NCBI GenBank assembly: GCA_965205855.1
Contig: OZ242184.1
Location: 334,853 to 398,852 of the forward strand
DNA: 64,000 nucleotides
From: Thermodesulfobacteriota bacterium
Lineage (GTDB): Bacteria > Desulfobacterota_D > UBA1144 > Nemesobacterales > Mycalebacteriaceae
Reading direction: 5' to 3'
In this document: piece after piece, positions 1-64,000 of the stretch
Layout of the letters: the number at the start of each line of letters is the position of its first letter
Position numbering within the stretch: position 1 is the first letter of the stretch
Program-made: the position numbers and the translations under genes
Notes under the pieces: model-generated
What the model was told of the DNA's origin: nothing
The model's database searches: none
What the model saw: only the letters and a program-made list of their open reading frames with translations

Positions 1-28
1 GCGCGGGCGTTTCAACAAGGTAATCACA

Positions 29-2140
29 ATGAGCGGTTCTTCTAAAAAACTCAGAAAAGAGCTTGGCGTAAAAGACATTTTCGCACTCGGAGTTGGCACC
101 TCCCTGAGCGCGGGGCTTTTTCTTCTTCCCGGTATTGCCGCGAAGGAATTCGGGCTTGGCTCATCGGTCGTCATAGCTTATATGGTGGCCGTTTTTGCCC
201 TTGTTCCAGTCATATTCAGTATAGCCGAGCTTTCAACCGCCATGCCCAGAGCGGGAGGCGTCTATTATTTCATAGACCGCTCTCTGGGGCCTCTTTTCGG
301 CACCGTGGGGGGAATTGGCAGCTGGCTGGCCCTTGTTCTCAAATCCGCTTTCGCGCTTATCGGTATGGGTTACTACCTGTTGCATTTTTTCCCGGATTAT
401 AGTAATTATGTTGTTCCGTTCTCAATCTTCTCCTGCTTTGTCATAGGAATGGTTAACGCCGTCGGGGCAAAGGGAAGCGGCGATTTCCAGAAGCTACTTG
501 TTACCATTCTCATTTTGACGCTCACGGTTTTCATTGCCGTGGGCATTCCGGAAATTGATTCGGCGAACCTGTCAACATTTTTTGAATTTTCGCCCGAAGC
601 GATGCTTGCCACTTCCGCGATGGTCTATATCAGTTACGCGGGGATAACAAAGGTTACTAGTCTCTCGGAGGAGGTTAAAGACCCCGAGCGCACCATTCCG
701 CTTGGGATGTTTTATGCGCTTGGCGTATCCGTTTTAATTTACGGGCTTGGCATTCTTGTAATGGTCGGTGTCATTCCCGGAAAGGAAGTGCTCGGGGACT
801 ATACCCTTGCTGCGGACGCCGCGGGAGCGGTTCTCGGCAAGACGGGACTTCACATCATATCCTTTGCGGCCATTGCCGCGTTTATCTCGGTCGCAAACGC
901 TGGAACGCTTACCGCATCGCGCTACCCTCTGGCAATGAGCCGGGACGATGTTATGCCACGCGTTTTTATGAAAATTTCACAAAACGGCACGCCCGTCTAT
1001 GCCCTTGCGCTGACGGTGCTTGCGGTCACGGTTGTGCTTGTTCTTCTTGACCCTATCAGGATTGTAAAACTTGCAAGTGCTTTTCAGCTTTTTGTGTTTG
1101 CGATTGTGTGTTTTTCCGTGATTGTGATGAGAGAAAGTAGAATTGAGTCATACGACCCGGGATACAAATCTCCTTTTTATCCCTGGATGCAGTTTGCCGG
1201 CATTCTTTTCTCTCTCTGGTTGTTTTTCAGTTTCGGTTTTATGGCAAAGTTTTTCACCGCAGTTGTCGTAGCCGTGTGCGTGATATGGTATCGGTTTTAT
1301 GTCCGAGGCGGTGCCGAGAGAGGCGGAGCGATATTTCATCTGTTTGAAAAACTCGGGCGTTCAAGATACGACGGTCTGGACACCGAACTAAGGGGAATAC
1401 TCAAAGAAAAGGGCTTGCGCAAAGAAGACCCGTTTGACCGCCTTATGGTGGGAAGCGGAGTGATTGATTTGAAAGACCGTGACGGGCTTGATTTTGAGAT
1501 GGTCGCCCATCTTGTGGCGGAGAAACTGTGTCAACGCATAAGGCATTTCTCTCCCGCGGAAATTGCGCGGCTTTTTATAGAAAACACCGGAGTTGGCATG
1601 ACACCTGTTACCGGAGACGGCGTAGCTCTTCCGCATTTGAGGCTTGCCGGGCTTGACAATATGGAGATTGTGATGGTTCGCTCGCGCCGCGGGGTCGGTA
1701 TCCGTGCAAGTGGCGAAGAACCCATGCAGTCCGCATCCTCGGCGAAAGCGCTGTTTTTTCTCGTAAGTCCCAAGGACGACCCCAACCTGCATCTCAGAAT
1801 ACTCGCCAGAATGGCAAGCATAGTTGAAGATGAAAGCTTTCACAGAGATTGGATGAGAGCTCCCGGAGAGGATGAACTCAGGGAAATATTCACGCGCAGT
1901 GAGCAGATAATCACTTTTGAAATCGGCCCCTGGGACAGTCCGTCCCATGCTCTTGTCGGCAAGCCGTTGAGGAATTCCAAATTGCCTCAGGGCTGTCTTG
2001 TGGCCCTTGTCAAGAAAGCCGGGCACGCTGTTGTTCCCGGTCCGATGACCGTTTTGGAGCAGGGGGATTCCGTAACTTTTGTCGGAGAGCCCGAAGCGAT
2101 TGAAGAGGTTAAAAGAAGATATCTGTGGACGGGGAACTGA
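29..2140 (+). CDS. APC-family amino acid permease fused to C-terminal PTS EIIA(Ntr)-type and TrkA-C regulatory domains
   Basis: The N-terminal 430 aa are multi-TM with APC permease-like motifs. The C-terminus has a GVALPHLRL motif typical of PTS_EIIA_2 (phosphorylatable His) and a VTFVGEPEAIEEV TrkA-C-like tail. Confidence 0.65.
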   Translation: MSGSSKKLRKELGVKDIFALGVGTSLSAGLFLLPGIAAKEFGLGSSVVIAYMVAVFALVPVIFSIAELSTAMPRAGGVYYFIDRSLGPLFGTVGGIGSWLALVLKSAFALIGMGYYLLHFFPDYSNYVVPFSIFSCFVIGMVNAVGAKGSGDFQKLLVTILILTLTVFIAVGIPEIDSANLSTFFEFSPEAMLATSAMVYISYAGITKVTSLSEEVKDPERTIPLGMFYALGVSVLIYGLGILVMVGVIPGKEVLGDYTLAADAAGAVLGKTGLHIISFAAIAAFISVANAGTLTASRYPLAMSRDDVMPRVFMKISQNGTPVYALALTVLAVTVVLVLLDPIRIVKLASAFQLFVFAIVCFSVIVMRESRIESYDPGYKSPFYPWMQFAGILFSLWLFFSFGFMAKFFTAVVVAVCVIWYRFYVRGGAERGGAIFHLFEKLGRSRYDGLDTELRGILKEKGLRKEDPFDRLMVGSGVIDLKDRDGLDFEMVAHLVAEKLCQRIRHFSPAEIARLFIENTGVGMTPVTGDGVALPHLRLAGLDNMEIVMVRSRRGVGIRASGEEPMQSASSAKALFFLVSPKDDPNLHLRILARMASIVEDESFHRDWMRAPGEDELREIFTRSEQIITFEIGPWDSPSHALVGKPLRNSKLPQGCLVALVKKAGHAVVPGPMTVLEQGDSVTFVGEPEAIEEVKRRYLWTGN

Positions 2141-2796
2141 GACAGTTGAAATACAAAGCCGTAATTTTTGACCTTGACGGGACGCTTGTTGACTCGGTTG
2201 CAGACATAGCCAATGCCGCCAATGCGTCTTTACAACGCAACGGGTTTCCCCACCGGGATGTTGACGAATACAGGCTTTTCATAGGCGAGGGCGCTGAGGG
2301 AATGATAAAAAAAGCTCTTCCCCAAAATGCCTCCAGGGCGGACATAGGCAGATGTCTTGAGGGTTTTATGCTGTCCTACAGAGAGGGTTTTGATGTTCTC
2401 ACAAAACCTTACGATGGCATAGAGAAGTTGCTTGGCGCTCTTTGCGGCGGCGGCGTAACGATTGCCGTGCTTTCCAACAAGCCGCAGGAGATGACTTCAA
2501 AGATTGTCCGCAGTCTTCTTTCGGACTGGCCGTTTGCCGAGATTGTCGGACACAGCGGTGAGACTCCGCGAAAGCCCGACCCCGCCGGAGCTCTGGGACT
2601 CTGTTCAAGGATTTCGATTGGCCCGGAGCAAACCGCGTTTGTGGGGGATTCTGCCATAGACATGAAAACTGCGGTTGCCGCCGGGATGCTTCCCGTTGGG
2701 GTACTTTGGGGATTTCGCAGCAGAGACGAGCTTGTCGGCGCCGGAGCGCGTTATGTTATGGAGCATCCAGCCGACCTTACGGATATTATAGGATAG
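2125..2796 (+). CDS. HAD-superfamily phosphatase (phosphoglycolate phosphatase-like)
   Basis: VIFDLDGTLVDS motif I, a SNKP motif and a GDS..D motif IV. Overlaps the upstream ORF by 16 nt. Confidence 0.7.
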   Translation: MDGELRQLKYKAVIFDLDGTLVDSVADIANAANASLQRNGFPHRDVDEYRLFIGEGAEGMIKKALPQNASRADIGRCLEGFMLSYREGFDVLTKPYDGIEKLLGALCGGGVTIAVLSNKPQEMTSKIVRSLLSDWPFAEIVGHSGETPRKPDPAGALGLCSRISIGPEQTAFVGDSAIDMKTAVAAGMLPVGVLWGFRSRDELVGAGARYVMEHPADLTDIIG

Positions 2797-2806
2797 GATT
2801 CAAACT

Positions 2807-3970
2807 GTGAGCGGATTTTGCGCAAAAGGCATAAAAACACGGCTTGGAATTCTCGGTGGCGGCCAGCTTGGCAAGATGCTGTGCCTTGCCGCAGCCGAAT
2901 GGAATTTGCCGACAATGATTCTTGACCCTTCGGGCGACTGTCCGGCGTCTTCGGTCTGCTCGGATTTTACAAAGGGGGATTTCAAAAATGCCTCCGATGT
3001 GATGAATTTCGGACACGGCGCGGACATGTTGACCATAGAGATAGAGCATGTGAACACGGACGCGCTCAAGACTCTTGAGCGCGATGGAACGATGACAAAT
3101 CCCTCGCCTGAAGTTATTTCGCTTATACAGGACAAGGGGCTTCAGAAACAGTTTTACTCGGAGCGGGGGATTCCCTCGCCGGATTTCTCCCTTTTTGACA
3201 CTCCGCGTGAGATTGCGGATGCGGTTGCGGGCGGCGCGCTCAAACTTCCTTTTGTGCAGAAACTTCGCACAAGCGGCTATGACGGGCGGGGTGTATCGGT
3301 TGTCCGTTCGGAGTCTGACCTCGGGCGGCTTCTTGACGGCCCTTCGGTTGTTGAAACCTTTGTTGACATAGAAAGAGAACTGTCGGTTATCGTGGCGCGC
3401 AACGGGAGCGGGCAGACCGCATGTTTTCCGCCTGTTGAGTTGATATTCAACAGCGAGGCAAACCTTGTGGAGTATCTTGTTTGTCCCGTGGAGAATGTTG
3501 ACCCCGTGGCACTTACGGAGGCGGAGAAAATTGCGCTTGAGATTGCGGATTCTCTGTCGCTGCGGGGAATAATAGCGGTTGAGATTTTTCTTTCCACAGA
3601 CGGGCGGGTTATGGTTAACGAGGCCGCTCCGCGTCCGCACAACAGCGGACATCACACAATAGAGGCGTGCGTGACATCGCAATACGAGCAGTGCCTTCGC
3701 GCCGTGCTGGATTTGCCGCTTGGCGGCACGGCTCTTAAAACTCCGTCTGTTATGGTTAACATTCTGGGCAAGCCGGGGTATGAGGGGGAAGCGATATACA
3801 GCGGATTGGATGAGTGCATGAGGGTGAGCGGGGCGAGCTTTCACATCTACGGAAAGACGCGCACAAAACCATTCAGAAAGATGGGGCATGTTACGGTTAC
3901 CGACAGGGATATAAAAAATGCTTTGACAAAGGCGCGGTTCATAAAACAAAATCTTAGGGTGGTGTCATGA
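2807..3970 (+). CDS. purK: N5-carboxyaminoimidazole ribonucleotide synthase (ATP-grasp)
   Basis: ILGGGQLGKM N-terminus, ATP-grasp motifs, followed by purE with a 4-nt overlap. Confidence 0.85.
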   Translation: MSGFCAKGIKTRLGILGGGQLGKMLCLAAAEWNLPTMILDPSGDCPASSVCSDFTKGDFKNASDVMNFGHGADMLTIEIEHVNTDALKTLERDGTMTNPSPEVISLIQDKGLQKQFYSERGIPSPDFSLFDTPREIADAVAGGALKLPFVQKLRTSGYDGRGVSVVRSESDLGRLLDGPSVVETFVDIERELSVIVARNGSGQTACFPPVELIFNSEANLVEYLVCPVENVDPVALTEAEKIALEIADSLSLRGIIAVEIFLSTDGRVMVNEAAPRPHNSGHHTIEACVTSQYEQCLRAVLDLPLGGTALKTPSVMVNILGKPGYEGEAIYSGLDECMRVSGASFHIYGKTRTKPFRKMGHVTVTDRDIKNALTKARFIKQNLRVVS

Positions 3971-4488
3971 GCAAACCGGTTGTAAGCGTTGTTATGGGTT
4001 CTGATTCGGACCTTGGGGTTATGAAAAAGGCGGCGGCCTTTCTTGAGGGTTTGGGAGTTCCCGTTGAGGTTACAATCGTGAGCGCTCACAGAACCCCGCA
4101 GCGGCTTTTTGATTTTGCGCAAAACGCGCACACGCGCGGGATAGATGTAATCATTGCCGGCGCGGGAGGCGCGGCGCATCTGCCCGGAATGATAGCGTCT
4201 ATTTCCCCGCTTCCGGTTATCGGCGTGCCGATTAACTCTTCAAACTCCATTGACGGTGTGGATTCGGTTCTTTCAATTCTCCAGATGCCCGCTGGTGTTC
4301 CGGTTGCGACTGTTGCCGTTGACGGCGGCGAGAATGCGGGAATTCTCGCGGCGGAGATTCTTGCGGTGAAAGCCCCCGCGCTTCGGGATAAAATTGTTGA
4401 GTTTAAAAAGGGACTTGCGGACGGCGTGAGGAAGAAGTTTGAACGGCTTGAGAAAGAGGGTTATGTGGAGTATTTGAAAGGGAAATGA
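3967..4488 (+). CDS. purE: N5-CAIR mutase
   Basis: VVMGSDSDLGVMKKAA and GAGGAAHLPGM motifs. Confidence 0.9.
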   Translation: MSKPVVSVVMGSDSDLGVMKKAAAFLEGLGVPVEVTIVSAHRTPQRLFDFAQNAHTRGIDVIIAGAGGAAHLPGMIASISPLPVIGVPINSSNSIDGVDSVLSILQMPAGVPVATVAVDGGENAGILAAEILAVKAPALRDKIVEFKKGLADGVRKKFERLEKEGYVEYLKGK

Positions 4489-5087
4489 CTTGGAAAGAGT
4501 TTGTTTATGATTTAGTAGTTCAACACTGCGAAAGGAGTGGTGAGAGAGCTTTTACCCTTCAAGAGCTTCAGAAGCAAAACAAAGACGAAATTTCCGGTTT
4601 CAGAGATAAGGCAAAAACTCCGAACGCGACAGTAAGAAGAGTCCTTCAAGAATTAAGGGACGTTGACCTTATAGCGTTTAAAAGCAAAGGGGAATATTGT
4701 TTACGAGGACAGGATTTGCCAATTCTGCAAGCCGGAGCGGAAGATGAGAGCCTTATTGAGATAATTAAAAAATCTCCCGTGGAAAAGAGAGAATATTTTT
4801 TTGAGGTATTTGTCAGAGACGCCTCTTGGAAAACAAAAGCCACAAAGGTTTTCGGTTTTGACTGTTTACTACCAAAATGCGTTAATTCATTCATCAAAGA
4901 GGACGGAACGCCTTATATTGAGGTTCATCACATTAAGTCTCTTTGCGAAGGCGGAGAGAATAATATTGGGAATTTATCTGTTGTGTGCGCGCACCATCAC
5001 AGGATGGCGCATTATGCGGATGTCCGCACACGGGAAGATATTCAAAACATATTGATTGAGAAAAACGGAAGTATCATTTCCGATTGA
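4485..5087 (+). CDS. HNH endonuclease with N-terminal winged-helix-like domain (McrA-like or restriction-associated)
   Basis: C-terminal HH..(N)..CxxHH motif (VHHIKSLCEGGENNIGNLSVVCAHHHRMAH). Low GC compared with its neighbours. The start ATG overlaps the purE stop (ATGA). Confidence 0.65.
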   Translation: MTWKEFVYDLVVQHCERSGERAFTLQELQKQNKDEISGFRDKAKTPNATVRRVLQELRDVDLIAFKSKGEYCLRGQDLPILQAGAEDESLIEIIKKSPVEKREYFFEVFVRDASWKTKATKVFGFDCLLPKCVNSFIKEDGTPYIEVHHIKSLCEGGENNIGNLSVVCAHHHRMAHYADVRTREDIQNILIEKNGSIISD

Positions 5088-5089
5088 AG

Positions 5090-5275
5090 TTACTGAAAAT
5101 TGTCAATAATTGTGGAAAGGTCTTTGATGCAATATCTTTCAATGACTTTTCCGTCCAGCCAAATCCATAGTTCCTCTCCGTCAAAATCCAGTTCGTCATA
5201 CGGTTCGTTGGTTGTTTTGAAATAGCGATAGATTGAATTCCATTGTTTTGAGATTGTGTCGTTAGTCTTGTGCAT
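5090..5275 (-). CDS. small hypothetical protein (61 aa) at the 3' end of the restriction-modification operon
   Basis: ORF only. Low-GC and same-strand, 1 nt downstream of the methyltransferase gene. Confidence 0.3.
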   Translation of the reverse strand: MHKTNDTISKQWNSIYRYFKTTNEPYDELDFDGEELWIWLDGKVIERYCIKDLSTIIDNFQ

Positions 5276-5276
5276 T

Positions 5277-6164
5277 TTAAGCCCGCCGTAAAGTTTTTCT
5301 TCTTTTTGCAGGGGTTTCTAAAAGTCTTGGCTGATTCTGCAAAGCCTCTTTTTCCATGTCGGGATATTTTTTGTCTCTGATAAATTTCTGTTTGTATTTT
5401 ATATCTATAAAGCCATTTTTCTCTATGCGTTCCAGTATCATTTTATGGTACTTCTTGTTTGTCTCACAGGACAGAAAGTTTCTCTTGAGGTTTTTTGTGA
5501 GGATTATTTCGGAACCGCTTCCGCCAAAAAGAATAAACACATTATCCTTTTCCACAGTGCAGGATTTGATAAGCATTTCAACAAGAGGCAGTGGAATCTG
5601 GCAGGAATGAAAGGTTTTGTCTTTTGAAACATTTTTTACTAAGTCAAAGTAAAACCATGAATAGGGCATTCTGCCTTTGTGTCCTTCTGCAATTCTTTGT
5701 TTTATCCTTCTGTCTTCGGGGTTTTGATATGGAACCGCCACTTGGTCTTTGTAGAAGTTATTGTCCTTCGTTTTTGTCGCGTGAAGTATTGAGCGGTGTG
5801 CTGTGGTAAAACGCTTTTTTGAATGCCCAACGTTTGTATTGTAAACCCAAGCGTAATCGTGAACTTCATAAGCTGCTTCATCAAGAAAATTAACCCGAAG
5901 ATATGAGTTTTGTTTTGGATAGTTAAGCAGAAAAAGATTTCCTTCTGGTTTTAAAACTCGCAAGCTTTCTTTTGCGAGCTCCGAATACCAGGCAATATAA
6001 GATTGCCAAGCCTTTCTGTGTTTTTCTCCTCCAGCGTAAACTATGCCGACATTGTAGTCAGGGTCTCCATAGACCATATCAAGACAGTTGTCTGGGAGTT
6101 TTTTTAAGACTTTTAGAACATCCTCATTGACAACGGAGTTTCTGTATTTGTTCGGCAATCTCAT
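5277..6164 (-). CDS. beta-class DNA methyltransferase (N6-adenine or N4-cytosine)
   Basis: Motif IV DPDY (DPPY-like) near the N-terminus, followed by motif I FGGSGS. This order is typical of beta-class amino-MTases. There is a HxxQxPxxL pre-motif. Confidence 0.8.
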   Translation of the reverse strand: MRLPNKYRNSVVNEDVLKVLKKLPDNCLDMVYGDPDYNVGIVYAGGEKHRKAWQSYIAWYSELAKESLRVLKPEGNLFLLNYPKQNSYLRVNFLDEAAYEVHDYAWVYNTNVGHSKKRFTTAHRSILHATKTKDNNFYKDQVAVPYQNPEDRRIKQRIAEGHKGRMPYSWFYFDLVKNVSKDKTFHSCQIPLPLVEMLIKSCTVEKDNVFILFGGSGSEIILTKNLKRNFLSCETNKKYHKMILERIEKNGFIDIKYKQKFIRDKKYPDMEKEALQNQPRLLETPAKRRKTLRRA

Positions 6165-6955
6165 TTATTTACCAATTTGTACTCTGCGGCTTTTAAAAGT
6201 TGTATTGAAGTCATGTCGCCTGGTTTTTTAAATGAGTAAAGATAAAGTCTCAAAACAGATTCGTTTTCAACATTGTCTCTTAACAGATAGCAACAGTTTA
6301 TTTGTTTCATCTCAAGACCTTCTTCTTTTTTTAGGTCTGAAAAATAAACAAAAGGAATATAGATTTGATAAACAGCAAAATCACCCAAAAAACCGTTTTT
6401 ACCTTCAACGACAGTTACTACTCCGTTGTGTTCAAAAGTCTGGTCTATTTCCATTTGTAAGTTTGTGGTCTTTATTTTTTGCTTGCCTACATTATAGGAG
6501 ATAGTTTTCTTGGTTCTTCTTGATTGATACACTTTCGCTTCTATATTCTCATTTCCGTAAAGGAAGTGATGAGTTATTCTCTGGTTGAATGCTACAGATA
6601 GAATGTTACTTTCGCTTGTATCATACTCATTGAGCAAACTTTTTCTGTATGTCCAGTTTTGGATATTCTTTTCGGGAATCGTTTCAAATTTGTGATAGCC
6701 ATTTTTGATGCCTTTCACAAATTGGTGCTTACCTTCGCCCAAATGTAAGATGAAGAAATCTTTTGCTTTCAGAAGTTCGGGAAGTTTTTCGGTTGAGTCA
6801 ATTTTTGTTACATCAAACGGGTTTCCAAACCCAACTTCTTTTGAAATTTCCTTTACGAGGTCATTGTGGAAAACAAAGTGTTTCTTCTGTAGACAATGTT
6901 GCAAAAGCTTCGTTTGCAACTGTTTTTTCTTACCTTCTATTTTTTCTTTAGTCAA
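6161..6955 (-). CDS. putative type II restriction endonuclease (PD-(D/E)xK candidate)
   Basis: Immediately upstream of the MTase on the same strand with a 4-nt overlap. Candidate catalytic motif EID...(15 aa)...VEGK. AT-rich codon usage. Confidence 0.45.
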   Translation of the reverse strand: MTKEKIEGKKKQLQTKLLQHCLQKKHFVFHNDLVKEISKEVGFGNPFDVTKIDSTEKLPELLKAKDFFILHLGEGKHQFVKGIKNGYHKFETIPEKNIQNWTYRKSLLNEYDTSESNILSVAFNQRITHHFLYGNENIEAKVYQSRRTKKTISYNVGKQKIKTTNLQMEIDQTFEHNGVVTVVEGKNGFLGDFAVYQIYIPFVYFSDLKKEEGLEMKQINCCYLLRDNVENESVLRLYLYSFKKPGDMTSIQLLKAAEYKLVNK

Positions 6956-7030
6956 AGATGTATCTCTCTGGCGTGTTCTTCAATATTAGAAGACCCGTTG
7001 ACTCAAATAATGTCTTATTCTACCTTACCC

Positions 7031-7495
7031 TCACAACCGTGCGTCAAACTCAAACGGCAGTTTTTTTACCTTCTTAACCACCTGTTCAAAACCCGTATGC
7101 TGCGGGTTCAGTATATAAATCCATTCTCCTGACACAACCGCGCTTGGCACGGCAAGGGCGAGGGTTTTCTTTTTCCAGAGCCAAAAGTCGCCGATTATTG
7201 CGGTTTCTTGCGGCGACGGGTTGGCTCGCCAGTTACTTGGCAGTTGTTTTTGTTTCAAATACAACACATCTTTTTCCGGTATTTGCAATTCAAACAAACA
7301 GTATCTGTCCATTTTGATATTCCTTCTCTGATGCACAAACACTTCAAGAATCGCCAGAGACTCCGAACCGGCTGTATAGACGCACGTTGTTCCTATGCTG
7401 CTCCACCTTCCGCCAAATTCTTCAGTTCCTTCACCGCTGAACGCAACGGTTGAATACTCGTCTTTGACAAGCCGGTAAATGTTGAAAACTTTCAA
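7031..7495 (-). CDS. RES-domain toxin (ParT/MbcT-like NAD-targeting toxin)
   Basis: GGRWSSIGTTCVYTAGSESLAILEVFVH matches the RES-domain signature (R...E...S). About 150 aa, 4-nt overlap with the upstream antitoxin. Confidence 0.8.
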   Translation of the reverse strand: MKVFNIYRLVKDEYSTVAFSGEGTEEFGGRWSSIGTTCVYTAGSESLAILEVFVHQRRNIKMDRYCLFELQIPEKDVLYLKQKQLPSNWRANPSPQETAIIGDFWLWKKKTLALAVPSAVVSGEWIYILNPQHTGFEQVVKKVKKLPFEFDARL

Positions 7496-7851
7496 ACAAA
7501 AATCCCGTGCTCAAGACACCCTATCAAATTCAGAATCTGGTCGCTCTCAACCGATGTTCCGAGCAAATCAACGGGCTTTTTGTATCCGAGACCGCGAACG
7601 GGATGAGTTAGCCAATCCATTGCCGCCTCTTTGTCGCCCGCGAAAAGCCCCGTTGCCGCTTCCAGAACTTTGACAAACCTGTATAGACGGTCGCTCTCGT
7701 TTTTGTTGAACCTTCCAGCCTTTGCCCGCCGCTGAAGTGTGGCGGGAGAAATTAACGTTATTCTCGCAAGCTCTTTTTTATCAAGCCCGGAAATGGCGGA
7801 GAGTTTGTTGTAAATCTGATAGGAAAACCCTTCATTCAACGCCTCATGCAA
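7492..7851 (-). CDS. Xre-like antitoxin with DUF2384 domain (ParS/MbcA-like)
   Basis: About 120 aa with HTH-like TLISPATLQRR and a C-terminal DUF2384-like region (DWLTHPVRGLGYKKPVDLL), the canonical partner of RES toxins. Confidence 0.75.
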   Translation of the reverse strand: MHEALNEGFSYQIYNKLSAISGLDKKELARITLISPATLQRRAKAGRFNKNESDRLYRFVKVLEAATGLFAGDKEAAMDWLTHPVRGLGYKKPVDLLGTSVESDQILNLIGCLEHGIFV

Positions 7852-7933
7852 CTTTGCCCCTTGCCGGGGAACTCCGGTTGCATACCATATATCTTTGTTT
7901 TTCTCTTCTGCCGCTATCTTGCGTATCCTTCAC

Positions 7934-7956
7934 TTGATATATTAGCATTATATCAA
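7934..7956 (-). promoter_or_regulatory. perfect 8-bp inverted repeat TTGATATA-N7-TATATCAA overlapping the -10 (TATAAT) of a minus-strand promoter (-35 TTGTCT at 7969-7974); likely autoregulatory operator of the RES-Xre operon
   Basis: Read directly from the sequence. Spacer 16 nt, extended -10 TGnTATAAT. Located about 90 nt upstream of the antitoxin start and overlapping the ctaB stop codon. Confidence 0.55.
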
Positions 7957-8892
7957 ATGATACAACGAAGACAAGCTCGCGACTTCAATCAATTCCATAA
8001 TTTTTTTGATTTCTCTGTCTCTTGTCGCTATATCCACAATCAGCGCGGTCATTATCATCAGCATATAGATGATTGACGCCCCAAACGCAGTTTCATATCC
8101 TCTGCCCCTGACCGCGCACCTTATAACCATGAAGTTGAAGTAGATGCCAAGGGCAAGCGCGGCGGCGGCAAAGTAGGCGGTCGCCATTCCGGTAAGAAAC
8201 ATTGTAAGGGTCAGTGGAATAAGTGAGATTGAATAGAGAACAATCAGAATGTTTGTGTATTTTTCACCGAACGCCACAGGAAGAACGTCAATTCCGGCTT
8301 TTTCATATTCATGGCTGTATTTCTGCGCAAGTGCCCAGAAGTGCGGCGGTTGCCACAACATCATAAAAATAAAAAGCAGAAGCGCGTCCGCGCCGATTTC
8401 GGGACTGATTGCCGTGTACCCGATAAGCACCGGAAGCGCGCCCGGGATTCCGCCGAGAATGGTTCCGAACGGGGAGTTTCTTTTGAGAAACATCGTGTAG
8501 AGAACCGTGTAACTCGCCGCGGCAAGGGTGATTAACAAAGCGTTGGGAAGATTTATCCAGATTGCGGAGACAACTGTCGCGCCTCCCATGAGAATGAATG
8601 ACAAAACAGCCGCGTTTTTCTCTCCAAGAAGCTCAAGCGCGTTCACTCTCGCGCAAAGTCTGTCCATAAGTTTGTCGGATTTTCTGTCCAGAAAGTTGTT
8701 GAAGATTGCCGAACCGGCCGCCGCAACCATAAGGGTAATGCAACCAAGCAAGGCGGTTTTTATTTCGGGGATACCACCGCCGGAAAGAACCATCCCGGCA
8801 AACCCGGTGAATACGACGCTGAGGATAATTCCCGGTTTTGAGAGGACAACCGCTGAAACCACAATTTCCCGAACGGGTTTTTTGCCGTCCAT
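7948..8892 (-). CDS. ctaB: protoheme IX farnesyltransferase (heme O synthase, UbiA family)
   Basis: UbiA-type multi-TM protein with NxxxDxxxD-like motifs. Start chosen at MDGKKP to abut the ctaA stop; the longer ORF would overlap ctaA by 95 nt. Confidence 0.8.
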   Translation of the reverse strand: MDGKKPVREIVVSAVVLSKPGIILSVVFTGFAGMVLSGGGIPEIKTALLGCITLMVAAAGSAIFNNFLDRKSDKLMDRLCARVNALELLGEKNAAVLSFILMGGATVVSAIWINLPNALLITLAAASYTVLYTMFLKRNSPFGTILGGIPGALPVLIGYTAISPEIGADALLLFIFMMLWQPPHFWALAQKYSHEYEKAGIDVLPVAFGEKYTNILIVLYSISLIPLTLTMFLTGMATAYFAAAALALGIYFNFMVIRCAVRGRGYETAFGASIIYMLMIMTALIVDIATRDREIKKIMELIEVASLSSLYHLI

Positions 8893-8893
8893 A

Positions 8894-9745
8894 CTAACCA
8901 ACCGGATTTTCGCCGCTTTCAAACCATTTGAAAAGACTGAACGAAAGAATATGCAGCGCAACAAGCAGATGGAGCGCGGTCGCGGCAAACTGAAGCCCCG
9001 AATGAATCATACCGACACCGATGACGACTTGAAGAAACACCGAGCCGAGAATCACATATGCGGCTTTTCGCATTTTGCTCCCGGCGTATGTGTGGGAGAA
9101 AACCGCCATACCGATTGCGAATAACGCTATGAGATATCCGAGGGCTCTGTGGAAGAAGTGATAAAGCACCACGCCGGAAAGGTCGGGCGGAATCCACACT
9201 CCGAGGCATTTGGGGAAGTCAGCTCCACAGGCAAGCCCCGCGTCCGAGTGGCGCACAAACGCGCCGGCAACCGCCTGAAAAAGAACAAGCGCGGCGAAGG
9301 CAAACCACATTCCGTAAATTCCCGATGTTGAAAGCCCGTTTCGGGGACTGGTCTCAAAACGGCTCATGTAAACCGTTATGCAGAAGATAAGAGCCGCGTT
9401 GGCGAAATGGACGGTTGTCAGGTCGGTCGGCAGTTTGAGCAAAACCACCGAGCCACCGAGCCCAATCTGGACAACAAGCAGAAAAATCGCGAGAGCCGGA
9501 AGCAGTTTCGCGGCTCCCGTGTATGACCTTATACGCCTTGCGGAAAGCCAGATTATAACAACCGCCGTGAATGCCCCGATAATGCGGTGGAGAAACTCGG
9601 CGTAGATATCCCAGCGCAAAGGCGGGAGAATCTTGCCGTGACAGAGAGGCCAGTCCGGACAGGCGAGACCCACCTTTAGCCCCGCGACGATGTTTCCCCA
9701 GACCAGAAGAATGACAAGGGATATTAAAGCCAGTCTGGAAAGCAT
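8894..9745 (-). CDS. ctaA: heme A synthase (COX15/CtaA family)
   Basis: Multi-TM protein with conserved His pairs, sitting between the cox operon and ctaB. Confidence 0.7.
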   Translation of the reverse strand: MLSRLALISLVILLVWGNIVAGLKVGLACPDWPLCHGKILPPLRWDIYAEFLHRIIGAFTAVVIIWLSARRIRSYTGAAKLLPALAIFLLVVQIGLGGSVVLLKLPTDLTTVHFANAALIFCITVYMSRFETSPRNGLSTSGIYGMWFAFAALVLFQAVAGAFVRHSDAGLACGADFPKCLGVWIPPDLSGVVLYHFFHRALGYLIALFAIGMAVFSHTYAGSKMRKAAYVILGSVFLQVVIGVGMIHSGLQFAATALHLLVALHILSFSLFKWFESGENPVG

Positions 9746-10062
9746 CAGTTCACCGCCGGAATACGACTGAAGTTTTCCATCAGAGTTGTTCCTATGAGCA
9801 ACAGAAGCAGGAAGATCGGATATATCGCGTATACCCAGGTGAGTTTGTCCTCAAATTTCAAATGCATAAAATAAAGCGCCACTATGCCTGCCTTTACCGA
9901 GGCAATCAACATGGCGATTATGATGTTTAGTTGACCGCCCAAATCAATGCTTGCGGTCCACAGGGTGAGTGCCGTAAGCGCCATTAGTGCGCCCCAGACA
10001 ACAAAATACTGCAATGTTCCGTGCGAGTGTTCTTCGGGGTTTGTATTGTTTTGCGACGACAT
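9745..10062 (-). CDS. cytochrome c oxidase subunit IV (prokaryotic caa3-type)
   Basis: A 105-aa two- to three-TM protein directly downstream of subunit III. Confidence 0.55.
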   Translation of the reverse strand: MSSQNNTNPEEHSHGTLQYFVVWGALMALTALTLWTASIDLGGQLNIIIAMLIASVKAGIVALYFMHLKFEDKLTWVYAIYPIFLLLLLIGTTLMENFSRIPAVN

Positions 10063-10074
10063 TTTTTCCTCCGT

Positions 10075-10680
10075 TCAACCTATTAAATACAGCAGTGGAA
10101 AAAGGTATATCCAGATCAGGTCCACAAGGTGCCAATAGAGCCCGCCAAGCTCAATTGGCGTGTTGTATTCGGCGCTAAAAACTCCCCTTCGGGTAAGGAC
10201 AAACAGTACGCCGAGAAGAATGATTCCGATAAATACATGGATCATATGTAACCCTGTCATGAGAAAATAGAGAGCAAAAAACACGCTTGTGCTCGGATAT
10301 ATGTGATGGCTGAACTTCGCTCCGTATTCAAAGTATTTATTCACTCCAAAGGCGAAAGCGCACAGGATTGTTATGCCGAGAAAAAGAAGAACTTTTCTCT
10401 GTTCGCCCTTTTTTGAAGCGGCAACCGCAAGTGCCATTGTCAGACTGCTGAAGATAAGAACAACCGTGTTTATCGCGCCGAGTTTTACATTCAACTCAAA
10501 GTGCTGTTCGTGGAAAAGTTCCGGGAATTTCGCGCGGAAAAGCGCGTAGGCGGCGAAAAGCCCGCCGAAAAGCAGAACCTCAGTTCCAAGAAACAACCAC
10601 ATTCCGAGCTTGGAAGATTGGTATTCCGTAACCGGGTCAAGTTCGTGGCTCTGGTGCGCGGTTTTATATTGTTCAGACAT
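10075..10680 (-). CDS. coxC: cytochrome c oxidase subunit III
   Basis: A 201-aa multi-TM protein with a subunit III-like HHxxxGxHxxH region, adjacent to subunit I. Confidence 0.8.
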   Translation of the reverse strand: MSEQYKTAHQSHELDPVTEYQSSKLGMWLFLGTEVLLFGGLFAAYALFRAKFPELFHEQHFELNVKLGAINTVVLIFSSLTMALAVAASKKGEQRKVLLFLGITILCAFAFGVNKYFEYGAKFSHHIYPSTSVFFALYFLMTGLHMIHVFIGIILLGVLFVLTRRGVFSAEYNTPIELGGLYWHLVDLIWIYLFPLLYLIG

Positions 10681-12294
10681 TTATTTTTTCTCTCCGTATC
10701 CGTAAGTCCAGTCCGTAAAGGTTGGCACTTCGTCAAAATTCTCATGCGGCGGCGGAGACTCCGTCTGCCACTCTGGAGACAGGGACTCATAGGGGTTTCT
10801 GCCCGCTTTTTCCCCTTTGGTAATTCCGTGCAAAAAGTTTGCGAACATAAGGATTATCCCGATTGCCAGAATCCATGAACCGTAGGTTGAAACCAGGTGT
10901 CCGTAAGTGAACTCGTCCGGATAACTTGCGTATCTGCGCGGCATTCCCTGAGTGCCCATTATGTGATGTATGAAGAAAGTTACATTGAATCCGATAAAGA
11001 TCAGAAACCACGCGATTTTTGCCACTGTCTCATTGAAGTTTCTGCCGAACATCTTTGGAAACCAGAAGTGAAGCGCACCGAAAAACGCCATAACTGTGCC
11101 GCCGAACATAACGTAGTGCATATGCCCCACGACAAAATATGTGTCATGCAGGTGAACATCCGCGGCGAGCGCTCCGAGAAACACTCCCGTGAGCCCTCCG
11201 ACAAGGAAGAGAAATATGAAGGAAAGCGCGTAAAGCATCGGTGACGCGAGCAGTATGGAACCCTTGTACAGAGTGGCCAGCCAGTTGAACACCTTTATCG
11301 CCGTGGGGATCGCGACAAGCATTGTTATGAATGAAAACACCTGAGCTGCGAGAACGGAAATTCCGCTTACAAACATATGGTGCATCCACACAAGGAAGCT
11401 GATTACCGCAATTCCGAAACTTGAAAACGCCATGGCTTTGTAGCCGAATATGGGTTTTTTTGAAAACACCGGAATAATTTCCGAGATGACTCCCATGCCC
11501 GGAATGATCATTATGTAGACCGCGGGATGGGAGTAAAACCAGAAGAAGTTTTGCAGAAGAATCGGGTCTCCCCCCTTGGCGGGGTCAAAAAACCCGATGT
11601 CCAGCGTTCTTTCCGCAATTAGAAGAAGCAGGGTGATTCCCACAACCGGAGTCGCCAGAAGCTGGAGTATGGACGTCGCGTAGGACGCCCATATGAAAAG
11701 AGGCAGTCTCCCCCATGTCATTCCGGGAGCCCTGAGTTTGTGGATTGTTACTATAAAATTCAACCCGGTCAAAATTGACGAAAATCCCAGAACAAAAATG
11801 CCGGCGGTGATAAGGATGACATTTGTTCCCGTTTTCACGCTGTAGGGAGCGTAGAAAGTCCAGCCCGTGTCAACCGTGTCGCCGAGAAGTGCGTAAAGTA
11901 GAACCGCTGTTCCCGCAAGGTATATCCAGTAACTTGCTATGTTCAGTTTCGGAAACGCGACATCTCTCGCTCCTATCATCAGGGGTATGAGAAAGTTTCC
12001 GAAAGACGCGGCAAGACCGGGAACAATAAAGAAAAACACCATTACCGAGCCGTGAAGAGTAAACAGAACGTTGTATGTATGGGGGCTGAAAATATCACTC
12101 TCAGGGGTGGCAAGCTCATACCGCATCAAAAGGGCGATAATTCCCGCGAAGGCGAAAAAGAAAAGCAGGCTCGCAAGATACATCACCCCGATGCGTTTAT
12201 GATCGGTTGATGTCAGCCACTGCCACAGTCCGCTTCCTCCGTGGGAGAAATAGGGCGTGTGCTGCGCCTTTTGAGAATAGTGATTGTCTGTCAT
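10681..12294 (-). CDS. ctaD: cytochrome c oxidase subunit I (heme-copper oxidase)
   Basis: WFFGHPEVY-like HPAVYIMIIPGMG motif and conserved His ligands (HHMF, HFHY-like). 537 aa. Confidence 0.9.
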   Translation of the reverse strand: MTDNHYSQKAQHTPYFSHGGSGLWQWLTSTDHKRIGVMYLASLLFFFAFAGIIALLMRYELATPESDIFSPHTYNVLFTLHGSVMVFFFIVPGLAASFGNFLIPLMIGARDVAFPKLNIASYWIYLAGTAVLLYALLGDTVDTGWTFYAPYSVKTGTNVILITAGIFVLGFSSILTGLNFIVTIHKLRAPGMTWGRLPLFIWASYATSILQLLATPVVGITLLLLIAERTLDIGFFDPAKGGDPILLQNFFWFYSHPAVYIMIIPGMGVISEIIPVFSKKPIFGYKAMAFSSFGIAVISFLVWMHHMFVSGISVLAAQVFSFITMLVAIPTAIKVFNWLATLYKGSILLASPMLYALSFIFLFLVGGLTGVFLGALAADVHLHDTYFVVGHMHYVMFGGTVMAFFGALHFWFPKMFGRNFNETVAKIAWFLIFIGFNVTFFIHHIMGTQGMPRRYASYPDEFTYGHLVSTYGSWILAIGIILMFANFLHGITKGEKAGRNPYESLSPEWQTESPPPHENFDEVPTFTDWTYGYGEKK

Positions 12295-12322
12295 TTTGTC
12301 CGTTTCTCCTTCTGTTACGTTT

Positions 12323-13267
12323 CTACTTGAGTGTTTTTAAATACTCTATGATATCCGAAACCTCGCTCTCGGAGAGTATTCCCTTGAAAGATGGCATAAC
12401 CGGCGCATAACCGGCGACTATTTTTGCCTGCGGCTCGTAAATTGACTCTATTATGTAATTCTCGTCTGCCGTAATACTGCCGTTTGCGAGTTCTCTTGTT
12501 TTGCCGAAAACCCCTTTGAAACCCGGCGCGATTCCGGGACTTTCGTCTATACTGTGACAGGCGTTGCAACCCCTGTTTGCATAGAGTTTTTGTCCCCGTT
12601 CATGTGCGGGAATTGAAGATGAAAAAGCGGCCGCGCTTTTGTTCCCGGCACCTTTGCCTTCCCATCTGGCGAACGCTTCAGGGCTCATAACATTGACGCG
12701 TCCGAGCATCTTGGAGTGTCCCGTGCCGCAGTATTCGGCGCAGAATATCACGAAGGTTCCGACTTTTGTCGGTTTGAACCACAGTTGGGTGAATCTTCCG
12801 GGCAGGATATCCTGTTTGACCCTGAAGGCCGGAATGAAAAGACTGTGAAGAACATCGTCGGACCTCATTATTATCCTGACCGGCAAATTGTGCTGAACGT
12901 TCAGCTCGTTGATGGTCTTTTTGCCGTTTCCATACTCAAACTGCCACAGCCACTGTTTGCTGATGGCTTTTACCTCAACCGCGGTTTGGGGCGGGACCCT
13001 CATTTCATTGAAGACTACGAGGCCGTAAATGAATATCAGTATCAGAATAACAGACGGGACCGCAGTCCAGAATATCTCAAGCGCCTCGTTTCCCGTGATG
13101 CTCGGGGTTTTGTCGTTTGCCGTTCTCCGTCTGTATTTTATGGCAAAGACGACCAATACTGCCGATATCAGTATGAAAAATATGAATGAAATAACTGTGA
13201 CCGCGACCAGCACATTGTCCACTTTAAGGGCAATTTCAGACGCGGCTTCCGGGAGCCAACTGTTCAT
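12323..13267 (-). CDS. ctaC: cytochrome c oxidase subunit II with fused C-terminal cytochrome c domain (caa3-type)
   Basis: CuA motif FCAEYCGTGHSKM and a C-terminal CNACH heme-binding motif. Confidence 0.85.
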   Translation of the reverse strand: MNSWLPEAASEIALKVDNVLVAVTVISFIFFILISAVLVVFAIKYRRRTANDKTPSITGNEALEIFWTAVPSVILILIFIYGLVVFNEMRVPPQTAVEVKAISKQWLWQFEYGNGKKTINELNVQHNLPVRIIMRSDDVLHSLFIPAFRVKQDILPGRFTQLWFKPTKVGTFVIFCAEYCGTGHSKMLGRVNVMSPEAFARWEGKGAGNKSAAAFSSSIPAHERGQKLYANRGCNACHSIDESPGIAPGFKGVFGKTRELANGSITADENYIIESIYEPQAKIVAGYAPVMPSFKGILSESEVSDIIEYLKTLK

Positions 13268-13273
13268 TTAAAA

Positions 13274-14089
13274 TTAATCAACCTCCGACTTTGATTTCCG
13301 TCTCCACATTCTGTAAAGGAAAGCCGCAAGAATCAGAAGTGTAACAACACCAGAGATTTTTACTATTGCAATTGCGCGCAGAGCGTATTTCCGGCCGACG
13401 GGGTCAAATTTATAACAGAAAAGAAGAACTTTGTTAATTATCTCACTGCCACCTATGCGGCCGTTTGACGCTTCAATGAGGGCGAGTTTCAGGTCCACTG
13501 GCTCGTGCTGTATCCCGTAAAGATAACGTGCAATCCTGCCTCGCGGGGTCAGCGCTATAAGCGCGGACTGATGGTCAAAGCCGTCTCCCTCTTTTCTGAA
13601 CCCGAAACCCGCCGCTTCGGTCAGTCTTTCAATTTCTTCCGGACTTGCGGTAAAAAACCTCAACTCCCCGGCTCCCTCTTTGTGCGTGAGCAGGGAGCGA
13701 CTTTCCCGCGTTTTTTCCAAAGCCGTCTCCGTGGTGTCGGACTCATCAAAACTTACCGTCAACACCCGGTAGTCACTACCGATTTTGAAAGATTCAAAAT
13801 TGTCCGACAGGGCGTTTACGGTTTCTGTGAGAAACTTCATCGCAAAACGGCAGTTGTGTGGGCATTTGTAAAAAACAAGTTGAAGAAGAACGGGCTTTTT
13901 GCCGTCAAAGTACCGCCCGATAAGTTCCTCCCGTCCCAGGTGATTTACAAGCGCAATGTTCGCAGGCACCTGTTCGCCAAGTTTTTCTTCTATGCCAATC
14001 CTCTCAAGCTGAGCCGTGTCGGTTATGGAATTTGCGGTCGTAGTCATCAACAAAACTGCGACAAACAGAAATATTTTTCCCATGTGCAT
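13274..14089 (-). CDS. SCO1/SenC-family copper chaperone (thioredoxin-like)
   Basis: CPHNC (CxxxC) motif, N-terminal signal peptide or TM and a C-terminal TM. Start moved to an internal Met. Confidence 0.55.
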   Translation of the reverse strand: MHMGKIFLFVAVLLMTTTANSITDTAQLERIGIEEKLGEQVPANIALVNHLGREELIGRYFDGKKPVLLQLVFYKCPHNCRFAMKFLTETVNALSDNFESFKIGSDYRVLTVSFDESDTTETALEKTRESRSLLTHKEGAGELRFFTASPEEIERLTEAAGFGFRKEGDGFDHQSALIALTPRGRIARYLYGIQHEPVDLKLALIEASNGRIGGSEIINKVLLFCYKFDPVGRKYALRAIAIVKISGVVTLLILAAFLYRMWRRKSKSEVD

Positions 14090-14217
14090 AGAAAATCCTT
14101 TACGGATACGCGGAAAACTTATACGCAGGGTTGAAACTGTCAAGAACCTCCGGAAAAGGAGCCTCAACGCGCCGCCGGATGCGTTTGAGAATCCCGCGTG
14201 CCTTTTCTCACCGTTTA

Positions 14218-15450
14218 CTAAATGTGAAGCTCCTCAAATACGGGACCTTCGGGTCTGTCTCTTGAGAGGTGCTTCGCACTTGCGAGTTCTTCGTCAAATT
14301 TTCCCTTTTCAATAAGACCCGAGAGTGCCTCCGCCGCGCCATGGGATATCATCAGCCCTCTGCCCGTATGGCCGAAACACTCATACACATTTTCCAGCCC
14401 GGGCGCTTTTCCCAGATAGCCTGACCTGTCCGCGGTTTCCGCATACATACCGGCCCAGCCCCTTACAAATTTCAGGTTTTCAAACGCCCTAATTCTTTTT
14501 GCGAGCGGTTTCCATATCCATTTCGCAAAAGGGCTTTCTTCGTCCAAACGGTAGAAATCATATTCGTAGTTCACTCCGAACGGTTCATCGGGGTTTGAGT
14601 ATCCGACAAGCGCTCCGTCTCCCTCGCCGTGAAAATATATGTCGCTTGTGTCAATAACCATACCGACCTTTGAGAGGTCGAGTCCGGGGCATTTCACAAT
14701 CTGAATCTGCCGCCTGCGGGGTTTTACCGCATTTTCCTTTATCCCGTACAGAGAGGCAATCCGCGAAGCCCACGCCCCGCCCGCGTTGACAAGCGTTTCG
14801 CACTCATACGCCACTCCTTCTCTGTCGTCCCGCGGCGTCAAACGCCCGGAAAGCAGGTCTTCGGGTTTTTCGGAGGTTTCCAGTTTTCGGGTAAAAACAG
14901 TTTTGGCTTTTCCCATTTCAACTTCAATCCGGCGGACAAAGGTTCTGTCAACAAATTCCGCTTTTCTTTTCCTCGCCTCTTTTCTGTAAAACTCTCTGAG
15001 CGAGTAATGGTCAACAAAACCCGCATCGCGCGACACCGAAAGACTTTCAATCCCGCTTGTGTCTGTTACAAATTCCAGATGCCTGCGCACCTCTTCCACT
15101 CCGTACATATCAACATTCAAGCCGTATTCGCGGTAAAGCGGAAGGTTTGTCCGCATTTCCAAATCGGTTTTTTCGTTGTGAAGCCAGTAGTACCCGGACT
15201 CTTTGAACGCCACGGCGTCCGCTATGGAGCGGTAGAACCGTATTGAGCGGGCGCAGAGTTCCACATTCGCCTTTCCTCGCCATGTTGCGCGAATCCCGCC
15301 CGCGTTTTTCAAAGACGAGGAAAACTCTCCCTCAAGGTCGGGGTCAACAACAACGATTTTCGCCTTGGGAAATCTCAGGGAAATTGAGTATGCGCAAGCG
15401 GAACCGATTACTCCCGCGCCGATGATGAGGAAATTGCAATGTTTTGCCAT
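14218..15450 (-). CDS. FAD-dependent oxidoreductase (DAO family, glycine/D-amino-acid oxidase-like)
   Basis: NFLIIGAGVIGSACAYSIS Rossmann GxGxxG at the N-terminus. Confidence 0.7.
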   Translation of the reverse strand: MAKHCNFLIIGAGVIGSACAYSISLRFPKAKIVVVDPDLEGEFSSSLKNAGGIRATWRGKANVELCARSIRFYRSIADAVAFKESGYYWLHNEKTDLEMRTNLPLYREYGLNVDMYGVEEVRRHLEFVTDTSGIESLSVSRDAGFVDHYSLREFYRKEARKRKAEFVDRTFVRRIEVEMGKAKTVFTRKLETSEKPEDLLSGRLTPRDDREGVAYECETLVNAGGAWASRIASLYGIKENAVKPRRRQIQIVKCPGLDLSKVGMVIDTSDIYFHGEGDGALVGYSNPDEPFGVNYEYDFYRLDEESPFAKWIWKPLAKRIRAFENLKFVRGWAGMYAETADRSGYLGKAPGLENVYECFGHTGRGLMISHGAAEALSGLIEKGKFDEELASAKHLSRDRPEGPVFEELHI

Positions 15451-15487
15451 TTGCTCTGAAAACTATATCAGAATTACAGGGGTGGTC

Positions 15488-15517
15488 TTGACAGCCCCGA
15501 AAGAATTGGTTTAGAAT
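15488..15517 (+). promoter_or_regulatory. sigma70-type promoter TTGACA-N18-TAGAAT
   Basis: Consensus -35 TTGACA (15488-15493) and -10 TAGAAT (15512-15517), about 150 nt upstream of the DUF2085 gene start. Confidence 0.5.
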
Positions 15518-15671
15518 GATTACGTTCAGCAATTTTATAGGGAACCCGCACTGTCGGGTCTCTGTGAATACAAGACCCTCGGGAAATAAACAGAACTTCT
15601 AAATTCTCTATTTAGTTGCTGAACAAGACCCGGCGCCTTGCGTTGGAAAGTCAGCAATTAAGGAGTGCAGA

Positions 15672-16175
15672 ATGAGAAAATCATTTCTGGTTGTGTTTTC
15701 ATTTTCAAGACAGTTCCAACTTATAAGAATACTGATCTTTCTCACTTCCTTTCTGCTGGTTGTTTCCTCATTTGTCGCACCCATACGTCAATCAATCGGC
15801 AGATTTCCCAGCGGTGAATCCATTTACCTGTGGCTGTCTTTCATATGTCATCAGTTGCCCTCCCGGTCATTTTGGGTTTCGGGGTTTCCCTGCGGGCTTT
15901 GCTCAAGGTGTCTTTTGGGATATACGGGCGTGGCTCTTGCCGCTTTGTTTGTTTGCCGTCCGCAAAGGTATTCAAGTCGTGTCCTGCTTGGCGTTTTTTT
16001 ATTGCTTCCGGCCATTCTGGATGTGTCCATTCAGAGTGTGACCGGTTACCAAGGCATGAACCTGACAAGAGCAGTTACGGGTTTTCTCGGCGGAATTGGC
16101 TTTTTCATACTCTGCTTTCCGTCAAGATTTGAAAAATCTTTAGTTCACAGGAGGACTACAAATGAAATTAATTAA
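15672..16175 (+). CDS. DUF2085-family integral membrane protein
   Basis: CHQLPSRSF...CSRCLLGY motif and 4-5 TM segments. Confidence 0.5.
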   Translation: MRKSFLVVFSFSRQFQLIRILIFLTSFLLVVSSFVAPIRQSIGRFPSGESIYLWLSFICHQLPSRSFWVSGFPCGLCSRCLLGYTGVALAALFVCRPQRYSSRVLLGVFLLLPAILDVSIQSVTGYQGMNLTRAVTGFLGGIGFFILCFPSRFEKSLVHRRTTNEIN

Positions 16176-16683
16176 ACGTTCAGGTTTTTGTATTGCAATA
16201 GCAGTATTGGTTTTTTCCGTTTCCGGCACAACAAATGCCTTTGCCCGTGAAGTTGTTTTGAGGGAATCTGTTCTTGTGCCCGTTCAAACAAAACAACGTA
16301 TTTCTTCACAACATATGCGAGTCGGCGAACAAGTTATTCTTTTCGTTGAACGGGACATCAAAGTTGACGGTATAACTGTCATTGAGAGTGGTACTGCCGT
16401 TTCTGCTACGGTGTCGGACAGAAAAAAGGCGAGCATGGCCGGAATTTCCGGACATCTCACAATTACCGTGGATCACACAACCGCTGTTGACGGAACTCTT
16501 ATTGTTCTGAAGGGCAGTTTTAATACGAAAGGAGATTCTGAAATAGGAGGGACTGTTGCTGCTGGCGTCATTTTATGTCCGTTGGCTTTCTTAAACAAGG
16601 GGAAAGAAGGGGTTATTCCCGCCGGAGCGGTAATCAGGACTTTAACCCTGTCCGACAGAAAGATTAAAGTCTCGGATAAATAA
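16162..16683 (+). CDS. secreted hypothetical protein with signal peptide
   Basis: N-terminal signal peptide ending NAFA, beta-rich and Gly/Thr/Val-rich. Overlaps the upstream gene by 14 nt. Confidence 0.4.
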   Translation: MKLIKRSGFCIAIAVLVFSVSGTTNAFAREVVLRESVLVPVQTKQRISSQHMRVGEQVILFVERDIKVDGITVIESGTAVSATVSDRKKASMAGISGHLTITVDHTTAVDGTLIVLKGSFNTKGDSEIGGTVAAGVILCPLAFLNKGKEGVIPAGAVIRTLTLSDRKIKVSDK

Positions 16684-16744
16684 TTAACATTGCGCAAAAT
16701 TGACTTAAGCCATTCCACGCCTGATACGGACCGGTATTTTCTTT

Positions 16745-17326
16745 TTAACCTGAATTGAATAACGGATTCCGGCTTTCACCGGAATGACGGGGCAAATTTC
16801 CCCTGTCGGAAAGACCTTCCCTTATCGCCTTTTTCCATAAAGCGGTTTTTCGCCCTTTCGCCATACCCGCGTTTGCGGGGCTGGTTGAGGGCAATGTTTC
16901 AATGTGAATGCGGTTTTTTATACATTTTTCCATAAGCGGTGTTATATGAAATTTGAAAACCTGTTCGGGCTTTTTCCCGTTGAAAAACACCGCGCGTATG
17001 GAAGGGTTTTGCGCAAGCAGTCCGCCGATGTCATTGGGTATTTCCGTGGCGGTTTTTATGTCCGAATCAAGACTTCCCCTCCGCTCGCAGAATTTCAGCG
17101 TATCCCAAAGCGCGACCCCTGTGTTTTCAAGGGCGCAAACTCTTTCGCGATAGGGAACGGACGGAGAAAAAGACAGGGCTTCACCCATTATTTTCCAGAA
17201 CAGGTTTTGCGGATGCGCGTAATACTCTCCCGCTTCAAGGGATTTTACTCCCGGCATTGAGCCCAGTATGAGAATTGTGGGGTTTTCCGGCAGAATCGGC
17301 GGGAAACTTTCCGCAACTTTTTTCAT
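16745..17326 (-). CDS. uracil-DNA glycosylase family 6 (hypoxanthine/deoxyinosine DNA glycosylase)
   Basis: ILILGSMPGVKSLEAGEYYAHPQNLFWKIMGE matches the HDG-family N-terminal motif. Start moved to the internal MKKV. Confidence 0.65.
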   Translation of the reverse strand: MKKVAESFPPILPENPTILILGSMPGVKSLEAGEYYAHPQNLFWKIMGEALSFSPSVPYRERVCALENTGVALWDTLKFCERRGSLDSDIKTATEIPNDIGGLLAQNPSIRAVFFNGKKPEQVFKFHITPLMEKCIKNRIHIETLPSTSPANAGMAKGRKTALWKKAIREGLSDRGNLPRHSGESRNPLFNSG

Positions 17327-17554
17327 CTTGTATTTGCCTTTGCCGCCGCTCCTTCCTTTGAGCCGGAGAGCGCTCCGGTATTGTAGCGTTTCGCTGAAAA
17401 GCCGCAAGGTCGGAAGTTTCAAAAGCATTTCACCCGCCTTGTATCAAATGGCGTATTAAAAAGGTATTTGAAATGAAGATAATGTATGATAAATGTATAA
17501 TTTAAACTAAGAGGAGAATATGGACGAAATTCCTATTCAGTTCTGTGTAAAAAG

Positions 17555-20017
17555 GTGTCCGATAAGAAAACATCACTGATGGCGGCTTTTGCGCTTTGCT
17601 TTGTCTTGCTATCTTGTAGCCAAGGTGGAAGTTCTCCCCAGCCTGTTTCTCCTCCTCCCGTTGTTTCTCCTCCTGTTTCTCCCCCTCCCGGTCAATCCAC
17701 CACCGTTGTTCCCCAGCCTCCTCCCACTGTTCCCGGTCCGACTAATCCGGACCCAGAACCTCAACTGCCTTCACTGGTGGAATCTCCGCCTCAAGGGTTA
17801 ACAGACGGGGAAATTGATGATTTTTATCACGACACATATCTGGGACTCTCCGGGTCGGCAGTAGAACTTCGTATTGTTAACCTGCCCGGAGCATATCGAA
17901 ACATTTACAAAGCGCGCGGCGAGAGTGAGGCGGCACGTCCGGGCAAAGGGGTTACAATAGGTTTTGTTGACAGCGGTCTTGATACGGAACATCCGTCGTT
18001 CAGGGAGGATGATGGCAAGGCTGTGGAAGTTGAGTATTTTGGCACATCGAAGGATGCGGATATAGGCAACCTAGTCTCCTCCCACGGAACGGCTGTCGCC
18101 AGTATTGCCGCCGGAGCGAGGAGTTGGTGTCTCAACGACGTGACTAACTGTACGCTAAACAATGAAGGAGGGCTTTCCCTCGAAGGTATTGCTCCGGGAG
18201 CCAATATCTTTATGTTTGCGTTTAATGTTGATAGTCCAAATTGGGTTCACAATGCCGGGCGTGCTATTGCGGCGGCTTTTGAAAGAAATGTTGATATATT
18301 GAATTTAAGTTTCAGCGAGGCGGAAGGCATTGTTACCGATGCACGCTTTACAGGGAATACGGATCAGTTTTTAGGGCTGGTGGGCCGGCAAACAGACAGA
18401 GAGGAAAAAACAATTTTTGTATGGTCCGCCGGAAATCTCAATGGAAGTGTATGCACTTCCCCTGCGATTTCGAGCAGTTGCGTAGACGGGCGTATTCGTG
18501 CAACGTCGCCTAATGTTCTAGCCGGGTTGCCTTATCACGTGCCCGAACTGAAACCTTTCTGGGTTGCCGTTGTTTCCACAGACCTGAATCCGGGAGAGAT
18601 TTCCAGTTTTTCCAACAGGTGTGGAGTTGCCAAAGAATGGTGCATAGCGGCTCCGGGAGAAAGGATAGGAGTTGCCGTCACTTCCATGGAAGGAGAGAGA
18701 AGGATCAGCTCAATCGGACTCAGGAACGGCACATCTTTCTCCGCCCCCATAGTCTCCGGCGGACTTGCCTTGATGAAACAGGTTTTCCGGGGTCAGATAA
18801 GCAATGTTGAATTGGTTCAAAGAATGTTTGCCACTGCCAACAAAGACGGAATATACTTTGACACAGAAATATACGGGCAGGGGCTTTTAGACCTCGAAAA
18901 AGCAACCAATCCAGTAGGGACGGCGGGTTTTGCGTCCGTCGGAACGCAGTTTCTGGACGCCGAGGGGACATTGTTTTCCCCTCTTTATGCCGCGCAAATG
19001 GAAACGTCACAAGCGTTTGGAGACGGGCTTGAAAAATTTCTTGCGCAACAGGAAGTCGCGGCTTTTGACAGTCTCGGAGCCCCGTTCTGGTATCCGCTTG
19101 AGAAGTTTTTCAGCAGAGAGGAAGTCCCGTTTCTTCAAAGGCAACTAAGCGATTTTATTGATTTTACGGCATCAGGTAAATCAAGAGCCGGCCCCCCACT
19201 CCCGCGGGGTTCAAGGGTGTCCGCGCCGCTTTTCCGGGGCAAAGTCGCAAAGGGTCTGGAAGAGGAGCAAATGCCTGAGATTTACATTTCAACGACGCGG
19301 AGCGGGATTGAAGACCCGAACCGTCTTGGTAAATCGGGACATCTGTCTTTTATTGACAACCCTCTGTTTGCAGGGGTGGATTCCGGCAACTTTGACGTTT
19401 TCGCTTTCACTTCCGGGGAAAGGGTGGAAAGGCACGGTCGCGGAGTGGTCGCTTCATTCCGTCTGCCAAACCTGCCTCTGGGTTTTCGCTCCGGCTACAT
19501 CTCGGAGTCAAGGTCTGCGCTTGGGGCAACTGCGGAAGGCTTGTTTGGCGGATTTTCTGCGCAAACCGTTTTCGCAAGCATCGGCTGGGAATACGGATTT
19601 GGCGGCTGGCGGCTTGTCGCTGAAGCGGAGGCGGGAGCCGTTTATCCCGAAGCGGAAACGGGATTTGTCGGTGGCTTGTCGCAGCTTTCGACAAGTTCAT
19701 TCTCCGCCGGGTTGATACGTGAATTTCCCGACGGCTTGACCATGAAGTTTTCAGTTTCTTCGCCGCTCAGGGTTGAAAGTGGACACATGGAGTTTGTAAT
19801 TCCCGTTGGAAGAACGCTGAAAGGGGAGATACTGAGAGACAAGGCAACCGCGAACCTTGAACCGTCCGGAAGGCAGGTGGACATCGGGGCGCAAGTGGTG
19901 GTGCAAACCTTGCTTGGAAGGGTGAGTTTGGGTGGAGTGGTAAGCCATGAACCCGGACACGATAAGGACGCGGAAGTTTCCCTATCTTTTCTGGCCGGTT
20001 ACAGCGCGAATTTTTAA
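17555..20017 (+). CDS. subtilisin-like (S8) serine protease autotransporter/lipoprotein with Pro-rich linker
   Basis: GTG start. Lipobox LLSC. PS-rich linker. Catalytic triad motifs GFVDSGLD, SHGTAVAS and GTSFSAPIVSG. C-terminal amphipathic beta-strands ending in ...YSANF (terminal Phe). Confidence 0.7.
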   Translation: MSDKKTSLMAAFALCFVLLSCSQGGSSPQPVSPPPVVSPPVSPPPGQSTTVVPQPPPTVPGPTNPDPEPQLPSLVESPPQGLTDGEIDDFYHDTYLGLSGSAVELRIVNLPGAYRNIYKARGESEAARPGKGVTIGFVDSGLDTEHPSFREDDGKAVEVEYFGTSKDADIGNLVSSHGTAVASIAAGARSWCLNDVTNCTLNNEGGLSLEGIAPGANIFMFAFNVDSPNWVHNAGRAIAAAFERNVDILNLSFSEAEGIVTDARFTGNTDQFLGLVGRQTDREEKTIFVWSAGNLNGSVCTSPAISSSCVDGRIRATSPNVLAGLPYHVPELKPFWVAVVSTDLNPGEISSFSNRCGVAKEWCIAAPGERIGVAVTSMEGERRISSIGLRNGTSFSAPIVSGGLALMKQVFRGQISNVELVQRMFATANKDGIYFDTEIYGQGLLDLEKATNPVGTAGFASVGTQFLDAEGTLFSPLYAAQMETSQAFGDGLEKFLAQQEVAAFDSLGAPFWYPLEKFFSREEVPFLQRQLSDFIDFTASGKSRAGPPLPRGSRVSAPLFRGKVAKGLEEEQMPEIYISTTRSGIEDPNRLGKSGHLSFIDNPLFAGVDSGNFDVFAFTSGERVERHGRGVVASFRLPNLPLGFRSGYISESRSALGATAEGLFGGFSAQTVFASIGWEYGFGGWRLVAEAEAGAVYPEAETGFVGGLSQLSTSSFSAGLIREFPDGLTMKFSVSSPLRVESGHMEFVIPVGRTLKGEILRDKATANLEPSGRQVDIGAQVVVQTLLGRVSLGGVVSHEPGHDKDAEVSLSFLAGYSANF

Positions 20018-20057
20018 GCCATCCGCACAACTCCGTGCAAAGCAGAGTGTGGAAACG

Positions 20058-21260
20058 CTACCGTCGTTGCGCTTTGAGCCGTAGCGCGTTGAGTTTAATA
20101 AACCCGCCAGCGTCCGCCTGATTGTAGAGGTCATCTTTCTCAAAAGTCGCAAGTGCGGGATTGTAAAGGGATTTTCCCGCTTTTCTTCCTACAACCGAAA
20201 CCACGCCTTTGTAAAGTTTCATCCGAGCCGTGCCGGTTACATTTTTCTGAGATTCTTCAACAGTTTTCATAAGCGTTTCCATCTCCGGCGAATACCAGAA
20301 ACCGTAGTAGATTATCTCGGAGATTTTGGTCATGAGGAAATCCTTGAGCCTCATGACCTCACGGTCAACCGTTATGGATTCCACCGCCCTGTGCGCCGGA
20401 TGAAGAACCGTTCCCGCGGGAGTCTCGTAAACGCCGCGCGATTTCATCCCGACAAAACGGTTTTCAACAATATCGGCGCGGCCGATTCCGTGCCCGCCCG
20501 CGATTTTGTTCAACCGGAGTATCAGATTCGCAGGCGACAGTTTTTTGCCGTTCACGCTCACGGGCGCGCCTTTTACGAAACCTATCTCAACGTATTCGGG
20601 TTTGTCCGGTGCCTTTTCGGGCGAAACCGTCATCTCAAACATCGCCTCGTCCGGTTCGTTCCACGGGTCTTCAAGAACGCCGCCTTCATAACTTGTGTGA
20701 AACAGATTTCTGTCGCAACTGTAAGGTTTTTTCGGTGTTACGGGGATTTTAATTCCGTGTTTGCGGGCAAAACCCAACAGGTCTGTGCGGGACTTCAAAT
20801 CCCATTCGCGCCACGGGGAAATGATTTGCAACTTCGGAGTGAATGCATGATAAACAAGTTCAAAGCGCACTTGATCGTTTCCCTTTCCGGTCGCCCCGTG
20901 CGAGAGGGCGAACGCTTTTTCTTTCAGGGCAACCTCCGCCTGAGCGCGGGCAATCAGCGGACGGGCGAGAGAAGTTCCGAGTAGATACGAGCCCTCGTAA
21001 ATCGCTCCCGCCTTTATTGCCGGAAAAACAAAGTCGCGCGCAAATTCCTCTTTGAGGTTTGCGACGCAGACCTTTTGAGCTCCCGTTTCGAGCGCTTTTT
21101 TGCGCGCCGCCGCTATGTCTTCATCCTGACCTACATCCGCGATAAACGCTATCACTTCGGCGTCGTATTCGGCCGTAAGCCATTTGAGTATGATGGAGGT
21201 ATCAAGCCCGCCGGAATAAGCAAGAACAATTTTTTTCCGTGATTTTTTCGATTTTTTCAT
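20058..21260 (-). CDS. argG: argininosuccinate synthase
   Basis: AYSGGLDTS PP-loop and overall ArgG architecture. Confidence 0.9.
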   Translation of the reverse strand: MKKSKKSRKKIVLAYSGGLDTSIILKWLTAEYDAEVIAFIADVGQDEDIAAARKKALETGAQKVCVANLKEEFARDFVFPAIKAGAIYEGSYLLGTSLARPLIARAQAEVALKEKAFALSHGATGKGNDQVRFELVYHAFTPKLQIISPWREWDLKSRTDLLGFARKHGIKIPVTPKKPYSCDRNLFHTSYEGGVLEDPWNEPDEAMFEMTVSPEKAPDKPEYVEIGFVKGAPVSVNGKKLSPANLILRLNKIAGGHGIGRADIVENRFVGMKSRGVYETPAGTVLHPAHRAVESITVDREVMRLKDFLMTKISEIIYYGFWYSPEMETLMKTVEESQKNVTGTARMKLYKGVVSVVGRKAGKSLYNPALATFEKDDLYNQADAGGFIKLNALRLKAQRR

Positions 21261-21266
21261 TGGCTC

Positions 21267-21683
21267 TCAGGAGGTTCCGGTTTGTCCCCGGAGGTCGAGA
21301 AGATAGAACTTTGCGCCGCTGTTTTCGTAGAATTTTTCAAGTGACATTCCCACATACTCTATCCTCTGCAACTCATTGCCTTCATAACGGGCTTTTTTAA
21401 CCTCATCCGATATTGTCGCTTTAACCTCAATCTGTTTGTCCGGAACCTGCTGGCAGATAAAGCCCAGTGTAAGCGCCGTTTCCTTGAAATCCGCGGACAC
21501 TATAAAACCGACCGAAAAAGTCGCGTTGGCAAGCTCAATGACGATAATGATAACGGGAGGGGTTGAGCCAGAAGGGTTTTCCGCCACGAACTTATAGCCG
21601 TAAACCTGAATATCGTTCACAGAACCCATTATTGAATTAAGGTTCCAATAGTCTTCGTTTTCAATCATACAAATTGTGAGCAT
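21267..21683 (-). CDS. hypothetical protein (138 aa)
   Basis: ORF with good coding appearance and tight spacing with argG; no recognisable motif. Confidence 0.35.
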   Translation of the reverse strand: MLTICMIENEDYWNLNSIMGSVNDIQVYGYKFVAENPSGSTPPVIIIVIELANATFSVGFIVSADFKETALTLGFICQQVPDKQIEVKATISDEVKKARYEGNELQRIEYVGMSLEKFYENSGAKFYLLDLRGQTGTS

Positions 21684-21762
21684 TATAATTTTCTCCCGCG
21701 GCTTTGCCGCCCCATCACAGGGTGTTTACACTACCAGAAAGCAGTCTCTTTTTGAAGCTGCA

Positions 21763-22707
21763 CTATTTCCGCAGGAAAGCGACCGCGGTTGCCATGTCTT
21801 CGGGAAGCGGAGCCGAAAAAACCGCATCTTCTCCCGAACCGGGGTGAATGAAAGTTATGCGCGCCGCGTGCAGCGCCTGCCTTTTCAGAATTTTTGCCAG
21901 TCCGCCGGAGGAGAGCGCGATTTTCGCGGTTTTTCCGGAGTAAATCGCGTCTGCGGCCACGGGATGACCGGCTTCGGAGAAATGCACCCTTATCTGATGT
22001 GTTCTGCCGGTTTTCGGAGTTATCTTCACAAAAGTCCAGTCTGGAAATTTCTCAACGGTTTCCCACTCCGTTACGGAGTCGCGCGTTTTTACCGCGTTTT
22101 TACCGGACATCTTTTTCCTGTTCGCGGGGCTTCTTCCTATTGCCGTGGAGAAAACGCCCGAGTTTTTCCTTGTCGCCCCGTGGACAAGTGCGAGATATTC
22201 CTTCCGCACCGAGCGCGCGGAGAATTGAGACGCGAGAGAAGCGTGGCAAATATCATTTTTTGCCGCGACTATAACGCCCGATGTGTCTTTGTCCAAACGG
22301 TGAACAATTCCCGGTCTGATGTCTCCCCCAATGGATGAGAGGCGGGCGCATCTGTGCGCGAGCGCATTTGCGAGAGTACCGTTTTTTCTCCCGGCTCCGG
22401 GATGAACCACCATACCCGCGGGTTTGTTCACAACTATCAGGTCTTCGTCCTCAAAGACAACCTCAAGCGGGATGTTTTCGGGCTCGGCGGAATGTTCCGA
22501 TTCAAAGAAACTGAACTCAATCTTTTCGCCTCCCTCCAGTATAGTAGACGGCTTGAACTGTTTTCCGTCCATAAGGATGTTGCCCGATTTGATAAGAGCG
22601 GCTATGCGTGAGCGGCTTTGCGGGGAGATGTCGGAAAGGACGGAGTCCGCTCTCCTTCCGGTGCATTCGCGCGGCACGGTCAGGGTTCTTGTTTCACTCT
22701 CCGGCAC
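21763..22707 (-). CDS. rluD: 23S rRNA pseudouridine synthase (RluA/RluD family)
   Basis: N-terminal S4-like domain and catalytic HRLDKDTSG motif. Confidence 0.85.
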   Translation of the reverse strand: MPESETRTLTVPRECTGRRADSVLSDISPQSRSRIAALIKSGNILMDGKQFKPSTILEGGEKIEFSFFESEHSAEPENIPLEVVFEDEDLIVVNKPAGMVVHPGAGRKNGTLANALAHRCARLSSIGGDIRPGIVHRLDKDTSGVIVAAKNDICHASLASQFSARSVRKEYLALVHGATRKNSGVFSTAIGRSPANRKKMSGKNAVKTRDSVTEWETVEKFPDWTFVKITPKTGRTHQIRVHFSEAGHPVAADAIYSGKTAKIALSSGGLAKILKRQALHAARITFIHPGSGEDAVFSAPLPEDMATAVAFLRK

Positions 22708-23512
22708 TTGGTTTTCCTTTTCTTACGGTGATCTTTGTTCCCTCGCCTCCGAAACGCTCAAACGCACTTCCCCGATTGACCGCTATTTCAATAAATCCCG
22801 AACTTCCCCTGACCGCGACCGCTTTTCCGGGTTTGTGTTCCGAATAACCGCCCGATATGCCGTCTATTGTGAAGCCGGAAATCTCGATTTGAGCCGGATT
22901 TTCCATCCCGTCCGATTCAATGTTTGAGATGAGGTTTCCAAATGAGTCCACATACGCGACAATTCCTTCCGCTGATTTTCCGCTTAAATACACGGGCTTT
23001 TGAATGTTAATTAAAAAGGGGTTCTCAAGAACCGGCCCCAGCATCCGGGGATTTAATCCGAGCGAAATATGAGCGGCCGCCGGAGCAAAGATGTCTCTTC
23101 CGTCAAAAGTGGAACCGACGGGTTTGAGCGTGTATTTGGGGTTTTTTATCTCATAAGCCACAAAACGCGGAAAATCCTTGAAAACATGAGTGAATATACC
23201 GTTGTCGGGACCCACAAAAAAACTTCCGCCCGCACTTACGGCAAGAGGTTTTCTGTCGGTTCCGACTCCGGGGTCAACAACGGCGAGATGGACAGAATGT
23301 TCCGGAAAAAACCCGTATGAGTTTTTTATCACAAACGCCGCGCGAGCAGTGTTGAAAGGTCTCAAATTGTGTGTCAGGTCAACCAGATTGATGTCGGGGT
23401 TAATTGAAAAAATCACGCCCTTCATTACTCCCGGAAAATGGTCGTTAAGGCCGAAATCGGAGCACATTGTTATTATTCCGGACATTGATTGAAAGGAGCG
23501 CGGATTTTGCAC
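22694..23512 (-). CDS. SAM hydroxide adenosyltransferase (DUF62, SAM hydrolase family)
   Basis: ITMCSDFGLNDHFPGVMKGVI N-terminal motif typical of the DUF62/SalL-like family. Confidence 0.7.
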   Translation of the reverse strand: MQNPRSFQSMSGIITMCSDFGLNDHFPGVMKGVIFSINPDINLVDLTHNLRPFNTARAAFVIKNSYGFFPEHSVHLAVVDPGVGTDRKPLAVSAGGSFFVGPDNGIFTHVFKDFPRFVAYEIKNPKYTLKPVGSTFDGRDIFAPAAAHISLGLNPRMLGPVLENPFLINIQKPVYLSGKSAEGIVAYVDSFGNLISNIESDGMENPAQIEISGFTIDGISGGYSEHKPGKAVAVRGSSGFIEIAVNRGSAFERFGGEGTKITVRKGKPSAGE

Positions 23513-23515
23513 CGT

Positions 23516-24136
23516 TTATGAACATGGGGGAGATTCTCTGCTTGCGGAAAAAGACCCTGCCGTTCCCCTGTTGGTTTCGTAGTCTATTGTCTCACACCTT
23601 ATCACTCCGTCTTCGTAAACGGCAAAGTCTTTTTTGCCTGAAACTCCAACACTTATGGGAGATGCCTGCCAGCCGAAACCCGTAACATACAGGCCGCCCG
23701 AGCTCTCGGAGCCGCCGCTGTCAAAATCCGCCCTGATACAGTATCCGGATTTGGGTTTTTCGCATTGTGCAAGGGTTGATGAGCCGGAATCCGCACCTTC
23801 AAACGATTCGTCCACAAGCGCATCAAAGGATTCGCAGGACTCTCCCGAACTTTTGGGACAACGTAGCGAGGGACCGGTTGAAAGGTTCCCTATTTTGTCA
23901 ACATAGTTCTGAATGCCGTCTCCGTTGGTGTCCTGAATTGCAAACTGCAATTCCGCGGAACCCAGTACCTGAAGCATTTTTTTCGCGCTAATCTCATTTG
24001 CCGAGCCTCTTGCGCTCAGAAAATTTGGAACCGCCAAACCAGCAAGAACGCCTATGATGATTAGAACAACAAGGAGCTCGACAAGGGTAAACCCCGAATG
24101 GAGGTTTGCTTTATTATTTTCAAATATCTTTTTCAC
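23516..24136 (-). CDS. type IV pilin-like / pseudopilin protein (prepilin N-methylation motif)
   Basis: G|FTLVELLVVLIIIGVLAGLAVPNF class III signal with Glu+5; C-terminal region Cys-containing. Confidence 0.65.
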   Translation of the reverse strand: MKKIFENNKANLHSGFTLVELLVVLIIIGVLAGLAVPNFLSARGSANEISAKKMLQVLGSAELQFAIQDTNGDGIQNYVDKIGNLSTGPSLRCPKSSGESCESFDALVDESFEGADSGSSTLAQCEKPKSGYCIRADFDSGGSESSGGLYVTGFGWQASPISVGVSGKKDFAVYEDGVIRCETIDYETNRGTAGSFSASRESPPCS

Positions 24137-24182
24137 TCCAGCTCACAGAGATACTACAACATAATAAAATGCGCGGCAATTT

Positions 24183-24971
24183 TCAGGACGCGTCTCCCGA
24201 AACAATTTTTACAAGAGAACCGTCGGCGGTTTCAATGTGAAGAAATCCGTTTTCGTCCACTTTTCTCGCTATTCCCTCAATTTCCGTTCCGTTGTTGTCT
24301 ATTTTCATGCTCCGGTTCAGGTTTCCCCACTCCACCGCCCACCGGGCAACCGTCCATTTCGGGCCCTTTGAGTTGAAATCGCCCTGCTGCCTGAAAAGAT
24401 TTGCGATAAGCACGGAGGAAATATCCGCCCTGTCAACTCTGTGTCCGAGGACATCGGACACGGAAGTTACGCTCCCGGAAAAATCTTCCATGAGTTTTTG
24501 AATTTCACTTCGGGATATGTTGATGTTAACCCCGATTCCTATAACCACGAAATCGCAGAATTCTCTGCCGGGCTCGGATTCGGAGAGAACACCTGCGATT
24601 TTTTTCCCGTCTACCAGTATGTCGTTTGGCCATTTGATTTCCGGTTTGACGCCAAAAGTTTTGAAAGTTTCGCAAAGCGCAAGCGATGCCATTAAAGTTG
24701 AAGCCGGGCAAAGGGAAACCGGCACCCGCGGACGGAAAAGAATTGACATAAAAAGATTACCGCCGCGCGGAGAGATCCAGCGCCTTCCCAGTCTTCCGCG
24801 TCCGTGGGTCTGGATGTCCGCCATGACGATTGTCCCGTCGCGTGCACCGTTTCGTCCCATATCGTACAAAGCCGTGTTTGTGGAAACCGTTTCATCAAAG
24901 AAATGAACGTCTCCCTTGTAGGACGACACAGCCGAATCGATTTTTAATTTTTCGCTTTTTGAAAATCCCAT
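24183..24971 (-). CDS. birA: biotin--protein ligase (BirA, catalytic domain plus C-terminal domain; no N-terminal HTH)
   Basis: GRGRLGRRWISPRGGNLFMS biotin-binding loop. Confidence 0.8.
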   Translation of the reverse strand: MGFSKSEKLKIDSAVSSYKGDVHFFDETVSTNTALYDMGRNGARDGTIVMADIQTHGRGRLGRRWISPRGGNLFMSILFRPRVPVSLCPASTLMASLALCETFKTFGVKPEIKWPNDILVDGKKIAGVLSESEPGREFCDFVVIGIGVNINISRSEIQKLMEDFSGSVTSVSDVLGHRVDRADISSVLIANLFRQQGDFNSKGPKWTVARWAVEWGNLNRSMKIDNNGTEIEGIARKVDENGFLHIETADGSLVKIVSGDAS

Positions 24972-25038
24972 TTCAAATTTCCGTTACGACGGGAAGTATG
25001 CTTTAAAAAGCGTGCCGAACGCAAGCGGATTAAGCAGA

Positions 25039-25066
25039 TTGACAAAGCACCGCTTTACTCTATAAT
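25039..25066 (+). promoter_or_regulatory. consensus sigma70 promoter TTGACA-N16-TATAAT driving the tRNA
   Basis: Perfect -35 (25039-25044) and -10 (25061-25066) hexamers about 30 nt upstream of the tRNA 5' end. Confidence 0.6.
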
Positions 25067-25094
25067 ACGGTGCTGACTACCGGAGGCTCGGCTC

Positions 25095-25168
25095 GGGCCC
25101 ATAGCTCAGTTGGTCAGAGCAGCGGACTCATAATCCGTTGGTCCCAGGTTCGAGTCCTGGTGGGCCCA
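25095..25168 (+). tRNA. tRNA with CAU anticodon (elongator Met, or Ile2/lysidine type)
   Basis: 74-nt cloverleaf: 7-bp acceptor GGGCCCA/TGGGCCC, D-arm GCTCAGTTGGTCAGAGC, anticodon loop CTCATAA, T-arm CCAGGTTCGAGTCCTGG, discriminator A. The 1:72 pair is G:C, so it is not an initiator. Close resemblance to E. coli ileX as well as metT. Confidence 0.85.
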
Positions 25169-25188
25169 AACTTGATGGAAATAACCTG

Positions 25189-25920
25189 ATGCAGGAAACT
25201 GAAAGCGTAGAAAACAGCGTCCAAAAGCAAATAGACACTCTCAAAGAACTTCAGTCGGTTGATATAGAACTTAGGGAAATAGAAAGGGGTTTACAGAAAT
25301 ATCCCGGAGAAGTTTCTGTTTTCAAAGATGAAATTCAGACCGTTAAGGAGTCTCTTACGGAAAGGAAACTCCGGATAGAGGAATCCGACAAGTCAAAATC
25401 TCTTCTGGAGAGAAAACTGTCCGAAAAGAAAGACTACGTTGAGAAAACCGAAGAGCGTCTTCTCAGGATAAAAACCCACAAAGAATACGAAGCTTTGCAA
25501 AAAGAACTGACCGATGCGAAAAGGGACTGCATTGAGATTGAAGACAACATTCTGAAAGTGATGGAAGGGTTTGAGAAATTGAATTCGGAGTCCGAGGAAC
25601 TGGCCAATTCTCTAAAGGAAAAAGAAGAAAAATACGGGCCAAAAATCAGCGAGTTTGAGAATATTATCAAAGAGCTTGAGATCAAACATGCCCCGCGCCG
25701 CAAGGAAAAAGACTCAATCGCCGGGCTACTCAACCCCGAAGTGCTCCCTCTCTACACGAAAATATCAGCAAGAACTCCTATTTTCCTTTCCCTAGCGCGC
25801 GCGGAGATGTGCACAAACTGCAATATGAATATCCCACCCCAGATGTTCAACGAAGTTCTGACCAAAACCAAGATAATCCAGTGTCCGAGTTGTAACAGAA
25901 TTCTGTATTGTGAAGACTGA
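25189..25920 (+). CDS. zinc-ribbon / coiled-coil protein (DUF164, COG1579 family)
   Basis: Long coiled coil followed by CTNCNMNIP...CPSCNRILY zinc ribbon. Start moved to MQETE to avoid overlap with the tRNA. Confidence 0.55.
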   Translation: MQETESVENSVQKQIDTLKELQSVDIELREIERGLQKYPGEVSVFKDEIQTVKESLTERKLRIEESDKSKSLLERKLSEKKDYVEKTEERLLRIKTHKEYEALQKELTDAKRDCIEIEDNILKVMEGFEKLNSESEELANSLKEKEEKYGPKISEFENIIKELEIKHAPRRKEKDSIAGLLNPEVLPLYTKISARTPIFLSLARAEMCTNCNMNIPPQMFNEVLTKTKIIQCPSCNRILYCED

Positions 25921-26329
25921 AAACGAGAGTTTTGCCGTTGCCCACATAGACGGAGCTTCGAAGGGCAATCCAGGAAAGTCCTCCATAGGTGTTGTAATCA
26001 CAAGCGCTGAGGGCAGGACAATTACAAGAATCAAGAAATTTATCGGAACTGCGACAAACAACCAGGCAGAATACAGAGCGTTCATAACCGCATTGCAAGC
26101 CGCAGCCAAATTTGGCTTGACCCGTCTGCATGTCAATACCGATTCGCTTCTGCTTGCGAATCAAATAAACGGCAAGTGGAAGGTCAGGCATCCCGAAATC
26201 CTCTCGCTTTTCAAAGAGGCGAAAGAAGCCAAGAAACTCCTTGAAGAGGTTTCTGTTTCCCATATTGGCAGAGAGCAAAACACCATCGCCGACGGTCTTG
26301 CAAACGAAGCCATAATGAACTACGCTTGA
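25910..26329 (+). CDS. rnhA: ribonuclease HI (archaeal-like type 1 RNase H)
   Basis: Catalytic DEDD context HIDGASKGNPG, NQAEYRAF, TDSLLLANQ, ADGLANEA. Confidence 0.75.
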   Translation: MKTENESFAVAHIDGASKGNPGKSSIGVVITSAEGRTITRIKKFIGTATNNQAEYRAFITALQAAAKFGLTRLHVNTDSLLLANQINGKWKVRHPEILSLFKEAKEAKKLLEEVSVSHIGREQNTIADGLANEAIMNYA

Positions 26330-26334
26330 ATTTT

Positions 26335-26698
26335 GCGAGTCGGTCGGGCAGTCGCCCGGGTTTTATAAACCCGGGAGGAAAGTCCGGGCTTCTCAGGACA
26401 AAGCGCCGGCTAACAGCCGGGTGCCGCGAGGCAACGGAAAGTGCCGCAGAAAACAGACCGCCGGTCCTTATTGGACGGGTAAGGGTGAAAAGGTGGTGTA
26501 AGAGACCACCGCGGAAAACGGTAACGATTTCCGGCATGGTAAACCCCGCTTGAAGCAAGACAAATATGGAAACACTGCGCGTTTTGCGCGGGAGGTTGTC
26601 CGTCTCCATGTTTCCGGGTTGTTGCTACAGGCGACCGGTAACGGGCGTCGCAGATGAATGGCTGCCCTTGACAGAACCCGGCTTACAGACCGACTCGC
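26335..26698 (+). ncRNA. rnpB: RNase P RNA, bacterial type A
   Basis: P4 hallmark AGGAAAGTCCGGGCT with its 3' partner ACAGAACCCGGCTTA, GGGTAAGGGTGAAAAGGTGGTGTAAGAGACCACC (P10-P12 region), and P1 pairing GCGAGTCGG/CCGACTCGC. About 364 nt. The ORF-track entries over this span are spurious. Confidence 0.85.
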
Positions 26699-27528
26699 TA
26701 TTTAAGAACATCAACAGTGATTTTTTTATCAATAAGCCCTTTTTTAAACGCTTTTTCGTAAAGCAATCCGATTGCCGCTTCGCCGTTCTTTCCAATATCG
26801 CGCGTGTATTCGTTTACATACATCAAAACAAAGCGCTCGGCTTTCTCGCGGCTTATACCCCGTGAAAAACTCATCGCGTATTCAAGCGCCTTGTCCTTGT
26901 TTGAAAGCGCGTATTCTATGCTTTCGCGGTGCAGCCTGAGCGCTTCCGAAGCGATTTCTGCGGGCGTGTTCCTTTTTATCACATTCAGTCCGAGCGGAAG
27001 CGGAAGGGATGTGTCTTTTTTCCACAAAACCCCGAGGTCAAAAACCAGATTCAAGCCTTCGTTTTCGTAGGTAACCTGTCCCTCATGTATGAGAAGTGCG
27101 CAGTCGGTTTTGCCGGATTTTACCGCGTCTGTTACCAGATCAAACGGCATTTCAACCGGCGTGAATCCTTCCGCGTAGAGGCGCAGGAGAAGATACGCGG
27201 TGGTCAGTTCTCCTGGTACCGCAACCGTTTTTCCCTCCACGGAATCAAAATTGGAGAGAGAAACCACCACCGGGCCGTAGCCAATTCCCATGCTTGCCCC
27301 GCATGACATCACGCGGTAACGGTCTTTGACGGTGGGATAGTTGCGTGCCGATATGGCGGTCATTTCAAGCTCGCCCCGAAGTGCTCTTTCGTTTAAAGAC
27401 TGTATATCTTCAACCACATGAACGATTTCCAGAAGCGGTGAGGAAACTGCCCCGCATGACATCGCGTAAAACATAAAAGCGTCATCGGCGTCCGGGCTGT
27501 GTCCGAGTTTCATGGAAATTTTTTTCAT
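26698..27528 (-). CDS. mqnD: 1,4-dihydroxy-6-naphthoate synthase (futalosine pathway; MqnA/MqnD superfamily)
   Basis: N-terminal LGHSPDADDAFMFYAM resembles the MqnD SPCPND motif. Periplasmic-binding-protein-like fold family, adjacent to mqnA. Confidence 0.5.
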   Translation of the reverse strand: MKKISMKLGHSPDADDAFMFYAMSCGAVSSPLLEIVHVVEDIQSLNERALRGELEMTAISARNYPTVKDRYRVMSCGASMGIGYGPVVVSLSNFDSVEGKTVAVPGELTTAYLLLRLYAEGFTPVEMPFDLVTDAVKSGKTDCALLIHEGQVTYENEGLNLVFDLGVLWKKDTSLPLPLGLNVIKRNTPAEIASEALRLHRESIEYALSNKDKALEYAMSFSRGISREKAERFVLMYVNEYTRDIGKNGEAAIGLLYEKAFKKGLIDKKITVDVLK

Positions 27529-27565
27529 AATTGTGTTTCCGTCTCCTCGCGGGTTTACCCTGTGA

Positions 27566-28399
27566 TTAGGGGTAGAAGTTAACCTTGATTTCGCCCGCGG
27601 TTTGTCGTTTCGGGTTTTGTTCGCGTTCTCCGAGTTTAGAGATGAGCAGTCCGAACTTCAACAGACCCTCAATTTCCTCCGGGCCCAGATTGTATCTTAT
27701 TTTGTTTTCAAGGTAGTCGCGGCAGATTTTTTCGCTGAGTTTCGGAGACGGGCGCTGTGTTTGTGCTATCTCCGGAAGCATTTTCATTCCTCTGTTTTTT
27801 GAAGAAATAAGCGCTTGCACGGCGCGGGCGGGGTTGAAGCCAGGGCGTGCCGCGAAGACTGCGTAAACAAAGGGCAGTCCTGTAATTTCAGTCCAAATCT
27901 CGCCTAGGTCAAAACATAAGGGAAACCCTTCGGGCGGAGACGTAGAAAGCTCAAGCCCGGCGTTCCCTATGACGAGACCCGCGTCAACTTCCGTAAAAAA
28001 CCGACCGCCGTATTCGCGTTTTTTATAAGCGGGCTTTACGCCGTTGAATAACTCAAGTATTACCCTGAGCATCATCGCCGAACTGCTGGAGCCGGAGTCC
28101 ACGGCGACAGTTTTGATTTCCTCAAGCGGTTTTGTGGAAAAAACGACCACACTGCTCACTTTTCCGAAAGACGATATGCAGACATCTCTAAAAACCCTGA
28201 AACCGGGGTGGCTGAAGATGTCTGCCGCAGGCAGAAGAGATATGTCAACTTCGCCGTTCAGCATGATTTCGCAAAGACCCGAAGGGGGATGCTCGGACAC
28301 CTCAAATCCTTGCGTTATGATTTCCGACCCAAGGTCGTGAACAAGCGGTTTTGTGTTCAGAAAAGGCGGAACACCAATTTTAATTTTATCTGCTGGCAA
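27566..28399 (-). CDS. mqnA: chorismate dehydratase (futalosine pathway)
   Basis: N-terminal IGVPPFLNTKPLVHDL resembles MqnA (IGxIxYLNxxPL). Same family as its neighbour. Confidence 0.5.
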   Translation of the reverse strand: MPADKIKIGVPPFLNTKPLVHDLGSEIITQGFEVSEHPPSGLCEIMLNGEVDISLLPAADIFSHPGFRVFRDVCISSFGKVSSVVVFSTKPLEEIKTVAVDSGSSSSAMMLRVILELFNGVKPAYKKREYGGRFFTEVDAGLVIGNAGLELSTSPPEGFPLCFDLGEIWTEITGLPFVYAVFAARPGFNPARAVQALISSKNRGMKMLPEIAQTQRPSPKLSEKICRDYLENKIRYNLGPEEIEGLLKFGLLISKLGEREQNPKRQTAGEIKVNFYP

Positions 28400-28416
28400 A
28401 TCCGGTCTCTCACTCG

Positions 28417-29496
28417 CTAAGCGCGCGCATCATGGCTGCCATCAGAGCTTCGCCATTCCGAAGGGATAAATATCTTTTTGAAAACCGAAACCGCATATGA
28501 ATCTGTCATTCCCGCAATAAAATCGCAAACCGCTCTCTCATGAGTGTCTTCGGGATGCAGGGGTTTGATTCCCCATTTCTCTTCAGCCTCGCGGGCGTTT
28601 TCACAGAAATGTATGTAAAGAGATTTGACAATCTGCCCGCCTTTTTCCGCTTCCGTTTTGACCTTTTCCATCAAATAAACCCTGTTGAACATATATTCCC
28701 TGATTCCAACCATGGCCTCTTCAAATTCGGGGCTGATTGATATTTTTTTGTATTTTTCAAGCATACTCTGTGAGACAATGTCTCTTACGGTTCTGTCCAG
28801 CCTTTTTGAACAGTCTTTGCCGAGAACCCTGACGCATTCCTTCGGTAGGTCATCTTCCGATATGATTCCCGACCTTACCGCATCGTCTATATCGTGATTC
28901 GCGTAGGCAAGCATGTCCGACACTCTTACCACTTGACCCTCAAGGGTTTCGGGCGCGTTTTTCCCGCCATCTATGGGACCGCGTCCCTTTGAGTGTTTCG
29001 CTATTCCATCCAGCACTTCATGGGTCAGATTCAACCCCTTTCCCCGGTTTTCAAGGGAAACTGCAACCCGCACACTGTGCTTCACGTGTGAAAAACCTTC
29101 TGGAAAAACATCGTTCAACGCTCTTTCCCCCGTGTGCCCGAAAGGCGTATGCCCTATGTCGTGTCCCATCGCTATGGCTTCGGTCAGGTCTTCATTCAGG
29201 GAAAGTGCCCTCGCTATCGTGCGCGCGATTTGGGAAACCTCAAGTACGTGAGTCAGGCGGGTTCTGTAATGGTCATTAGTTGGAGAGAGAAACACTTGCG
29301 TTTTATGCTTCATTCGCCGGAAGGTTTTGGAATGGATAATGCGGTCTCTGTCGCGCTGGAAGGGTGTTCTCATAAAGCACTCATCTTCGGGTCTGGCTCT
29401 TCCTTTTGATTCTGAACTCAGAGTCGCAAAAGGGGAGAGCAAGATGCTCTCTTTTTCCTGAAACTTTTCCCGGATGGATTTTCCTTTCTTATTCAT
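28417..29496 (-). CDS. dGTP triphosphohydrolase-like HD-domain phosphohydrolase
   Basis: HD motif [10 protein letters not shown]. About 360 aa short dGTPase family. Confidence 0.75.
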
Positions 29497-30254
29497 ATCC
29501 TTACGGAAACCCCCCTTGAGGCGAGATAATGCTTTGTTTCCATTATGCGGCAGTCTCCGTAGTGAAAAATTGAGGCGGCAAGCAGGGCGTCCGCTCCTCC
29601 GGCGGTGGCTCCCTCAAAGAAATGTTCCTGCAACCCAACCCCTCCGGATGCGATAACGGGGATTTTTACCCTTTCGCAAACCGCTTTTACAAGAGGTATG
29701 TCATAGCCCGCACGCGTACCGTCCCTATCCATACTTGTAAGCAAAATTTCCCCGCAGCCCGCCTTCTCCATCTTTTCCGCCCATTTTACTGCGTCAATAT
29801 CCGTGGGCTTTCTTCCGCCGTGCGTATGGACTTCCCATAAACCATCTTTGCCCGTGGAGCGTGCGTCAACTGCGACCACAATGCACTGACTTCCAAATTT
29901 CTTCGCGCCGTCGCGCACAATGGCCGGGTCCGCGACCGCAGCGGTGTTTATCACAACTTTGTCTGCTCCGGCGAGAAGTATGGCGCGGACATCCTCAAGC
30001 GTTGATATTCCCCCTCCTACCGAGAGTGGAACAAACACATTCTCGGCGGTTTTTTCAACCACATCGATGATTGTTTTTCTGCCCTCATGCGATGCGGTTA
30101 TGTCAAGAAAAGCTATCTCGTCCGCCCCTTCTTCCGAATAGCGCGCCGCACATTCAGCCGGGTCTCCGGCGTCTTTCAACTCCACAAATTTGACGCCCTT
30201 TACAACTCTGCCATCCTTGACATCAAGACACGGAATAATGCGCTTTGAGAGCAA
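29493..30254 (-). CDS. hisF: imidazole glycerol phosphate synthase cyclase subunit
   Basis: [21 protein letters not shown]-terminus and a (beta/alpha)8 phosphate-binding motif. Confidence 0.9.
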
Positions 30255-30256
30255 TG

Positions 30257-30979
30257 TCAGGAAAACCTCCGAATGGCGCGCTCAAGTTTGATTCCGCCCG
30301 AATAGATAGCTCTTCCCACTATCACGCCCCGAAGCCCGGCGCTCTCAAAAGGTAGGATTTTCTCTATGTCTTCCTCGCACGAAACTCCCCCGGAAGTTAA
30401 GACCGGAATCTTACATATGCCGAGAAAATCCTCCAGACGCGACAAATCAACCCCGCTCATTGTTCCGTCCCTATCAATATCGGTTCTGATTATGAGACTG
30501 ATTCCCGAGTCCTCAAGCATTGAGATTGCCTGTACCACAGAAACCCCTGAATTCTCCGTCCACCCTTTGACCGCAACCGAGTTTCCCCGAGTATCAAGCC
30601 CGACCGCTATTCTACCAGGAAAATCCTCGCACGCCCTTTTTAAAAAGCCGTTTTCTTCAAGCGCCGCGGTGCCGATTATCACCGTTCGCACTCCGCTCGA
30701 AAGGTATATCCTCACAGCTTCAATATCTCTGATTCCTCCCCCCACCTGCACCGGGCATGACACGGACTCCGCGATGGAAGTTATCAAATCGGTATTTTCT
30801 GGCTCTCCGTTAAACGCGCCGTCCAAATCAACAAGGTGTATGAGTTCCGCCCCGCATCTTTCCCATTCCCGCGCTACTGCGACCGGGTCGTCCGAGAAAA
30901 CGGTTTCGGTTCCTTTCTCTCCTCTTACAAGCCGGACGCATTTCCCTTCCCTGATATCTATGGCGGGTATTACTATCAT
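30257..30979 (-). CDS. hisA: ProFAR isomerase
   Basis: [18 protein letters not shown]-terminus. Overlaps or abuts hisF. Confidence 0.85.
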
Positions 30980-31063
30980 TGCAACCGTCTAATATACATA
31001 CAACCGCCTGCGCGCGATTTATGGGATTTTTAACCTCTCTCGACAGCGTATATAATCTAACCG

Positions 31064-31480
31064 ATGAATTACTGGCTCGTTAAGTCCGAACCGTTCAAAT
31101 ATTCATGGAAAGATTTTGTTCGCGACGGTCGCACATACTGGGACGGAGTCCGCAACTATCAGGCACGCAACAACCTTTCGGCGATGAAAAACGGCGATTT
31201 GGCTCTTTTCTACCACAGCAATGAGGGGCGTGAAGTTGTCGGAGTGGCAAAGGTGGTCAAGGAGAGCTACCGAGACCCCACAACCGATGATGAGCGATGG
31301 GTTGCCGTTGATTTTGAGCCAGACTCGGTTTTTGAGCACCCGGTCGGGCTTGGTGATATTAAAACCGACCCGGTTTTGAAAGAAATGAGCATTGTAAAAC
31401 AGAGTCGGCTTTCGGTGATGCCGGTTTCAAAAAAACATTTTCATGTTGTTCTTAGAAAAGGGAAAAACAGACCTCTGTGA
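31064..31480 (+). CDS. EVE (PUA-like) domain protein
   Basis: MNYWLVKSEP...YWDGVRNYQARNNL signature. Confidence 0.7.
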   Translation: MNYWLVKSEPFKYSWKDFVRDGRTYWDGVRNYQARNNLSAMKNGDLALFYHSNEGREVVGVAKVVKESYRDPTTDDERWVAVDFEPDSVFEHPVGLGDIKTDPVLKEMSIVKQSRLSVMPVSKKHFHVVLRKGKNRPL

Positions 31481-32457
31481 TGGCCCTTTCAACCAATCCC
31501 GAAGAGCTTGTAAGCGAGATGTTACGCGGCAACAGAGGAGCGCTTGCGCGTCTTATAAGTCTCGCCGAAGGGGGAAAGATAAACACGGTTGAGGTTCTCG
31601 CCCGCGCGGGAGCCGAAGAAGGAGTCCCCGCGGTTATCGGAATAACCGGGCCTCCCGGAGCCGGTAAAAGCACACTTATGGATAAACTTGTGGGGAATTT
31701 CCGCACTTCGGGGCGCAAAGTCGGAGTCATAGCCGTGGACCCCTCAAGCCCTTTCACGGGCGGGGCGTTGCTTGGAGACCGCGTGCGCATGGGGAACCAC
31801 TCCGGAGACGAGGGGGTTTTTATCAGAAGCCTCGGTTCGCGCGGTTCCCTCGGAGGGCTTTCCCGCGCGACTTCGGATATCATCAAACTTATGGGAGCTT
31901 TCGGGGCGGACTATATGCTGGTTGAAACGGTGGGCGTCGGTCAGAGCGAACTTGATATTGTGGGAGTGGCGGACACGGTGGTTGTCGTTCTGGTTCCCGA
32001 ATCCGGAGACTCAATACAGACCATGAAAGCGGGAATAATGGAAATCGGCGATGTGTTTGTTGTGAACAAATCGGACAGAAAAAACGCCGAAGCGCTGGCG
32101 GCGGAAATACGCGGCACGATTTCTATAAGAGCCGCGAGGGGAGCCGGTTGGCACGCACCGGTTCTTTTGACACAGGCCGTTGGGGGACAAGGTGTCGGCG
32201 AACTTGCCTTGGAGATTGAAAATCACGGGAAGTTTCTTGAGCAAAGCGGACTCCTGAGAGAAAAAAGGCGAAAAAGAATTAAAAAAGACCTTATGGAGGA
32301 AGTGAGCGGAATTCTCGCCTCCTTTGCGTTGGAGGTCGTGGCGGACGACAGAGACGGAGCGGAAATCGTGGTGGAGGTTCTCGACGGCAGTATTTCGGTG
32401 CATGACGGAGCGAAAAAGATAGCCGCGATTGTCGCAAACAGAGGCGCAAAGGCATGA
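31477..32457 (+). CDS. meaB: methylmalonyl-CoA mutase-associated GTPase (MeaB/ArgK family)
   Basis: P-loop GITGPPGAGKST, DxxG, and a NKSD-type NKxD motif (VVNKSD). Confidence 0.8.
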   Translation: MMALSTNPEELVSEMLRGNRGALARLISLAEGGKINTVEVLARAGAEEGVPAVIGITGPPGAGKSTLMDKLVGNFRTSGRKVGVIAVDPSSPFTGGALLGDRVRMGNHSGDEGVFIRSLGSRGSLGGLSRATSDIIKLMGAFGADYMLVETVGVGQSELDIVGVADTVVVVLVPESGDSIQTMKAGIMEIGDVFVVNKSDRKNAEALAAEIRGTISIRAARGAGWHAPVLLTQAVGGQGVGELALEIENHGKFLEQSGLLREKRRKRIKKDLMEEVSGILASFALEVVADDRDGAEIVVEVLDGSISVHDGAKKIAAIVANRGAKA

Positions 32458-33881
32458 AAAAGCAGATACTGATAAGCCGCACGCTCGGAGAGATACGCAT
32501 AGCGGTAATAGAAGACGGTGTTCTTGCCGAGTTTCAAGTGGGACGGGACACGAGTTCGCGCATATCGGGGAATATTTACAAGGCGAAGGTTCTGAATGTC
32601 ATTCACGGAATAAGGGCGGTTTTTGTTGACATAGGAATGGGAAAAGCGGGCATTGTCTCATGGAAGGACATAATACGCACCGAGAATACGGTCGCGTCCG
32701 CAAGTCCGGTTACCGAAGGCGAAGACATCATAGTGCAAGCAGTCAAGGAGCCGGTTGCCAACAAAGGGCCGAGAATGAAGGCGCGCGCTACGCTTGTCGG
32801 CAAGTATGTGATTCTTTCAACGGGCTCCGATAAAACCCGCATCTCAAGAAAAATCGGCAGCGGAGCTGGCAGACAACGGTTCGGCAAGGCGCTTGAGGAG
32901 TTGCGTCCACGCGACATGGGTCTGATAGCGCGCACCGCGGCGGTTGAAACGGATATTCATCTCATTGAAAAAGAGGTGAAAAAACTACAAGGACTCTGGG
33001 CAAACATAACGCAGCTTTCCCGCATAATGCCGTCTCCATCGCTTCTTTACGAGGAGCCGCCGACATACCTCGGCATGATACGGGACTTTGCCTCGCCGGA
33101 GGATGAGATAATCGTAGACGACTGGGATGTTCTGCTTGAGATAAACCGATATGTTGAAGAGAACTTTCCCGGCGAGTGCATATCCATCGGATATCACTAT
33201 CCGGATTCCCCGCTTTTCAAGGATTTTGGAGTGGAGGAAGAGACGGAAGGCATATACAGAAGAAACATCAACCTGAAATCTGGCGGCGACATGATTATAG
33301 AGGAGGCGGAAGGTCTTACGGTAATAGATGTGAACACGGGGTCTGCGACGGACGGAGGCGGAAAAACTTTGTTCAGAACAAACACCGAAGCCGCCGCGGA
33401 AGCTGCCCGTCAGATAAGGCTGAGAAATCTGGTCGGAATCATAGTCATAGACTTCATAGATATGCAACCAAATGATATGAAGAAAATTTGCAAAACCTTT
33501 GAGGACGAAATGAGAAAAGACAGGACAAGCCATACAATTTCCGAAATTTCGGAGTTCTGCGTTCTTCATCTCACGCGCAAGAGGTCAAGGGAAAGTGTTG
33601 CAAAAACCCTTTCCTCAGATTGCGAAACCTGCCGTGGAACGGGTCTTGTGAAGTCAAGGGAAACGATTAGTTACGAAGTCATAAGAGAAATAAAACAGCA
33701 CTGCGTTGTCGCACAGGGCGGCGGAATCAGGGTTCGTGCCCATAAGGACATATTTGACACCATTGAGAGTATTGAGCCGGGGTTGTTTCAGGAATTTGAG
33801 CAAAAAGGTGTTAAAATCCTACACGAGGAGACCGATGTCGCCTCGGACGAATTTACGGTAAAAGGAGAATGGAAAACTTGA
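32454..33881 (+). CDS. rng: ribonuclease G/E family endoribonuclease
   Basis: S1 domain GNIYKAKVLNVIHGIRAVFVDIG, catalytic DNase I-like region and Zn-link CxxC. Confidence 0.8.
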   Translation: MKKQILISRTLGEIRIAVIEDGVLAEFQVGRDTSSRISGNIYKAKVLNVIHGIRAVFVDIGMGKAGIVSWKDIIRTENTVASASPVTEGEDIIVQAVKEPVANKGPRMKARATLVGKYVILSTGSDKTRISRKIGSGAGRQRFGKALEELRPRDMGLIARTAAVETDIHLIEKEVKKLQGLWANITQLSRIMPSPSLLYEEPPTYLGMIRDFASPEDEIIVDDWDVLLEINRYVEENFPGECISIGYHYPDSPLFKDFGVEEETEGIYRRNINLKSGGDMIIEEAEGLTVIDVNTGSATDGGGKTLFRTNTEAAAEAARQIRLRNLVGIIVIDFIDMQPNDMKKICKTFEDEMRKDRTSHTISEISEFCVLHLTRKRSRESVAKTLSSDCETCRGTGLVKSRETISYEVIREIKQHCVVAQGGGIRVRAHKDIFDTIESIEPGLFQEFEQKGVKILHEETDVASDEFTVKGEWKT

Positions 33882-34294
33882 CTCAGAAAAGATTGGAAAA
33901 GGGAATGCTTCTTGAGAAGAATTTTGAAACTGATGTTTCAATGGCGGCGGATAGGTTTCATGAAAAATCTCCGAAAGTTTTGTCAACGGCGTCCCTCATA
34001 GGGATTATGCAAACTTCATGTGCGGAGATGATGGCTCCGTTTTTGAATGATGATGAGATGGTTGTCAGTATAAAAATTGAAATGAGCCATTTTGGAGCCG
34101 TTCCGGTCGGAACGACCGTGAAATTAAAAACCGGGATTGCTGAAATTGTCGAGCGTCAGGTGATTTTCAACATTGAAGTTTCGGATGGACGGCAGACAAT
34201 CGCGTCCGGAAAGAACAACATGTTTGTAATTGACAGAGCGAGATTTGAAAGCGGGATAGAAAGATACAAAGCCAAAATGGGAAAAGTTCAATGA
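33869..34294 (+). CDS. hotdog-fold thioesterase-like protein
   Basis: About 140 aa with a thioesterase-superfamily pattern. Overlaps rng by 13 nt. Confidence 0.45.
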   Translation: MENLTQKRLEKGMLLEKNFETDVSMAADRFHEKSPKVLSTASLIGIMQTSCAEMMAPFLNDDEMVVSIKIEMSHFGAVPVGTTVKLKTGIAEIVERQVIFNIEVSDGRQTIASGKNNMFVIDRARFESGIERYKAKMGKVQ

Positions 34295-34716
34295 AGGCGA
34301 ATGAAAACGGAAGTCTTTACCACATAGCAATCGCAGTAAAAGATCTTGCGCAATCTGAAAAACTTTATGAAACGGTTATGGGTCTGAAGGTAACTCATAG
34401 GGAAGAGGTTGCCTCGCAGGGAGTCAAGGCATCAATGCTTCAGCCTAGCAGCGGAGAGGGAACGGCGATTGAGCTGCTTGAGCCTACGGACAAGGATTCG
34501 CCGGTATGGAAGTTTCTTGAAAAGAGAGGAGAGGGGATACACCACATCTGTTTTTTTGTTGATGACATAGAGAAATCCCTCAAGGAATTAAAAGAGCGCG
34601 GAGTTCGGTTGATAGATGAGACGCCTAGAGAGGGCGCTTACAATTCAAAGGTGGCTTTTATTCATCCCAAAGCCGTAAACGGTGTTTTAATAGAACTCGC
34701 CGAAATGCCGGCGTAG
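34291..34716 (+). CDS. mce: methylmalonyl-CoA epimerase (VOC/glyoxalase family)
   Basis: LYHIAIAVKDL and GIHHICFFVDDIEKSLKELKERGVRLID VOC motifs. In the same operon as meaB. Confidence 0.7.
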   Translation: MKANENGSLYHIAIAVKDLAQSEKLYETVMGLKVTHREEVASQGVKASMLQPSSGEGTAIELLEPTDKDSPVWKFLEKRGEGIHHICFFVDDIEKSLKELKERGVRLIDETPREGAYNSKVAFIHPKAVNGVLIELAEMPA

Positions 34717-34721
34717 CGGGT

Positions 34722-34931
34722 TTAACCTTTCGGGGAGCGGAATTCGGAGTTGTCTGTTTTGTTACTTTCGTCTTCGCCGTTCGGGGGAGTTTCTTCCCCG
34801 TCAATCGACCTGCGAAAACTTCTTATTCCTTTTCCAAGCGAAGAGCCGATTGCTCCAAGCCTGCTCGGTCCGAAAACCAGCAGAACAATTACAAGAACAA
34901 TTATAAGTTCGGTTATTCCTACTGAACCCAT
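34722..34931 (-). CDS. tatA: twin-arginine translocase TatA/E
   Basis: MGSVGITELIIVLVIVLLVFGPSRL followed by an amphipathic helix. Confidence 0.8.
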   Translation of the reverse strand: MGSVGITELIIVLVIVLLVFGPSRLGAIGSSLGKGIRSFRRSIDGEETPPNGEDESNKTDNSEFRSPKG

Positions 34932-34998
34932 AGGCTTATGTTACTGAATGAAAACGGGGATTGCAATTGACGTATGTTTTCTCCGCACTGCGGAATTA

Positions 34999-35934
34999 TT
35001 AGGATTGCTCTTCAAGAAATTTTTCCGCGTCAATGGCGGCGGCGCAACCGCTTCCTGCGGCGGTGATTGCTTGTCTGTAACGTCTGTCTTGAACATCTCC
35101 CGCAGCAAAAACACCCGCAATGTTCATCTCGCTTGTGTCGGGTTTTGTGATGAGATAACCGTTCTCATCCATATCCAGCAGATCTTTGAAAATTGAAGTG
35201 TTAGGAATATGCCCTATCGCAAGAAACATTCCCTCGCACGGTTTTTCGGAGGTTTCTCCGGTTTTGAGGTTTTTCAGAATAACGCTTTCGACCCCTTTCT
35301 CTTCGGAGCCGCACACTTCTTCAATTCCGGAGTCCCAGATAAAATCTATCTTTGGATTCTCAAACGCGCGTTCCTGCATTATCTTTGACGCGCGCAGTGT
35401 GTCGCGTCTGTGAATGACGCTAACCTTTGACGCGAATCTTGTGAGGAAATGCGCTTCCTCAAGAGCGCTGTCTCCTCCACCGATAACGACTATCTCCTTG
35501 TCCTTGAAAAAGAACCCGTCGCAAGTCGCGCAGGTGGACACGCCTCTGCCGAGAAGTTTTTTCTCCGATTCAAGTCCGAGCGTTCTCGCGGACGCTCCGG
35601 AGCAGACTATGAGGGTTTCGGCGGTTATTTCTTCGCCGGATGTGGTTGTGATTTTGAAAGGGCGAGACGAAAGGTCAGCGGATGATATCTCGTCATTGAC
35701 GCACTGTGCGCCGAAACGCTGTGCCTGTTTTCTCATTGAGTCTATAAGTTCCGGGCCCTGGACTCCTTCGGGAAAACCGGGGAAGTTCTCAACCTCGGTT
35801 GTGAGCGTCAACTGCCCTCCGGCCTCAAAACCTTCAAAAACAAGCGGTTCAAGGTTTGCCCGTGCCGTGTAGAGTGCGGCGGTCAGCCCTGCAGGGCCCG
35901 AACCCATTATTACAACTTTGAGATGCTTGTCCAT
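34999..35934 (-). CDS. trxB: thioredoxin reductase
   Basis: GSGPAGLTAALYTARANL and the redox-active CATCDGFFF motif. Confidence 0.9.
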   Translation of the reverse strand: MDKHLKVVIMGSGPAGLTAALYTARANLEPLVFEGFEAGGQLTLTTEVENFPGFPEGVQGPELIDSMRKQAQRFGAQCVNDEISSADLSSRPFKITTTSGEEITAETLIVCSGASARTLGLESEKKLLGRGVSTCATCDGFFFKDKEIVVIGGGDSALEEAHFLTRFASKVSVIHRRDTLRASKIMQERAFENPKIDFIWDSGIEEVCGSEEKGVESVILKNLKTGETSEKPCEGMFLAIGHIPNTSIFKDLLDMDENGYLITKPDTSEMNIAGVFAAGDVQDRRYRQAITAAGSGCAAAIDAEKFLEEQS

Positions 35935-35972
35935 AAAACCGGGACTCTGAAAAACCCGTATATTATATTGCC

Positions 35973-36980
35973 ATGCATGAAAATAACAAAATGCGCCAAA
36001 ATAAAGCGGAAGATGAAACTGTTTCCGCTCAATACTCTCGCGCGGAAAAAGACTCCGCCGTTGTTGATATTTCCGGACGAGGCAAGCTTGTTCTCGGCGG
36101 AAAAGACCATTTGAAATTTCTTCAGGGTATGCTCACAAACGATGTTCTGAAACCGCGCGACGGAGAGGGTGCTTACTCCTTTATGCTCAACCAGAAAGGC
36201 AGGGTTCTCACAGACATGAGGCTGTTCAGAAAGGAGCGGGAGACGCTTGTTGACATTGAGGCGCAAGCTGCGGAAAAAACCGCACTGCGCCTGGAAACTT
36301 TTAAACTATCCTACAAGGTTGATATCGCAAGGGACGAAAACCGCGCGCTTTTTCATCTTTTCGGACAGCGCGCGGAAGAAGCCATTGTACGGTTTCTTGA
36401 TTGCGCCGTGAAGATAAAACAGTTTGACCATTTTGACTCCACAGTCGCGGGCGCGCGGGTATGGATGGCGCGGGTTGATAGAAGCGGCAAAACCGGATTT
36501 GACATTGAAGCCGAGCCCGGCAACTCCGGAAAAATACTTGAATTGTTAAAAGAAACCGGCGTTTTTCCGGCAAGCCCCGAAGTTCTTGAAATTATGAGAG
36601 TGGAAGCCGGAATCCCGCGATACGGAAAAGATATGGACGAATCCGTGATAGCGCCGGAAACTGGTCTTTTGCAGGCTGTGTCTTTTGAAAAGGGATGCTA
36701 TGTGGGTCAGGAAATTGTCGCCAGAGCCCACTGGCGGGGCAGGGTGAACAGGCAGCTTTCGGGGTTTTTATTCAGAGGGCAAACTGTGCCGCGCGAAGAA
36801 ACCGGAATTGTTTCTCTGGGTGGAGACGCCATTGGACGTATAACATCTTCGGTTTATTCGCCGCGTTTTGGCGTGGCCGCGATGGGATATATAAGGCGCG
36901 AATTCAAGAGCGTCGGAACGGAAATTAAAACCGAAACGGGACTCGAGGGGAAGGTCGCGGATTTTTCTCCGGACGGGTGA
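35973..36980 (+). CDS. GcvT-like folate-binding protein (YgfZ family)
   Basis: VDISGRGKLVLGGKDHLKFLQGMLTNDV aminomethyltransferase-fold N-terminal signature. The true start may be downstream. Confidence 0.55.
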   Translation: MHENNKMRQNKAEDETVSAQYSRAEKDSAVVDISGRGKLVLGGKDHLKFLQGMLTNDVLKPRDGEGAYSFMLNQKGRVLTDMRLFRKERETLVDIEAQAAEKTALRLETFKLSYKVDIARDENRALFHLFGQRAEEAIVRFLDCAVKIKQFDHFDSTVAGARVWMARVDRSGKTGFDIEAEPGNSGKILELLKETGVFPASPEVLEIMRVEAGIPRYGKDMDESVIAPETGLLQAVSFEKGCYVGQEIVARAHWRGRVNRQLSGFLFRGQTVPREETGIVSLGGDAIGRITSSVYSPRFGVAAMGYIRREFKSVGTEIKTETGLEGKVADFSPDG

Positions 36981-37026
36981 AGATTCCTGTGGAAAAAGAG
37001 CTGTCTGACCGCTCCACAATCTCTGA

Positions 37027-39612
<2,586 letters not shown>

Positions 39613-39615
39613 GTT

Positions 39616-42171
39616 ATGCAGGACTATTCGCGATTTCTCAGCCGTTGTTCAAGTTGGGAGCAGTTTTCGGATTACACAGGCTCCCTGAAAACCGCGAAAG
39701 AGAAGGGCGACCTTTTTGAAAAACTGGTTTGGACATATCTGACAGTCCATCCCGAATACAGGACAAAGCTTTCCAATGTTTGGTTGCTCCGCGATGTTCC
39801 GCAGGCGGTTACCCGCAAGCTCAATCTTCCGTCTGCCGACGAGGGTATAGACCTGATTGCGCAAGCTCGCGGCGGCGGGTTCTGGGCGATACAGGCAAAA
39901 TACAGGTCTGACAAAGACAAAGCGCTGAACACCCGCGACCTTGCGAAGTTTTTGCACCTTTCTTTTACCCATTGTAACGGCATAACCCACGGCGTTATTG
40001 CGCACACGACTTCAAAGCCCGTACGGAAAAAAAATTTGCTTGGTAATGTGGTTGAAATCGGTCTTTCGCGCTGGCAGGAACTCTCGCCCGAAGGGTGGGA
40101 CGCAATCCGCGCGAAGGTGGCGAACAAGGTTCACAATCTCGTGCCGCGCAAACCGAGGAGACATCAGAAGGCGGCAATCGCCAACATACGCAAGCATTAC
40201 GCGGAAGAAAAAAAGCCGAGGGGCAGGATGATTATGCCTTGCGCGTCCGGAAAAAGTCTCACGGCGTTCTGGGCAGCGCAAGCCCTTAAAGCGAAGACGG
40301 TTGTTCTTGCCGTGCCGAGTCTTTTGCTCGTAAAGCAAAGCGTCAAAGACTGGACTCGCGAGTATCTCGCCCATAATGAGACACCGGACTGGCTTTGTGT
40401 TTGCAGCGATGAGACTGTTGGCAAGATAGAGGACAGTTTTGTTTCAAACATATACGAAACGGGGCTTCCGACCACAACGGACGCAAAAGAGATAGCAGAC
40501 TTTCTGAGAAAACGCTCATCTGTGCCGAGGGTGATTTTTACAACCTACCAAAGCAGTCCCCGGCTTGCGGAGGCGGCGCGCAAGTCCGGGCGCGAGATAG
40601 ACCTCTGCATACTGGACGAAGCGCACAAGACAGTCGGGGAAAAAGATTCCGCTTTTGCGACCTTGCTTGACAACAGGAAACTGAAAATCAAAAGGCGGCT
40701 TTTTATGACTGCCACAGAAAGGGTTCTTCACGGAAAAAACGATGAAGTTCTGTCAATGGATGACGAGCGGACTTACGGCGGGTGTTTTTATCAACTCACA
40801 TTCAGGCAAGCGATTGAGGACGGCATTATATGCGATTATAAGATTCTGACTCTTACGATTTTGGACGCGCAGGTACGCGAGATTGTTGAGAGAAACAGAC
40901 TTGTGAAAGACAGATTGCTTGCTCAGCAGACCCGTGAGTCCGCGCCGCTTGCCGCGGGAATTGCGCTCGGCAAGGTGTTCAACGAACACTGCATTAAACA
41001 CGCGGTTTCATTTCACAAAAGCATAAAATCCGCTACCGATTTCAAATCCCAGCAGGAAGACCTTTCAAAGTCTCGCGTTATCAAAACAAAGATTGAGAAC
41101 TTTCATATTTCAAGCAATCTGTCCGCCGGAGAGCGAACGGTTGTGATGCGCGATTTTGAGCAATCCCAAAGGTCTCTTATAACAAACGCCAGATGTTTGA
41201 CCGAAGGGGTTGATGTTCCCGCGATTGATTGTGTTCTTTTTGCAGATCCCAAGCACAGCGTTATTGACATTGTTCAAGCGGCGGGAAGGGCGATGCGTCC
41301 GAAAGAGGGAAAAGAGAGGGGCTACATACTCCTGCCGATTGTTGTGCCGGACGGGATGAGTGTTGAGGAATTTGCGGAAACAACCCCGTTCAAAAAGGTT
41401 GCAAGTCAGATTACCGCGCTGTCCACTCAGGACGAGAGAGTCAAGGAAGAGTTCAGGGCGATTACCGAAGGGAAAAGGCCAAGCGCGCAAGGGCGGCTTT
41501 TTTCAATCAGCGGCGATGTTCCCGCCGGAATGAATATCAGTCTCAAACAGTTTTCCGATGCGATTGAAAGCAAAATTTGGGAAAAGGTTGCCAAAGTTAA
41601 TTGGAGGGTTTTTAAAGAAGCGCGGGATTATGCGCAGTCGTTGAGACTAAAAAGTGCAACGGAATGGCGCGAACACACAAAGTCATCCGATTTTCCGTCA
41701 GATATTCCTGTTGATCCCAACCGAACATACAAAGACAAAGGATGGGTTAATTGGGGAGATTGGCTTGGGACTGGAAATATAGCTAATTTTCTCAAAGAGT
41801 ACCGTTCTTTTAAAGAAGCGCGGGATTATGCGCAGTCGTTGCAACTAAGAAGTAGAACGGAATGGCGCGAACACACAAAGTCATCCGATTTTCCGTCAGG
41901 TATTCCTGTTGATCCCTACCGAACATACAAAGACAAAGGATGGGTTAATTGGGGAGATTGGCTTGGGACTGGAAATATAGCTAATTTTCTCAAAGAGTAC
42001 CGTTCTTTTAAAGAAGCGCGGGATTATGCGCAGTCGTTGAGACTAAAAAGTGCAACGGAATGGCGCGAACACACAAAGTCATCCGATTCTCCGTCAGATA
42101 TTCCTGTTGCTCCCGACCAAATATACAAAGACAAAGGATGGGTTAATTGGGGAGATTGGCTTGGAAAATAA
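39616..42171 (+). CDS. Mrr-like restriction-endonuclease-fold / SF2 DEAH helicase fusion protein with three C-terminal tandem repeats
   Basis: Mrr_cat-like N-terminus (FEKLVWTYL...DEGIDLIA...QAKY). Walker A CASGKS, DEAH (ILDEAH), motif III TAT and motif VI QAAGRAMR. Three 66-aa repeats FKEARDYAQSL...KDKGWVNWGDWLG at the C-terminus. The start is 4 nt after the gyrB stop. Confidence 0.7.
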   Translation: MQDYSRFLSRCSSWEQFSDYTGSLKTAKEKGDLFEKLVWTYLTVHPEYRTKLSNVWLLRDVPQAVTRKLNLPSADEGIDLIAQARGGGFWAIQAKYRSDKDKALNTRDLAKFLHLSFTHCNGITHGVIAHTTSKPVRKKNLLGNVVEIGLSRWQELSPEGWDAIRAKVANKVHNLVPRKPRRHQKAAIANIRKHYAEEKKPRGRMIMPCASGKSLTAFWAAQALKAKTVVLAVPSLLLVKQSVKDWTREYLAHNETPDWLCVCSDETVGKIEDSFVSNIYETGLPTTTDAKEIADFLRKRSSVPRVIFTTYQSSPRLAEAARKSGREIDLCILDEAHKTVGEKDSAFATLLDNRKLKIKRRLFMTATERVLHGKNDEVLSMDDERTYGGCFYQLTFRQAIEDGIICDYKILTLTILDAQVREIVERNRLVKDRLLAQQTRESAPLAAGIALGKVFNEHCIKHAVSFHKSIKSATDFKSQQEDLSKSRVIKTKIENFHISSNLSAGERTVVMRDFEQSQRSLITNARCLTEGVDVPAIDCVLFADPKHSVIDIVQAAGRAMRPKEGKERGYILLPIVVPDGMSVEEFAETTPFKKVASQITALSTQDERVKEEFRAITEGKRPSAQGRLFSISGDVPAGMNISLKQFSDAIESKIWEKVAKVNWRVFKEARDYAQSLRLKSATEWREHTKSSDFPSDIPVDPNRTYKDKGWVNWGDWLGTGNIANFLKEYRSFKEARDYAQSLQLRSRTEWREHTKSSDFPSGIPVDPYRTYKDKGWVNWGDWLGTGNIANFLKEYRSFKEARDYAQSLRLKSATEWREHTKSSDSPSDIPVAPDQIYKDKGWVNWGDWLGK
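41611..42171 (+). repeat. three tandem 198-bp direct repeats (last copy truncated) at about 96% nucleotide identity, inside the CDS
   Basis: Copies start at 41611, 41809 and 42007. Only about 7 mismatches between copies 1 and 2. Confidence 0.9.
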
Positions 42172-42199
42172 GCCGCTTTCAATTTCCGATTGGGGGCTA

Positions 42200-43975
42200 T
42201 CAGATTTTAAATTGGACGCTAATCAATAATCCCACAACCCTTTCCGCCGCTTTCTCAATCTCAACATTCTCCGTCTTATCCGTCAGGCGGTTCTTAACCT
42301 CAACCACTCCGTTTTTGAGTCCTCTCGGTCCCGCGATAATCTGAAACGGAATTCCAATCAGCTCGCAGTCTTTGAATTTTACGCCCGCGCTTTCGTCCCT
42401 GTCGTCAATCAGGGCGTCTATGCCCGCTTCAATGAGTTTTTTATAGATGCCTTCTGCGACCGAAACTGTTTGCTCATTGCCCATGCTTGTTGGAATAACG
42501 GCGACTTCAAAAGGCGCTATGGCGGGCGGAATAACCATTGATTTGCCGTCGTTGTTCTGCTCTATTGCGGCGGCGGCGGTTCTGCCTATTCCTATTCCGT
42601 AACATCCCATTACAAACGGCTTCTCGCTTCCGTCCGAATCGGTGAAAGCAGCCTCCATCGCCTCGCTGTATTTTGTTCCGAGCATAAAAACATGGCCAAC
42701 CTCTATGCCCCTTATTGAAGACAGTTTTCCGCCTTCGCACGACGGGCAGCCGTCCCCGTCCGCTGCGACACGGATGTCAAGAAATGCGTCCGGGGTGAAA
42801 TCCCTTCCTTCGCTCACATTTGTTATGTGCGCGTCTTTTCTGTTAGCGCCCGCAACGGCATTTGTCATTGCGCGAATTGAAATGTCCGCAACTATTTTGA
42901 CTTTCTCCTTCATTCCCACGGGCCCGCTGAAACCCACCGCGCCGCCGCAGACGCGCATAATCTCTTCCGCATTCGCAAGTTCGGCGGTTTCTGTGCCGAG
43001 CGCCTTTTTCAGTTTTGTCAGACTGAGTTCCCCGTCTCCGCGCACAAGAGCGGCAACCGTCCCGTCGTTTGTTGAAATAATCATCGTCTTTATCAAATCG
43101 GACGGACTTACTCCGAGAAATTTTGCGACATCCCCGACCGTTTTCATCCCCGGAGTTTCAACCTCACTGATTTCGCCGGGGTTTGCTCCAGTTTTTTCCG
43201 TCTCCGCTTCCGCTACCCCCGCAAGTTCGAGGTTTGCCGCATAGCCGCACTTTTTACATGTCATCACAACATCCTCGCCCGTGGGAGCGAGAACCATGAA
43301 CTCGTGCGACTCGCTTCCGCCGATGTTTCCCGTGTCCGCAAGCACGACACGAAACTCAAGGCCACAACGTTTGAAAATTCTGTTGTATGCGTCAAACATT
43401 TTTCCGTATGAGATTTTTGCGTTCTCAACAGAGGAGTCAAAGCTGTATGCGTCCTTCATTATAAATTCGCGCGCGCGCATTATGCCGAAACGGGGGCGGA
43501 TTTCATCCCTGAATTTTGTCTGTATCTGATAGAAATTCACGGGAAGGTCTTTGTAGGAACGTAAATCTCTCGCGGCTAGGTCGGTGATTATCTCCTCATG
43601 CGTGGGGCCTATGCAGAAATCCCTGTCCGCTCTGTCGTGCAAACGCAGGAGTTCCTTGCCGTAATGGTCCCACCTGCCGCTTTTTTTCCAGAGCTCGGCG
43701 GGAAGAACGGTCGGAAGAAGCGCCTCAATCGCGCCCGAAGTGTTCATCTCTTCACGGACTATTTTTTCTATTTTTCTCAAAAATCGCAGACCGAGCGGCA
43801 GATAGTCGTATATTCCCGCCGCGACTTTTCTTATCATCCCGGCGCGCGCCATAAGTTTGTGGCTTGCGACTTCAGCGTCCGCGGGGTCGTTCTTGAGAGT
43901 CGGTATGAAATATGAGGAAAATCTCAATTTGTTATGTCCCGCCGGAGAAGAGATGGCATTACAATGCGTATTCAC
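42200..43975 (-). CDS. proS: prolyl-tRNA synthetase (bacterial type with editing domain)
   Basis: Class II motifs, N-terminus LRFSSYFIPTLKNDPADAEVASHKLM. The start may be a non-ATG codon near 43927. Confidence 0.9.
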   Translation of the reverse strand: MNTHCNAISSPAGHNKLRFSSYFIPTLKNDPADAEVASHKLMARAGMIRKVAAGIYDYLPLGLRFLRKIEKIVREEMNTSGAIEALLPTVLPAELWKKSGRWDHYGKELLRLHDRADRDFCIGPTHEEIITDLAARDLRSYKDLPVNFYQIQTKFRDEIRPRFGIMRAREFIMKDAYSFDSSVENAKISYGKMFDAYNRIFKRCGLEFRVVLADTGNIGGSESHEFMVLAPTGEDVVMTCKKCGYAANLELAGVAEAETEKTGANPGEISEVETPGMKTVGDVAKFLGVSPSDLIKTMIISTNDGTVAALVRGDGELSLTKLKKALGTETAELANAEEIMRVCGGAVGFSGPVGMKEKVKIVADISIRAMTNAVAGANRKDAHITNVSEGRDFTPDAFLDIRVAADGDGCPSCEGGKLSSIRGIEVGHVFMLGTKYSEAMEAAFTDSDGSEKPFVMGCYGIGIGRTAAAAIEQNNDGKSMVIPPAIAPFEVAVIPTSMGNEQTVSVAEGIYKKLIEAGIDALIDDRDESAGVKFKDCELIGIPFQIIAGPRGLKNGVVEVKNRLTDKTENVEIEKAAERVVGLLISVQFKI

Positions 43976-45017
43976 GAATCTCTTTTATGAGTTCGTCAAC
44001 AATCCGGGATTCCTTGAAAGAGCGCACAAGTTTGCCGTTTTTGTAAAGTATTCCCTTGCCCCTTCCGCCAGCGATTCCGATGTCCGCATCGCTTGCCTCG
44101 CCGGGTCCGTTAACAGCACAACCGAGAATCGCCACTTTTACGGGTTTGGACAGGCGCATTGTCTTTGTGCGTTTTTCAACATCTTCCACAAGTTTTATCA
44201 AATCTATCTCAAGCCGTCCGCAACCCGGACACGAGATGATTTCAACGCCGCTTTTTCTCATTCCTATTGATTTCAGTATGTCTATGCCGACCGCCACTTC
44301 GCTTACCGGATCGCCCGTGAGAGAGACGCGGATTGTGTCACCGATTCCCTTTGACAGCAGAGCGCCAATTCCGACCGAGGATTTTATCGTTCCCATTGCC
44401 GGGGTTCCCGCTTCAGTAACGCCGAGATGGAGAGGGTATTCGGTCATTTCAGCGATAATTTCATACGCCTCTATCATCCTTAGCACATCGGTTGATTTCA
44501 CCGATATTTTAATGTCGTGAAAGTCAAGGTCTTCAAGGATTTCAACATGCCTCATCGCGCTTTCGGCAAGCGCGGTGCCTGTTGGCGAGCCGTGTTTGCG
44601 CAGGATGTCCTTTTCAAGAGAGCCGGAATTCACTCCTATTCTTATCGGGATTTTTCTCTCCTTGCACGCCGCTACAACTTTCATTATCTTAGTTGTTGAG
44701 CCAATGTTTCCGGGGTTTATTCTCATTGCGTCAACGCCTTGTCCGATGGCGGCAAGGGCGAGTTTGTGGTCAAAATGGATGTCCGAAACAAGCGGTATGT
44801 TTGTCTGGCGTTTTATTTCGCCGAGAGCGTTTGCAGCATCTATGTCCGGAACCGCAAGGCGGACAATGTCGCAACCGGCCTCTTCAAGCCGTTTGATTTC
44901 CTCAACGGTTGAGGAAACATCGCGCGTGTCGGTTTTTGTCATGGACTGAACCGAAACCGGCGAGCCGCCGCCGACCTCTACAGCGCCTATTTTGATTTTT
45001 CTGGAAACTCTCCGCAA
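43959..45017 (-). CDS. ispG: 4-hydroxy-3-methylbut-2-enyl diphosphate synthase
   Basis: IKIGAVEVGGGSPVSVQSMTKTDT N-terminus and a CPGCGR 4Fe-4S motif. Confidence 0.9.
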   Translation of the reverse strand: MRRVSRKIKIGAVEVGGGSPVSVQSMTKTDTRDVSSTVEEIKRLEEAGCDIVRLAVPDIDAANALGEIKRQTNIPLVSDIHFDHKLALAAIGQGVDAMRINPGNIGSTTKIMKVVAACKERKIPIRIGVNSGSLEKDILRKHGSPTGTALAESAMRHVEILEDLDFHDIKISVKSTDVLRMIEAYEIIAEMTEYPLHLGVTEAGTPAMGTIKSSVGIGALLSKGIGDTIRVSLTGDPVSEVAVGIDILKSIGMRKSGVEIISCPGCGRLEIDLIKLVEDVEKRTKTMRLSKPVKVAILGCAVNGPGEASDADIGIAGGRGKGILYKNGKLVRSFKESRIVDELIKEIREYAL

Positions 45018-45075
45018 ACTGCGGACAAAAATAGTTTATGGGGCATGGAGTGTCAAGCGGAAAACTCCCCGTCCG

Positions 45076-45735
45076 TCAGGCGTAGAGGTCATCTCTTGCG
45101 TATTGCGGCGCAAAGGAAAACGCGGTCTCGGTTTTCCCTTCCTTCATTAAACGCAACCCCAGTTTCGCGCATACAGACGCCTTTGAGGGCTGAACTTGGA
45201 ACTTCGGGCACGGAAGGGGGGTTATTGCGCCGGAAAAGAGAGCGCCTTCCTGCAAAACGGCGATGAGCGGGGTTTGCGTGATTTTATCCAGCCGTTTTTG
45301 CAACTCATGCGGTTTTGTAGTCATATCTTCGGACAGCCTTGTCGTTTCTCCTCTCTGTTTTTTAAAAAGAGCCCAGAAAAACATCCCGCTTCTTGCGTCT
45401 ATGGCGCAGCACACCACGCAGTCTGGCGGGCAGTCCGCGCTTGCGGCAAGGATTTCAAGGGACGGAACGGGAGCGATTGGAATGTTGAGCGCGAACGCGA
45501 ATGATTTTGCCACCGCCGCGCCCACCTTGAGAGGGGTGAAGAAACCCGGGCCGGACGAGACGGCTATCAGGCTTATTTCACTCTTTTCAGAGGCGGTTTC
45601 TTTTAGAAGCTTATCCACACAGAGGGGAAGCTCTTCGGCGTTTTTTGTTACGGAGCGTTCGGCGAGTGTTTTCTCTTCGTCCGCAATGGCGACGCTTCCC
45701 CGGTGGGTTGAAGACTCAATGGCAAGAACCTTCAT
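45076..45735 (-). CDS. tsaB: tRNA t6A biosynthesis protein TsaB (YeaZ)
   Basis: MKVLAIESSTHRGSVAIA N-terminus of the inactive Kae1/TsaD paralogue. Confidence 0.8.
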   Translation of the reverse strand: MKVLAIESSTHRGSVAIADEEKTLAERSVTKNAEELPLCVDKLLKETASEKSEISLIAVSSGPGFFTPLKVGAAVAKSFAFALNIPIAPVPSLEILAASADCPPDCVVCCAIDARSGMFFWALFKKQRGETTRLSEDMTTKPHELQKRLDKITQTPLIAVLQEGALFSGAITPLPCPKFQVQPSKASVCAKLGLRLMKEGKTETAFSFAPQYARDDLYA

Positions 45736-45737
45736 TA

Positions 45738-46763
45738 TCAGGAATCTTTGACTCCGGCCTGCGTGAGAATTGCCTTTCGTATCTCGCGCGCGAGCGGAAG
45801 GTTTTCGGCGAGAAACTCAACCGTTTTCTGCCTTCCCTGTCCGAGTTTCTTGTCTCCGTAGGAAAAATACGCGCCCTTTTGCTGGATTATTTTGTATTGT
45901 GTTCCGATGTCGATAATCTCGCCAAATTTGGAAATTCCTTTTCCGTAGACTATCTCCACCTCGGCAGCCCTGAACGGCGGTGCGACCTTGTTTTTCACCA
46001 CGCGCACCCTTGCCTTGATTCCGGTTATTTTGTCGTCCTTATCTTTCATTGAGGAGATTCTTCTCACATCCATTCTTACTGAGGAGTAAAAACGCAAAGC
46101 CGTTCCTCCGGTTGTCGTTTCGGGATTCATATAGGAGGGAACCCCGATTTTTTGCCTTGTCTGGTTTATAAATATGACCGTGGTTCCGGATTTGGAGACG
46201 CTTCCGGTAAGTTTTCTGAGAGCCTGAGACATCAGCCTTGCCTGAAGTCCGACATGAGAATCGCCCATTTCGCCGTCTATTTCCGCTTTCGGAACAAGTG
46301 CGGCGACCGAGTCAATAACCACAAGATCAACCGTGCCGCTTTTTACCAGAGTGTCCACTATTTCAAGCGCCTGTTCGCCGCTGTCGGGTTGCGAAACAAG
46401 CATCTCCCTGAGGTTCACTCCGAGAGCCCTTGTGTAACGCGGGTCAAGCGCATGCTCCGCATCCACAAACGCGGCGATGCCTCCCTTTTTCTGGCACTCG
46501 GCGATGGCGCTTATGGCAATGGTTGTTTTTCCCGAAGACTCCGCGCCGTAAATCTCAATAACCCTTCCTCTCGGCAAACCCCCGACTCCGAGAGCGATGT
46601 TTATCCCTATGGAGCCAGTGGATATAACCTGAATGTCGGACACTTTCCCGTCTGCGCCGAGGGTCATAATTGCTCCCTCTCCGAACTGTTTTTGTATGAG
46701 AGAGATAACCTTGTCCACTGAACTTTTTGTTTCACCGGGTTGGGCTTGTTCTTTTGTCGCCAT
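45738..46763 (-). CDS. recA: recombinase A
   Basis: [16 protein letters not shown] Walker A and a full RecA core. Confidence 0.95.
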
Positions 46764-46774
46764 TTTATTACTCC

Positions 46775-47302
46775 TTAAGGTTTCCGGGAAAGGACGCCGA
46801 GCGCCGATCTCCTTATCATATCAAGAGCCCTGGATACCGACTGATTTCTTATACCGGAACGTTTTCCTTTGAGCTCGCACTTGACACAAACCGCATTGTC
46901 CTCGGCTTTGCGGCTGCTCACGGCAATGTAAACAGTTCCGACCGGCTTTTCAAACGACCCTCCGCCGGGTCCCGCTATTCCCGTTATGCTGACCCCGATG
47001 TCTGCGTCGAAGCGCTTTTTTGCGGCGTTTGCCATTGCTATTGCGACCTCTTTGCTCACTGCGCCGTTTTTTTCAATCACCGACGCCGGCACGCCAAGGA
47101 TTGCGGTTTTTGATTCATTTGAGTAAGTAACCGCGCCGCCGTGGAAATAATCCGAACTTCCGGCAACCCCGGTAAGCGCAGAGGCGAGCATTCCTCCCGT
47201 GCAGGATTCCGCCGCCGCGACCGTGAGGTTTTTTTCTCGTAAAGCTGCGGCAACTGTTTCGGCAAGACACGCTCCTTCGCTACTTTTCAACTTATCAGCC
47301 AA
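46775..47302 (-). CDS. CinA C-terminal domain protein / NMN amidohydrolase PncC-like
   Basis: About 175 aa CinA_C domain ([11 protein letters not shown] motif). Confidence 0.75.
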
Positions 47303-47765
47303 ATCCCGCGATCTCCAAAGCCCTCACCGCGGCTATGCACAGCCCGGCAAGTAAACCAGCATATACATCGTCCAGCACGATGCCCCAGCCCCCGGAAAGA
47401 TTTTCAATCCGGCGGGAAGGGGGGATTTTCATTATGTCGAAAAGCCTGAAGAGAACAAATCCCGCAATAACTTCACGTGCCTGCCCCGAAGAAAAAAGCA
47501 TTGCGGTGAAAAACCCCGCCGCCTCGTCCATGACTATTTTTTGCGGGTCTTTTTCTCCGAAAGCCCGCGCCGCTCCGTTGCAGATAAAAACGGACGCGCC
47601 CGTGAAAATTACGCAGAAAAGCGCAAACTCGAAAGACCCGAAACTGGCGAGGAAAAAGACGTAAAACAGTGCCGCTCCCGCCGTGCCGAAGGTTCCCGGA
47701 GCAAAAGGGACATATCCAAGCCCGAAAAGCGAGGATAAGATTTTTTTCGCCCGTCCCCTGTTCAG
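47295..47765 (-). CDS. pgpA: phosphatidylglycerophosphatase A
   Basis: The conserved [18 protein letters not shown] motif is encoded in-frame upstream of the first ATG (47531). No ATG/GTG/TTG lies between it and the upstream TGA (47781-47783). The 5' boundary is approximate. Confidence 0.65.
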
Positions 47766-48289
47766 TTTGCGTCTCCCGACTCAATTTCCAGAAGTATCTT
47801 TTTCATCTCAACTCCGCCCCCTCCGCTGTATCCGCCCAGCCCTTTGTTTCCGACAACCCTGTGGCACGGAATAAGTATCGGAAAAACATTTGCCGCAAGC
47901 GCCTGAGCAACCGCTCTGCGGTGGTTTTTACCGCCGACTTTCGCGGCTACGGCGGAATAAGTCGCCGTCTTTCCGTAAGGGATTTTTGATATCTCCTTCC
48001 AGACATTCATGCGGAACTCGGACGCTTCCGGAAAGACAAGGGAGGTGCCCGCGTGTCTGCCGTTTCCCTCAACCGCGGACAAAACACTTGAAAGCCCGGA
48101 ATTAAGGTGTCCCAGAACTTCGGGCGGAATTTTCCGCGTGTTTGAGTCCGCGAGGGGTTTCTTTCCAAGCCCGACCGATATGTGGCATAATCCTTCTTTG
48201 CTCGCGTGCACGGTTATAAAAAACCCCTGTTTGACTTCAACTGTTTTGGAGAAAATCGACCGCCGTGTCATTTGAGAAAACCGCTCCAT
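47762..48289 (-). CDS. ogt: methylated-DNA--protein-cysteine methyltransferase
   Basis: Active-site PCHRVV motif and a C-terminal HTH. Confidence 0.8.
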   Translation of the reverse strand: MERFSQMTRRSIFSKTVEVKQGFFITVHASKEGLCHISVGLGKKPLADSNTRKIPPEVLGHLNSGLSSVLSAVEGNGRHAGTSLVFPEASEFRMNVWKEISKIPYGKTATYSAVAAKVGGKNHRRAVAQALAANVFPILIPCHRVVGNKGLGGYSGGGGVEMKKILLEIESGDAN

Positions 48290-48397
48290 AAGACTATAAT
48301 TGCATAATACTCATTGCAAGACTCGTCCCGATTTTTCTGAATTGAAAAGTTTTTGTTACATTCACAATCTACGCCGGAGCTCCGGGGAAAAAGACAA

Positions 48398-49186
48398 ATG
48401 GCAAAGATAGTAGCGGTTGTGAACCAAAAAGGCGGAGTGGGAAAAACAACAACCGCCGTGAACCTTTCCGCAAGCCTCGCATTGCTCGGAAAAAAAACCC
48501 TTCTTGTGGATTTTGACCCCCAGGGCAACTCTTCAAGCGGCGTGGGCGTTGATAAAAACGGCGAGGTGGCAACGGTTTACGATGTTCTTGTCGGCAGGAT
48601 GCCACTTGTCGGTTCGATTCTTGATGTCTATCCGGATTTTTTCGATGGCAGGTTTGACATTCTACCTTCGAATTCGAACCTGACCGGTGCGGAGGTTGAG
48701 TTTCTCGGCCTTGAGGAAAGGGAAACCATACTGAAAAAATCGCTCATGCGTATTGCGCACCGGTATGCGTATATCATCATAGACTGCCCTCCTTCCCTTA
48801 ACATTCTTTCGATAAACGCACTTGCCGCGGCGGACTCGGTGATAATTCCCATACAGTGCGAGTACTATGCACTTGAGGGGCTTGTAAACATAAAAAAAAC
48901 CGTGTCTTTGATACAAAAGCGCATTAACCCGTCTTTGTGTGTCGAGGGGTATCTTTTGACCATGTTTGACACAAGAAACAATATCTGCCACTCTGTCGTC
49001 CGTGAGACAAGAAACCATTTCGGGGATGACACTTTCAGCACTTTGATATCCAGAACAGTCCGTCTCGCGGAGTGCCCGAGCCATGGCAAACCGCTGGTGA
49101 TATATGACAAAAATTCTCAGGGAGCACGGGATTATATATCTCTTGCGGAGGAAATAATCAACAAAAACGGAGGTGTCAAAAAGTGA
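48398..49186 (+). CDS. parA: chromosome partitioning ATPase ParA/Soj
   Basis: Deviant Walker A KGGVGKTT. Start moved to MAKIVAV. Confidence 0.85.
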   Translation: MAKIVAVVNQKGGVGKTTTAVNLSASLALLGKKTLLVDFDPQGNSSSGVGVDKNGEVATVYDVLVGRMPLVGSILDVYPDFFDGRFDILPSNSNLTGAEVEFLGLEERETILKKSLMRIAHRYAYIIIDCPPSLNILSINALAAADSVIIPIQCEYYALEGLVNIKKTVSLIQKRINPSLCVEGYLLTMFDTRNNICHSVVRETRNHFGDDTFSTLISRTVRLAECPSHGKPLVIYDKNSQGARDYISLAEEIINKNGGVKK

Positions 49187-50064
49187 AAAAAAACGCTCTT
49201 GGTAAAGGGTTGGAATCCCTTATCGGGGATGAAATCGATGTTCCCCGCGGACATCTTTCCCTGCCGGTCGGCAGGCTGATTCCCGGCGCGGGGCAGCCGA
49301 GGAAAAACTTCAACGAAAAGTCGATAGAGGAACTTGCGGACTCAATCAGGGAGAAGGGGCTTATTCAGCCGCTGATTGTGAGAAAGCACGGGGAGAAATA
49401 CGAGATAATCGCCGGAGAGAGGAGATGGAGAGCGGCGCAGCGCGCCGGGCTTCGTGAGGTTCCCGTGATTGTCCGCGAAATGGCGGACGGCGACGCGTTT
49501 GAAATCGCCCTTATTGAGAACATACAGCGCAAGGATTTGAATCCCGTTGAGGAAGCGCTTGCTTATGAAAAACTTATATCCGAGTTTGATCTGACACACG
49601 AGGAGGTTTCCAAGCGTGTTGGTAAAAGCCGGGTGGCAATTACAAACCAGTTGCGTCTTTTGAGGCTTCCGGACGCCGCGCGCGTCGCATTGATAAACGG
49701 GGATCTGTCAACCGGGCACGCGAGAGCGATACTCGGTTTAAAACCCGGCGCGGATGGGGCGCGTGTTGCTCTGAAAGTGGTGCGCGGGGATATGTCCGTC
49801 AGGCAGACGGAAAGTCTTGTCAAAAGAATCAACTCTTCGCAATCTTCCGACCAAAAAGTTTCACAGACGGACGACATATCCATCAAACGCGCCGAGTGGA
49901 CAATGCGCGATAGGCTGGGGACAAAAGTCATGATAGAGGGGGGCTTGAAGAAAGGCAGGATAGTCATCAAGTATTCTTCGGCGGAGGAGCTTGAAAGGCT
50001 ATCTTTTGAGATAGGCAGCGGTTTGCACACGGCGGGTGGTTCCGCAAAGAAGGTTTTTGAATGA
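49183..50064 (+). CDS. parB: chromosome partitioning protein ParB/Spo0J
   Basis: ParB box GERRWRAA and an HTH. Overlaps parA by 4 nt. Confidence 0.85.
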   Translation: MKKNALGKGLESLIGDEIDVPRGHLSLPVGRLIPGAGQPRKNFNEKSIEELADSIREKGLIQPLIVRKHGEKYEIIAGERRWRAAQRAGLREVPVIVREMADGDAFEIALIENIQRKDLNPVEEALAYEKLISEFDLTHEEVSKRVGKSRVAITNQLRLLRLPDAARVALINGDLSTGHARAILGLKPGADGARVALKVVRGDMSVRQTESLVKRINSSQSSDQKVSQTDDISIKRAEWTMRDRLGTKVMIEGGLKKGRIVIKYSSAEELERLSFEIGSGLHTAGGSAKKVFE

Positions 50065-50336
50065 AAACCTTTGAAGTGAAAATTGAAATTCGTCCTGCAA
50101 AGGGCGTGCTTGATCCTCAGGGCAAGGCGATTCTTTCCGCACTTGGAAATTTGGGGTTCGGAGGGGTTTTGTCTGTCACATCGGGAAAACTCATAGAGTT
50201 GACGGTGGAGTCTCAGGACAAAAGCGCCGCGGAGAAAAATGTCCGCGCGATGTGCTCCGCAATTCTTGCAAATCCGGTCATAGAGGTTTTTTCAATAGAT
50301 GTGAAACCGGCGGAGGCGAAAACCGGCGGTGGTTGA
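50061..50336 (+). CDS. purS: FGAM synthase PurS subunit
   Basis: MKTFEVKIEIRPAKGVLDPQGKAI. Confidence 0.8.
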   Translation: MKTFEVKIEIRPAKGVLDPQGKAILSALGNLGFGGVLSVTSGKLIELTVESQDKSAAEKNVRAMCSAILANPVIEVFSIDVKPAEAKTGGG

Positions 50337-51024
50337 GTTCGGAGTGGTTGTTTTTCCGGGTTCAAACTGTGATGCGGACTGCGAAAAAGCCGTTAAAAGG
50401 CTTGGTTACGGTGGCGTCCGCATCTGGCATGAGGAAACCTCCCTTCGCGGAATTGACTGCATTATAATTCCGGGAGGTTTTTCATACGGCGATTACTTGA
50501 GAACCGGCGTTATGGCTTCCGTTTCACCCGTGATGGAAAGCGTAAAAAAATTCGCGCGCGAAGGAAAACCCGTAATCGGAATATGCAACGGGTTTCAAAT
50601 CCTTGTCGAAAGCGGACTTTTACCGGGAGCGTTTACAAGAAACGCGTCCCTGAAGTTCGTCTGCAAATGGACATACGTGCGCGTTGAAAATACCGACACG
50701 CCTTTTACGGCGGCTTTTAAGCTCGGTGATGTTCTGCAAACTCCCGTTGCGAACGGTGAGGGGGCTTTCTTCTGCTCCGAAGACGAACTCGGAGAGATTG
50801 AGCGTAAGAAACAAGTTGTTTTCAGGTATTGCTCGGAAAGCGGCGAAGCGGCTCCCGGAGCCAATCCCAACGGCTCGGTTTCGGACATTGCCGGAGTTTG
50901 CGGAGGCGGCGGAAATATAATCGGAATGATGCCCCATCCCGAAAGATGTTGCAATGAGATTTTAGGTGGAACAGACGGGGCCGGGATTTTTGAGTCGGTT
51001 GCGGAGTTTGTCTCACGCGGGTGA
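50329..51024 (+). CDS. purQ: FGAM synthase glutaminase subunit
   Basis: Class I GATase with Cys in GICNGFQ. GTG start overlapping the purS stop. Confidence 0.85.
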   Translation: MVEFGVVVFPGSNCDADCEKAVKRLGYGGVRIWHEETSLRGIDCIIIPGGFSYGDYLRTGVMASVSPVMESVKKFAREGKPVIGICNGFQILVESGLLPGAFTRNASLKFVCKWTYVRVENTDTPFTAAFKLGDVLQTPVANGEGAFFCSEDELGEIERKKQVVFRYCSESGEAAPGANPNGSVSDIAGVCGGGGNIIGMMPHPERCCNEILGGTDGAGIFESVAEFVSRG

Positions 51025-51394
51025 GGTGTTTTTGCAGAAGATTATTTTGTTCCGGGAATTTCTATTTTTAAGTATGCGTTCAATAATACTGGATTTTATA
51101 AGTGGCAGACCCTAGTACGCAAGAGCAAACTGTCTGTAGTTTCCTCTATCTTCTCCATGATTTTTTATGATAACTCTAGGTTGCGCTATGTAAGTAACTT
51201 ACTCCCTATGTGATATCTCCTTCTTTATATTGTTTTCCACAGTTTAGTTAGACAGTATAGAATGCTACTTGAGCCCTCACAATGGGTTCCCCGGTTTCTG
51301 AAAACTTGTACAAACTCTTATGAGTTGACACCGCCGAATAGCGAATCGTACCTTATCCCGTCCGCTCCGGCCGTCTTTTACGATTGCTTCTTTT

Positions 51395-51661
51395 GTGTTA
51401 TCTTCCAAAAAGCGGAGACTGTTTGAGATGCCTGAAAAAGCCGACCAGTTTATAGACATTACCGATGAGGTGTGTCCGATGACTTCAATAAAAACAAAAC
51501 TGAAATTGAAAAAGATGGAACCGGGCGGGGTGCTTGAGGTGCTTGTCAGAGAAGGGGAGCCGGTTGAAAACCTTCCCCGGACACTTGAGCGCGAGGGACA
51601 CAGAATTCTTGAGGTAAGGAAAGAAGACAATTTCTATACAGTCAGGATAAAGCGCGGCTGA
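51395..51661 (+). CDS. TusA-like sulfurtransferase
   Basis: CPMT (CPxP-type) motif at the N-terminus of a roughly 80-aa protein. Confidence 0.6.
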   Translation: MLSSKKRRLFEMPEKADQFIDITDEVCPMTSIKTKLKLKKMEPGGVLEVLVREGEPVENLPRTLEREGHRILEVRKEDNFYTVRIKRG

Positions 51662-52602
51662 TGCGTGAATCCGCGGGTATGGAGAGATCTCTCGACAAAT
51701 TTGTCCTGCGGTCAATAGTTGATTTTATTGGCAACACGCCGCTTATCAATCTCGGCAAAGTTGCGAAGGACATTCCGGACGGCGTTGAGATTTACGCAAA
51801 AGCCGAATGGTTCAATCCCGGAGGCTCGGTTAAAGACCGCGCCGCTTTCAAGATGGTTTCCCATGCCGTCAAGTCGGGCGATTTGAAGAAGGGGCGAACA
51901 ATAATGGATTCGTCATCTGGAAACACCGCCATAGCATACGCCATGATAGGCTCCACTCTGGAATTTCCGGTAACGATTGTCGCGCCGGAGAATATCAATC
52001 TGGAGCGGAAAAAAACCATTGAAGCATTCGGGGCGGAAATAGTTTATTCAGACCCTATAGAAGGCTCTGACGGGGCGATAATACTCGCGCAGAAAATCAA
52101 ACGAGAGTCTCCCGAAAAATATTTTATGCCCGACCAATACAACAACCCGCTCAATCCGCTTGCCCATTATGAGACCACCGCCCCGGAGATATGGGAGCAG
52201 ACAAACGGGCGTGTTACTCACTTTATAACCGGCGTGGGAACAAGCGGGACCATTATGGGGGTTTCGCGTAGACTCAGAGAACTCAATCCCGAAGTTAAGA
52301 CCTTTGCGGTAGAGCCGGTCGAGGTTCTTCACGGACTTGAGGGTCTCAAACATATGAAGACTTCAATAGTGCCGGGAATATATGACCCAACAGGATTTGA
52401 CGGCACTTTGTTTGTTTCCACTGAAGACGCTTATGGAATGATGGAATTGGTTATGCGAACCGAGGGGTTGTTCATAGGACACTCTGGCGGCGCGGCGATT
52501 TACGCGGCGGTGCAAACCGCGAGCTCTCTTGAAACGGGCGTTATCGTAACCGTGCTTCCAGACAGTGGATTCAGGTACTTAAGCGAGAGGCTGTGGTGGT
52601 AG
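51661..52602 (+). CDS. cysteine synthase (CysM/CysK family, PLP-dependent)
   Basis: PLP-binding Lys (SVKDR) and a GNTAIAYA-type motif, flanked by sulfur-carrier-system genes. Confidence 0.8.
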   Translation: MRESAGMERSLDKFVLRSIVDFIGNTPLINLGKVAKDIPDGVEIYAKAEWFNPGGSVKDRAAFKMVSHAVKSGDLKKGRTIMDSSSGNTAIAYAMIGSTLEFPVTIVAPENINLERKKTIEAFGAEIVYSDPIEGSDGAIILAQKIKRESPEKYFMPDQYNNPLNPLAHYETTAPEIWEQTNGRVTHFITGVGTSGTIMGVSRRLRELNPEVKTFAVEPVEVLHGLEGLKHMKTSIVPGIYDPTGFDGTLFVSTEDAYGMMELVMRTEGLFIGHSGGAAIYAAVQTASSLETGVIVTVLPDSGFRYLSERLWW

Positions 52603-53006
52603 AAATTTCAAAAGAGGCCTTTGAAAATATGAAGCTGTATGCCGAACGCGGCTATCCGGACGAAGTATGCGGCGTGATGACGGGCACGGACGGGATGATA
52701 AGAGAATCTGTGCCATGCCGTAATCTCAATACCGAACGGGCGTATGACAGATACGAGCTTGACCCGCTGTCTTTTAATGAAGCCGATACCGCCGCGCGGA
52801 AAAAAAACCTTGCCATAGTCGGCATATATCACTCCCATCCCGACCATCCGGCGCGTCCTTCGGAAACGGACAGAGTAAAAGCGTGGCCCGGCTGGGGATA
52901 TCTGATAATGTCAATTGAAAAAGGAGCGTTTAAGACCGCAACGCTCTGGTATTTGAATGAAAAAACCGGACAATTTAAAAAGAGCGATTTCTCGGTCGGC
53001 GATTAG
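52593..53006 (+). CDS. JAMM/MPN+ metalloprotease (Mec+-like)
   Basis: JAMM motif E...HSHPDHPARPSETD. Overlaps the cysteine synthase by 10 nt. Confidence 0.7.
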   Translation: MVVEISKEAFENMKLYAERGYPDEVCGVMTGTDGMIRESVPCRNLNTERAYDRYELDPLSFNEADTAARKKNLAIVGIYHSHPDHPARPSETDRVKAWPGWGYLIMSIEKGAFKTATLWYLNEKTGQFKKSDFSVGD

Positions 53007-53123
53007 GGAGATTTTGCCTGTCCGGCGGGATTTTCACCTTTCTTTCCGTTGTTGGCTTTTGTTAGAATAAGATGGGGTTTTTGCCCTTATTAATCAAAAA
53101 AACAGAGGTGAGGTAAAGTTACA

Positions 53124-54155
53124 GTGAGAAGGTTTTTTACATTTTTCGTGCTGATAATAGCCGCGGGGGCGGCTTGTTTTTTGTTTTTTCAACCCGTTTC
53201 AGTAACGGAAAAAACAGTCACGGCACCCGTGGCGAAGACCGAGCCGGAGACTTTTATTTTTACATACACAATCAACGGCGGGGATTCTTTGAGCCTGATA
53301 GCGCGGAGGTTTGGTATAAGCGCTGAAACAATCCTCAACGCCAACATCATAAAAGACAGTGTCATATACAAAGATGACACTCTGGGCATACCGCTTGAGC
53401 TTTCCAGGCTTGTATCTTTGCACACCGTTGCCAAAGGTGAAAACCTTTCGTCAATAGCGAGAGATTACGGAACAACCGTGAAAAACATAATGAAACTCAA
53501 CCGTATGAACAAAGACACGATTTTGGAGTCCGACAAAATTCTTGTTCATGCAAGCGCCGAGCCTAACTCAAGATTTGTTGTGTTCACGGTCGGACACGGC
53601 GACACTGTGGCGGAAATCCTGCGCGCTTTCGGTATCAGAAAGGAGGAGATTGAAAGACTCAACGCCTCCAATCCGGACTGGCATGAACCGGGTTCTTTTA
53701 TTGCCGTGGATACCTTTGACTATTCCTACGCGGAACAAACGCGCGAAAGAATCCTGCAAACCGCCGAAGCGTATCTGGGCTCTCCCTACAAATACGGCGG
53801 AAATTCAACGGAAACCGGAATAGACTGCTCTGCTTATGTCAAAAAGGTTTTTTCCTTTTTTGGTGTTAATCTTCCCAGAACGGTCAGGACGATGCACAAG
53901 TATGCCGAAGGACGGTGGGTGCGTAAAGACCGTCTTGAAAAAGGAGATTTGGTTTTCTTTGAGACCGACAGACCTTTTCCGTCTCACATAGGGATATACA
54001 TGGAGAAGGGCAATTTTATACACGCTTCATCCGTGCGCGGAAGGGTGGTTGTATCAAATCTTGGCGAGCCTTACTATACAAAAACCTATATCGGGGCAAA
54101 AAGAATCTATCTGCGAGACTCCTTCGCTTCGGCGGATACGCAAAAGGCTCAATAA
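53124..54155 (+). CDS. LysM-repeat NlpC/P60 peptidoglycan endopeptidase
   Basis: Three LysM repeats and a C-terminal NlpC/P60 domain (Cys in GIDCSAYV, His in SHIGIY). Confidence 0.8.
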   Translation: MRRFFTFFVLIIAAGAACFLFFQPVSVTEKTVTAPVAKTEPETFIFTYTINGGDSLSLIARRFGISAETILNANIIKDSVIYKDDTLGIPLELSRLVSLHTVAKGENLSSIARDYGTTVKNIMKLNRMNKDTILESDKILVHASAEPNSRFVVFTVGHGDTVAEILRAFGIRKEEIERLNASNPDWHEPGSFIAVDTFDYSYAEQTRERILQTAEAYLGSPYKYGGNSTETGIDCSAYVKKVFSFFGVNLPRTVRTMHKYAEGRWVRKDRLEKGDLVFFETDRPFPSHIGIYMEKGNFIHASSVRGRVVVSNLGEPYYTKTYIGAKRIYLRDSFASADTQKAQ

Positions 54156-54160
54156 AAAAA

Positions 54161-55072
54161 ATGGACAAAAAGGAAATAGAAAACGCGACGAGAAGTTTCC
54201 GCAGGCATCTGGAATACGAGAGGAACCTGTCTGCCAATACGGTGCGCGCCTATATGACCGACATCGGGCAGTTTTCGGATTTTCTCCTCAAAAACGGACT
54301 CAGCCTGAACACAACCGGCGTCAGGGACATAAACCGGTACATTGGAACCCGGTTTTCCGTCAATTCAAAAACTTCAACGGCAAGAAAGCTGGCGGCGTTG
54401 AGGACTTTTTTCAGATTCCTCAATGTTGAGAAGATAACGGCAAACAATCCGGCGAAAATTGCCTCTGTTCCGAGGATGTCGAAACACCTTCCCTCTTTTC
54501 TTTCCGTGGATGAGATTGACGCGCTTTTGAGAATCATAGGTTCAAAAGACAACCGGTTCTTTATCAGAGACAGCGCGATGTTTGAGCTTGCTTATTCTTG
54601 CGGATTAAGAGTCAGCGAGCTTGTCTCGGTAACTCTTGATGACATTGACTTTGAACAATCCGAAGTCAGGGTTTTCGGCAAAGGTGCCAAACAGAGAGTG
54701 ATTCCCCTCGGCTCAAAAGCCGCCGCCGCAATTATGGAATATATGTCGGTAAGGCTAGAGTTTAAGCCCAAAACCGACCGTGTGTTTATCGGTTCAAAAG
54801 GAACCGGCATAACTTCAAGGAGTGTTGCGAGAATCCTTAAACACCACGCCTTGAAAGCTGGAATAAACAAGAATGTCAGCCCTCATACTCTCAGACATAG
54901 TTTTGCGACTCACCTTCTCGCCTCCGGAAGCGTCAAGGAGGGTAAAAAAGACAGACTCAGGGCCATACAGTTGATGCTTGGACACTCAAGTCTCTCTTCC
55001 ACACAAAAATACACACATATATCTGTTGAACAGTTGATGAGCATATATGACACTACTCATCCGAGGGCTTAA
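54161..55072 (+). CDS. xerC: tyrosine site-specific recombinase XerC
   Basis: R..HxxR..Y catalytic residues (HTLRHSFATHLL ... Y). Classical xerC-hslVU synteny. Confidence 0.8.
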   Translation: MDKKEIENATRSFRRHLEYERNLSANTVRAYMTDIGQFSDFLLKNGLSLNTTGVRDINRYIGTRFSVNSKTSTARKLAALRTFFRFLNVEKITANNPAKIASVPRMSKHLPSFLSVDEIDALLRIIGSKDNRFFIRDSAMFELAYSCGLRVSELVSVTLDDIDFEQSEVRVFGKGAKQRVIPLGSKAAAAIMEYMSVRLEFKPKTDRVFIGSKGTGITSRSVARILKHHALKAGINKNVSPHTLRHSFATHLLASGSVKEGKKDRLRAIQLMLGHSSLSSTQKYTHISVEQLMSIYDTTHPRA

Positions 55073-55621
55073 ATGGCCGGACGTATGACAGAAACATTTC
55101 ACGGAACGACAATTCTCTGCGTTAGCAAAGACGGACTGACCGCCATGGGTGGCGATGGGCAGGTTACTCTGGGGGATGTGTCGGTAAAACATACCGCGAA
55201 AAAGATAAGGAAGATTCATTCTGGCAAGGTCTGCGTGGGGTTTGCCGGTTCAACCGCGGACGCGATAACGCTTTTTGACAGGTTTGAGACAAAACTTGAG
55301 GAATTCGGCGGCAATCTCAAGCGCGCCGCTGTGGAGATGGGCAAGGACTGGAGAACCGACAGAATTCTGCGCAGACTGGAGGCTCTTCTTGCCGTTGCCG
55401 ACAGGGAAAATATGTTTATAATATCGGGCGCCGGGGATATTCTTGAGCCCGATGACGCCATAATAGCCATAGGGTCGGGAGGCGCGTATGCTAAAGCCGC
55501 GGCCCGGGCTCTTGTGGATTTTTCGCAGTTGAAGGCTGATGAGGTTGTTCGTAGTTCACTTTTGATAACCGCGGGAATTTGCATATATACAAACGATCAA
55601 ATACGCATTGAGACTCTCTGA
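55073..55621 (+). CDS. hslV: ATP-dependent protease subunit HslV
   Basis: [10 protein letters not shown]...GGDGQVT. The active Thr is preceded by about 10 residues, implying a propeptide. Confidence 0.85.
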
Positions 55622-55623
55622 TA

Positions 55624-56991
55624 ATGACCGAGAAATCATTTTTTACCCCGCGCGAGATAGTTTCCGAACTTGACAAATACATAGTCGGGCAGGCAAAAGC
55701 CAAAAGGTCGGTTTCCATAGCCCTGAGAAACAGGTGGCGCCGCCAGATGGTGAGCCCGGAAATGAGGGACGAGATAGTTCCCAAAAATATCCTTATGATA
55801 GGGCCCACGGGCGTGGGTAAAACGGAGATAGCCCGCAGGCTTGCCAACCTTTCGCAGTCTCCCTTTATCAAGGTCGAGGCGTCAAAGTTCACCGAAGTCG
55901 GCTATATGGGAAGGGATGTTGAATCTATGGTGAGAGACCTTACGGAAATAGCGATAAACATGGTCTCCGCCGAGGAAACAAAAGCGGTTATGTCAAAAGC
56001 CGAGAATCTTGCCGAGGAGAGGATGCTTGACCTTCTTCTGCCCGCGCCTTCCGGAGATTCCGAAAATGGCGGTCAAACAGGCCCGGAAACGGACTCTGCC
56101 CTCAGAGAGTCTGAAAAAAAGACCAAAGAAAAACTGAGAATTCTTCTGCGCAAGGGAAAACTGGATGATAAGACGGTCGAGTTTGAAGTCTCCGCGCCGG
56201 CAATGCCGTTTCAGATTCTCGGAACCCAGGGTGTTGACGATACAGACATGAACATACCGGAAATGTTGAGCAGCCTTCTGCCCAAACAGACAAAAATGAG
56301 AAAGGTGGAAGTGCCAGCTGCAATGCAGATACTTATCAGGGAGGAATCCCAGAAACTTGTGGATATGGACAAGGTTGTCAAGCTTGCCATTGAGAGCGTT
56401 GAAAACACGGGAATTATATTTATTGACGAGATAGACAAAATCGCCGGCGGAAGATCAAATTCCGGCCCCGATGTTTCAAGAGAGGGCGTTCAGAGGGATT
56501 TACTGCCCATCATAGAGGGTTCAACTATTCATACCAAGCACGGAATGGTAAAGACCGACCATATTATGTTTATAGGGGCAGGGGCGTTTCATGTTTCCAA
56601 ACCGTCGGACCTTATACCGGAGATTCAGGGGCGTTTTCCCATACGCGTTGAGCTTGACGCGCTTGGAAAACAAGAGATGATTAAGATACTTACCGAGACG
56701 AAAAACGCCCTTACCAAACAGTATGTCGCGTTGCTCAAGACCGAGGATGTGACGCTTGTCTTCAAAAAAGACGCGATTGAGGAAATCGCCGCAACGGCAA
56801 TGGAAGTGAACGAATCAACGGAAAACATCGGGGCGAGGCGTCTGCACACCATACTTGAGACCATTTTGGATGACATATCCTTTGATGCTCCAGACATGTC
56901 CAAACGCAAAGTGGATATAGATTCGGAGTATGTCAGGGAGAAAATATCCTGCATTGTGGCAAACAAGGACTTGAGCAAGTACATACTTTAG
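55624..56991 (+). CDS. hslU: ATP-dependent protease ATPase subunit HslU
   Basis: Walker [10 protein letters not shown]-domain and sensor motifs. Confidence 0.9.
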
Positions 56992-57051
56992 GAAAGTCCG
57001 CGCGGGATCCGTGTTATATTTTACCCTTGTTACAACCCTGAGAAAATCCTT

Positions 57052-57921
57052 ATGAACAAAGCAAAAACCCTTGCCGAAGCGCTTCCTTATATAAAACAGT
57101 TTTACGGCAAAAACGTTATCGTCAAGTACGGCGGTAGCATTGTCGGCAAAGACCTCGCCGGTTTTGCAAGAGACATAGTGCTTATGAAGTTTGTCGGAAT
57201 CAAACCGATTGTGGTTCACGGCGGCGGAAGGCAGATACAGAAGGAGCTGGACACAAAAGGAATCGGGTCTGAATTTCTCTTCGGACTCAGGGTTACCGAC
57301 AAGCGGACGATGAAAGTAGTTGAGAGGGTTCTTGCCGGGAGAATTAACAGGCACATAGTTTCGGAGATAAACAAAAACGGAGCAAAGGCAGTTGGCATGA
57401 GCGGTGTTGACGGAAAAACAATAACCGTGAAAAAGGCCGATATTAAAAAGATAGCGAGGCAAAACGGCGCATCCGTTGACACCGATGCAGACCTCGGCAT
57501 GGTCGGAGATATAACAAGGATAAACACCGCGTTGATACGGCGTTGTGAAAAATCGGGATGTATACCCGTTATCGCTCCGATAGGAACGGACGGGAAGGGT
57601 AGTTCATATAATGTCAACGCCGACCACGCCGCCGGGAAAGTGGCTTCGGCTCTGAAAGCGGAAAAACTTATAATGCTCACCGATGTGACCGGAATCAAAG
57701 GCAAAAATGGCCGCCTTATTCATTCTCTCACTTTCAGGCAGGCGGCGAAACTTATAAAGGAAGGGGTGATTTCAAAAGGAATGCATCCGAAAACGACATG
57801 CTGCGTGGAAGCCATTTCCGAGGGCGTGCGCAAGGCGCACATAATAGACGGGCGCACCGACCACGCTCTTATACTTGAGATATTTACCAACGCCGGAATT
57901 GGAACCGAGATAAAAAAATGA
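57052..57921 (+). CDS. argB: acetylglutamate kinase
   Basis: VVKYGGS and VHGGG motifs of the amino acid kinase family. Confidence 0.85.
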   Translation: MNKAKTLAEALPYIKQFYGKNVIVKYGGSIVGKDLAGFARDIVLMKFVGIKPIVVHGGGRQIQKELDTKGIGSEFLFGLRVTDKRTMKVVERVLAGRINRHIVSEINKNGAKAVGMSGVDGKTITVKKADIKKIARQNGASVDTDADLGMVGDITRINTALIRRCEKSGCIPVIAPIGTDGKGSSYNVNADHAAGKVASALKAEKLIMLTDVTGIKGKNGRLIHSLTFRQAAKLIKEGVISKGMHPKTTCCVEAISEGVRKAHIIDGRTDHALILEIFTNAGIGTEIKK

Positions 57922-59117
57922 GCAATAAAGCAATATCGGCAACCGATACAAACTCAATGGACACATACAGGCGTTTTCAAATTGTCGTCCGTAAAGGCGA
58001 AGGAGCATGGCTGTGGGATACCGGCGGGAAAAAATATCTGGACTTCACTTCGGGAATAGCGGTAACAACTCTTGGGCATTCCCATCCAGCCGTTCTGAGT
58101 GCGGCAAAAAAACAGATGGACAATCTTGTCCATACTTCAAATCTTTTCTATACCGAGCCTCAGGCACGTCTTGTCTCGCTTCTTACCGGATGCTCCTTTG
58201 CGGACAAGGTGTTTTTGTGTAACAGTGGAACCGAGGCATCCGAGGGGGCGATAAAACTTTCAAGAAAATGGGCCACGGAAAACGGGCGTGAACCGGTGGT
58301 AATTTGCGCTTCGGGATCTTTTCACGGCAGGACTCTCGGGGCGCTCGGAGCGACAAGCGGGGAGACTTACCGCAAAGGTTTTGAGCCTCTTCCGCAAGGG
58401 TTTGTTTTTGTTCCCTACGGTGATGCTCAACAAATTGAGGAGGCGATGAAAAAACACCGTGCCTGCGCGTTTATGGTTGAACCCATACAGGGGGAAAACG
58501 GCGTGATTATTCCGCCGGACGGATATCTGTCGGACGTGCGCGGAATCTGCTCTGATGAGGGGGCTTTGCTTGTGCTTGACGAAATTCAGACGGCAATGGG
58601 CAGAACGGGGAAGATGTTCTGTTACGAGCATTACGGAGTCGAGCCGGATATTGCCGTAATCGCGAAAGGTCTCGGAGGGGGAATACCGTGCGGAGCCATT
58701 ATTGCCGCAAAAGAGGTCGCACGGCACTTTACGGCCGGCTCCCACGGAAGCACTTTTGGCGGCGGCCCTTTCGCGTCCGCCTGCGCGGCGGCGGTGATAG
58801 AGGAAGTTCTCCGTTCTTCCCTCGCGGAGAACGCGCGCAAACGTGGAGAACAGCTTTTAAGCGGCCTGCGCGGCGCGGATGTTGAGTCCGGCACGGTGAA
58901 AGAGGCTAGGGGCAAAGGGCTGATGGTCGGGCTTGAGTTCACATTGCCTGAGGTGGCAAAGAAGGTTGTCAATCTTTGTGCGGAAAAAGGTTTACTGACG
59001 ATTCTGACCGCGGGGAGCGTTATGAGAATGCTGCCGCCGCTGATTGTCAGCGAAGAACAGGTACAGTTTGCGCTTTTAACAATAGAGAAATCCGTAAGAG
59101 AGGTTTTAAGTCAATGA
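57918..59117 (+). CDS. argD: acetylornithine aminotransferase
   Basis: Class III aminotransferase with PLP Lys in the context of DEIQTAMGRTGKMF. Confidence 0.85.
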   Translation: MSNKAISATDTNSMDTYRRFQIVVRKGEGAWLWDTGGKKYLDFTSGIAVTTLGHSHPAVLSAAKKQMDNLVHTSNLFYTEPQARLVSLLTGCSFADKVFLCNSGTEASEGAIKLSRKWATENGREPVVICASGSFHGRTLGALGATSGETYRKGFEPLPQGFVFVPYGDAQQIEEAMKKHRACAFMVEPIQGENGVIIPPDGYLSDVRGICSDEGALLVLDEIQTAMGRTGKMFCYEHYGVEPDIAVIAKGLGGGIPCGAIIAAKEVARHFTAGSHGSTFGGGPFASACAAAVIEEVLRSSLAENARKRGEQLLSGLRGADVESGTVKEARGKGLMVGLEFTLPEVAKKVVNLCAEKGLLTILTAGSVMRMLPPLIVSEEQVQFALLTIEKSVREVLSQ

Positions 59118-60046
59118 GCAAAAATTTTCTGAGCGTTTTTGATCTTTCCGCGGGCGATATAACGAGTATAATCGCGCGCTCTTTTGAACACAGGGAAATG
59201 CGCGAGCTGAAAGCTGTGGGAAAATCTCTTGAAGGAAAAACGGTGGGGATTGTTTTTGAGAAGCCATCCACCCGAACAAGGGTTTCATTTGAAGCGGCGG
59301 CGTCTCTTCTCGGAGCGCATCCAGTCTTTATAGATTCCGGAAGCACTCAGATAAACCGTGGCGAAACCCTTGAAGACACAGCAAGGGTTCTTTCCTCCTA
59401 CCTTGATATTATCGTTATGAGAACTCATGAACATGAGAGGATAGAGAGGTTCGCGGCTAGTTCCTCGGTCCCCGTTATCAACGCGCTTACCGACCTTGAG
59501 CATCCCACTCAGGCGCTTGCGGATATCTTCACGATAGTGACTCACGACATTGATATGGAGAGTTTCAAACTCGCCTACATAGGAGATGGCAACAATGTGG
59601 CGAATTCCCTGATTGGAATTTCGTCCATACTCGGTTTTGACATAAGCATCGCGGCCCCGAAAGGGCACGAGCCAGACGAAGGAGTTCTCAAAAAAAGTGG
59701 AAAAAGCAACGGCAGGGCGGCTCATATAAACATTACCGACGATCCTCGCAAAGCAGTTGAAGACGCCGATGTTATCTACACCGATGTGTGGGTCAGCATG
59801 GGGCAGGAAGAAAACGGGGAGGATACCCGAAAGGGTTTTGAACCTTATCAGGTGAATTCGGAACTGTTGTCCCATGCTCCCGAAGATGCGGTTGTAATGC
59901 ACTGCCTTCCCGCCCACAGGGGGGAGGAGATTACGGCGGAAATTATGGACGACGGGAAAAGATTTATCGCTTTTGAACAGGCGGAGAACAAACTCCATAC
60001 GGCAAAAGCTGTGCTTGAGTTCTTTCTCGGATGGAAAGGGGATTAG
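59114..60046 (+). CDS. argF: ornithine carbamoyltransferase
   Basis: STRTRVSFE and HCLP motifs. Start set at MSKNF to overlap the argD stop by 4 nt. Confidence 0.85.
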   Translation: MSKNFLSVFDLSAGDITSIIARSFEHREMRELKAVGKSLEGKTVGIVFEKPSTRTRVSFEAAASLLGAHPVFIDSGSTQINRGETLEDTARVLSSYLDIIVMRTHEHERIERFAASSSVPVINALTDLEHPTQALADIFTIVTHDIDMESFKLAYIGDGNNVANSLIGISSILGFDISIAAPKGHEPDEGVLKKSGKSNGRAAHINITDDPRKAVEDADVIYTDVWVSMGQEENGEDTRKGFEPYQVNSELLSHAPEDAVVMHCLPAHRGEEITAEIMDDGKRFIAFEQAENKLHTAKAVLEFFLGWKGD

Positions 60047-60103
60047 GGGCTAATCTGTCAGGATCCTTATCGGGATTGAAACATTTCGGAATAGGAAAAG
60101 TCC

Positions 60104-60664
60104 CTAAACTTTTGAAATCTTCGGTGGTGTAATACCTTTCTGTTTCTGATACTTCCCTTTTTTGTCCGCGTAGGATTTTTCGCAAACCTCATCGCCGTCA
60201 AAAAAAAGAACCTGCGCTATTCCCTCTCCTGCGTATATCTTTGCGGGAAGAGGCGTGGTGTTTGAGATTTCAAGAGTTACAAAACCCTCCCACTCCGGCT
60301 CAAACGGGGTTACATTGACTATTATTCCGCATCTTGCGTATGTTGATTTGCCCACGCAGACGGTCAGCACACTGCGCGGGATTCTGAAATACTCAACGGT
60401 TCTTGCCAAAGCAAAGGAGTTAGGAGGAATTACACAATCGCCTTTGATTGAAACAAACGATTTTTTATCAAACTTTTTAGGGTCAACAAGGGTGCTGTGA
60501 ATATTTGTGAACACCTGAAACTCATCGCTTACCCTTATGTCGTAGCCGTAAGATGAAAGCCCGTATGATATTTTGCCCTTGCTTACCTGTGACTGCACAA
60601 ACGGCTCTATCATTTTTTCCTTGCGAGCCATCTTTTTTATCCATCTGTCGGATTTTATTCCCAA
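60104..60664 (-). CDS. dcd: dCTP deaminase
   Basis: [10 protein letters not shown]-terminus and a trimeric dUTPase-like fold. Confidence 0.8.
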
Positions 60665-60690
60665 TTTTGCCTCCTTAAATCGGTCTGTTT

Positions 60691-61740
60691 TTATGAAAAC
60701 TGACGGAGAAACCTTATGTCATTTTCAAAGAAAAGCCGTATGTCGTCAATTCCGAACTTCAACATTGCCATTCTTTCAATTCCCATGCCGAAAGCAAATC
60801 CCGAGTATTCATCGGGGTCATATCCGACATTGTTGAACACCGCCGGGTCAACCATCCCGCAACCCAACACCTCAACCCAGCCGCTCTGTTTACAAACCCT
60901 GCATCCCTTTCCAGCGCATATAGCACACTCTATATCCACCTCCGCGCTCGGTTCGGTGAAAGGGAAAAAACTCGGCCTGAACCTGATGTTGGTCTCGGCT
61001 TCAAAATACATATTGATAAAGTGAATTATAACGGATTTGAGATTCGCAAAACTTATGTCTCTGTCAACCATCAGACCTTCAACTTGATGAAACATCGGGG
61101 AATGGGAAACATCACTGTCGCATCTGTAAACTTTGCCGGGGACAATTACCCTAAGCGGCGGCCTCTGTTTTTCCATCGTGCGAATCTGAACCGGAGAAGT
61201 GTGTGTGCGCAAAACCATCTTGTCGGATATGTAGAAAGTGTCCTGCATATCTCGCGCGGGATGGTTTTCGGGGATGTTGAGTGCCTCAAAATTGTAGTAG
61301 TCAAGCTCCACTTCGGGCCCGTCCATAACTGAAAAACCCATCCTTTCAAATATCCGTGAAATTGACTTCATAACCAGAGTAACGGGATGAAGCGAACCCG
61401 CTGTATTTCTTCGCCCCGGAAGCGTAATGTCTATCTTGTCCCCTGAAAGTGATTTTTCTGCGCTGGCGCTTTTCAGCTCCAGAGTTTTATCGCGGACAAA
61501 ATCCTCAATATCTTTTTTTGATTTGTTTAGAACCGCTCCCGCGCCGCGCTTCCGTTCGGGAGAAAGGTCTTTGAGTGACTTCAGCATTGATGTCAGCGAG
61601 CCTTTCTTACCGATGTAGCGCGATTTTATTTTGTGTACTGAAGCCTCGTCCTCCGCGGCGGCTATTTCTGTCCGCGCGTTTTCTGTTTCGCGTTTTACGC
61701 GAGCTTCCGTCTCATCGGTTGTTTCGTCTGTTCCGCTCAT
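60691..61740 (-). CDS. pheS: phenylalanyl-tRNA synthetase alpha subunit
   Basis: Class II motifs 2 and 3 ([25 protein letters not shown]). Confidence 0.9.
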
Positions 61741-62645
61741 TTCACCGCGCCTTCTTTTCTCATTTTGACCACAAAATAAGTTGCGACAAAGATTGACGAA
61801 TAAGTTCCCGCTATTACTCCGACCATCAGGGTGAACGCGAAACCATGTATGACCGAGCCGCCGAGAAAGAAGAGAGGAACAAGAACACTAAATACTGTGA
61901 CGGTTGTAAGAATCGTCCGCGAGAGTGTACGGGTGATTCCAAGGTCAATGGCGCGGGTGAAATCACCGGCGGTTTCTTCGTCCTCGAGGGTTTCCCTTAT
62001 CCGGTCGAATATGACTATGGTGTCGTTCACCGAGTAGCCGACCACCATAAGTAGCGCGGCGACTATGGAGAGGGTAATTTCTTTGTCGGCAAAAGCTAGA
62101 AAACCCATTGTTACAAGAAAATCGTGAAGAAGCGCCACTACCGCTCCTGTCGCGTATCCGATTTCAAACCTGAATAACAGATACAGAAGAACGACCGCGC
62201 AGCCTAGCAAAAGGGCTATTATCGCCTTTTGCACAAACTCCCGTCCGACATTGGGACCCACATAGTCAATCCGCAATATCTGAATTTTTTGAAAACGCCG
62301 GGTTTTTTCGCCGGCGGAAATCAAACCGTTTTTAAAAACGTTGACTTCCTCCGATGAGATTTTGCCCGCGGGAAATTTGACAAGAAACTCGCTGTCCGCC
62401 TTTATTCCAAACCTCTGAACGGATGCCGGTTTGTAGTCGTAGGAAAGAAAAAGGTCTCTCACTTCCTCTTCGGTTATAACGGAACCGGAAATAGGAGCTT
62501 TGATGTGAACTTCCGTTCCGCCCGTGAATTCAACTCCGGGTTTCGGGCCGCCGTCAATAACGATTGCCGAAAGACACGCGGTGAGCAAAACCGCAGAAAA
62601 AACCGACGCCTTGCCGAAAAGTGATGTGAAATTGAAAACTTTCAT
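61737..62645 (-). CDS. secF: protein translocase subunit SecF
   Basis: Six-TM SecD/F family protein, 4-nt overlap with pheS, adjacent to secD. Confidence 0.85.
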   Translation of the reverse strand: MKVFNFTSLFGKASVFSAVLLTACLSAIVIDGGPKPGVEFTGGTEVHIKAPISGSVITEEEVRDLFLSYDYKPASVQRFGIKADSEFLVKFPAGKISSEEVNVFKNGLISAGEKTRRFQKIQILRIDYVGPNVGREFVQKAIIALLLGCAVVLLYLLFRFEIGYATGAVVALLHDFLVTMGFLAFADKEITLSIVAALLMVVGYSVNDTIVIFDRIRETLEDEETAGDFTRAIDLGITRTLSRTILTTVTVFSVLVPLFFLGGSVIHGFAFTLMVGVIAGTYSSIFVATYFVVKMRKEGAVK

Positions 62646-62668
62646 TGATTAAAAAGCCCTTCTTGCGC

Positions 62669-64000
62669 TCAAACTTCCGCCTTTTTCCCGCTCCTCCATA
62701 TTGCCACCGAAATGAGCCGTGCCACTATCAGATTGCTAAATACGGTGCAGACTATTCCCGCGCACAAGGTGGCGGCAAAACCTTTTATCTGACCGTCCCC
62801 GAACCAGAACAGCACAATCCCCGCAAGCAGGGTTGTAACATTGGCGTCCAGAATTGTCCTGACCGATCTTTTGTATCCTGTTTCAATGGCGTGGAAATGA
62901 GATTTTCCCGCTCGCATCTCTTCCCTGATTCTCTCAAAAATTATTATGTTTCCGTCAACGGCGATGCCGAGAGTAAGAATCATTCCCGCGATTCCCGGAA
63001 GCGTAAGCGTTACTCCGAGGGAAGCGAGAAGCCCCATTATCAGAAGCATATTCAGCCCGAGCGCGGCGTTGGCAACCATTCCTTGGGCACCGTAGTAGAG
63101 CGCCATAAACAAAATTACCAGCGCGCCGCCCACAAGCATTGAAAGTTTCCCTTTCTGTATGGAATCTCTGCCGAGCGAGGGTCCTATGAGTCTTTCCTGT
63201 TCCACCACGACCGGAACCGGCAGGGAACCGGAACGCAAAACAAGAGCGAGATCCTGCGCTTCTGCTTGAGTGAATGAACCGGTTATTTGTCCCTCAAAAC
63301 TGATGCGGCTTTGAACTACCGGCGCCGATTTTACAACACCGTCAAGAACTATCGCAAGCCGGTTGCCTATGTTGGCGGCGGTAAGTTTCCCGAACTTTCC
63401 CGCTCCCTTGCTGGAAAAACTGAACGAGACCGAGGGGTCGCCGTAATTGTCAAACGCAAGACGCGCGTCTGATATGTGTTCGCCCGTAACTGCGGCTTTT
63501 GATTCCGTTATAAAGAAATTTTCATTTTCGTCCCCGTGCGCATGGTGAACGGAAAGACCTTTTTCTGCAAGATCCTCTCCGGGCTCAATCCCCGCGTTCA
63601 CAATCGCCTGCTCGCGTGAAAATCCCTGCCCGTGAACTATTTTGAACTCCAGCACGGCGGTTTTCTTTATTATGTCAACAATTCTGTCCCTGTCTTTGTC
63701 CGATGCACCGGGAACCTGTATCACAATTCTGTTGTCGCCCAGTTTTGTTATTGACGGTTCCACAAGACCGAAATCAAGAACGCGGTTTTCTATTACCTGT
63801 CTTACTTGCTCAATGGAGTTGTTTCTTATTCGGGACAAATGGTAGGAGTCGGGGAAAACCCTGAGAAGAAGTTTTTTTTCGTCCGGTTCCAGGGTGAAAT
63901 CTCCAAATTTTTTCTCAATCGTTCTCTGCGCTTTTTCAAAAGACGGAGCGTCGGCAAACTCCATTGTGAGAACAAAGTTCTCAACTTTCGCTTTTCGGAT
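62669..64000 (-). CDS. secD: protein translocase subunit SecD (5' end probably beyond the window)
   Basis: SecD/F family with periplasmic domain plus C-terminal TMs. The longest ATG ORF starts at 63964, but the full gene is expected to be longer. Confidence 0.75.
   Translation of the reverse strand: MRKAKVENFVLTMEFADAPSFEKAQRTIEKKFGDFTLEPDEKKLLLRVFPDSYHLSRIRNNSIEQVRQVIENRVLDFGLVEPSITKLGDNRIVIQVPGASDKDRDRIVDIIKKTAVLEFKIVHGQGFSREQAIVNAGIEPGEDLAEKGLSVHHAHGDENENFFITESKAAVTGEHISDARLAFDNYGDPSVSFSFSSKGAGKFGKLTAANIGNRLAIVLDGVVKSAPVVQSRISFEGQITGSFTQAEAQDLALVLRSGSLPVPVVVEQERLIGPSLGRDSIQKGKLSMLVGGALVILFMALYYGAQGMVANAALGLNMLLIMGLLASLGVTLTLPGIAGMILTLGIAVDGNIIIFERIREEMRAGKSHFHAIETGYKRSVRTILDANVTTLLAGIVLFWFGDGQIKGFAATLCAGIVCTVFSNLIVARLISVAIWRSGKKAEV

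Follow-up and report, generated by a model that had tools for sequence, protein, structure and literature searches.

At the end of its purK-purE operon, the window, by which we mean the whole 64-kb stretch of DNA that was analysed, carries a small gene for a winged-helix (wH) HNH nuclease, which faces a minus-strand R-M operon containing a DNA methyltransferase (MTase), its probable restriction enzyme (REase) and a short conserved ORF (Table 1). The purE frame ends in GGG AAA TGA, with the stop at 4486-4488, and the ATG of the HNH gene occupies positions 4485-4487, so that ATGA is common to both genes; the junction sequence confirms in this respect the overlap reported in the initial annotation. 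This ATG is the earliest start codon in the HNH frame and, because the approximately 120 homologues found open with the same residues (MTWKEF..., with a nearly invariant W3), we take the start at 4485 to be correct. Downstream, the HNH gene and the 61-aa ORF lie tail-to-tail, with their stop codons 2 bp apart, and the intact MTase gene is found 190 bp from the HNH gene. The 61-aa ORF gave no match in Pfam, NCBIfam or PADLOC, and no homologue among the 80 R-M loci described below. The GC content of the HNH gene (0.405) is, as had been noted before, like that of the island and unlike that of purE (0.534), the R-M genes being at 0.34-0.38 (61-aa ORF, 0.371; MTase, 0.384; DUF6996/6997 REase gene, 0.336) and the window as a whole at 0.491. 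The RES/Xre toxin-antitoxin genes have a GC content of 0.46-0.49, and this pair is a neighbour, probably not belonging to the same unit. Direct or inverted repeats in the flanks, as possible marks of the island ends, were looked for with no convincing result.

Table 1. Genes of the locus and domains of the wH-HNH protein, with their positions in the window.
Feature	Position	Strand	Basis or remark
purE (AIR carboxylase)	3967..4488	+	Pfam AIRC, E 2e-61; stop overlaps the HNH start
wH-HNH nuclease gene (200 aa)	4485..5087	+	ORF; Pfam HNH and DpnI_C; PADLOC; family profile; AF2/Foldseek
DpnI-type winged helix, N-terminal (aa 1-75)	4485..4709	+	family profile to DpnI; Foldseek
Recognition helix (aa 46-59)	4620..4661	+	alignment to DpnI
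McrA-type helical and HNH (beta-beta-alpha-Me) domain (aa 88-200)	4746..5084	+	EcoKMcrA 6ghc match; invariant columns
61-aa conserved ORF, function unassigned	5090..5275	-	last gene of the minus-strand R-M operon
Beta-class N6_N4 DNA methyltransferase	5277..6164	-	Pfam, E 1e-28; PADLOC MTase_II, E 4.5e-112; motif IV is DPDY
DUF6996/DUF6997 protein, probable type II REase of the MTase	6161..6955	-	Pfam; PADLOC REase_II, E 1.4e-13
RES toxin	7031..7495	-	NCBIfam Res_ParT_toxin, E 4e-48
Xre antitoxin	7492..7851	-	NCBIfam Xre_ParS_antitoxin, E 5e-31

A scan for sigma-70-like promoters and terminators around the HNH gene showed no excess over shuffled sequence. Because of the ATGA overlap, the lack of an intergenic gap and the common strand, read-through from purKE with translational coupling would be the simplest reading of its expression; taken by itself, the ATGA overlap shows no more than the possibility of such coupling. 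In the opposite direction, transcripts of the R-M operon, whose end on the minus strand is 2 bp away from the HNH stop, may also run convergently across the 3' end of the HNH gene.

The closest homologue is found in Dadabacteria (loci L001/L002), where an HNH gene whose product is 63% identical also lies downstream of purK-purE. The Dadabacteria purE ends with the same GGGAAATGA as the window purE; there, the ATG of the ATGA opens a 56-aa ORF, which is followed by a ClpP-like SDH protease and then by the HNH gene with its own ATGACTTGG start. After the HNH gene come a convergent 77-aa ORF, which is the homologue of the window 61-aa ORF at the same place (E 1e-21), and the same MTase. The layout of the window can be derived by a putative ATGA-to-ATGA deletion, or that of its relative by a putative insertion. 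In the comparison with L001, identity and dN/dS amount to 82% and 0.114 for purE, 64% and 0.204 for purK, 63% and 0.205 for the HNH gene, 64% and 0.157 for the small ORF, and 83% and 0.065 for the MTase, the HNH values thus being similar to those of purK, and dS is 1.0-2.0 for all five genes (1.4 for HNH). These dS values, together with the low dN/dS throughout, indicate that the low-GC block is old, has been co-inherited with its flanks and is under purifying selection; it is neither a recent arrival nor a remnant. The HNH gene itself is a real gene, as attested by its approximately 120 homologues, its invariant catalytic residues and its dN/dS of 0.205 against the Dadabacteria orthologue.

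The homologues, of about 196-200 aa, form a small family (about 41 clusters at 50% identity with E<=1e-30, among 1.84 billion representatives), and its 80 genome loci are scattered across many phyla and groups, including Zixibacteria, Planctomycetota, Ignavibacteria, Methylococcales, Nitrospirota, Armatimonadota and Vampirovibrionales. Among 2.9 million viral contigs (IMG/VR) there were only 2 weak, HNH-only matches, and among 72,556 plasmids (PLSDB) there was no full-length match. The neighbours in the HNH loci are mostly housekeeping genes and the gene is usually alone at the tail of a housekeeping operon, the closest relatives being found after cydAB (L006 and L008) or amid unrelated genes; in 31 of 64 loci, an upstream ORF of the same direction stops at a distance of less than 60 nt from the HNH gene, a count that, like the other neighbour counts, is approximate because the ORF caller is crude. 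Most homologues have no MTase within 2-3 genes. The family is mostly solitary; in the window there is an intact MTase nearby, which is paired with its own REase. None of these taxa or accessions is listed in the supplements of Helbrecht 2024.

The encoded protein combines a DpnI-type winged helix with a McrA-type nuclease domain. From the single sequence, Pfam detects HNH at aa 136-176 (E 9e-6) and the wH of DpnI_C ('Dam-replacing HTH', PF17726) at aa 12-71, the latter with 22.0 bits for a cutoff of 23, and PF17726 is present in many homologues; the best PADLOC model is mREase_IV (type IV methyl-directed restriction enzyme, E 4e-9). A PDB search, also with the single sequence, aligned the C-terminal half with residues 188-276 of EcoKMcrA (6ghc, E 5e-7), and with ScoMcrA as well. 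The kinship with McrA suspected in the initial annotation is borne out by a family profile built from 38 aligned members, which matches the EcoKMcrA HNH (6ghc) at E 9e-12; the same profile matches the wH of DpnI (4esj, residues 197-254) at E 8e-9. The AF2 model (mean pLDDT 88.1) consists of a wH at aa 3-73 (H-E-H-H-H-E-E), a linker of lower confidence at aa 74-87, and then three helices and a beta-beta-alpha HNH core. In Foldseek searches against the PDB, ScoMcrA, EcoKMcrA and TagI, all of them type IV enzymes, rank first, and the N-terminal domain matches the DpnI wH (4esj/4kyw) with an rmsd of 1.7-2.9 A over 52-63 residues. The catalytic residues H148, H149, N163, H172 and H176 are invariant in the 38 aligned homologues, as are the zinc ligands C127, C132, C168 and H171, and they align with the zinc and catalytic residues of McrA; judged from this alignment, the catalytic and zinc site of the nuclease looks intact. 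The proposal that a winged-helix N terminus joined to an HNH domain represents a McrA-like layout stands, then, as far as the fusion and its nuclease half are concerned, and has to be revised for the N-terminal part: aa 1-95 gave no match to McrA residues 1-186, the N-terminal 5mC/5hmC reader, and matched instead the C-terminal wH of DpnI. As the reader is of the DpnI type, the mark to be expected on the target DNA would be N6-methyladenine, and not the 5-methylcytosine of McrA.

Within the recognition helix, aa 48-55 ATVRRVLQ (A48-T49-V50-R51-R52-V53-L54-Q55) align with EKIRQQLQ of DpnI (E228-K229-I230-R231-Q232-Q233-L234-Q235). DpnI forms its pockets for the two methyl groups of Gm6ATC with E228, K229, R231, Q232 and Q235 (PMC3424567); two of these five residues are kept in the window protein (R231 as R51 and Q235 as Q55), and the other three are changed (E228 to A48, K229 to T49 and Q232 to R52). 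The 120 homologues comprise 67 with KxRQxxQ, 33 with TxRRxxQ, which is the type of the window, and 1 with SxRR, the split between KxRQ and TxRR being clean, as both residue changes travel together. It has been described that the full DpnI GATC/6mA motif is present in only about 10% of wH fusions, and hence marks a GATC subset and not the architecture (Helbrecht 2024, PMC11037411). In the case of VchI, a wH-HNH protein of V. cholerae, the positions of DpnI K229 and Q232 are taken by V42 and R45; this protein binds G6mAG, not G6mATC, and its binding is abolished by V42K or R45A (bioRxiv 10.1101/2025.05.22.655678). Because T49 and R52 replace DpnI K229 and Q232, which are changed in VchI too, GATC should not be assumed as the target of the window protein: by analogy, that of the TxRR type may differ from Gm6ATC.

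The wH-HNH architecture is already in the literature, and the window protein is a further bacterial member with a variant reader helix. The published fusions SruGXI and HpaD253I, and the PUA-wH-HNH proteins HhiV4I/HHPV4I (PMC11037411; PMC10101028), present the same order, with the wH followed by a McrA-kind HNH, and are, going by their description, encoded by stand-alone genes and proposed to be N6-methyladenine-dependent type IV enzymes, as the window protein would be. However, the tested fusions come from haloarchaea or viruses and measure 224-496 aa, whereas the window clade is bacterial and of about 200 aa, and the window protein does not have the full DpnI GATC/6mA motif used for the GATC subset of wH-HNH proteins (T49/R52 for K/Q). 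VchI, again likened by its published description, is bacterial like the window protein, with the DpnI-like wH on its N-terminal and the HNH on its C-terminal side; both proteins have Arg at the position of DpnI Q232 (R45 of VchI, R52 of the window protein) and a residue other than lysine at that of K229, which is Val in VchI (V42) and Thr in the window protein (T49). R.DpnI itself (type IIM, Gm6ATC) has a homologous wH, whose recognition helix aligns residue by residue, but carries it on the C-terminal side of a PD-(D/E)XK nuclease, which cleaves within GATC, whereas the wH of the window protein is N-terminal to an HNH. As for EcoKMcrA, ScoMcrA and TagI, their C-terminal helical and zinc-stabilised HNH region is homologous to that of the window protein, and modification-dependent restriction is likewise the role that we propose for the latter; the N-terminal 5mC/5hmC reader of McrA and the SBD/SRA readers of ScoMcrA are, in contrast, absent from it, their place being taken by the DpnI-type wH.

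In 12 loci (L012, L014, L017, L019, L026, L032, L034, L058, L060, L062, L065 and L083), a truncated gene for a beta-class, DpnA/LlaDCHIB-like adenine MTase stands immediately before the HNH gene and on its strand. These truncated MTases are 50-58% identical to LlaDCHIB of plasmid pSRQ700, whose DpnII-type cassette consists of a Dam-like MTase, a DpnA-like MTase and a REase; a CcrM-like identity, which PDB matches had pointed to, was ruled out by this similarity. The fragments end at LlaDCHIB residues ranging from about 67 to 237 of 269, with at least some 9 distinct truncation points, and the loci include both reader types (KxRQ and TxRR). In L013, the 3' part of a DpnA-like MTase gene lies downstream of the HNH gene. 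Altogether, the adjacent DpnA-like MTase is truncated in 13 of 14 cases, with the HNH gene intact. The fragments found downstream of the HNH gene in L062, L083 and L026 were considered as remnants of a DpnII-type REase and rejected as such, given their weak and generic PD-(D/E)XK match. LlaDCHI/DpnII cassettes are GATC-specific. Since intact HNH genes abut truncated DpnA-like MTase genes, the arrangement suggests a family in conflict with (GATC) adenine methylation: an intact nuclease beside a dead adenine MTase is what would be expected of a methylation-dependent enzyme, whereas a classical REase could not survive the same. Pneumococcal DpnI/DpnII cassettes alternate, and the truncated-MTase pattern echoes this alternation. 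It also recalls the frameshifts reported by Helbrecht in adjacent 6mA/4mC MTases (PMC11037411). One locus is a counter-example: in L042, genes for a DpnA-like MTase and a DpnII-like REase, both of full length, are directly followed by an intact HNH gene of the KxRQ type, which conflicts with the simple picture, because a Gm6ATC-cutting HNH protein beside an apparently intact DpnA-like MTase should be lethal.

Of all 4-mers, GATC shows the strongest depletion in the window (41 observed vs 198 expected, z about -16), with zero occurrences in positions 1-9813, and in the gammaproteobacterial locus L081 it is observed 1 time vs 36 expected. When k-mer depletion was pooled over 82 sources (the 80 R-M loci, L081 and the window), GATC had the largest z-score, but the HNH loci used as controls are depleted too, the pooled observed-to-expected ratio being 0.40 in R-M loci and 0.60 in the control loci, with a wide spread between loci. 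The depletion fits lineages with past GATC-directed restriction, and pins the target of neither system.

All together, we consider the product of the gene to be, probably, a type IV-like restriction nuclease of the wH-HNH kind that stands alone and depends on DNA modification. The idea of a type IV element guarding the island thus survives in part: the HNH domain is of the McrA type and the family, being mostly solitary, has the behaviour expected of modification-dependent nucleases, although the 5mC-type reader of McrA is absent. It has been argued that nucleases standing alone, with no MTase, have to depend on modification, as they would otherwise kill their host, and wH-HNH fusions are toxic in Dam+ E. 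coli and not in Dam- (PMC11037411). Concerning the methylation dependence, cleavage activity and target of the window protein, we infer the following scheme. The gene, which has no recognisable promoter of its own, would be expressed as a continuation of the purK-purE operon via the ATGA stop/start overlap. The DpnI-type wH would enter the major groove with its recognition helix (aa 46-59) and bind DNA with N6-methyladenine in a short motif, and the tethered McrA-type HNH (with H149 as the general base, N163, the H172/H176 metal site and the CCCH zinc) would nick or cut nearby, probably outside the motif and with a Mn2+/Co2+-type preference, as in McrA and HhiV4I. Host DNA without the mark would be spared, and invader DNA coming from mark-making hosts would be cut. 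The adjacent R-M pair is self-sufficient, and the HNH protein would have to tolerate its methylation.

Two alternatives concern the relation of the protein to this R-M pair. The initial annotation had raised the option that the protein is the REase, or a nicking partner, of the adjacent MTase; it would then be the subunit that restricts or nicks DNA in a type II system, with the MTase giving protection. Both the closeness to an intact MTase and the co-inheritance of the HNH gene, the small ORF and the MTase in two Dadabacteria lineages agree with this option. However, the MTase has an upstream partner of its own, the DUF6996/6997 gene, which overlaps the start of the MTase gene and for whose product there are more than 700 homologues, none of them named. 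In 71 of 80 metagenome loci fetched via the DUF6996/6997 protein, the MTase comes directly after the DUF6996/6997 gene. Nearly all of the remaining loci are interrupted by a contig end; in L096, there is enough space but no MTase match. The wH-HNH family was found in none of these 80 loci and, conversely, only L081 and the Dadabacteria loci carry the R-M pair among about 85 HNH loci, about 95% of which are without it. Because the MTase has its own conserved partner in 71 of the 80 loci, none of them with HNH, the HNH protein is most probably not the REase of the adjacent MTase; the R-M pair (DUF6996/6997 nuclease and DPDY MTase) is a separate system, independent of HNH. If we add that most members of the family have no MTase within 2-3 genes, and that the truncation of 13 of the 14 adjacent DpnA-like MTases beside an intact HNH gene would be lethal for a classical REase, the type II subunit appears very improbable and is largely refuted by the comparative data. 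A deliberate two-layer unit, in which unmodified DNA would be cut by R-M, and DNA that escapes it through a rival adenine methylation by the wH-HNH protein, seems to us distinctly unlikely. It draws on the GATC depletion of the window and L081, and on the finding that the R-M pair adjoins a DpnI_C-wH nuclease in three independent settings, namely the window with the Dadabacteria L001/L002, of the TxRR type (HNH 63% and MTase 83% identity), L081, with a KxRQ-type HNH and the order HNH-R-M, and L097, with a PLD-wH fusion nuclease (DpnI_C, E 5e-26). Against this, among the 52 R-M loci flanked by 1 kb or more, only 1 has a wH-nuclease neighbour and 51 have none, most HNH loci are devoid of the pair, as stated, the pooled k-mer depletion singles out no one R-M site (0.40 vs 0.60 in the control), and defence genes cluster in islands anyway. 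We read the proximity of the R-M pair and the wH nuclease as defence-island clustering with possible complementarity, and not as a single system.

The other two alternatives question that the protein acts in restriction. A selfish element or homing HNH gene, or else a remnant decaying as a passenger of the island, would account for the sporadic distribution, the low GC and the insertion at the very end of a same-direction upstream gene (approximately, 31 of 64 loci), but it is hard to credit for a gene that is essentially absent from viral contigs and plasmids, lacks any intron or intein context, has housekeeping genes as neighbours, is under purifying selection with an age common to the flanking purK and purE, and encodes a dedicated reader domain for DNA modification. 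In this regard, a homing-endonuclease remnant devoid of a DNA-binding domain was discarded, as the DpnI-type wH is present. We also regard as unlikely, in spite of its precedents, a non-cutting binder of methyl-adenine DNA, serving as an epigenetic reader or regulator or being toxic by tight binding, as proposed for VchI. Indeed, VchI, the sole bacterial wH-HNH protein tested in vitro, bound methylated (G6mAG) DNA and showed no cleavage under any tested condition (bioRxiv 10.1101/2025.05.22.655678), most of the haloarchaeal wH-HNH proteins in Table 1 of Helbrecht are toxic in vivo and inactive in vitro (PMC11037411), and the change of Q232 to R is common to VchI and the window protein. Nevertheless, the invariance of H148/H149, N163, H172, H176 and the CCCH zinc site, together with a dN/dS of 0.2, is hard to explain for a dead nuclease, and inactivity in vitro may reflect the assay conditions, for example if two sites or a particular metal were needed.

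With a stand-alone, modification-dependent nuclease as the preferred reading, a joint and clearly speculative interpretation, which we consider possible though rather doubtful, would bring several of these observations together. The T49/R52 helix would denote a bacterial wH-HNH clade that reads 6mA outside Gm6ATC, much as V42/R45 of VchI do for G6mAG; in Dadabacteria, this nuclease would have been long co-inherited with an uncharacterised R-M pair as a two-layer defence, and the family would spread by displacing DpnII-type GATC R-M cassettes, leaving truncated dpnA behind. If true, this would be, on a wide scale, a counterpart of the swapping of DpnI and DpnII cassettes in pneumococci.

For the annotation of the window, our results imply that the type IV-like nuclease and the type II-like R-M pair be treated as two defence units, and not as one. 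For the family, the siting at the tail of operons and the repeated truncated DpnA-like neighbours are new, genome-only supporting evidence for a conflict with GATC methylation. To our knowledge, few adenine-methylation-dependent nucleases are known, and almost all of them read Gm6ATC. A compact wH-HNH protein of 200 aa, with T/R in place of K/Q, could give a new reader of a 6mA motif for epigenetic tools, and its T49/R52 helix could help to map how two residues retune a DpnI-type winged helix.

The DUF6996/DUF6997 protein and the beta-class methyltransferase (MTase) encoded beside the HNH nuclease (see table) look like an uncharacterised type II restriction-modification (R-M) family. The R-then-M pair is widespread and tightly conserved (71/80 loci), with more than 700 homologues at about 55-60% identity, all of them without a name, and motif IV of the window MTase has the unusual form DPDY. 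The same type of pair is also found next to other winged-helix nucleases. In one locus (L097, 4563-5483), a PLD-winged-helix fusion nuclease (PLDc_2 + DpnI_C, E 5e-26) directly follows it, and in another (L081, 5289-7764) it is preceded by a winged-helix HNH protein of the KxRQ type, the window protein belonging to the other reader-helix class, TxRR.

Features of the window in and around the low-GC block, and further defence genes
Feature	Position	Strand	Context
DUF6996/DUF6997 protein + beta-class MTase	5277-6955	-	R-then-M order
61-aa acidic ORF	5090-5275	-	after MTase; tail-to-tail with HNH, stops 2 bp apart
RES toxin/Xre antitoxin pair (type II TA)	7031-7851	-	adjoins low-GC block
851-aa protein, Mrr_cat_2 restriction-endonuclease domain fused to ResIII/DEAD helicase	39616-42168	+	directly after gyrB

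The small acidic ORF between the MTase and HNH genes may encode a regulator, or else an inhibitor. Family searches gave no match for it, and no counterpart was found in 80 other R-M loci; the Dadabacteria keep one, of 77 aa, with 64% identity and a dN/dS of 0.157. In one Dadabacteria locus (L001, 1424-2585), two genes separate purE from HNH, a 56-aa ORF that begins at the ATGA of purE and one for a serine protease of the ClpP-like SDH type; the window has neither.

Among the other defence genes, the one for the 851-aa protein may provide a second restriction enzyme, dependent either on modification or on ATP. A Pfam scan found no MTase domain in its ORF, and the PADLOC matches to REase_MTase_IIG (E 6e-101) and REase_MTase_I, recorded for the window as a whole, may or may not stem from it. 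The GC content of the RES/Xre pair is close to the genome average.

Across the window (1-64000), the rarest 4-mer relative to expectation is GATC (41 observed, 198 expected), which first occurs at 9814; other 4-bp palindromes are also scarce, TCGA, GTAC, ACGT and GGCC being among those at 0.3-0.4 of expectation.

A Chthonomonadaceae MAG (L042, 8053-10603) carries a DpnA-like MTase, a DpnII-like REase and a KxRQ-type winged-helix HNH gene in one row, all intact, a combination that should be self-destructive if its HNH cuts Gm6ATC. Dead MTase genes also adjoin this nuclease family. One of them, an 84-aa ORF just 3' of HNH in L015 (10731-10985), retains only the C-terminal part of an adenine MTase of the MT-A70 family, matching positions 124-172 of the 172 in the model, and a DpnA/LlaDCHIB-like remnant lies in the HNH locus L013 (11841-12287). 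Truncated DpnA/LlaDCHIB-like MTase genes stand immediately upstream of HNH in L012, L014, L017, L019, L026, L032, L034, L058, L060, L062, L065 and L083. Their position, together with cut points that are many and differ, suggests that the HNH gene has on repeated occasions taken the place of DpnII-type cassettes or put them out of action, and that it is expressed from their promoter.

Follow-up and report, generated by a model that had tools for sequence, protein, structure and literature searches.

Related nucleases and restriction-modification systems

Modular type IIP restriction endonucleases of the SdaI type consist of a winged helix-turn-helix DNA-binding domain and a PD-(D/E)xK catalytic domain. 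In type II systems with a single small methyltransferase, the site is usually symmetric, and in beta-class methyltransferases a motif IV that begins with Asp makes N6-adenine methylation more probable. PD-(D/E)xK nuclease domains also occur in BpuSI (3s1s), DrdV (7lo5), RecB/Cas4-type proteins and Hjc. DpnI and the type IV endonucleases of the winged-helix fusion class (PMC11037411) likewise join a winged helix to a PD-(D/E)xK domain. For nucleases fused to a winged helix, a stand-alone gene is expected if they are modification-dependent and linkage to a methyltransferase if they are conventional, and 87% of the modification-dependent fusions stand alone (PMC11037411). A winged-helix and nuclease module is also present in the long forms of the PADLOC model PDLC03513 (DUF6996-DUF6997-DUF7226), which adjoin DNA methyltransferases as well, and in DpnII/MboI-type cassettes the nuclease slot lies beside a pair of Dam-like and DpnA-like methyltransferases.

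The window, that is, the whole stretch of 64,000 nucleotides that was analysed, encodes on its minus strand a 264-residue protein (R) followed by a DNA methyltransferase (M). Together they very probably form a conventional two-gene type II restriction-modification pair in which R is the candidate endonuclease. R presumably follows the plan of the SdaI-type enzymes, with the same two modules in the same order, both being, as we take it, small type II enzymes. The module of the PDLC03513 long forms is homologous to R, but R lacks their C-terminal DUF7226/AAA_assoc_C-like domain of about 180 residues, is only about 25% identical to them, and is paired with a DPDY enzyme of the PDLC03337 family rather than with a Dam-like methyltransferase with or without a DpnA-like one (PDLC03371). 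Compared with BpuSI, DrdV, RecB/Cas4-type proteins and Hjc, to which it has no detectable sequence similarity, R is a stand-alone protein with its own winged helix and not a domain of an R-M-S fusion or of a helicase-nuclease. It has the same kinds of domain as DpnI and its class, but in reversed order, linked to a methyltransferase and with no match to Pfam DpnI_C. Distant paralogues of R fill the nuclease slot in two cassettes that have this Dam-like and DpnA-like pair of DpnII/MboI-type systems (loci L088 and L089); however, M shows only 23-25% identity to DpnA-like enzymes and is assigned to another PADLOC family, the cassette holds no Dam-like/D12 methyltransferase, and R has no match to Pfam DpnII, so that the cassette falls outside that type.

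The two-gene cassette

The cassette is read from position 6955 to position 5277 and is made up of the following features.

6161..6955, minus strand: R gene, candidate type II restriction endonuclease, 264 aa, TTG start and TGA stop (ORF list, Pfam, PADLOC, AlphaFold2 model)
6164..6161, minus strand: ATGA overlap in which the TGA of R overlaps the ATG of the M ORF
5277..6164, minus strand: M gene, beta-class N4/N6 DNA methyltransferase, 295 aa (Pfam, PADLOC, PDB relatives)
6054..6065, minus strand: motif IV of M, DPDY where (D/S)PPY is usual (translation)
6719..6913, minus strand: N-terminal winged-helix domain of R, presumed to bind DNA (DUF6996, residues 15-79)
6176..6706, minus strand: PD-(D/E)xK nuclease domain of R (DUF6997, residues 84-260)

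This arrangement is established and agrees with the preliminary description, which had placed a 264-residue protein immediately upstream of the methyltransferase with a 4-nt overlap. That description had also called R an orphan with no other recognizable family signature, and neither statement holds. R exceeds the Pfam gathering thresholds for DUF6996 (55.7 bits) and DUF6997 (107.9 bits), in that order, the cut-off being 27 bits for each, and it is matched by the PADLOC type II restriction enzyme model REase_II PDLC03513 (E=1.4e-13). A search of 5.8 billion proteins recovered 706 homologues at E<=1e-3, mostly of 258 aa and 53-73% identical, and 705 matches were found among representatives of 50%-identity clusters. 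All of the homologues carry the source name 'hypothetical protein' or the generic 'AAA-associated domain-containing protein'. No match was found with R in NCBIfam or PHROGs, and no paper was found by a literature search on DUF6996, DUF6997 and DUF7226. The family seems to be widespread and already flagged computationally, with no described biochemistry found in the literature search. The PDLC03513 match is not full-length, spanning model positions 45-250 of 426, and this partial coverage counts against the type II reading. R is a homologous subfamily of PDLC03513 that lies outside the architecture of the model.

M is matched by Pfam N6_N4_Mtase (E=1.3e-28) and by PADLOC MTase_II PDLC03337 (E=4.5e-112), and its PDB relatives include M.MboIIA and M.RsrI. 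Its motifs occur in the order IV (DPDY), then I (FGGSG), and both are kept in 80/80 M orthologues; a literature search on the methyltransferase DPDY motif found no paper. Because motif IV begins with Asp, the product of M is more probably N6-methyladenine than a product of the N4-methylcytosine type. A scan for promoters and terminators gave results no better than those for shuffled sequence, and the ORF list contains no gene for a controller protein in the cassette.

Predicted fold and conserved residues

The preliminary description had read a catalytic core of the PD-(D/E)xK type into R from a motif given as D-x15-E-x-K. The peptide that it quoted, MEIDQTFEHNGVVTVVEGKNG, is indeed present and begins at residue 168, but the spacing was miscounted and is D171-x12-E184-x-K186. 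Taken alone, the D...ExK motif is no proof of a nuclease and does not rise above chance: R contains seven instances of the loose form D-x(8-30)-[DE]-x-K, which is present in 92% of composition-preserving shuffles, and the exact form D-x12-E-x-K is present in 9.6% of them. The instance at D171 and E184-x-K186 is meaningful only because its residues are invariant in the family and occupy the strands expected of them in a nuclease fold. Two features describe the putative active site.

6398..6451, minus strand: proposed catalytic core E169-I-D171 ... E184-G-K186 (translation, secondary structure, invariance)
6611..6613, minus strand: E115, proposed helix-borne acidic active-site residue, at the start of helix 115-124 (invariance in orthologues, 57/60 in divergent relatives)

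The AlphaFold2 model of R, built on an alignment of 38 sequences, has a pLDDT of 92.8 and a pTM of 0.89. Its N-terminal part is a winged helix, and the part after it is a PD-(D/E)xK nuclease domain with the alpha-beta-beta-beta-alpha-beta core of that fold. A fold search with the model matched the nuclease domain of BpuSI, a YraN-like protein, the RecB nuclease, Hjc and NucS, and also DrdV, HsdR, Shedu, Cas4, McrC, BglI and FokI; the remaining matches were mostly to winged-helix domains of about 60 residues (MCM8, Cdc6, CAP and DpnI). Weak matches of the same kinds, to nucleases and winged helices, were obtained with Foldseek, and nothing was found at E<=10 in a sequence search of the PDB with R and the 38-sequence profile. 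The winged-helix and PD-(D/E)xK architecture therefore derives from the model and the fold-search matches, and the fold class is established as a prediction.

D171 stands at the opening of strand 172-176 in the model, and E184-x-K186 is part of strand 179-187, which runs antiparallel to the first and forms a beta-hairpin with it; the helix before them begins at E115, and the helix that comes after the E184-x-K186 strand begins at Q197. As in the superfamily, the D and the (D/E)xK element thus sit on adjacent core strands of the predicted topology, with an acidic residue on the preceding helix. Judged from this strand topology, the predicted placement of E115, D171 and E184-x-K186 is canonical for PD-(D/E)xK enzymes. 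A structure prediction that could have returned a non-nuclease fold had been set beforehand as the check on the catalytic-core reading, and it returned a nuclease fold instead; the reading is supported by the predicted structure, the fold search and the residue invariance.

Residue conservation was established at two distances. E115, E169, D171, E184, K186 and Q197 are identical in 86/86 R orthologues from related loci. Of 60 divergent relatives, full-length representatives of clusters at 50% identity or less, 57-59 retain each of the same six residues (D171 and E184 in 59/60 each; K186, E169 and E115 in 57/60 each). Ten other residues, N109, D112, N117, Q125, H129, R146, K149, T173, T181 and N187, are invariant in the close subfamily and vary between subfamilies. 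This split of the polar residues within and between subfamilies is the pattern that would be expected if the catalytic site is fixed and the DNA contacts can change.

Linkage of R and M across genomes

A scan of one genome per species found relatives of R in 126 species, which belong to more than 15 phyla, archaea and candidate phyla among them. Among 81 distinct loci, an M orthologue lies directly downstream of R on the same strand in 77, within about 60 nt in 76 of these, and is convergent to R in two more. The other two loci are L014, where the contig ends at the R gene and no M is seen, and L020, where the R copy is degraded and no cognate M is present. M thus adjoins R in 79/81 loci of unrelated bacterial and archaeal hosts, and the reciprocal search from M homologues recovers the same R partner. 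This near-universal linkage is established and upholds the pairing of R with the downstream methyltransferase that had been proposed at the outset. L004, a syntenic relative, shares the 4-nt overlap; elsewhere the estimated gap between the two genes has a median of 7 nt.

In 78/79 loci, M is the better conserved of the two. In L083, R is frameshifted after about residue 190 and M is intact, and in L020 the R copy carries stop codons near its N-terminus. Save for the contig-end locus L014, no intact R without a methyltransferase was seen among the loci. A frameshifted R beside an intact M, as in L083, is the decay pattern that would be expected of a toxic nuclease.

Genomic island and neighbouring genes

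The cassette lies in a low-GC island between purE and the ctaB/cox genes, which holds three or four defence or addiction modules. GC content is 0.34-0.40 across 4500-7000, compared with about 0.52 in the flanks. The following genes lie beside R and M.

4485..5087, plus strand: wH-HNH gene, 200 aa, with a DpnI_C-like winged helix at the N-terminus and an HNH domain at the C-terminus
5090..5275, minus strand: 61-aa ORF immediately following M, which some loci have as a third cassette gene
7031..7495, minus strand: RES toxin gene directly upstream of the R gene, with an antitoxin
7492..7851, minus strand: Xre-like/ParS-type antitoxin gene upstream of the R gene

Locus L004, whose methyltransferase carries the source name Thermodesulfobacteriota MAG, is syntenic and has the same R-M cassette in the same place with a partly different set of modules. 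Identity between the window and L004 is distributed as follows.

CoxA: 87%
PurE: 86%
Methyltransferase: 79%
Nuclease: 62%
61-aa ORF: 62%

At the RES/antitoxin position of L004, only an antitoxin fragment of 81 aa is left.

Homologues of the 61-aa ORF come after M in L004 (7678..7845) and L013 (about 3610..3792), are found near the cassette in L047 and L068, and in L065 (10759..11757) form an in-frame fusion with M at its C-terminus; in all, about 6/81 loci have one. Their conserved core is roughly YFKTTxEPYDDLEWDG. The ORF had no match among the family models of Pfam, NCBIfam, PADLOC and PHROGs, and a homologue search of 5.8 billion proteins returned the query itself only. The L065 fusion suggests that the 61-aa protein works with the methyltransferase.

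The wH-HNH gene is convergent to the cassette and has an overlap of 4 nt between its start and the stop of purE. Its winged helix scores 22 bits against a cut-off of 23 for Pfam DpnI_C, and its product receives a PADLOC type IV call (E=4e-9). The product resembles a class of wH-HNH proteins that has been studied as candidate 6mA-dependent nucleases (PMC11037411). If it reads Gm6ATC, the sites open to methylation by the neighbouring M would be limited. No homologue of the gene was found in 87 related loci. Since a HEPN_AbiU2 gene takes its slot in L004, the HNH gene is placed outside the restriction-modification system and the island is regarded as a variable defence spot.

Proposed function and alternative explanations

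The evidence converges on a cassette of two genes, with an optional small third, that would have been acquired horizontally as part of the low-GC island. The winged helix and the variable region of residues 84-165 would read the DNA site. We infer that the C-terminal domain hydrolyses phosphodiester bonds with Mg2+ held by E115, (E169) D171 and E184, while K186 would be the general-base or transition-state lysine and Q197 would sit on the helix that follows. M would methylate the same site in host DNA and so block self-cleavage. Because a single methyltransferase is combined with a small nuclease, the most likely mode would be the cutting of a short symmetric site by a homodimer. One point that counts against the scheme is the order of R before M with no controller protein, which leaves the safety of the host on arrival of the cassette unexplained; another is that k-mer avoidance yielded no recognition site.

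It is improbable that the system belongs to another sub-type than homodimeric IIP, whether as a nicking enzyme, as an IIS-like enzyme that cuts beyond its site or as one arm of a larger system that includes the HNH protein and the 61-aa ORF. An HNH homologue is found in 0/87 related loci and has a HEPN gene in its slot in L004, and the 61-aa ORF accompanies only about 6/81 loci. A single small methyltransferase, moreover, usually pairs with a symmetric site.

Less probable still is a catalytically inactive R, in which the nuclease-like fold would be a relic and the protein would bind DNA as a regulator of the M gene or as a specificity or helper subunit. Such a role would agree with the winged helix, a domain typical of regulators, and with a cassette that has no separate controller protein; however, a dead nuclease would not keep the acidic and lysine set that is invariant in 86/86 orthologues and nearly so across subfamilies. 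The decayed R copies, in L083 beside an intact M and in L020, fit a toxic activity and not a regulator, and the PADLOC model that matches R is one of restriction endonucleases.

The main rival takes R for a DpnI-like nuclease of the winged-helix fusion class, which would depend on modification (type IV or IIM), cut methylated foreign DNA and not be the partner of M. It is the least probable of the three, as R is not stand-alone but adjoined by an orthologous methyltransferase in 79/81 loci, its domain order is the reverse of that in DpnI, it does not match Pfam DpnI_C even at E<=1, and its paralogues adjoin Dam-like methyltransferases, which would be lethal for a 6mA-dependent enzyme.

If the function of the conventional two-gene pair is confirmed, DUF6996 and DUF6997 gain a function, and the 'hypothetical proteins' of the family, which number more than 700 and span over 15 phyla with archaea and candidate phyla among them, could be annotated as restriction enzymes. 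R might then serve as a new reagent or as a new example of a modular type II enzyme built from a winged helix and a nuclease. The general understanding of restriction-modification is left unchanged by the finding.

Recognition sequence

The host DNA around 65 loci, 1.06 Mb in all, was pooled to measure the avoidance of palindromes. The lowest pooled observed/expected ratios are those of GATC (0.39), GGCC (0.47) and CTAG (0.54), and about nine hosts with an intact R show no depletion of GATC. In the window, the ratios are 0.20 for GATC, 0.31 for TCGA, 0.35 for GTAC, 0.36 for GGCC, 0.36 for ACGT and 0.40 for CTAG. Avoidance of these six 4-mers suggests that the host of the window has been exposed to many restriction systems for a long time. 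No unique candidate for the recognition site emerged from k-mer avoidance in the pooled hosts and the window, and assignment of a site from avoidance was rejected on account of the undepleted hosts, the six avoided 4-mers and the lack of control genomes without the system. The new type II specificity that the preliminary description had raised as a possibility is not supported by these results.

GATC had also been considered as the site because of the paralogues that adjoin DpnM- and DpnA-like enzymes, and it was set aside given the low identity of M to the DpnA-like ones; this distance and the different PADLOC family mean that the specificity of M need not match theirs. The adjacent wH-HNH product, which resembles a class that includes Gm6ATC-dependent nucleases, conflicts weakly with methylation of the adenine in GATC. 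That the subfamily of R with its DPDY methyltransferase represents a biochemically unstudied type II system, with an uncatalogued recognition sequence or cleavage mode, is conceivable but doubtful.

Paralogues of R with other methyltransferases

Distant paralogues of R adjoin other types of methyltransferase, and it therefore appears that the nuclease scaffold has been re-paired with different partners. In L088 and L089, paralogues lie in cassettes with Dam-like and DpnA-like methyltransferases, and on Megamonas and Enterococcus plasmids long forms of 420-430 aa come after a 'DNA adenine methylase'. The long forms carry DUF7226 as an additional C-terminal domain, and two of them, P0295 and P0281, match PDLC03513 from end to end; this model probably stands for a subfamily that is longer by one C-terminal domain. 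Comparison of the cassettes indicates that the DUF6996/DUF6997 scaffold is re-paired with at least three types of methyltransferase. If so, the subfamilies with their different methyltransferases would form a natural series in which the evolution of restriction specificity can be followed on one fold.

In P0285, a metagenomic protein of 407 aa encoded on a 1.7-kb contig, a Helicase_C-like segment comes after the DUF6996-DUF6997 portion; the protein may be a fusion or an artefact of assembly or gene calling. In L020 (7478..10147), the gene after the degraded R of the window type encodes a DpnM-like methyltransferase (E=4.4e-49 to 2dpm), and the next a DUF6996/DUF6997 paralogue that is 26% identical. 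Two related cassettes thus lie side by side in this locus, one of them decaying.

Follow-up and report, generated by a model that had tools for sequence, protein, structure and literature searches.

The question raised by this locus is whether a toxin-antitoxin operon and a respiratory gene that share a few nucleotides also share a function. The window (the whole stretch of 64,000 nucleotides that was analysed) contains a RES-Xre pair immediately behind ctaB, and a preliminary description had placed a palindrome over both the promoter of the pair and the stop codon of ctaB, concluding that toxin-antitoxin autoregulation and the 3' end of a respiratory gene share sequence. Our comparison with homologous loci supports a simpler reading, namely that the pair forms a type II RES/Xre operon on the chromosome, belongs to the VPA0770-VPA0769 / ParST branch and carries the operator of its family, the overlap with ctaB being secondary. 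We give this reading a probability of about 0.78. The features on which the argument draws are collected in Table 1.

Table 1. Position of the genes and sequence elements at the ctaB end of the island in the window, with what each rests on
Feature	Position	Strand	Basis or remark
Type IV methyl-directed restriction enzyme	4485-5087	+	
Type II methyltransferase	5277-6164		
Type II restriction enzyme	6161-6955		
RES-domain toxin gene, 154 aa, TTG start	7031..7495	-	PF08808 E=2.4e-26; NF049844
Xre/ParS-type antitoxin coding region, 141 codons from in-frame ATA 7917-7915	7492..7917	-	alignment with homologues
Internal in-frame TTG (Leu23), preceded by AAGGGG	7849..7851	-	ORF list; relatives have CTT here
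Shine-Dalgarno-like AAGGA, 8 nt upstream of ATA 7917	7926..7930	-	read from sequence
Operator-like 31-bp site TCATTTGATA-TAATGCTAATA-TATCAAGTGA	7930..7960	.	0 mismatches to TCAnnTGATA-N11-TATCAnnTGA
Extended -10 element TGaTATAAT	7947..7955	-	inner part of upstream operator arm and first spacer bases
ctaB (heme O synthase), last gene of the cox-ctaA-ctaB cluster	7948..8892	-	PF01040 E=1e-41
Present ctaB stop TAA	7948..7950	-	inside the TATAAT -10 and where the operator spacer begins
12-codon ctaB read-through extension (EVASLSSLYHLI), beginning with GAA 7986-7984	7951..7986	-	junction alignment
-35-like hexamer TTGTCT, 16-nt spacer to the -10	7969..7974	-	promoter scan

The identification of a RES-Xre type II pair was borne out by both proteins. 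The toxin scored 93.1 bits against PF08808 (Pfam threshold 23.2) and 163 bits against NF049844, the NCBIfam model for type II RES/Xre toxin-antitoxin systems (cut-off 110), while the antitoxin combines the Xre-like HTH domain PF20432 with the Xre/MbcA/ParS C-terminal domain PF09722 and exceeds the curated NCBIfam cut-offs of NF049845 (106 bits) and TIGR02293 (121 bits). The genes follow the antitoxin-first bicistronic order and overlap, as described, by 4 nt (TTGA, 7492-7495). In the toxin the R30/E51/S118 triad of the NAD+ pocket is present, in alignment columns that are 96-100% conserved among 67 relatives, and the same three residues also align with 8GUG_A and ParT. Furthermore, the protein retains 38 of the 39 positions with at least 90% conservation; the one exception is N32S, which immediately follows the catalytic Arg-Trp and replaces an Asn found in 96% of the relatives. 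Judging from family membership, the free toxin would be expected to consume NAD+ or to use NAD+ to ADP-ribosylate a target.

The affiliation of the pair within the RES families had been given as 'ParST/MbcTA type', a label of which the second half is loose. ParT is the second-best sequence match of the toxin (E=9.3e-18), after 8GUG_A (E=1.1e-27), and the NCBIfam subfamily name, 'Res_ParT_toxin', applies to the window toxin and to ParT alike, whereas MbcT went undetected by sequence at E<=0.01. By sequence the toxin is thus closer to VPA0770 and ParT than to RES-Pp or MbcT, a proximity that does not decide its activity. ParT belongs to ParST (6D0H), whose toxin ADP-ribosylates Prs, and the solved ParS chains (71-72 residues) match 67-69 columns of our antitoxin model, roughly its C-terminal half. 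MbcTA and NatRT, which are NAD+ phosphorylases, have the same RES fold class and an antitoxin C-terminal domain that neutralises likewise, and the antitoxin matches to MbcA and NatR were weak.

The closest solved structure is that of VPA0770-VPA0769 from V. parahaemolyticus (8GUG; Zhang et al. 2023, as cited in PMC12457610), which is the best match of both window proteins in sequence (toxin E=1.1e-27, antitoxin E=5e-24) and in model superposition (TM 0.81/0.90). VPA0769 shares the two-domain build of the window antitoxin, including the N-terminal FW..G segment, and the Vibrio homologues in our set (L053-L057 and L069) bear the same operator motif as the window. The likeness has its limits: identity is only ~38%, the window host is Dadabacteria-like, and the window pair differs in having an antitoxin without a canonical start codon and a toxin with N32S. 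VPA0770 has been grouped among the NAD+-depleting toxins (PMC12204516) and has also been presented as a predicted ADP-ribosyltransferase (PMC12457610), two assignments that are inconsistent with each other. The Xre-RES pair of P. putida (6GW6, 9R35; PMC12204516) has the same architecture, and its Xre fold matches 135 of the 141 residues of the window antitoxin model, although the sequences are only remotely similar (E=0.006 for the antitoxin, E=5e-9 for the toxin).

The extent of the antitoxin gene has to be revised upstream. In the ORF list it is a 119-aa frame with a TTG start (7492-7851 on the minus strand), and the start called by NCBI is TTG 7839, with a product of 115 aa. Antitoxin homologues measure 140-153 aa and possess a conserved N-terminal segment, FW..G.P.RG..LH.AL, that is absent from the 119-aa ORF. 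The in-frame sequence upstream of TTG 7851 encodes ...KNKDIWYATGVPRQGAK-L, i.e. this very segment, with W11, G15, P17 and L23, all invariant in the family alignment, kept; antitoxin coding therefore reaches to ~7917, beyond the TTG of the ORF list. No in-frame ATG, GTG or TTG was found between TGA 7932-7930 and TTG 7851. In the junction alignment, ATA-GCG-GCA of the window antitoxin aligns with ATG-ACC-GCA of L001, one of two relatives with the same gene order, and the simplest reading of this alignment would be an ATG-to-ATA transition in the start codon. The geometry of AAGGA and ATA matches the AAGGAG-6 nt-ATG of another homologous locus, L002. In 66 of 69 homologous loci the conserved W is preceded by an ATG in frame, and the three without any canonical start include the window. 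Like the N32S substitution of the toxin, this feature had been passed over in the preliminary description.

Several observations indicate that the N-terminal segment is part of the antitoxin fold. The TIGR02293 model spans residues 16-140. The AlphaFold (AF2) model of the antitoxin, with a mean pLDDT of 87, reaches a pLDDT of 86 for residues 11-20 and forms a short helix at residues 10-14, and it superposes on VPA0769 (8GUG_B) with a TM of 0.81, with fold matches also to 6GW6_B and 9R35. In P. putida, Xre dimerises through an interface that is required for DNA binding and at which its N-terminus is located, and a tag on this N-terminus is expected to prevent Xre dimerisation (PMC12204516). L004, the other relative that shares this gene order, differs from the window at 5 synonymous and 3 non-synonymous sites in the 16 codons before TTG 7851, a pattern resembling that of the next 16 codons; for most of its history, therefore, the segment has been coding. 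ATA is among the alternative initiators of genetic-code table 11. We see three possibilities: the antitoxin is made by weak initiation at AUA 7917, it is made in truncated form from TTG 7851, or it has recently become defective. TTG 7851 is a possible alternative start, which would give an antitoxin of 119 aa that is short of 22 conserved N-terminal residues.

We also considered a frameshift origin of the antitoxin N-terminus, starting at GTG 7933-7931 in another frame and joined at the A-run. This was rejected because the GTG lies inside the conserved operator arm, has no Shine-Dalgarno sequence and requires a +1 shift, and because the alignment with L001 places the ATA opposite the ATG at the expected Shine-Dalgarno distance.

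The palindrome TTGATATA (7934-7941) / TATATCAA (7949-7956) is perfect, with an N7 spacer, as had been reported, and with one mismatch allowed its arms lengthen to 12 nt (7930-7941 / 7949-7960). Shuffled sequence would give 0.02 matches to the 8-N7-8 pattern at <=2 mismatches, and the 64-kb window has a single one. The conserved element is larger than the 23-bp core that had been noted: it is the 31-bp site 7930-7960, the sole match to its motif in the window, where 0.13 would be expected at <=3 mismatches.

To place this site in its family, we assembled homologous loci by an antitoxin protein search and a scan of one genome per species, which gave 71 loci with 33-66% identity, mostly from Gammaproteobacteria and two of them on plasmids; three further xre-res loci were added from contig look-ups, and a metagenome scan with the antitoxin gave no matches. 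A motif scan in Python of 73 loci, ~6 kb each, allowing <=3 mismatches in the 20 specified bases, found TCAnnTGATA-N11-TATCAnnTGA upstream of the antitoxin in 61 of them, most in unrelated genomic contexts. The motif occurs once per locus, except for one extra match with 3 mismatches in L002, and always roughly 60-165 nt upstream of the antitoxin match. The control loci, obtained from a metagenome scan with ctaB (25 loci, one of them close at 76%), carried the operator in none, and 122 kb of unrelated DNA in control loci yielded a single motif match, at 3 mismatches. Over 60 distinct contexts the information content is 1.3-2.0 bits per position in the arms, a figure partly inflated since the sites had been picked with the pattern itself, and ~0 bits in the 40 nt on either side, which indicates that only the operator site is conserved across contexts. 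The real test of the operator is its near-uniqueness per locus together with its constant position. The occurrence upstream of the antitoxin in 61 of 73 loci, mostly in unrelated contexts, argues that the 31-bp palindrome is very probably the operator of the xre-res family and not a ctaB element. In the literature searched we found no description of the 31-bp consensus.

A palindrome at the end of a gene could also act as an RNA structure, that is, as a hairpin or terminator for ctaB rather than as a protein-binding site. Indeed, the 61-nt region folds into a 12-bp hairpin of -17.9 kcal/mol (z = -3.8 versus shuffles). The terminator scan, however, did not call the palindrome, the stem of which is A+T-rich and is followed by AGGAUACG, with no U tract, and a transcript from the promoter of the pair would begin inside the loop. 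The motif accompanies xre-res into contexts without ctaB, and its arms are kept in sequence: at the two variable positions per arm, the arms are complementary to each other in only 39 of 120 cases, which argues that sequence and not pairing is maintained and points to a protein-binding site instead of an RNA stem. We regard an RNA role as hardly credible, and the narrower proposal of an intrinsic terminator of ctaB is ruled out by the missing U tract, the negative scan, the lack of compensatory change and the mobility of the motif.

The reading as a family operator agrees with the position of the site in the promoter. The TTGTCT and TGnTATAAT elements named in the preliminary description were recovered by the promoter scan as a sigma-70-like promoter matching at 10 of 12 positions, with TTGTCT (7974-7969), 16 nt, TATAAT (7952-7947) and an upstream TG. 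The -35 is weak (4/6) and the -10 is a perfect TATAAT; the orthologous -35 hexamers are TTGACT in L001 and TTGACC in L004. Across the family the upstream arm contains TGnTA, and motif position 14 is a T in 44 of 60 distinct sites, so that an extended -10 (TGnTAnnnT) appears to be built into the operator family-wide. Transcription would start from TTGTCT-16-TGaTATAAT at ~7940. The antitoxin HTH is predicted to bind the 31-bp operator at 7930-7960; its PATLQRRAK segment, which is invariant or nearly so across homologues, is the counterpart, by alignment, of the P. putida Xre recognition helix. By analogy with the P. putida Xre-RES pair, binding would probably be by the antitoxin-toxin complex, and since the extended -10 lies within the upstream operator arm, the bound operator would block RNA polymerase and repress the operon. 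In P. putida, Xre-RES represses its own promoter via an imperfect inverted repeat, as demonstrated experimentally, and a crystal structure of the DNA complex is available (PMC12204516); for the window, repression is a prediction. Autoregulation through the palindrome, which had been proposed from the window by itself, is now very likely given the recurrence of the same motif at the homologous loci.

The loss of the antitoxin start and the N32S substitution suggest that the module is possibly attenuated or decaying, in which case the pair would be nearing inactivation or already be harmless and the operator would be a relic. In keeping with this, the window is among the 3 of 69 loci in which no canonical start precedes the conserved antitoxin N-terminus, the NCBI-called product is shortened, and the residue altered in the toxin adjoins the catalytic Arg. 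Nevertheless, neither frame is interrupted anywhere along its length, the stretch before TTG 7851 has lost none of its invariant residues and differs from L004 much as the next 16 codons do, the Shine-Dalgarno sequence stands at the right distance from the ATA, and the operator has no mismatches and a perfect -10. The intact frames, operator and -10 disfavour advanced decay, and we consider this explanation unlikely. In the operon reading that we prefer, antitoxin would come from weak, non-canonical initiation at ATA 7917 or, truncated, from the internal TTG 7851.

How the ctaB stop codon came to lie in the operator can be reconstructed from the relatives. The ctaB gene of the window scores 224.9 bits against TIGR01473 (cut-off 210.3) and directly follows ctaA (PF02628), as in the relatives, where the order is COX1-COX3-COX4-CtaA-CtaB. 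From ATG 8892 it encodes 314 aa, 100% identical to P0016. In L004, a Thermodesulfobacteriota MAG, ctaB ends in ...REIDELMRFV-TGA, followed by 8 nt, TTGACC, the operator, ATG-xre and res; in L001 the ctaB TGA is followed by 7 nt, TTGACT, the operator and ATG, with a two-gene cassette inserted upstream of the junction and flanked by a duplicated ctaB 3' end. In neither genome does ctaB touch the operator, its stop lying 7-8 nt before the -35. In the alignment, GAA 7986-7984 of the window stands exactly at the in-frame TGA of L004 and L001, and ctaB of L077 ends at the same position (...MEFV-TGA). Furthermore, 10 of the 11 closest CtaB orthologues (72-80% identity) stop at or within a few residues of the ancestral position (..MEFV, ..MRFV, ..MKLV), and nine of the 11 are 300-306 aa long, versus 314 aa in the window. 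Two orthologues are longer: L001 (313 aa), only N-terminally, and another (312 aa) with a divergent tail. For some of these closest orthologues the source gives the name Candidatus Mycalebacterium or Dadabacteria.

The ancestral order, kept in L004 and L001, was ctaB-TGA, 7-8 nt and the -35; in this lineage TGA changed to GAA, which carries ctaB 12 codons on, through the promoter. The extension crosses the -35 hexamer into the -10 and ends in ATA-TAA, the TAA being that of TATAAT. That a gene which has lost its stop is read on through the regulatory DNA behind it, up to the next stop in frame, is a general phenomenon; peculiar to the window is that the new stop is the TAA of a -10 within a repressor site. 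The claim that the operator and the ctaB 3' end share sequence is literally correct (TAA 7950-7948), and it does not stand as a meaningful arrangement. By comparison of the aligned junctions, the overlap is a derived, lineage-specific accident found in this genome only, and the extension is in all likelihood neutral, a tail that serves no regulation. We found no closer sister genome than the relatives compared, and saw no sign that the overlap constrains the functions of ctaB and the toxin-antitoxin pair or ties them together. In P. putida, by comparison, the gene upstream of Xre-RES, nfsB, is a 172-bp promoter region away, unlike ctaB in the window.

The surroundings of the pair help to explain its position. 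In the window, the interval from purE (3967-4488) to ctaB holds four modules, of which the toxin-antitoxin pair adjoins ctaB. Directly after the ctaB stop, L075 carries a DndB-domain protein and a methyltransferase, L076 a TaqI-type restriction-modification pair and L077 a methyltransferase, and in L076 and L077 purE and purK follow the cargo. The GC content of the restriction genes of the window is 0.34-0.40, compared with 0.49 for xre, 0.46 for res, 0.49 for ctaB and a window average of 0.49. Pairwise identities among the three genomes with the pair behind ctaB are 66/65/69% for xre, 59/58/63% for res and 76/77/79% for ctaB, in the same ranking, and this ranking together with the ctaB-like GC of xre argues for long co-residence of the pair with ctaB. 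Judged by these data, the pair seems to have resided for a long time at that edge of a variable defence island or hotspot which borders ctaB; some lineages would have inherited it together with ctaB, and in others it would have been replaced. No direct repeats or attachment-site-like duplications of note were found bounding the island within the window. The operon occupies the first slot of this ctaB-purE defence island, in a genome related to Candidatus Mycalebacterium (Dadabacteria).

A rival reading is that the two operons are functionally coupled. In such a scheme, cox-ctaA-ctaB transcripts would read into xre-res, operator-bound Xre-RES would stall polymerase at the end of ctaB, and ribosomes would re-initiate at the ATA, which in this lineage would mean re-initiation 30 nt past the ctaB TAA and an antitoxin supply that tracks ctaB expression. 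The genes are co-directional, no terminator fits the gap between ctaB and the promoter in the window, in L004 or in the ancestral copy of L001, the adjacency is kept in three genomes in which CtaB is only ~77% identical, and the ctaB stop and the antitoxin ATG were lost together in one genome. These points are outweighed, in our view, by the restriction of the stop-in-operator overlap to this genome and by the unrelated cargo behind ctaB in L075-L077, which are equally close and which indicate that ctaB does not need the pair. The same module also stands behind unrelated genes in ~60 other genomes, and re-initiation and roadblock are both purely conjectural steps. We therefore hold functional coupling to be improbable. 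A stronger version, in which antitoxin synthesis would depend on the respiratory operon through re-initiation at AUA on cox-cta read-through and operator-bound Xre-RES would halt polymerase ahead of the ctaB stop codon and so yield non-stop ctaB messages, is highly improbable; if true, the toxin-antitoxin pair and heme O synthase would regulate each other. Even so, a functional link of some kind to the cox/cta operon may exist, given that three divergent genomes keep the pair beside ctaB and have no space for a terminator between them.

Taken as a chromosomal RES/Xre operon under its family operator, the locus is an ordinary example of a known toxin-antitoxin family, and its overlap with ctaB is real but incidental. 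The overlap is still of use as a clear case of a housekeeping gene that, its stop codon lost, extends into the promoter of a neighbouring mobile module. It is of less interest than the operator consensus shared across the family and the absence of a canonical start codon in the antitoxin. A near-intact toxin beside such an antitoxin poses the question of whether the cell survives by non-AUG initiation, by a truncated antitoxin or by an attenuated toxin. The sharply defined 31-bp consensus of the VPA0769/ParS-like antitoxin branch, one arm of which contains the extended -10, could help to annotate modules of this kind.

The probable operator upstream of the antitoxin gene consists of two copies of the 8-bp palindrome TCAnnTGA, one within each arm, in the window as well as at the 60 homologous sites, with starts spaced 23 bp apart and arm centres 21 bp apart. 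The Xre-RES system of P. putida forms a 4:2 complex containing two Xre dimers, and by analogy the paired arrangement might therefore reflect the binding of both dimers. Residue 32 of the toxin falls in the motif GGRW-N, next to the catalytic arginine, and is a serine in the window vs an asparagine in 96% of 67 relatives; this exchange may have yielded an attenuated toxin.

As for gene starts, the antitoxins of two homologous loci (L042 and L052), like that of the window, have no canonical in-frame start codon upstream of the conserved tryptophan; at these two loci frameshifts, errors of assembly or genuine non-canonical starts may be the cause. The mechanically called ORF of ctaB, the heme O synthase gene, begins with TTG, encodes 346 aa and overlaps the neighbouring ctaA; the database protein identical to window ctaB has 314 aa and starts at an ATG located 1 nt past the ctaA stop codon. 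On a practical matter, in L075, a ctaB relative on a contig with 4x coverage, three called genes make up a split COX1, probably as a result of assembly frameshifts, which calls for caution with low-coverage long-read MAG contigs from this clade.

Between purE and the toxin-antitoxin pair we observed a defence island of low GC content (0.34-0.40). Its HNH/DpnI_C gene begins within the end of purE, with 4 nt shared between its start and the purE stop, and an overlap of the same length joins the methyltransferase gene to the DUF6996/DUF6997 gene. In the three closest ctaB relatives the same purE-ctaB slot carries different cargo downstream of ctaB, and we conclude that it is a defence-gene hotspot in the clade of the window genome.

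Coordinates of the features and cargo of the purE-ctaB slot in relatives
Feature	Sequence	Coordinates	Strand	Match or remark
Defence island	window	4485-6955		
HNH/DpnI_C protein	window	4485-5087	plus	type IV methyl-directed restriction enzyme
Type II methyltransferase	window	5277-6164		in defence island
DUF6996/DUF6997 protein	window	6161-6955		type II restriction enzyme
Toxin codon 32	window	7400-7402		
Probable operator	window	7930-7960		
ctaB, mechanical ORF	window	7948-8988		TTG at 8988
ctaB, database start	window	8892		ATG
Split COX1	L075	261-1721		
Duplicated ctaB end	L001	1928-1969 and 2906-2939		
DndB-domain protein + D12 methyltransferase	L075			downstream of ctaB
TaqI-type restriction-modification pair	L076			downstream of ctaB
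N6_N4 methyltransferase	L077			downstream of ctaB

In L001, a relative sharing the ctaB/toxin-antitoxin junction, a ~0.9-kb cassette has been inserted between ctaB and the toxin-antitoxin promoter. It carries one ORF of 57 aa and another of 213 aa, and the 57-aa ORF is similar to the beginning of the gene located after ctaB in L077. Because this cassette is bordered by directly repeated copies of the final 34-42 nt of ctaB, our findings suggest that the 3' end of ctaB is a site at which cassettes integrate or recombine.

What the first reader, a model, noticed from the sequence alone, without database searches (positions are those of the whole stretch)
41611..42171. Three near-identical 198-bp in-frame tandem repeats at the 3' end of the helicase gene
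Copies begin at 41611, 41809 and 42007. They differ at only about 7 of 198 positions, roughly 96% nucleotide identity; the third copy is truncated by the stop. Identity this high at synonymous sites implies recent duplication or ongoing concerted evolution. The copy number may vary between strains and tune a binding function. Each copy encodes a W-x2-W-x-D-W-L-G motif that suggests a ligand- or nucleic-acid-binding repeat.
Basis: seen in the sequence. Interest (0 to 1): 0.7.

Follow-up and report, generated by a model that had tools for sequence, protein, structure and literature searches.

The report
Short, homogenised repeat array on nuclease-helicase
The three near-identical 198-bp repeats are real: they are an unusually short, recently homogenised array of an uncharacterised 66-residue helical domain (Pfam "integrase repeat") that, in a widespread family of restriction-enzyme-like nuclease-helicases, replaces the usual methylase and DNA-recognition domains and turns over fast between close relatives.

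Summary
Observation confirmed. There are 2.8 in-frame copies of a 198-bp unit at 41611-42168. They end an 851-aa ORF (39616-42171) that follows gyrB.

The N-terminal 612 aa are the Mrr-nuclease plus SF2-ATPase module of Type ISP restriction enzymes (LlaBIII, E 4e-66). The coupler, methyltransferase and target-recognition domains are absent, and the repeat array takes their place.

Each unit is a diverged INT_rpt (PF14882) domain of unknown function. AlphaFold models it confidently as a small helical bead, and no solved structure resembles it.

More than 2000 homologues share this architecture. Complete ones carry 4-11 units; this one has 3, with the highest unit-to-unit identity seen.

- The three units are each other's closest relatives.
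- Syntenic orthologues have 8-9 units.
- Alleles 99.7-100% identical differ by exactly one unit.
- Alleles with 95-98% identical cores carry arrays only 50-60% identical, with saturated synonymous divergence.

The array therefore evolves by unit gain and loss, homogenisation and whole-array exchange.

Inferred, not shown: the array is the DNA-targeting or recognition module of a methylase-less, single-protein restriction-like enzyme. It is a new variant of a known kind, of moderate interest.

The parts
39616..42171 (+). Complete ORF of 851 aa plus stop: Mrr-like nuclease, SF2 ATPase, then three INT_rpt-like units. The ATG lies 3 nt after the gyrB stop.
   Evidence: The identical protein P0005 is present in a public 1.4-Mb contig.
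39745..40017 (+). Mrr-family (PD-(D/E)xK) nuclease domain, aa 44-134. Motif D75-x-G-I-D79 ... Q93-A-K95.
   Evidence: Pfam Mrr_cat_2, E 2e-15. It aligns to the LlaBIII nuclease with the motif conserved. G77, D79, Q93 and K95 are invariant in 74 homologues.
40150..41451 (+). SF2 helicase-like ATPase, two RecA cores, aa 179-612. Motif I is GKS (212-214), motif II is DEAH (334-337), motif III is TAT (365-367) and motif VI is QxxGRxxR (554-561).
   Evidence: Pfam ResIII, DEAD and Helicase_C. PADLOC REase_MTase_IIG, E 6e-101, over model positions 11-645 of 1646. PDB 4xqk LlaBIII, E 4e-66, residues 27-651. The motifs are invariant.
41452..41610 (+). Short linker, aa 613-665. The model shows a helix, a strand and a helix. 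No match to the Type ISP coupler.
   Evidence: The LlaBIII alignment ends at query residue 612. Secondary structure comes from the full-length AF2 model.
41611..41808 (+). Repeat copy 1, aa 666-731. It equals the three-copy consensus at all but one position.
   Evidence: HMM score 98 bits.
41809..42006 (+). Repeat copy 2, aa 732-797. It differs from copy 1 at 7 nt, which change 5 residues. Five of the 7 nt cluster within 14 nt.
42007..42168 (+). Repeat copy 3, aa 798-851. It is the family-typical truncated terminal unit ending in DWLGK.
42157..42175 (+). Terminator-like hairpin spanning the stop codon (consensus match only).
37093..39612 (+). gyrB, immediately upstream and probably co-transcribed. 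The true start is probably downstream of 37109.
   Evidence: Translation. The same gyrB-helicase adjacency occurs in L003 and L004. A promoter-like site lies at 37081-37109.
42200..43975 (-). proS, convergent downstream neighbour. It leaves only 28 nt after the array and no room for further units.
   Evidence: Pfam. A six-frame HMM scan finds no other unit in the window.

Best explanation
The three repeats encode the C-terminal array of a Type ISP-like nuclease-translocase. That enzyme has an Mrr nuclease and an SF2 ATPase but lacks the coupler, methyltransferase and target-recognition domains. Tandem ~66-aa INT_rpt units occupy their place. Each unit is a ~53-aa helical bead followed by a ~13-aa linker.

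**Shown**
- The array is an ancient feature of a family of more than 2000 proteins.
- It evolves by unit gain and loss and by homogenisation. Long exact repeats (122 nt here) can drive this through unequal recombination or slippage.
- Whole arrays are occasionally replaced between alleles.
- The window's array is an extreme product of that process. It has 3 units where other complete members have 4-11, it has the highest unit identity seen, and its units are each other's closest relatives. It was therefore recently collapsed and/or re-amplified from essentially one unit.

**Inferred**
- The array is the DNA-engaging or target-selecting module. It would load the motor-nuclease onto DNA, as the MTase-TRD clamp does in LlaGI and LlaBIII.
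- With no methylase in the protein or next to the gene, the enzyme would work as a solitary restriction-like or defence nuclease. Alternatively it acts on a DNA feature other than an unmethylated site.
- The number of units and their variable residues would tune affinity or specificity. The candidate positions are unit columns 15, 16, 19, 34 and 36-38.
For: **Anatomy**
- The nuclease and ATPase motifs are invariant in 74 homologues.
- AF2 models three units at pLDDT 90.5 with pTM 0.48, that is, independent helical beads. The full-length model has pLDDT 86.8.

**Family and unit counts**
- 2080 homologues have the same architecture.
- 102 complete-looking members carry 4-11 units, one dubious member carries 1, and the window protein carries 3.
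- The truncated last unit is universal.

**Recent homogenisation**
- Within-array nt identity is 0.94 here. It is 0.64-0.87 in five relatives. It is at most 0.77 between arrays.

**Copy-number polymorphism**
- Alleles 99.7-100% identical differ by exactly one unit.

**Whole-array exchange**
- L002 and L005 have cores 98.2% identical (pS 0.00-0.16). Their arrays are about 58% identical in aa, with pS 0.6-0.9, and the boundaries fall at the array edges.
- At least 17 pairs have cores 90% or more identical but arrays only 49-84% identical.
- Identity between units of different proteins plateaus at 55-67% whatever the core identity.

**Parallel with Type ISP enzymes**
[quoted passage not shown] LlaGI and LlaBIII are about 80% identical overall but 58% in the MTase-TRD unit (PMC4872093).

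**DNA-related role of the unit**
- The same repeat is fused to integrase, GIY-YIG, NUMOD-like, REase, SNF2 and methyltransferase domains. It also occurs on giant-virus SF2 helicases.

**Genomic context**
- In other lineages the gene sits beside integrases or a resolvase.
- No methylase neighbour was found in any of nine loci.

**Where the copies differ**
- Differences between the window's copies fall in family-variable columns (Mann-Whitney p = 0.02).
- They are mostly non-synonymous, 12 N to 2 S between copies 2 and 3.
Against: - No direct evidence shows that the unit binds DNA.
- The window unit's net charge, counted by eye, is only about +1.
- The window protein itself scores below Pfam's INT_rpt gathering threshold, 17.5 against 26.5 bits.
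- In this lineage the gene lies in a housekeeping neighbourhood, 3 nt after gyrB. That position is conserved in three small genomes and is unusual for a defence gene.
- The database is clustered at 90% identity. Pairs with an identical core and a different array are therefore over-represented among the pairs I could see. Clusters such as P0076's (7 members of 1233-1234 aa) show that arrays are often stable.
- pN/pS of 1.7 among the three copies rests on about 12 changes and is not significantly above 1.
- A 3-unit array might instead mark functional decay.
Confidence: 0.6

Rival explanations
1. The array is a protein-binding sensor or adaptor rather than a DNA reader. It would recognise a phage protein, as the variable repeat sensors of other defence ATPases do, or it would dock a partner. 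Exchange of arrays would reflect an arms race with protein targets.
For: - The arrays are hypervariable and exchangeable on a conserved enzymatic core.
- The units are beads on a string with conserved scaffold positions and variable surface positions.
- The fold resembles no known DNA-binding domain.
- The window unit carries a weak net charge.
Against: - The same unit is fused to many unrelated DNA enzymes: integrase, GIY-YIG, NUMOD-like, REase, MTase and SNF2. A shared protein target is hard to reconcile with that spread.
- The array occupies the position of the DNA-clamping MTase-TRD of Type ISP enzymes.
- Standalone proteins of 1-2 units exist.
Confidence: 0.2
2. In this lineage the protein is a housekeeping DNA-repair or replication helicase-nuclease co-expressed with gyrB. 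The array would be a generic nucleoid or DNA tether whose length matters little, so contraction to 3 units would be neutral drift in a streamlined genome.
For: - The order gyrB-X-proS-ispG-tsaB-recA is conserved in the window, L003 and L004.
- The gap to gyrB is 3 nt and no internal promoter-like site is found.
- The gene is retained in genomes of 1.2-1.5 Mb.
- There is weak similarity to RadD.
Against: - Close relatives (cores 70-75% identical) sit at unrelated loci: metH in L002 and L005, fumC in L001.
- More distant relatives sit beside integrases or a resolvase.
- Wholesale array exchange between alleles 95-98% identical is not expected for a neutral tether.
- The best matches are restriction enzymes at E 1e-66 to 1e-101, against RadD at 5e-10.
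Confidence: 0.15
3. The three copies, or their number, are an assembly artefact. Either one unit was duplicated by the assembler, or a longer near-identical array was collapsed to three.
For: - Arrays of this family do disturb assemblies. A SAR86 contig ends inside a homogeneous array.
- An error-prone long-read contig shifts frame about once per unit.
- Exact runs of 83-122 nt could collapse in short-read assembly.
Against: - The three copies carry distinct, codon-respecting differences placed at family-variable positions.
- The frame is intact and the last unit ends at the family-typical position.
- Both flanks are unique sequence, and proS begins 28 nt downstream.
- The array architecture is universal in the family.
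- Duplication by an assembler would give identical copies. Collapse of additional internal copies cannot be excluded without reads.
Confidence: 0.05

Closest known systems
[quoted passage not shown]
   Same: - N-terminal Mrr-family nuclease with the D...D...QAK motif.
- SF2 helicase-like ATPase, homologous over about 590 residues (E 4e-66 to LlaBIII).
- Single-polypeptide design.
- Conserved motor and nuclease with a highly variable C-terminal module (PMC4872093).
   Different: - No coupler, no gamma-class N6-adenine methyltransferase and no TRD. The protein ends 240 aa after the ATPase.
- The C-terminal module is a tandem array of INT_rpt beads.
- No methylase gene was found nearby in any of nine loci.
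Pfam PF14882 INT_rpt ('integrase repeat unit', formerly PHINT_rpt)
   Same: - Tandem helical units of about 55-66 residues built around a G-W...G-D-W-L-G core.
- Most homologues carry precomputed PF14882 hits.
- 26 of 56 sampled array proteins hit it, down to E 5e-29.
   Different: - The window's units are diverged and score below the gathering threshold (17.5 bits).
- The Pfam model covers 55 positions, and mainly positions 7-32 match here.
- The family has no known structure or function (PMC8078820 lists it among repeat families without a structure).
Single-chain Type IV (modification-dependent) nuclease-helicases such as SauUSI (PDB 7CLG)
   Same: - Nuclease, then SF2 helicase, then a C-terminal recognition domain in one polypeptide.
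- No cognate methylase.
- Weak helicase similarity (E 1.4e-5).
   Different: - SauUSI has a PLD-family nuclease and a single globular recognition domain, not an Mrr nuclease with a repeat array (from my own knowledge of that family).
- Modification dependence is untested here.
Concerted evolution and copy-number polymorphism of in-frame tandem domain repeats (for example bacterial surface-protein repeats)
   Same: - Units are more alike within an array than between orthologues.
- Polymorphism occurs in steps of whole units.
- Long exact repeats provide a recombination substrate.
   Different: - The repeats sit on a cytoplasmic DNA enzyme.
- In addition to unit-level dynamics, whole arrays are exchanged between alleles, with saturated synonymous divergence.

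Membership tests
Pfam INT_rpt (PF14882) | Match to the PF14882 HMM at or above the gathering score (26.5 bits) | tested here: not met
   The window protein scores 17.5 bits (E 0.005) and a single unit scores 14.3 bits.
Pfam INT_rpt (PF14882) | Homology to bona fide INT_rpt units through intermediates | tested here: met
   - Orthologous arrays carry precomputed PF14882 hits.
- 15 of 66 diverse units hit at E <= 0.01.
- 26 of 56 proteins found with the unit profile hit PF14882, down to E 5e-29.
Pfam INT_rpt (PF14882) | Tandem units of about 55-66 residues, several per protein | tested here: met
   The period is 66 aa, with 3 units here and 4-12 in homologues.
Type ISP restriction-modification enzyme | N-terminal Mrr-family nuclease with catalytic D...(D/E/Q)xK | tested here: met
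   Mrr_cat_2, E 2e-15. The motif aligns with LlaBIII and is invariant in the family.
Type ISP restriction-modification enzyme | [quoted passage not shown] | tested here: met
   ResIII and Helicase_C. LlaBIII E 4e-66 and LlaGI E 2e-49.
Type ISP restriction-modification enzyme | All-helical coupler domain | tested here: not met
   The alignment to LlaBIII stops at residue 651 of 1578. Only 53 residues lie between the ATPase and the repeats.
Type ISP restriction-modification enzyme | Gamma-class N6-adenine methyltransferase domain | tested here: not met
   Pfam, NCBIfam and PADLOC give no methyltransferase hit. PADLOC covers only model positions 11-645 of 1646.
Type ISP restriction-modification enzyme | C-terminal target-recognition domain (TRD) | tested here: not met
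   The C-terminus consists entirely of INT_rpt units.
Type ISP restriction-modification enzyme | ATP-driven translocation and collision-dependent cleavage of unmodified DNA | not testable with these tools
   This is a biochemical property.
Type IV (modification-dependent) restriction enzyme | Cleaves only modified DNA and has no cognate methylase | tested here: inconclusive
   No methylase lies in the protein or beside the gene in nine loci. Modification dependence cannot be tested here.
Known anti-phage defence systems (PADLOC-DB 2.0) | Full-length match to a catalogued defence protein | tested here: not met
   Only partial matches over the nuclease-ATPase half: REase_MTase_IIG, REase_MTase_I and PbeA.

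The most novel reading that the evidence does not exclude
INT_rpt arrays are modular DNA readers. Each helical bead would contact a short stretch of DNA through a few variable residues. The candidates are unit columns 15, 16 and 19 at the start of helix 2, and columns 34 and 36-38 in the P-x-x-P-x-x-x-Y loop.

The order and number of units would then set the target of a methylase-less Type ISP-like restriction enzyme. Under this reading, unit shuffling and whole-array exchange are how specificity is reprogrammed. That would be analogous in logic to TRD swapping or to TALE-type repeat codes. The window's 3-unit array would be a freshly reset specificity.
Probability: 0.1. Interest if true: 0.85.

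Novelty: new variant of a known kind. Interest (0 to 1): 0.5.

Why it matters
If the inference holds, thousands of bacterial genes, plus relatives in giant viruses and jumbo phages, encode a restriction-like motor-nuclease that is targeted by a repeat array rather than by a methylase-TRD clamp.

- That would give a function to an uncharacterised Pfam repeat family, which has 7917 clusters at 50% identity.
- It would add a single-gene candidate defence system that PADLOC-DB 2.0 (2023) does not list as its own system (one search gives only partial matches over the nuclease-ATPase half).
- It would offer a natural series of arrays, from 3 to 12 units, for testing how the number of units and the variable residues set DNA binding.

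The window's 3-unit version is the smallest intact member seen. That makes it a convenient minimal construct.

On its own, however, the local observation is an ordinary case of repeat homogenisation and contraction.

Tried and rejected
- **PDB by sequence, unit profile.** Only chance-level hits, best E 0.18.
- **Foldseek against PDB.** Nothing below E 3.7.
- **afdb50 library.** Unavailable.
- **Literature on INT_rpt, PHINT_rpt and PF14882.** Only lists, with no functional study. A search for Mrr-helicase repeat proteins gave nothing relevant.
- **The search for homologous proteins with the unit profile.** It returned only short proteins of 1-2 units, so the architecture survey was done with the exhaustive representative search instead.
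- **Genome-contig scan.** One distant locus only, from SAR86. The source organism was not identified beyond Dadabacteria-like relatives.
- **Look-up of the window protein's own contig.** Not on record.
- **First impression that 3 units was a lone outlier against 6-12.** That list was ranked by a score that grows with the number of repeats. A core-only search showed many 'short' homologues. Most of these proved truncated or frameshifted, and genuine 4-unit members exist.
- **Recombinant origin of copy 1 (5' like copy 3, 3' like copy 2).** Rejected as the simplest reading. Site 92 breaks a single-breakpoint pattern, and copy 1 simply equals the consensus.
- **Positive selection among the three copies.** Not claimed. 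The count of 12 non-synonymous to 2 synonymous changes is compatible with neutrality.
- **In-situ positive selection as the cause of the array divergence between L002 and L005.** Rejected, because synonymous sites are saturated.
- **Other copies or silent cassettes in the window.** None found in a six-frame HMM scan.
Full report
**1. Observation**

Tandem Repeats Finder reports a single array at 41610-42164: period 198, 2.8 copies, 94% matches and no indels. It is the only substantial tandem repeat in the window.

The copies begin at 41611, 41809 and 42007. They lie in frame at the 3' end of the ORF 39616-42171, which encodes 851 aa.

Differences between copies:
- Copies 1 and 2 differ at 7 of 198 nt (96.5% identity).
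- Copies 1 and 3 differ at 8 of 162 nt (95.1%).
- Copies 2 and 3 differ at 14 of 162 nt (91.4%).

Copy 1 equals the three-copy consensus at every site but one. Adjacent copies share a 122-nt exact run, and copies 1 and 3 share an 83-nt run. Nearly all differences change the amino acid: 12 non-synonymous against 2 synonymous between copies 2 and 3. With so few events this is compatible with neutrality, and I do not claim positive selection.

**2. The protein**

Residues 44-134 are an Mrr-type nuclease. Residues 179-612 are an SF2 ATPase (Pfam). This half matches:
- PADLOC's Type IIG/ISP restriction-methylase model at E 6e-101, but only over model positions 11-645 of 1646;
- the solved Type ISP enzymes LlaBIII (4XQK, E 4e-66, residues 27-651 of 1578) and LlaGI.

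The nuclease motif (D...D...QAK) and helicase motifs I, II (DEAH), III and VI align with LlaBIII. They are invariant in 74 family members.

Nothing corresponds to the coupler, methyltransferase or TRD that define Type ISP enzymes (PMC4872093). After a 53-residue linker, the protein consists only of the three repeat units.

PGAP-annotated 'type ISP restriction/modification enzymes' on plasmids match the core only. No plasmid record covers the array.

**3. The repeat unit**

An HMM built from homologous units finds three units here, at 98, 93 and 81 bits, and none elsewhere in the window in any frame.

The consensus is EEARxFVRxLxLKSxxEWxxxxxSxxxPxDIPxxPxxxYxxxGWxxxGDWLGTGxxAxxxRxYRxF.

The window protein scores below Pfam's INT_rpt (PF14882) threshold, at 17.5 bits. 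The relationship is nonetheless clear through intermediates:
- most homologues carry precomputed PF14882 hits;
- 15 of 66 diverse units hit the model;
- 26 of 56 proteins retrieved with the unit profile hit it, down to E 5e-29.

INT_rpt has no known structure or function. The only paper that discusses it lists it among repeat families without a structure (PMC8078820).

AlphaFold2 results:
- With a 36-sequence alignment, residues 660-851 are modelled at pLDDT 90.5 but pTM 0.48. Each unit has a 10-residue helix, a turn (LKS), an 8-residue helix and two short helical turns. Units are joined by a ~13-residue linker, like beads on a string.
- The full-length model (pLDDT 86.8, pTM 0.76) gives the same units.

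Every array examined ends in a truncated unit that stops just after DWLG. The 'truncation by the stop' is therefore the family's design: the last bead needs no linker.

**4. Family-wide behaviour of the array**

More than 2000 proteins share the architecture. My first count gave 6-12 units in 119 homologues against 3 here. That ranking was biased, because its score grows with the number of repeats.

A core-only search returned many proteins of 690-830 aa. These end at arbitrary unit positions or in frameshifted tails. In one case examined at DNA level (L010), the array continues for about 11 units but changes frame roughly once per unit at a G-run. That is a sequencing-error signature.

Among 103 complete-looking proteins the counts are as follows:

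| Units | Proteins |
|---|---|
| 1 (dubious) | 1 |
| 3 (this window) | 1 |
| 4 | 5 |
| 5 | 10 |
| 6 | 20 |
| 7 | 16 |
| 8 | 19 |
| 9 | 14 |
| 10 | 13 |
| 11 | 4 |

The window's array is thus the shortest intact one seen, though not by a wide margin. It is also the most homogeneous:
- mean unit identity is 0.87 at aa level, against a family median of 0.57-0.58;
- it is 0.94 at nt level, against 0.64-0.87 in five relatives.

Its three units are each other's nearest relatives and are at most 77% identical to any unit of the related arrays.

Differences between the copies fall preferentially in the family's variable columns (Mann-Whitney p = 0.02). In the three youngest arrays, non-synonymous differences concentrate at unit columns 15, 16, 19, 34, 36-38, 45-47 and 58-60.

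**5. Three modes of array evolution**

(a) Unit gain and loss:
- P0030 and P0350 are 99.7% identical apart from one 66-aa indel.
- P0076 and P0344 are 100% identical apart from one 71-aa indel, which is that subfamily's period.
- The syntenic orthologues of the window gene have 9 units (L003) and 8 units (L004).

(b) Homogenisation or duplication within arrays:
- Within-array identity ranges from 0.64 to 0.94.
- L002 contains two non-adjacent units that are 98.7% identical.
- A SAR86 contig breaks inside an array whose first two units begin identically.

(c) Whole-array exchange:
- L002 and L005 share the same neighbourhood, and their cores are 98.2% identical (pS 0.00-0.16, pN 0.01).
- Identity collapses exactly at the start of the array to about 58% aa, with pS 0.6-0.9 and pN 0.11-0.29. 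It recovers in the last ~20 codons and downstream.
- Saturated synonymous divergence means the array came from a distant allele. It did not diverge in place.
- At least 17 pairs have cores 90% or more identical but arrays only 49-84% identical.
- Identity between units of different proteins plateaus at 55-67% whatever the core identity.

Caveat: the database is clustered at 90% identity, so such pairs are over-represented among the pairs visible to me. Some clusters show stable arrays.

The same contrast, a conserved first half against a variable recognition half, is reported for Type ISP enzymes (PMC4872093).

**6. Genomic context**

In the window the gene starts 3 nt after the gyrB stop and converges on proS. 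Then come ispG, tsaB, recA, cinA and ogt.

L003 and L004 share this order. The cluster of P0003 includes a protein from Candidatus Mycalebacterium zealandia, and P0014 and P0032 are labelled Candidatus Dadabacteria.

Equally close relatives sit elsewhere: after metH in L002 and L005, and near fumC in L001. More distant ones lie next to integrases or a resolvase (L006, L008).

No methyltransferase gene is adjacent in any locus.

**7. Interpretation**

Shown: the repeats are real. They encode folded INT_rpt-like domains. They belong to an ancient but fast-evolving array, and the window's array is a recently contracted and/or homogenised extreme.

Inferred: the array is the DNA-engaging or target-selecting module of a methylase-less Type ISP-like nuclease-translocase. 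The inference rests on:
- its position in place of the MTase-TRD clamp;
- its TRD-like evolutionary behaviour;
- fusion of the same unit to integrase, GIY-YIG, NUMOD-like, REase, SNF2 and methyltransferase domains;
- the island contexts of distant homologues.

Rivals are a protein-binding sensor, a housekeeping helicase with a neutral tether (supported by the gyrB linkage), and an assembly artefact. The artefact is unlikely for the existence of the copies. Collapse of extra copies cannot be excluded without reads.

**8. Novelty and score**

The repeat family and the nuclease-motor module are both known. Their combination, a Type ISP-like enzyme whose methylase and TRD are replaced by an exchangeable INT_rpt array, does not appear as its own entry in PADLOC. 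I found no paper on it in the searches I ran. I therefore rate it a new variant of a known kind.

The local finding itself is an ordinary example of repeat dynamics. The family-level pattern is what deserves follow-up. Interest 0.5.

Noticed in passing
L010 4996-7175 (ENA contig_28267, protein P0409): The INT_rpt array continues for about 11 units but changes reading frame roughly once per unit, near the G-run in the GWxGxGDW codons. Many 'short' (690-830 aa) family members in the database are therefore frameshift or contig-end artefacts rather than short arrays.
   Followed up: partly
L009 6900-7245 (SAR86 single-cell assembly, contig end): The contig ends inside unit 2 of the array, and unit 2 begins identically to unit 1. 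Short-read assemblies break inside homogeneous arrays.
   Followed up: partly
L002 (P0004) units 1 and 8, protein residues 665-730 and 1125-1190: Two non-adjacent units are 98.7% identical at nt level in an array whose mean unit identity is 70%. This points to recent intragenic duplication or gene conversion.
   Followed up: partly
L002 vs L005, gene coordinates about 8000-9700: The loci are about 94-99% identical in their flanks, but the array has been replaced wholesale (9 versus 6 units, at most 72% nt identity). The donor of the foreign array is unknown.
   Followed up: partly
Phage records MN047793.1 228410-228790, AP018399.1 225458-225838, LR745208.1 217167-217700; BFVD A0A1V0SLK7 (Klosneuvirus): Jumbo phages of Xanthomonas and Stenotrophomonas, and SF2 helicases of giant viruses, carry INT_rpt-like units. 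In the phage records they are annotated as hypothetical proteins or not annotated at all.
   Followed up: no
window 39610-39618 and 37081-37109: The helicase ATG lies 3 nt after the gyrB stop. The only strong promoter-like site (11 of 12) lies at 37081-37109. It overlaps the listed TTG start of gyrB (37093), so the real gyrB start is probably further downstream.
   Followed up: no
window 42157-42175: A terminator-like hairpin is formed partly by the last repeat's TGGCTTGG and the sequence just after the stop codon.
   Followed up: no
window 17632-17688: A 15-nt tandem repeat (TTCTCCCCCTCCTGT, 3.8 copies, 71% matches) lies near the start of the 820-aa ORF 17555-20017.
   Followed up: no
window 26336-26701 and 25095-25168: Bacterial RNase P RNA class A (316 bits) and the window's only tRNA (tRNA-Met, CAT).
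   Followed up: no
window 45738-48289 (minus strand): recA, cinA and an ogt-like (6-O-methylguanine DNA methyltransferase) gene lie just downstream of the proS-ispG-tsaB block, so DNA-repair genes cluster near the nuclease-helicase.
   Followed up: no
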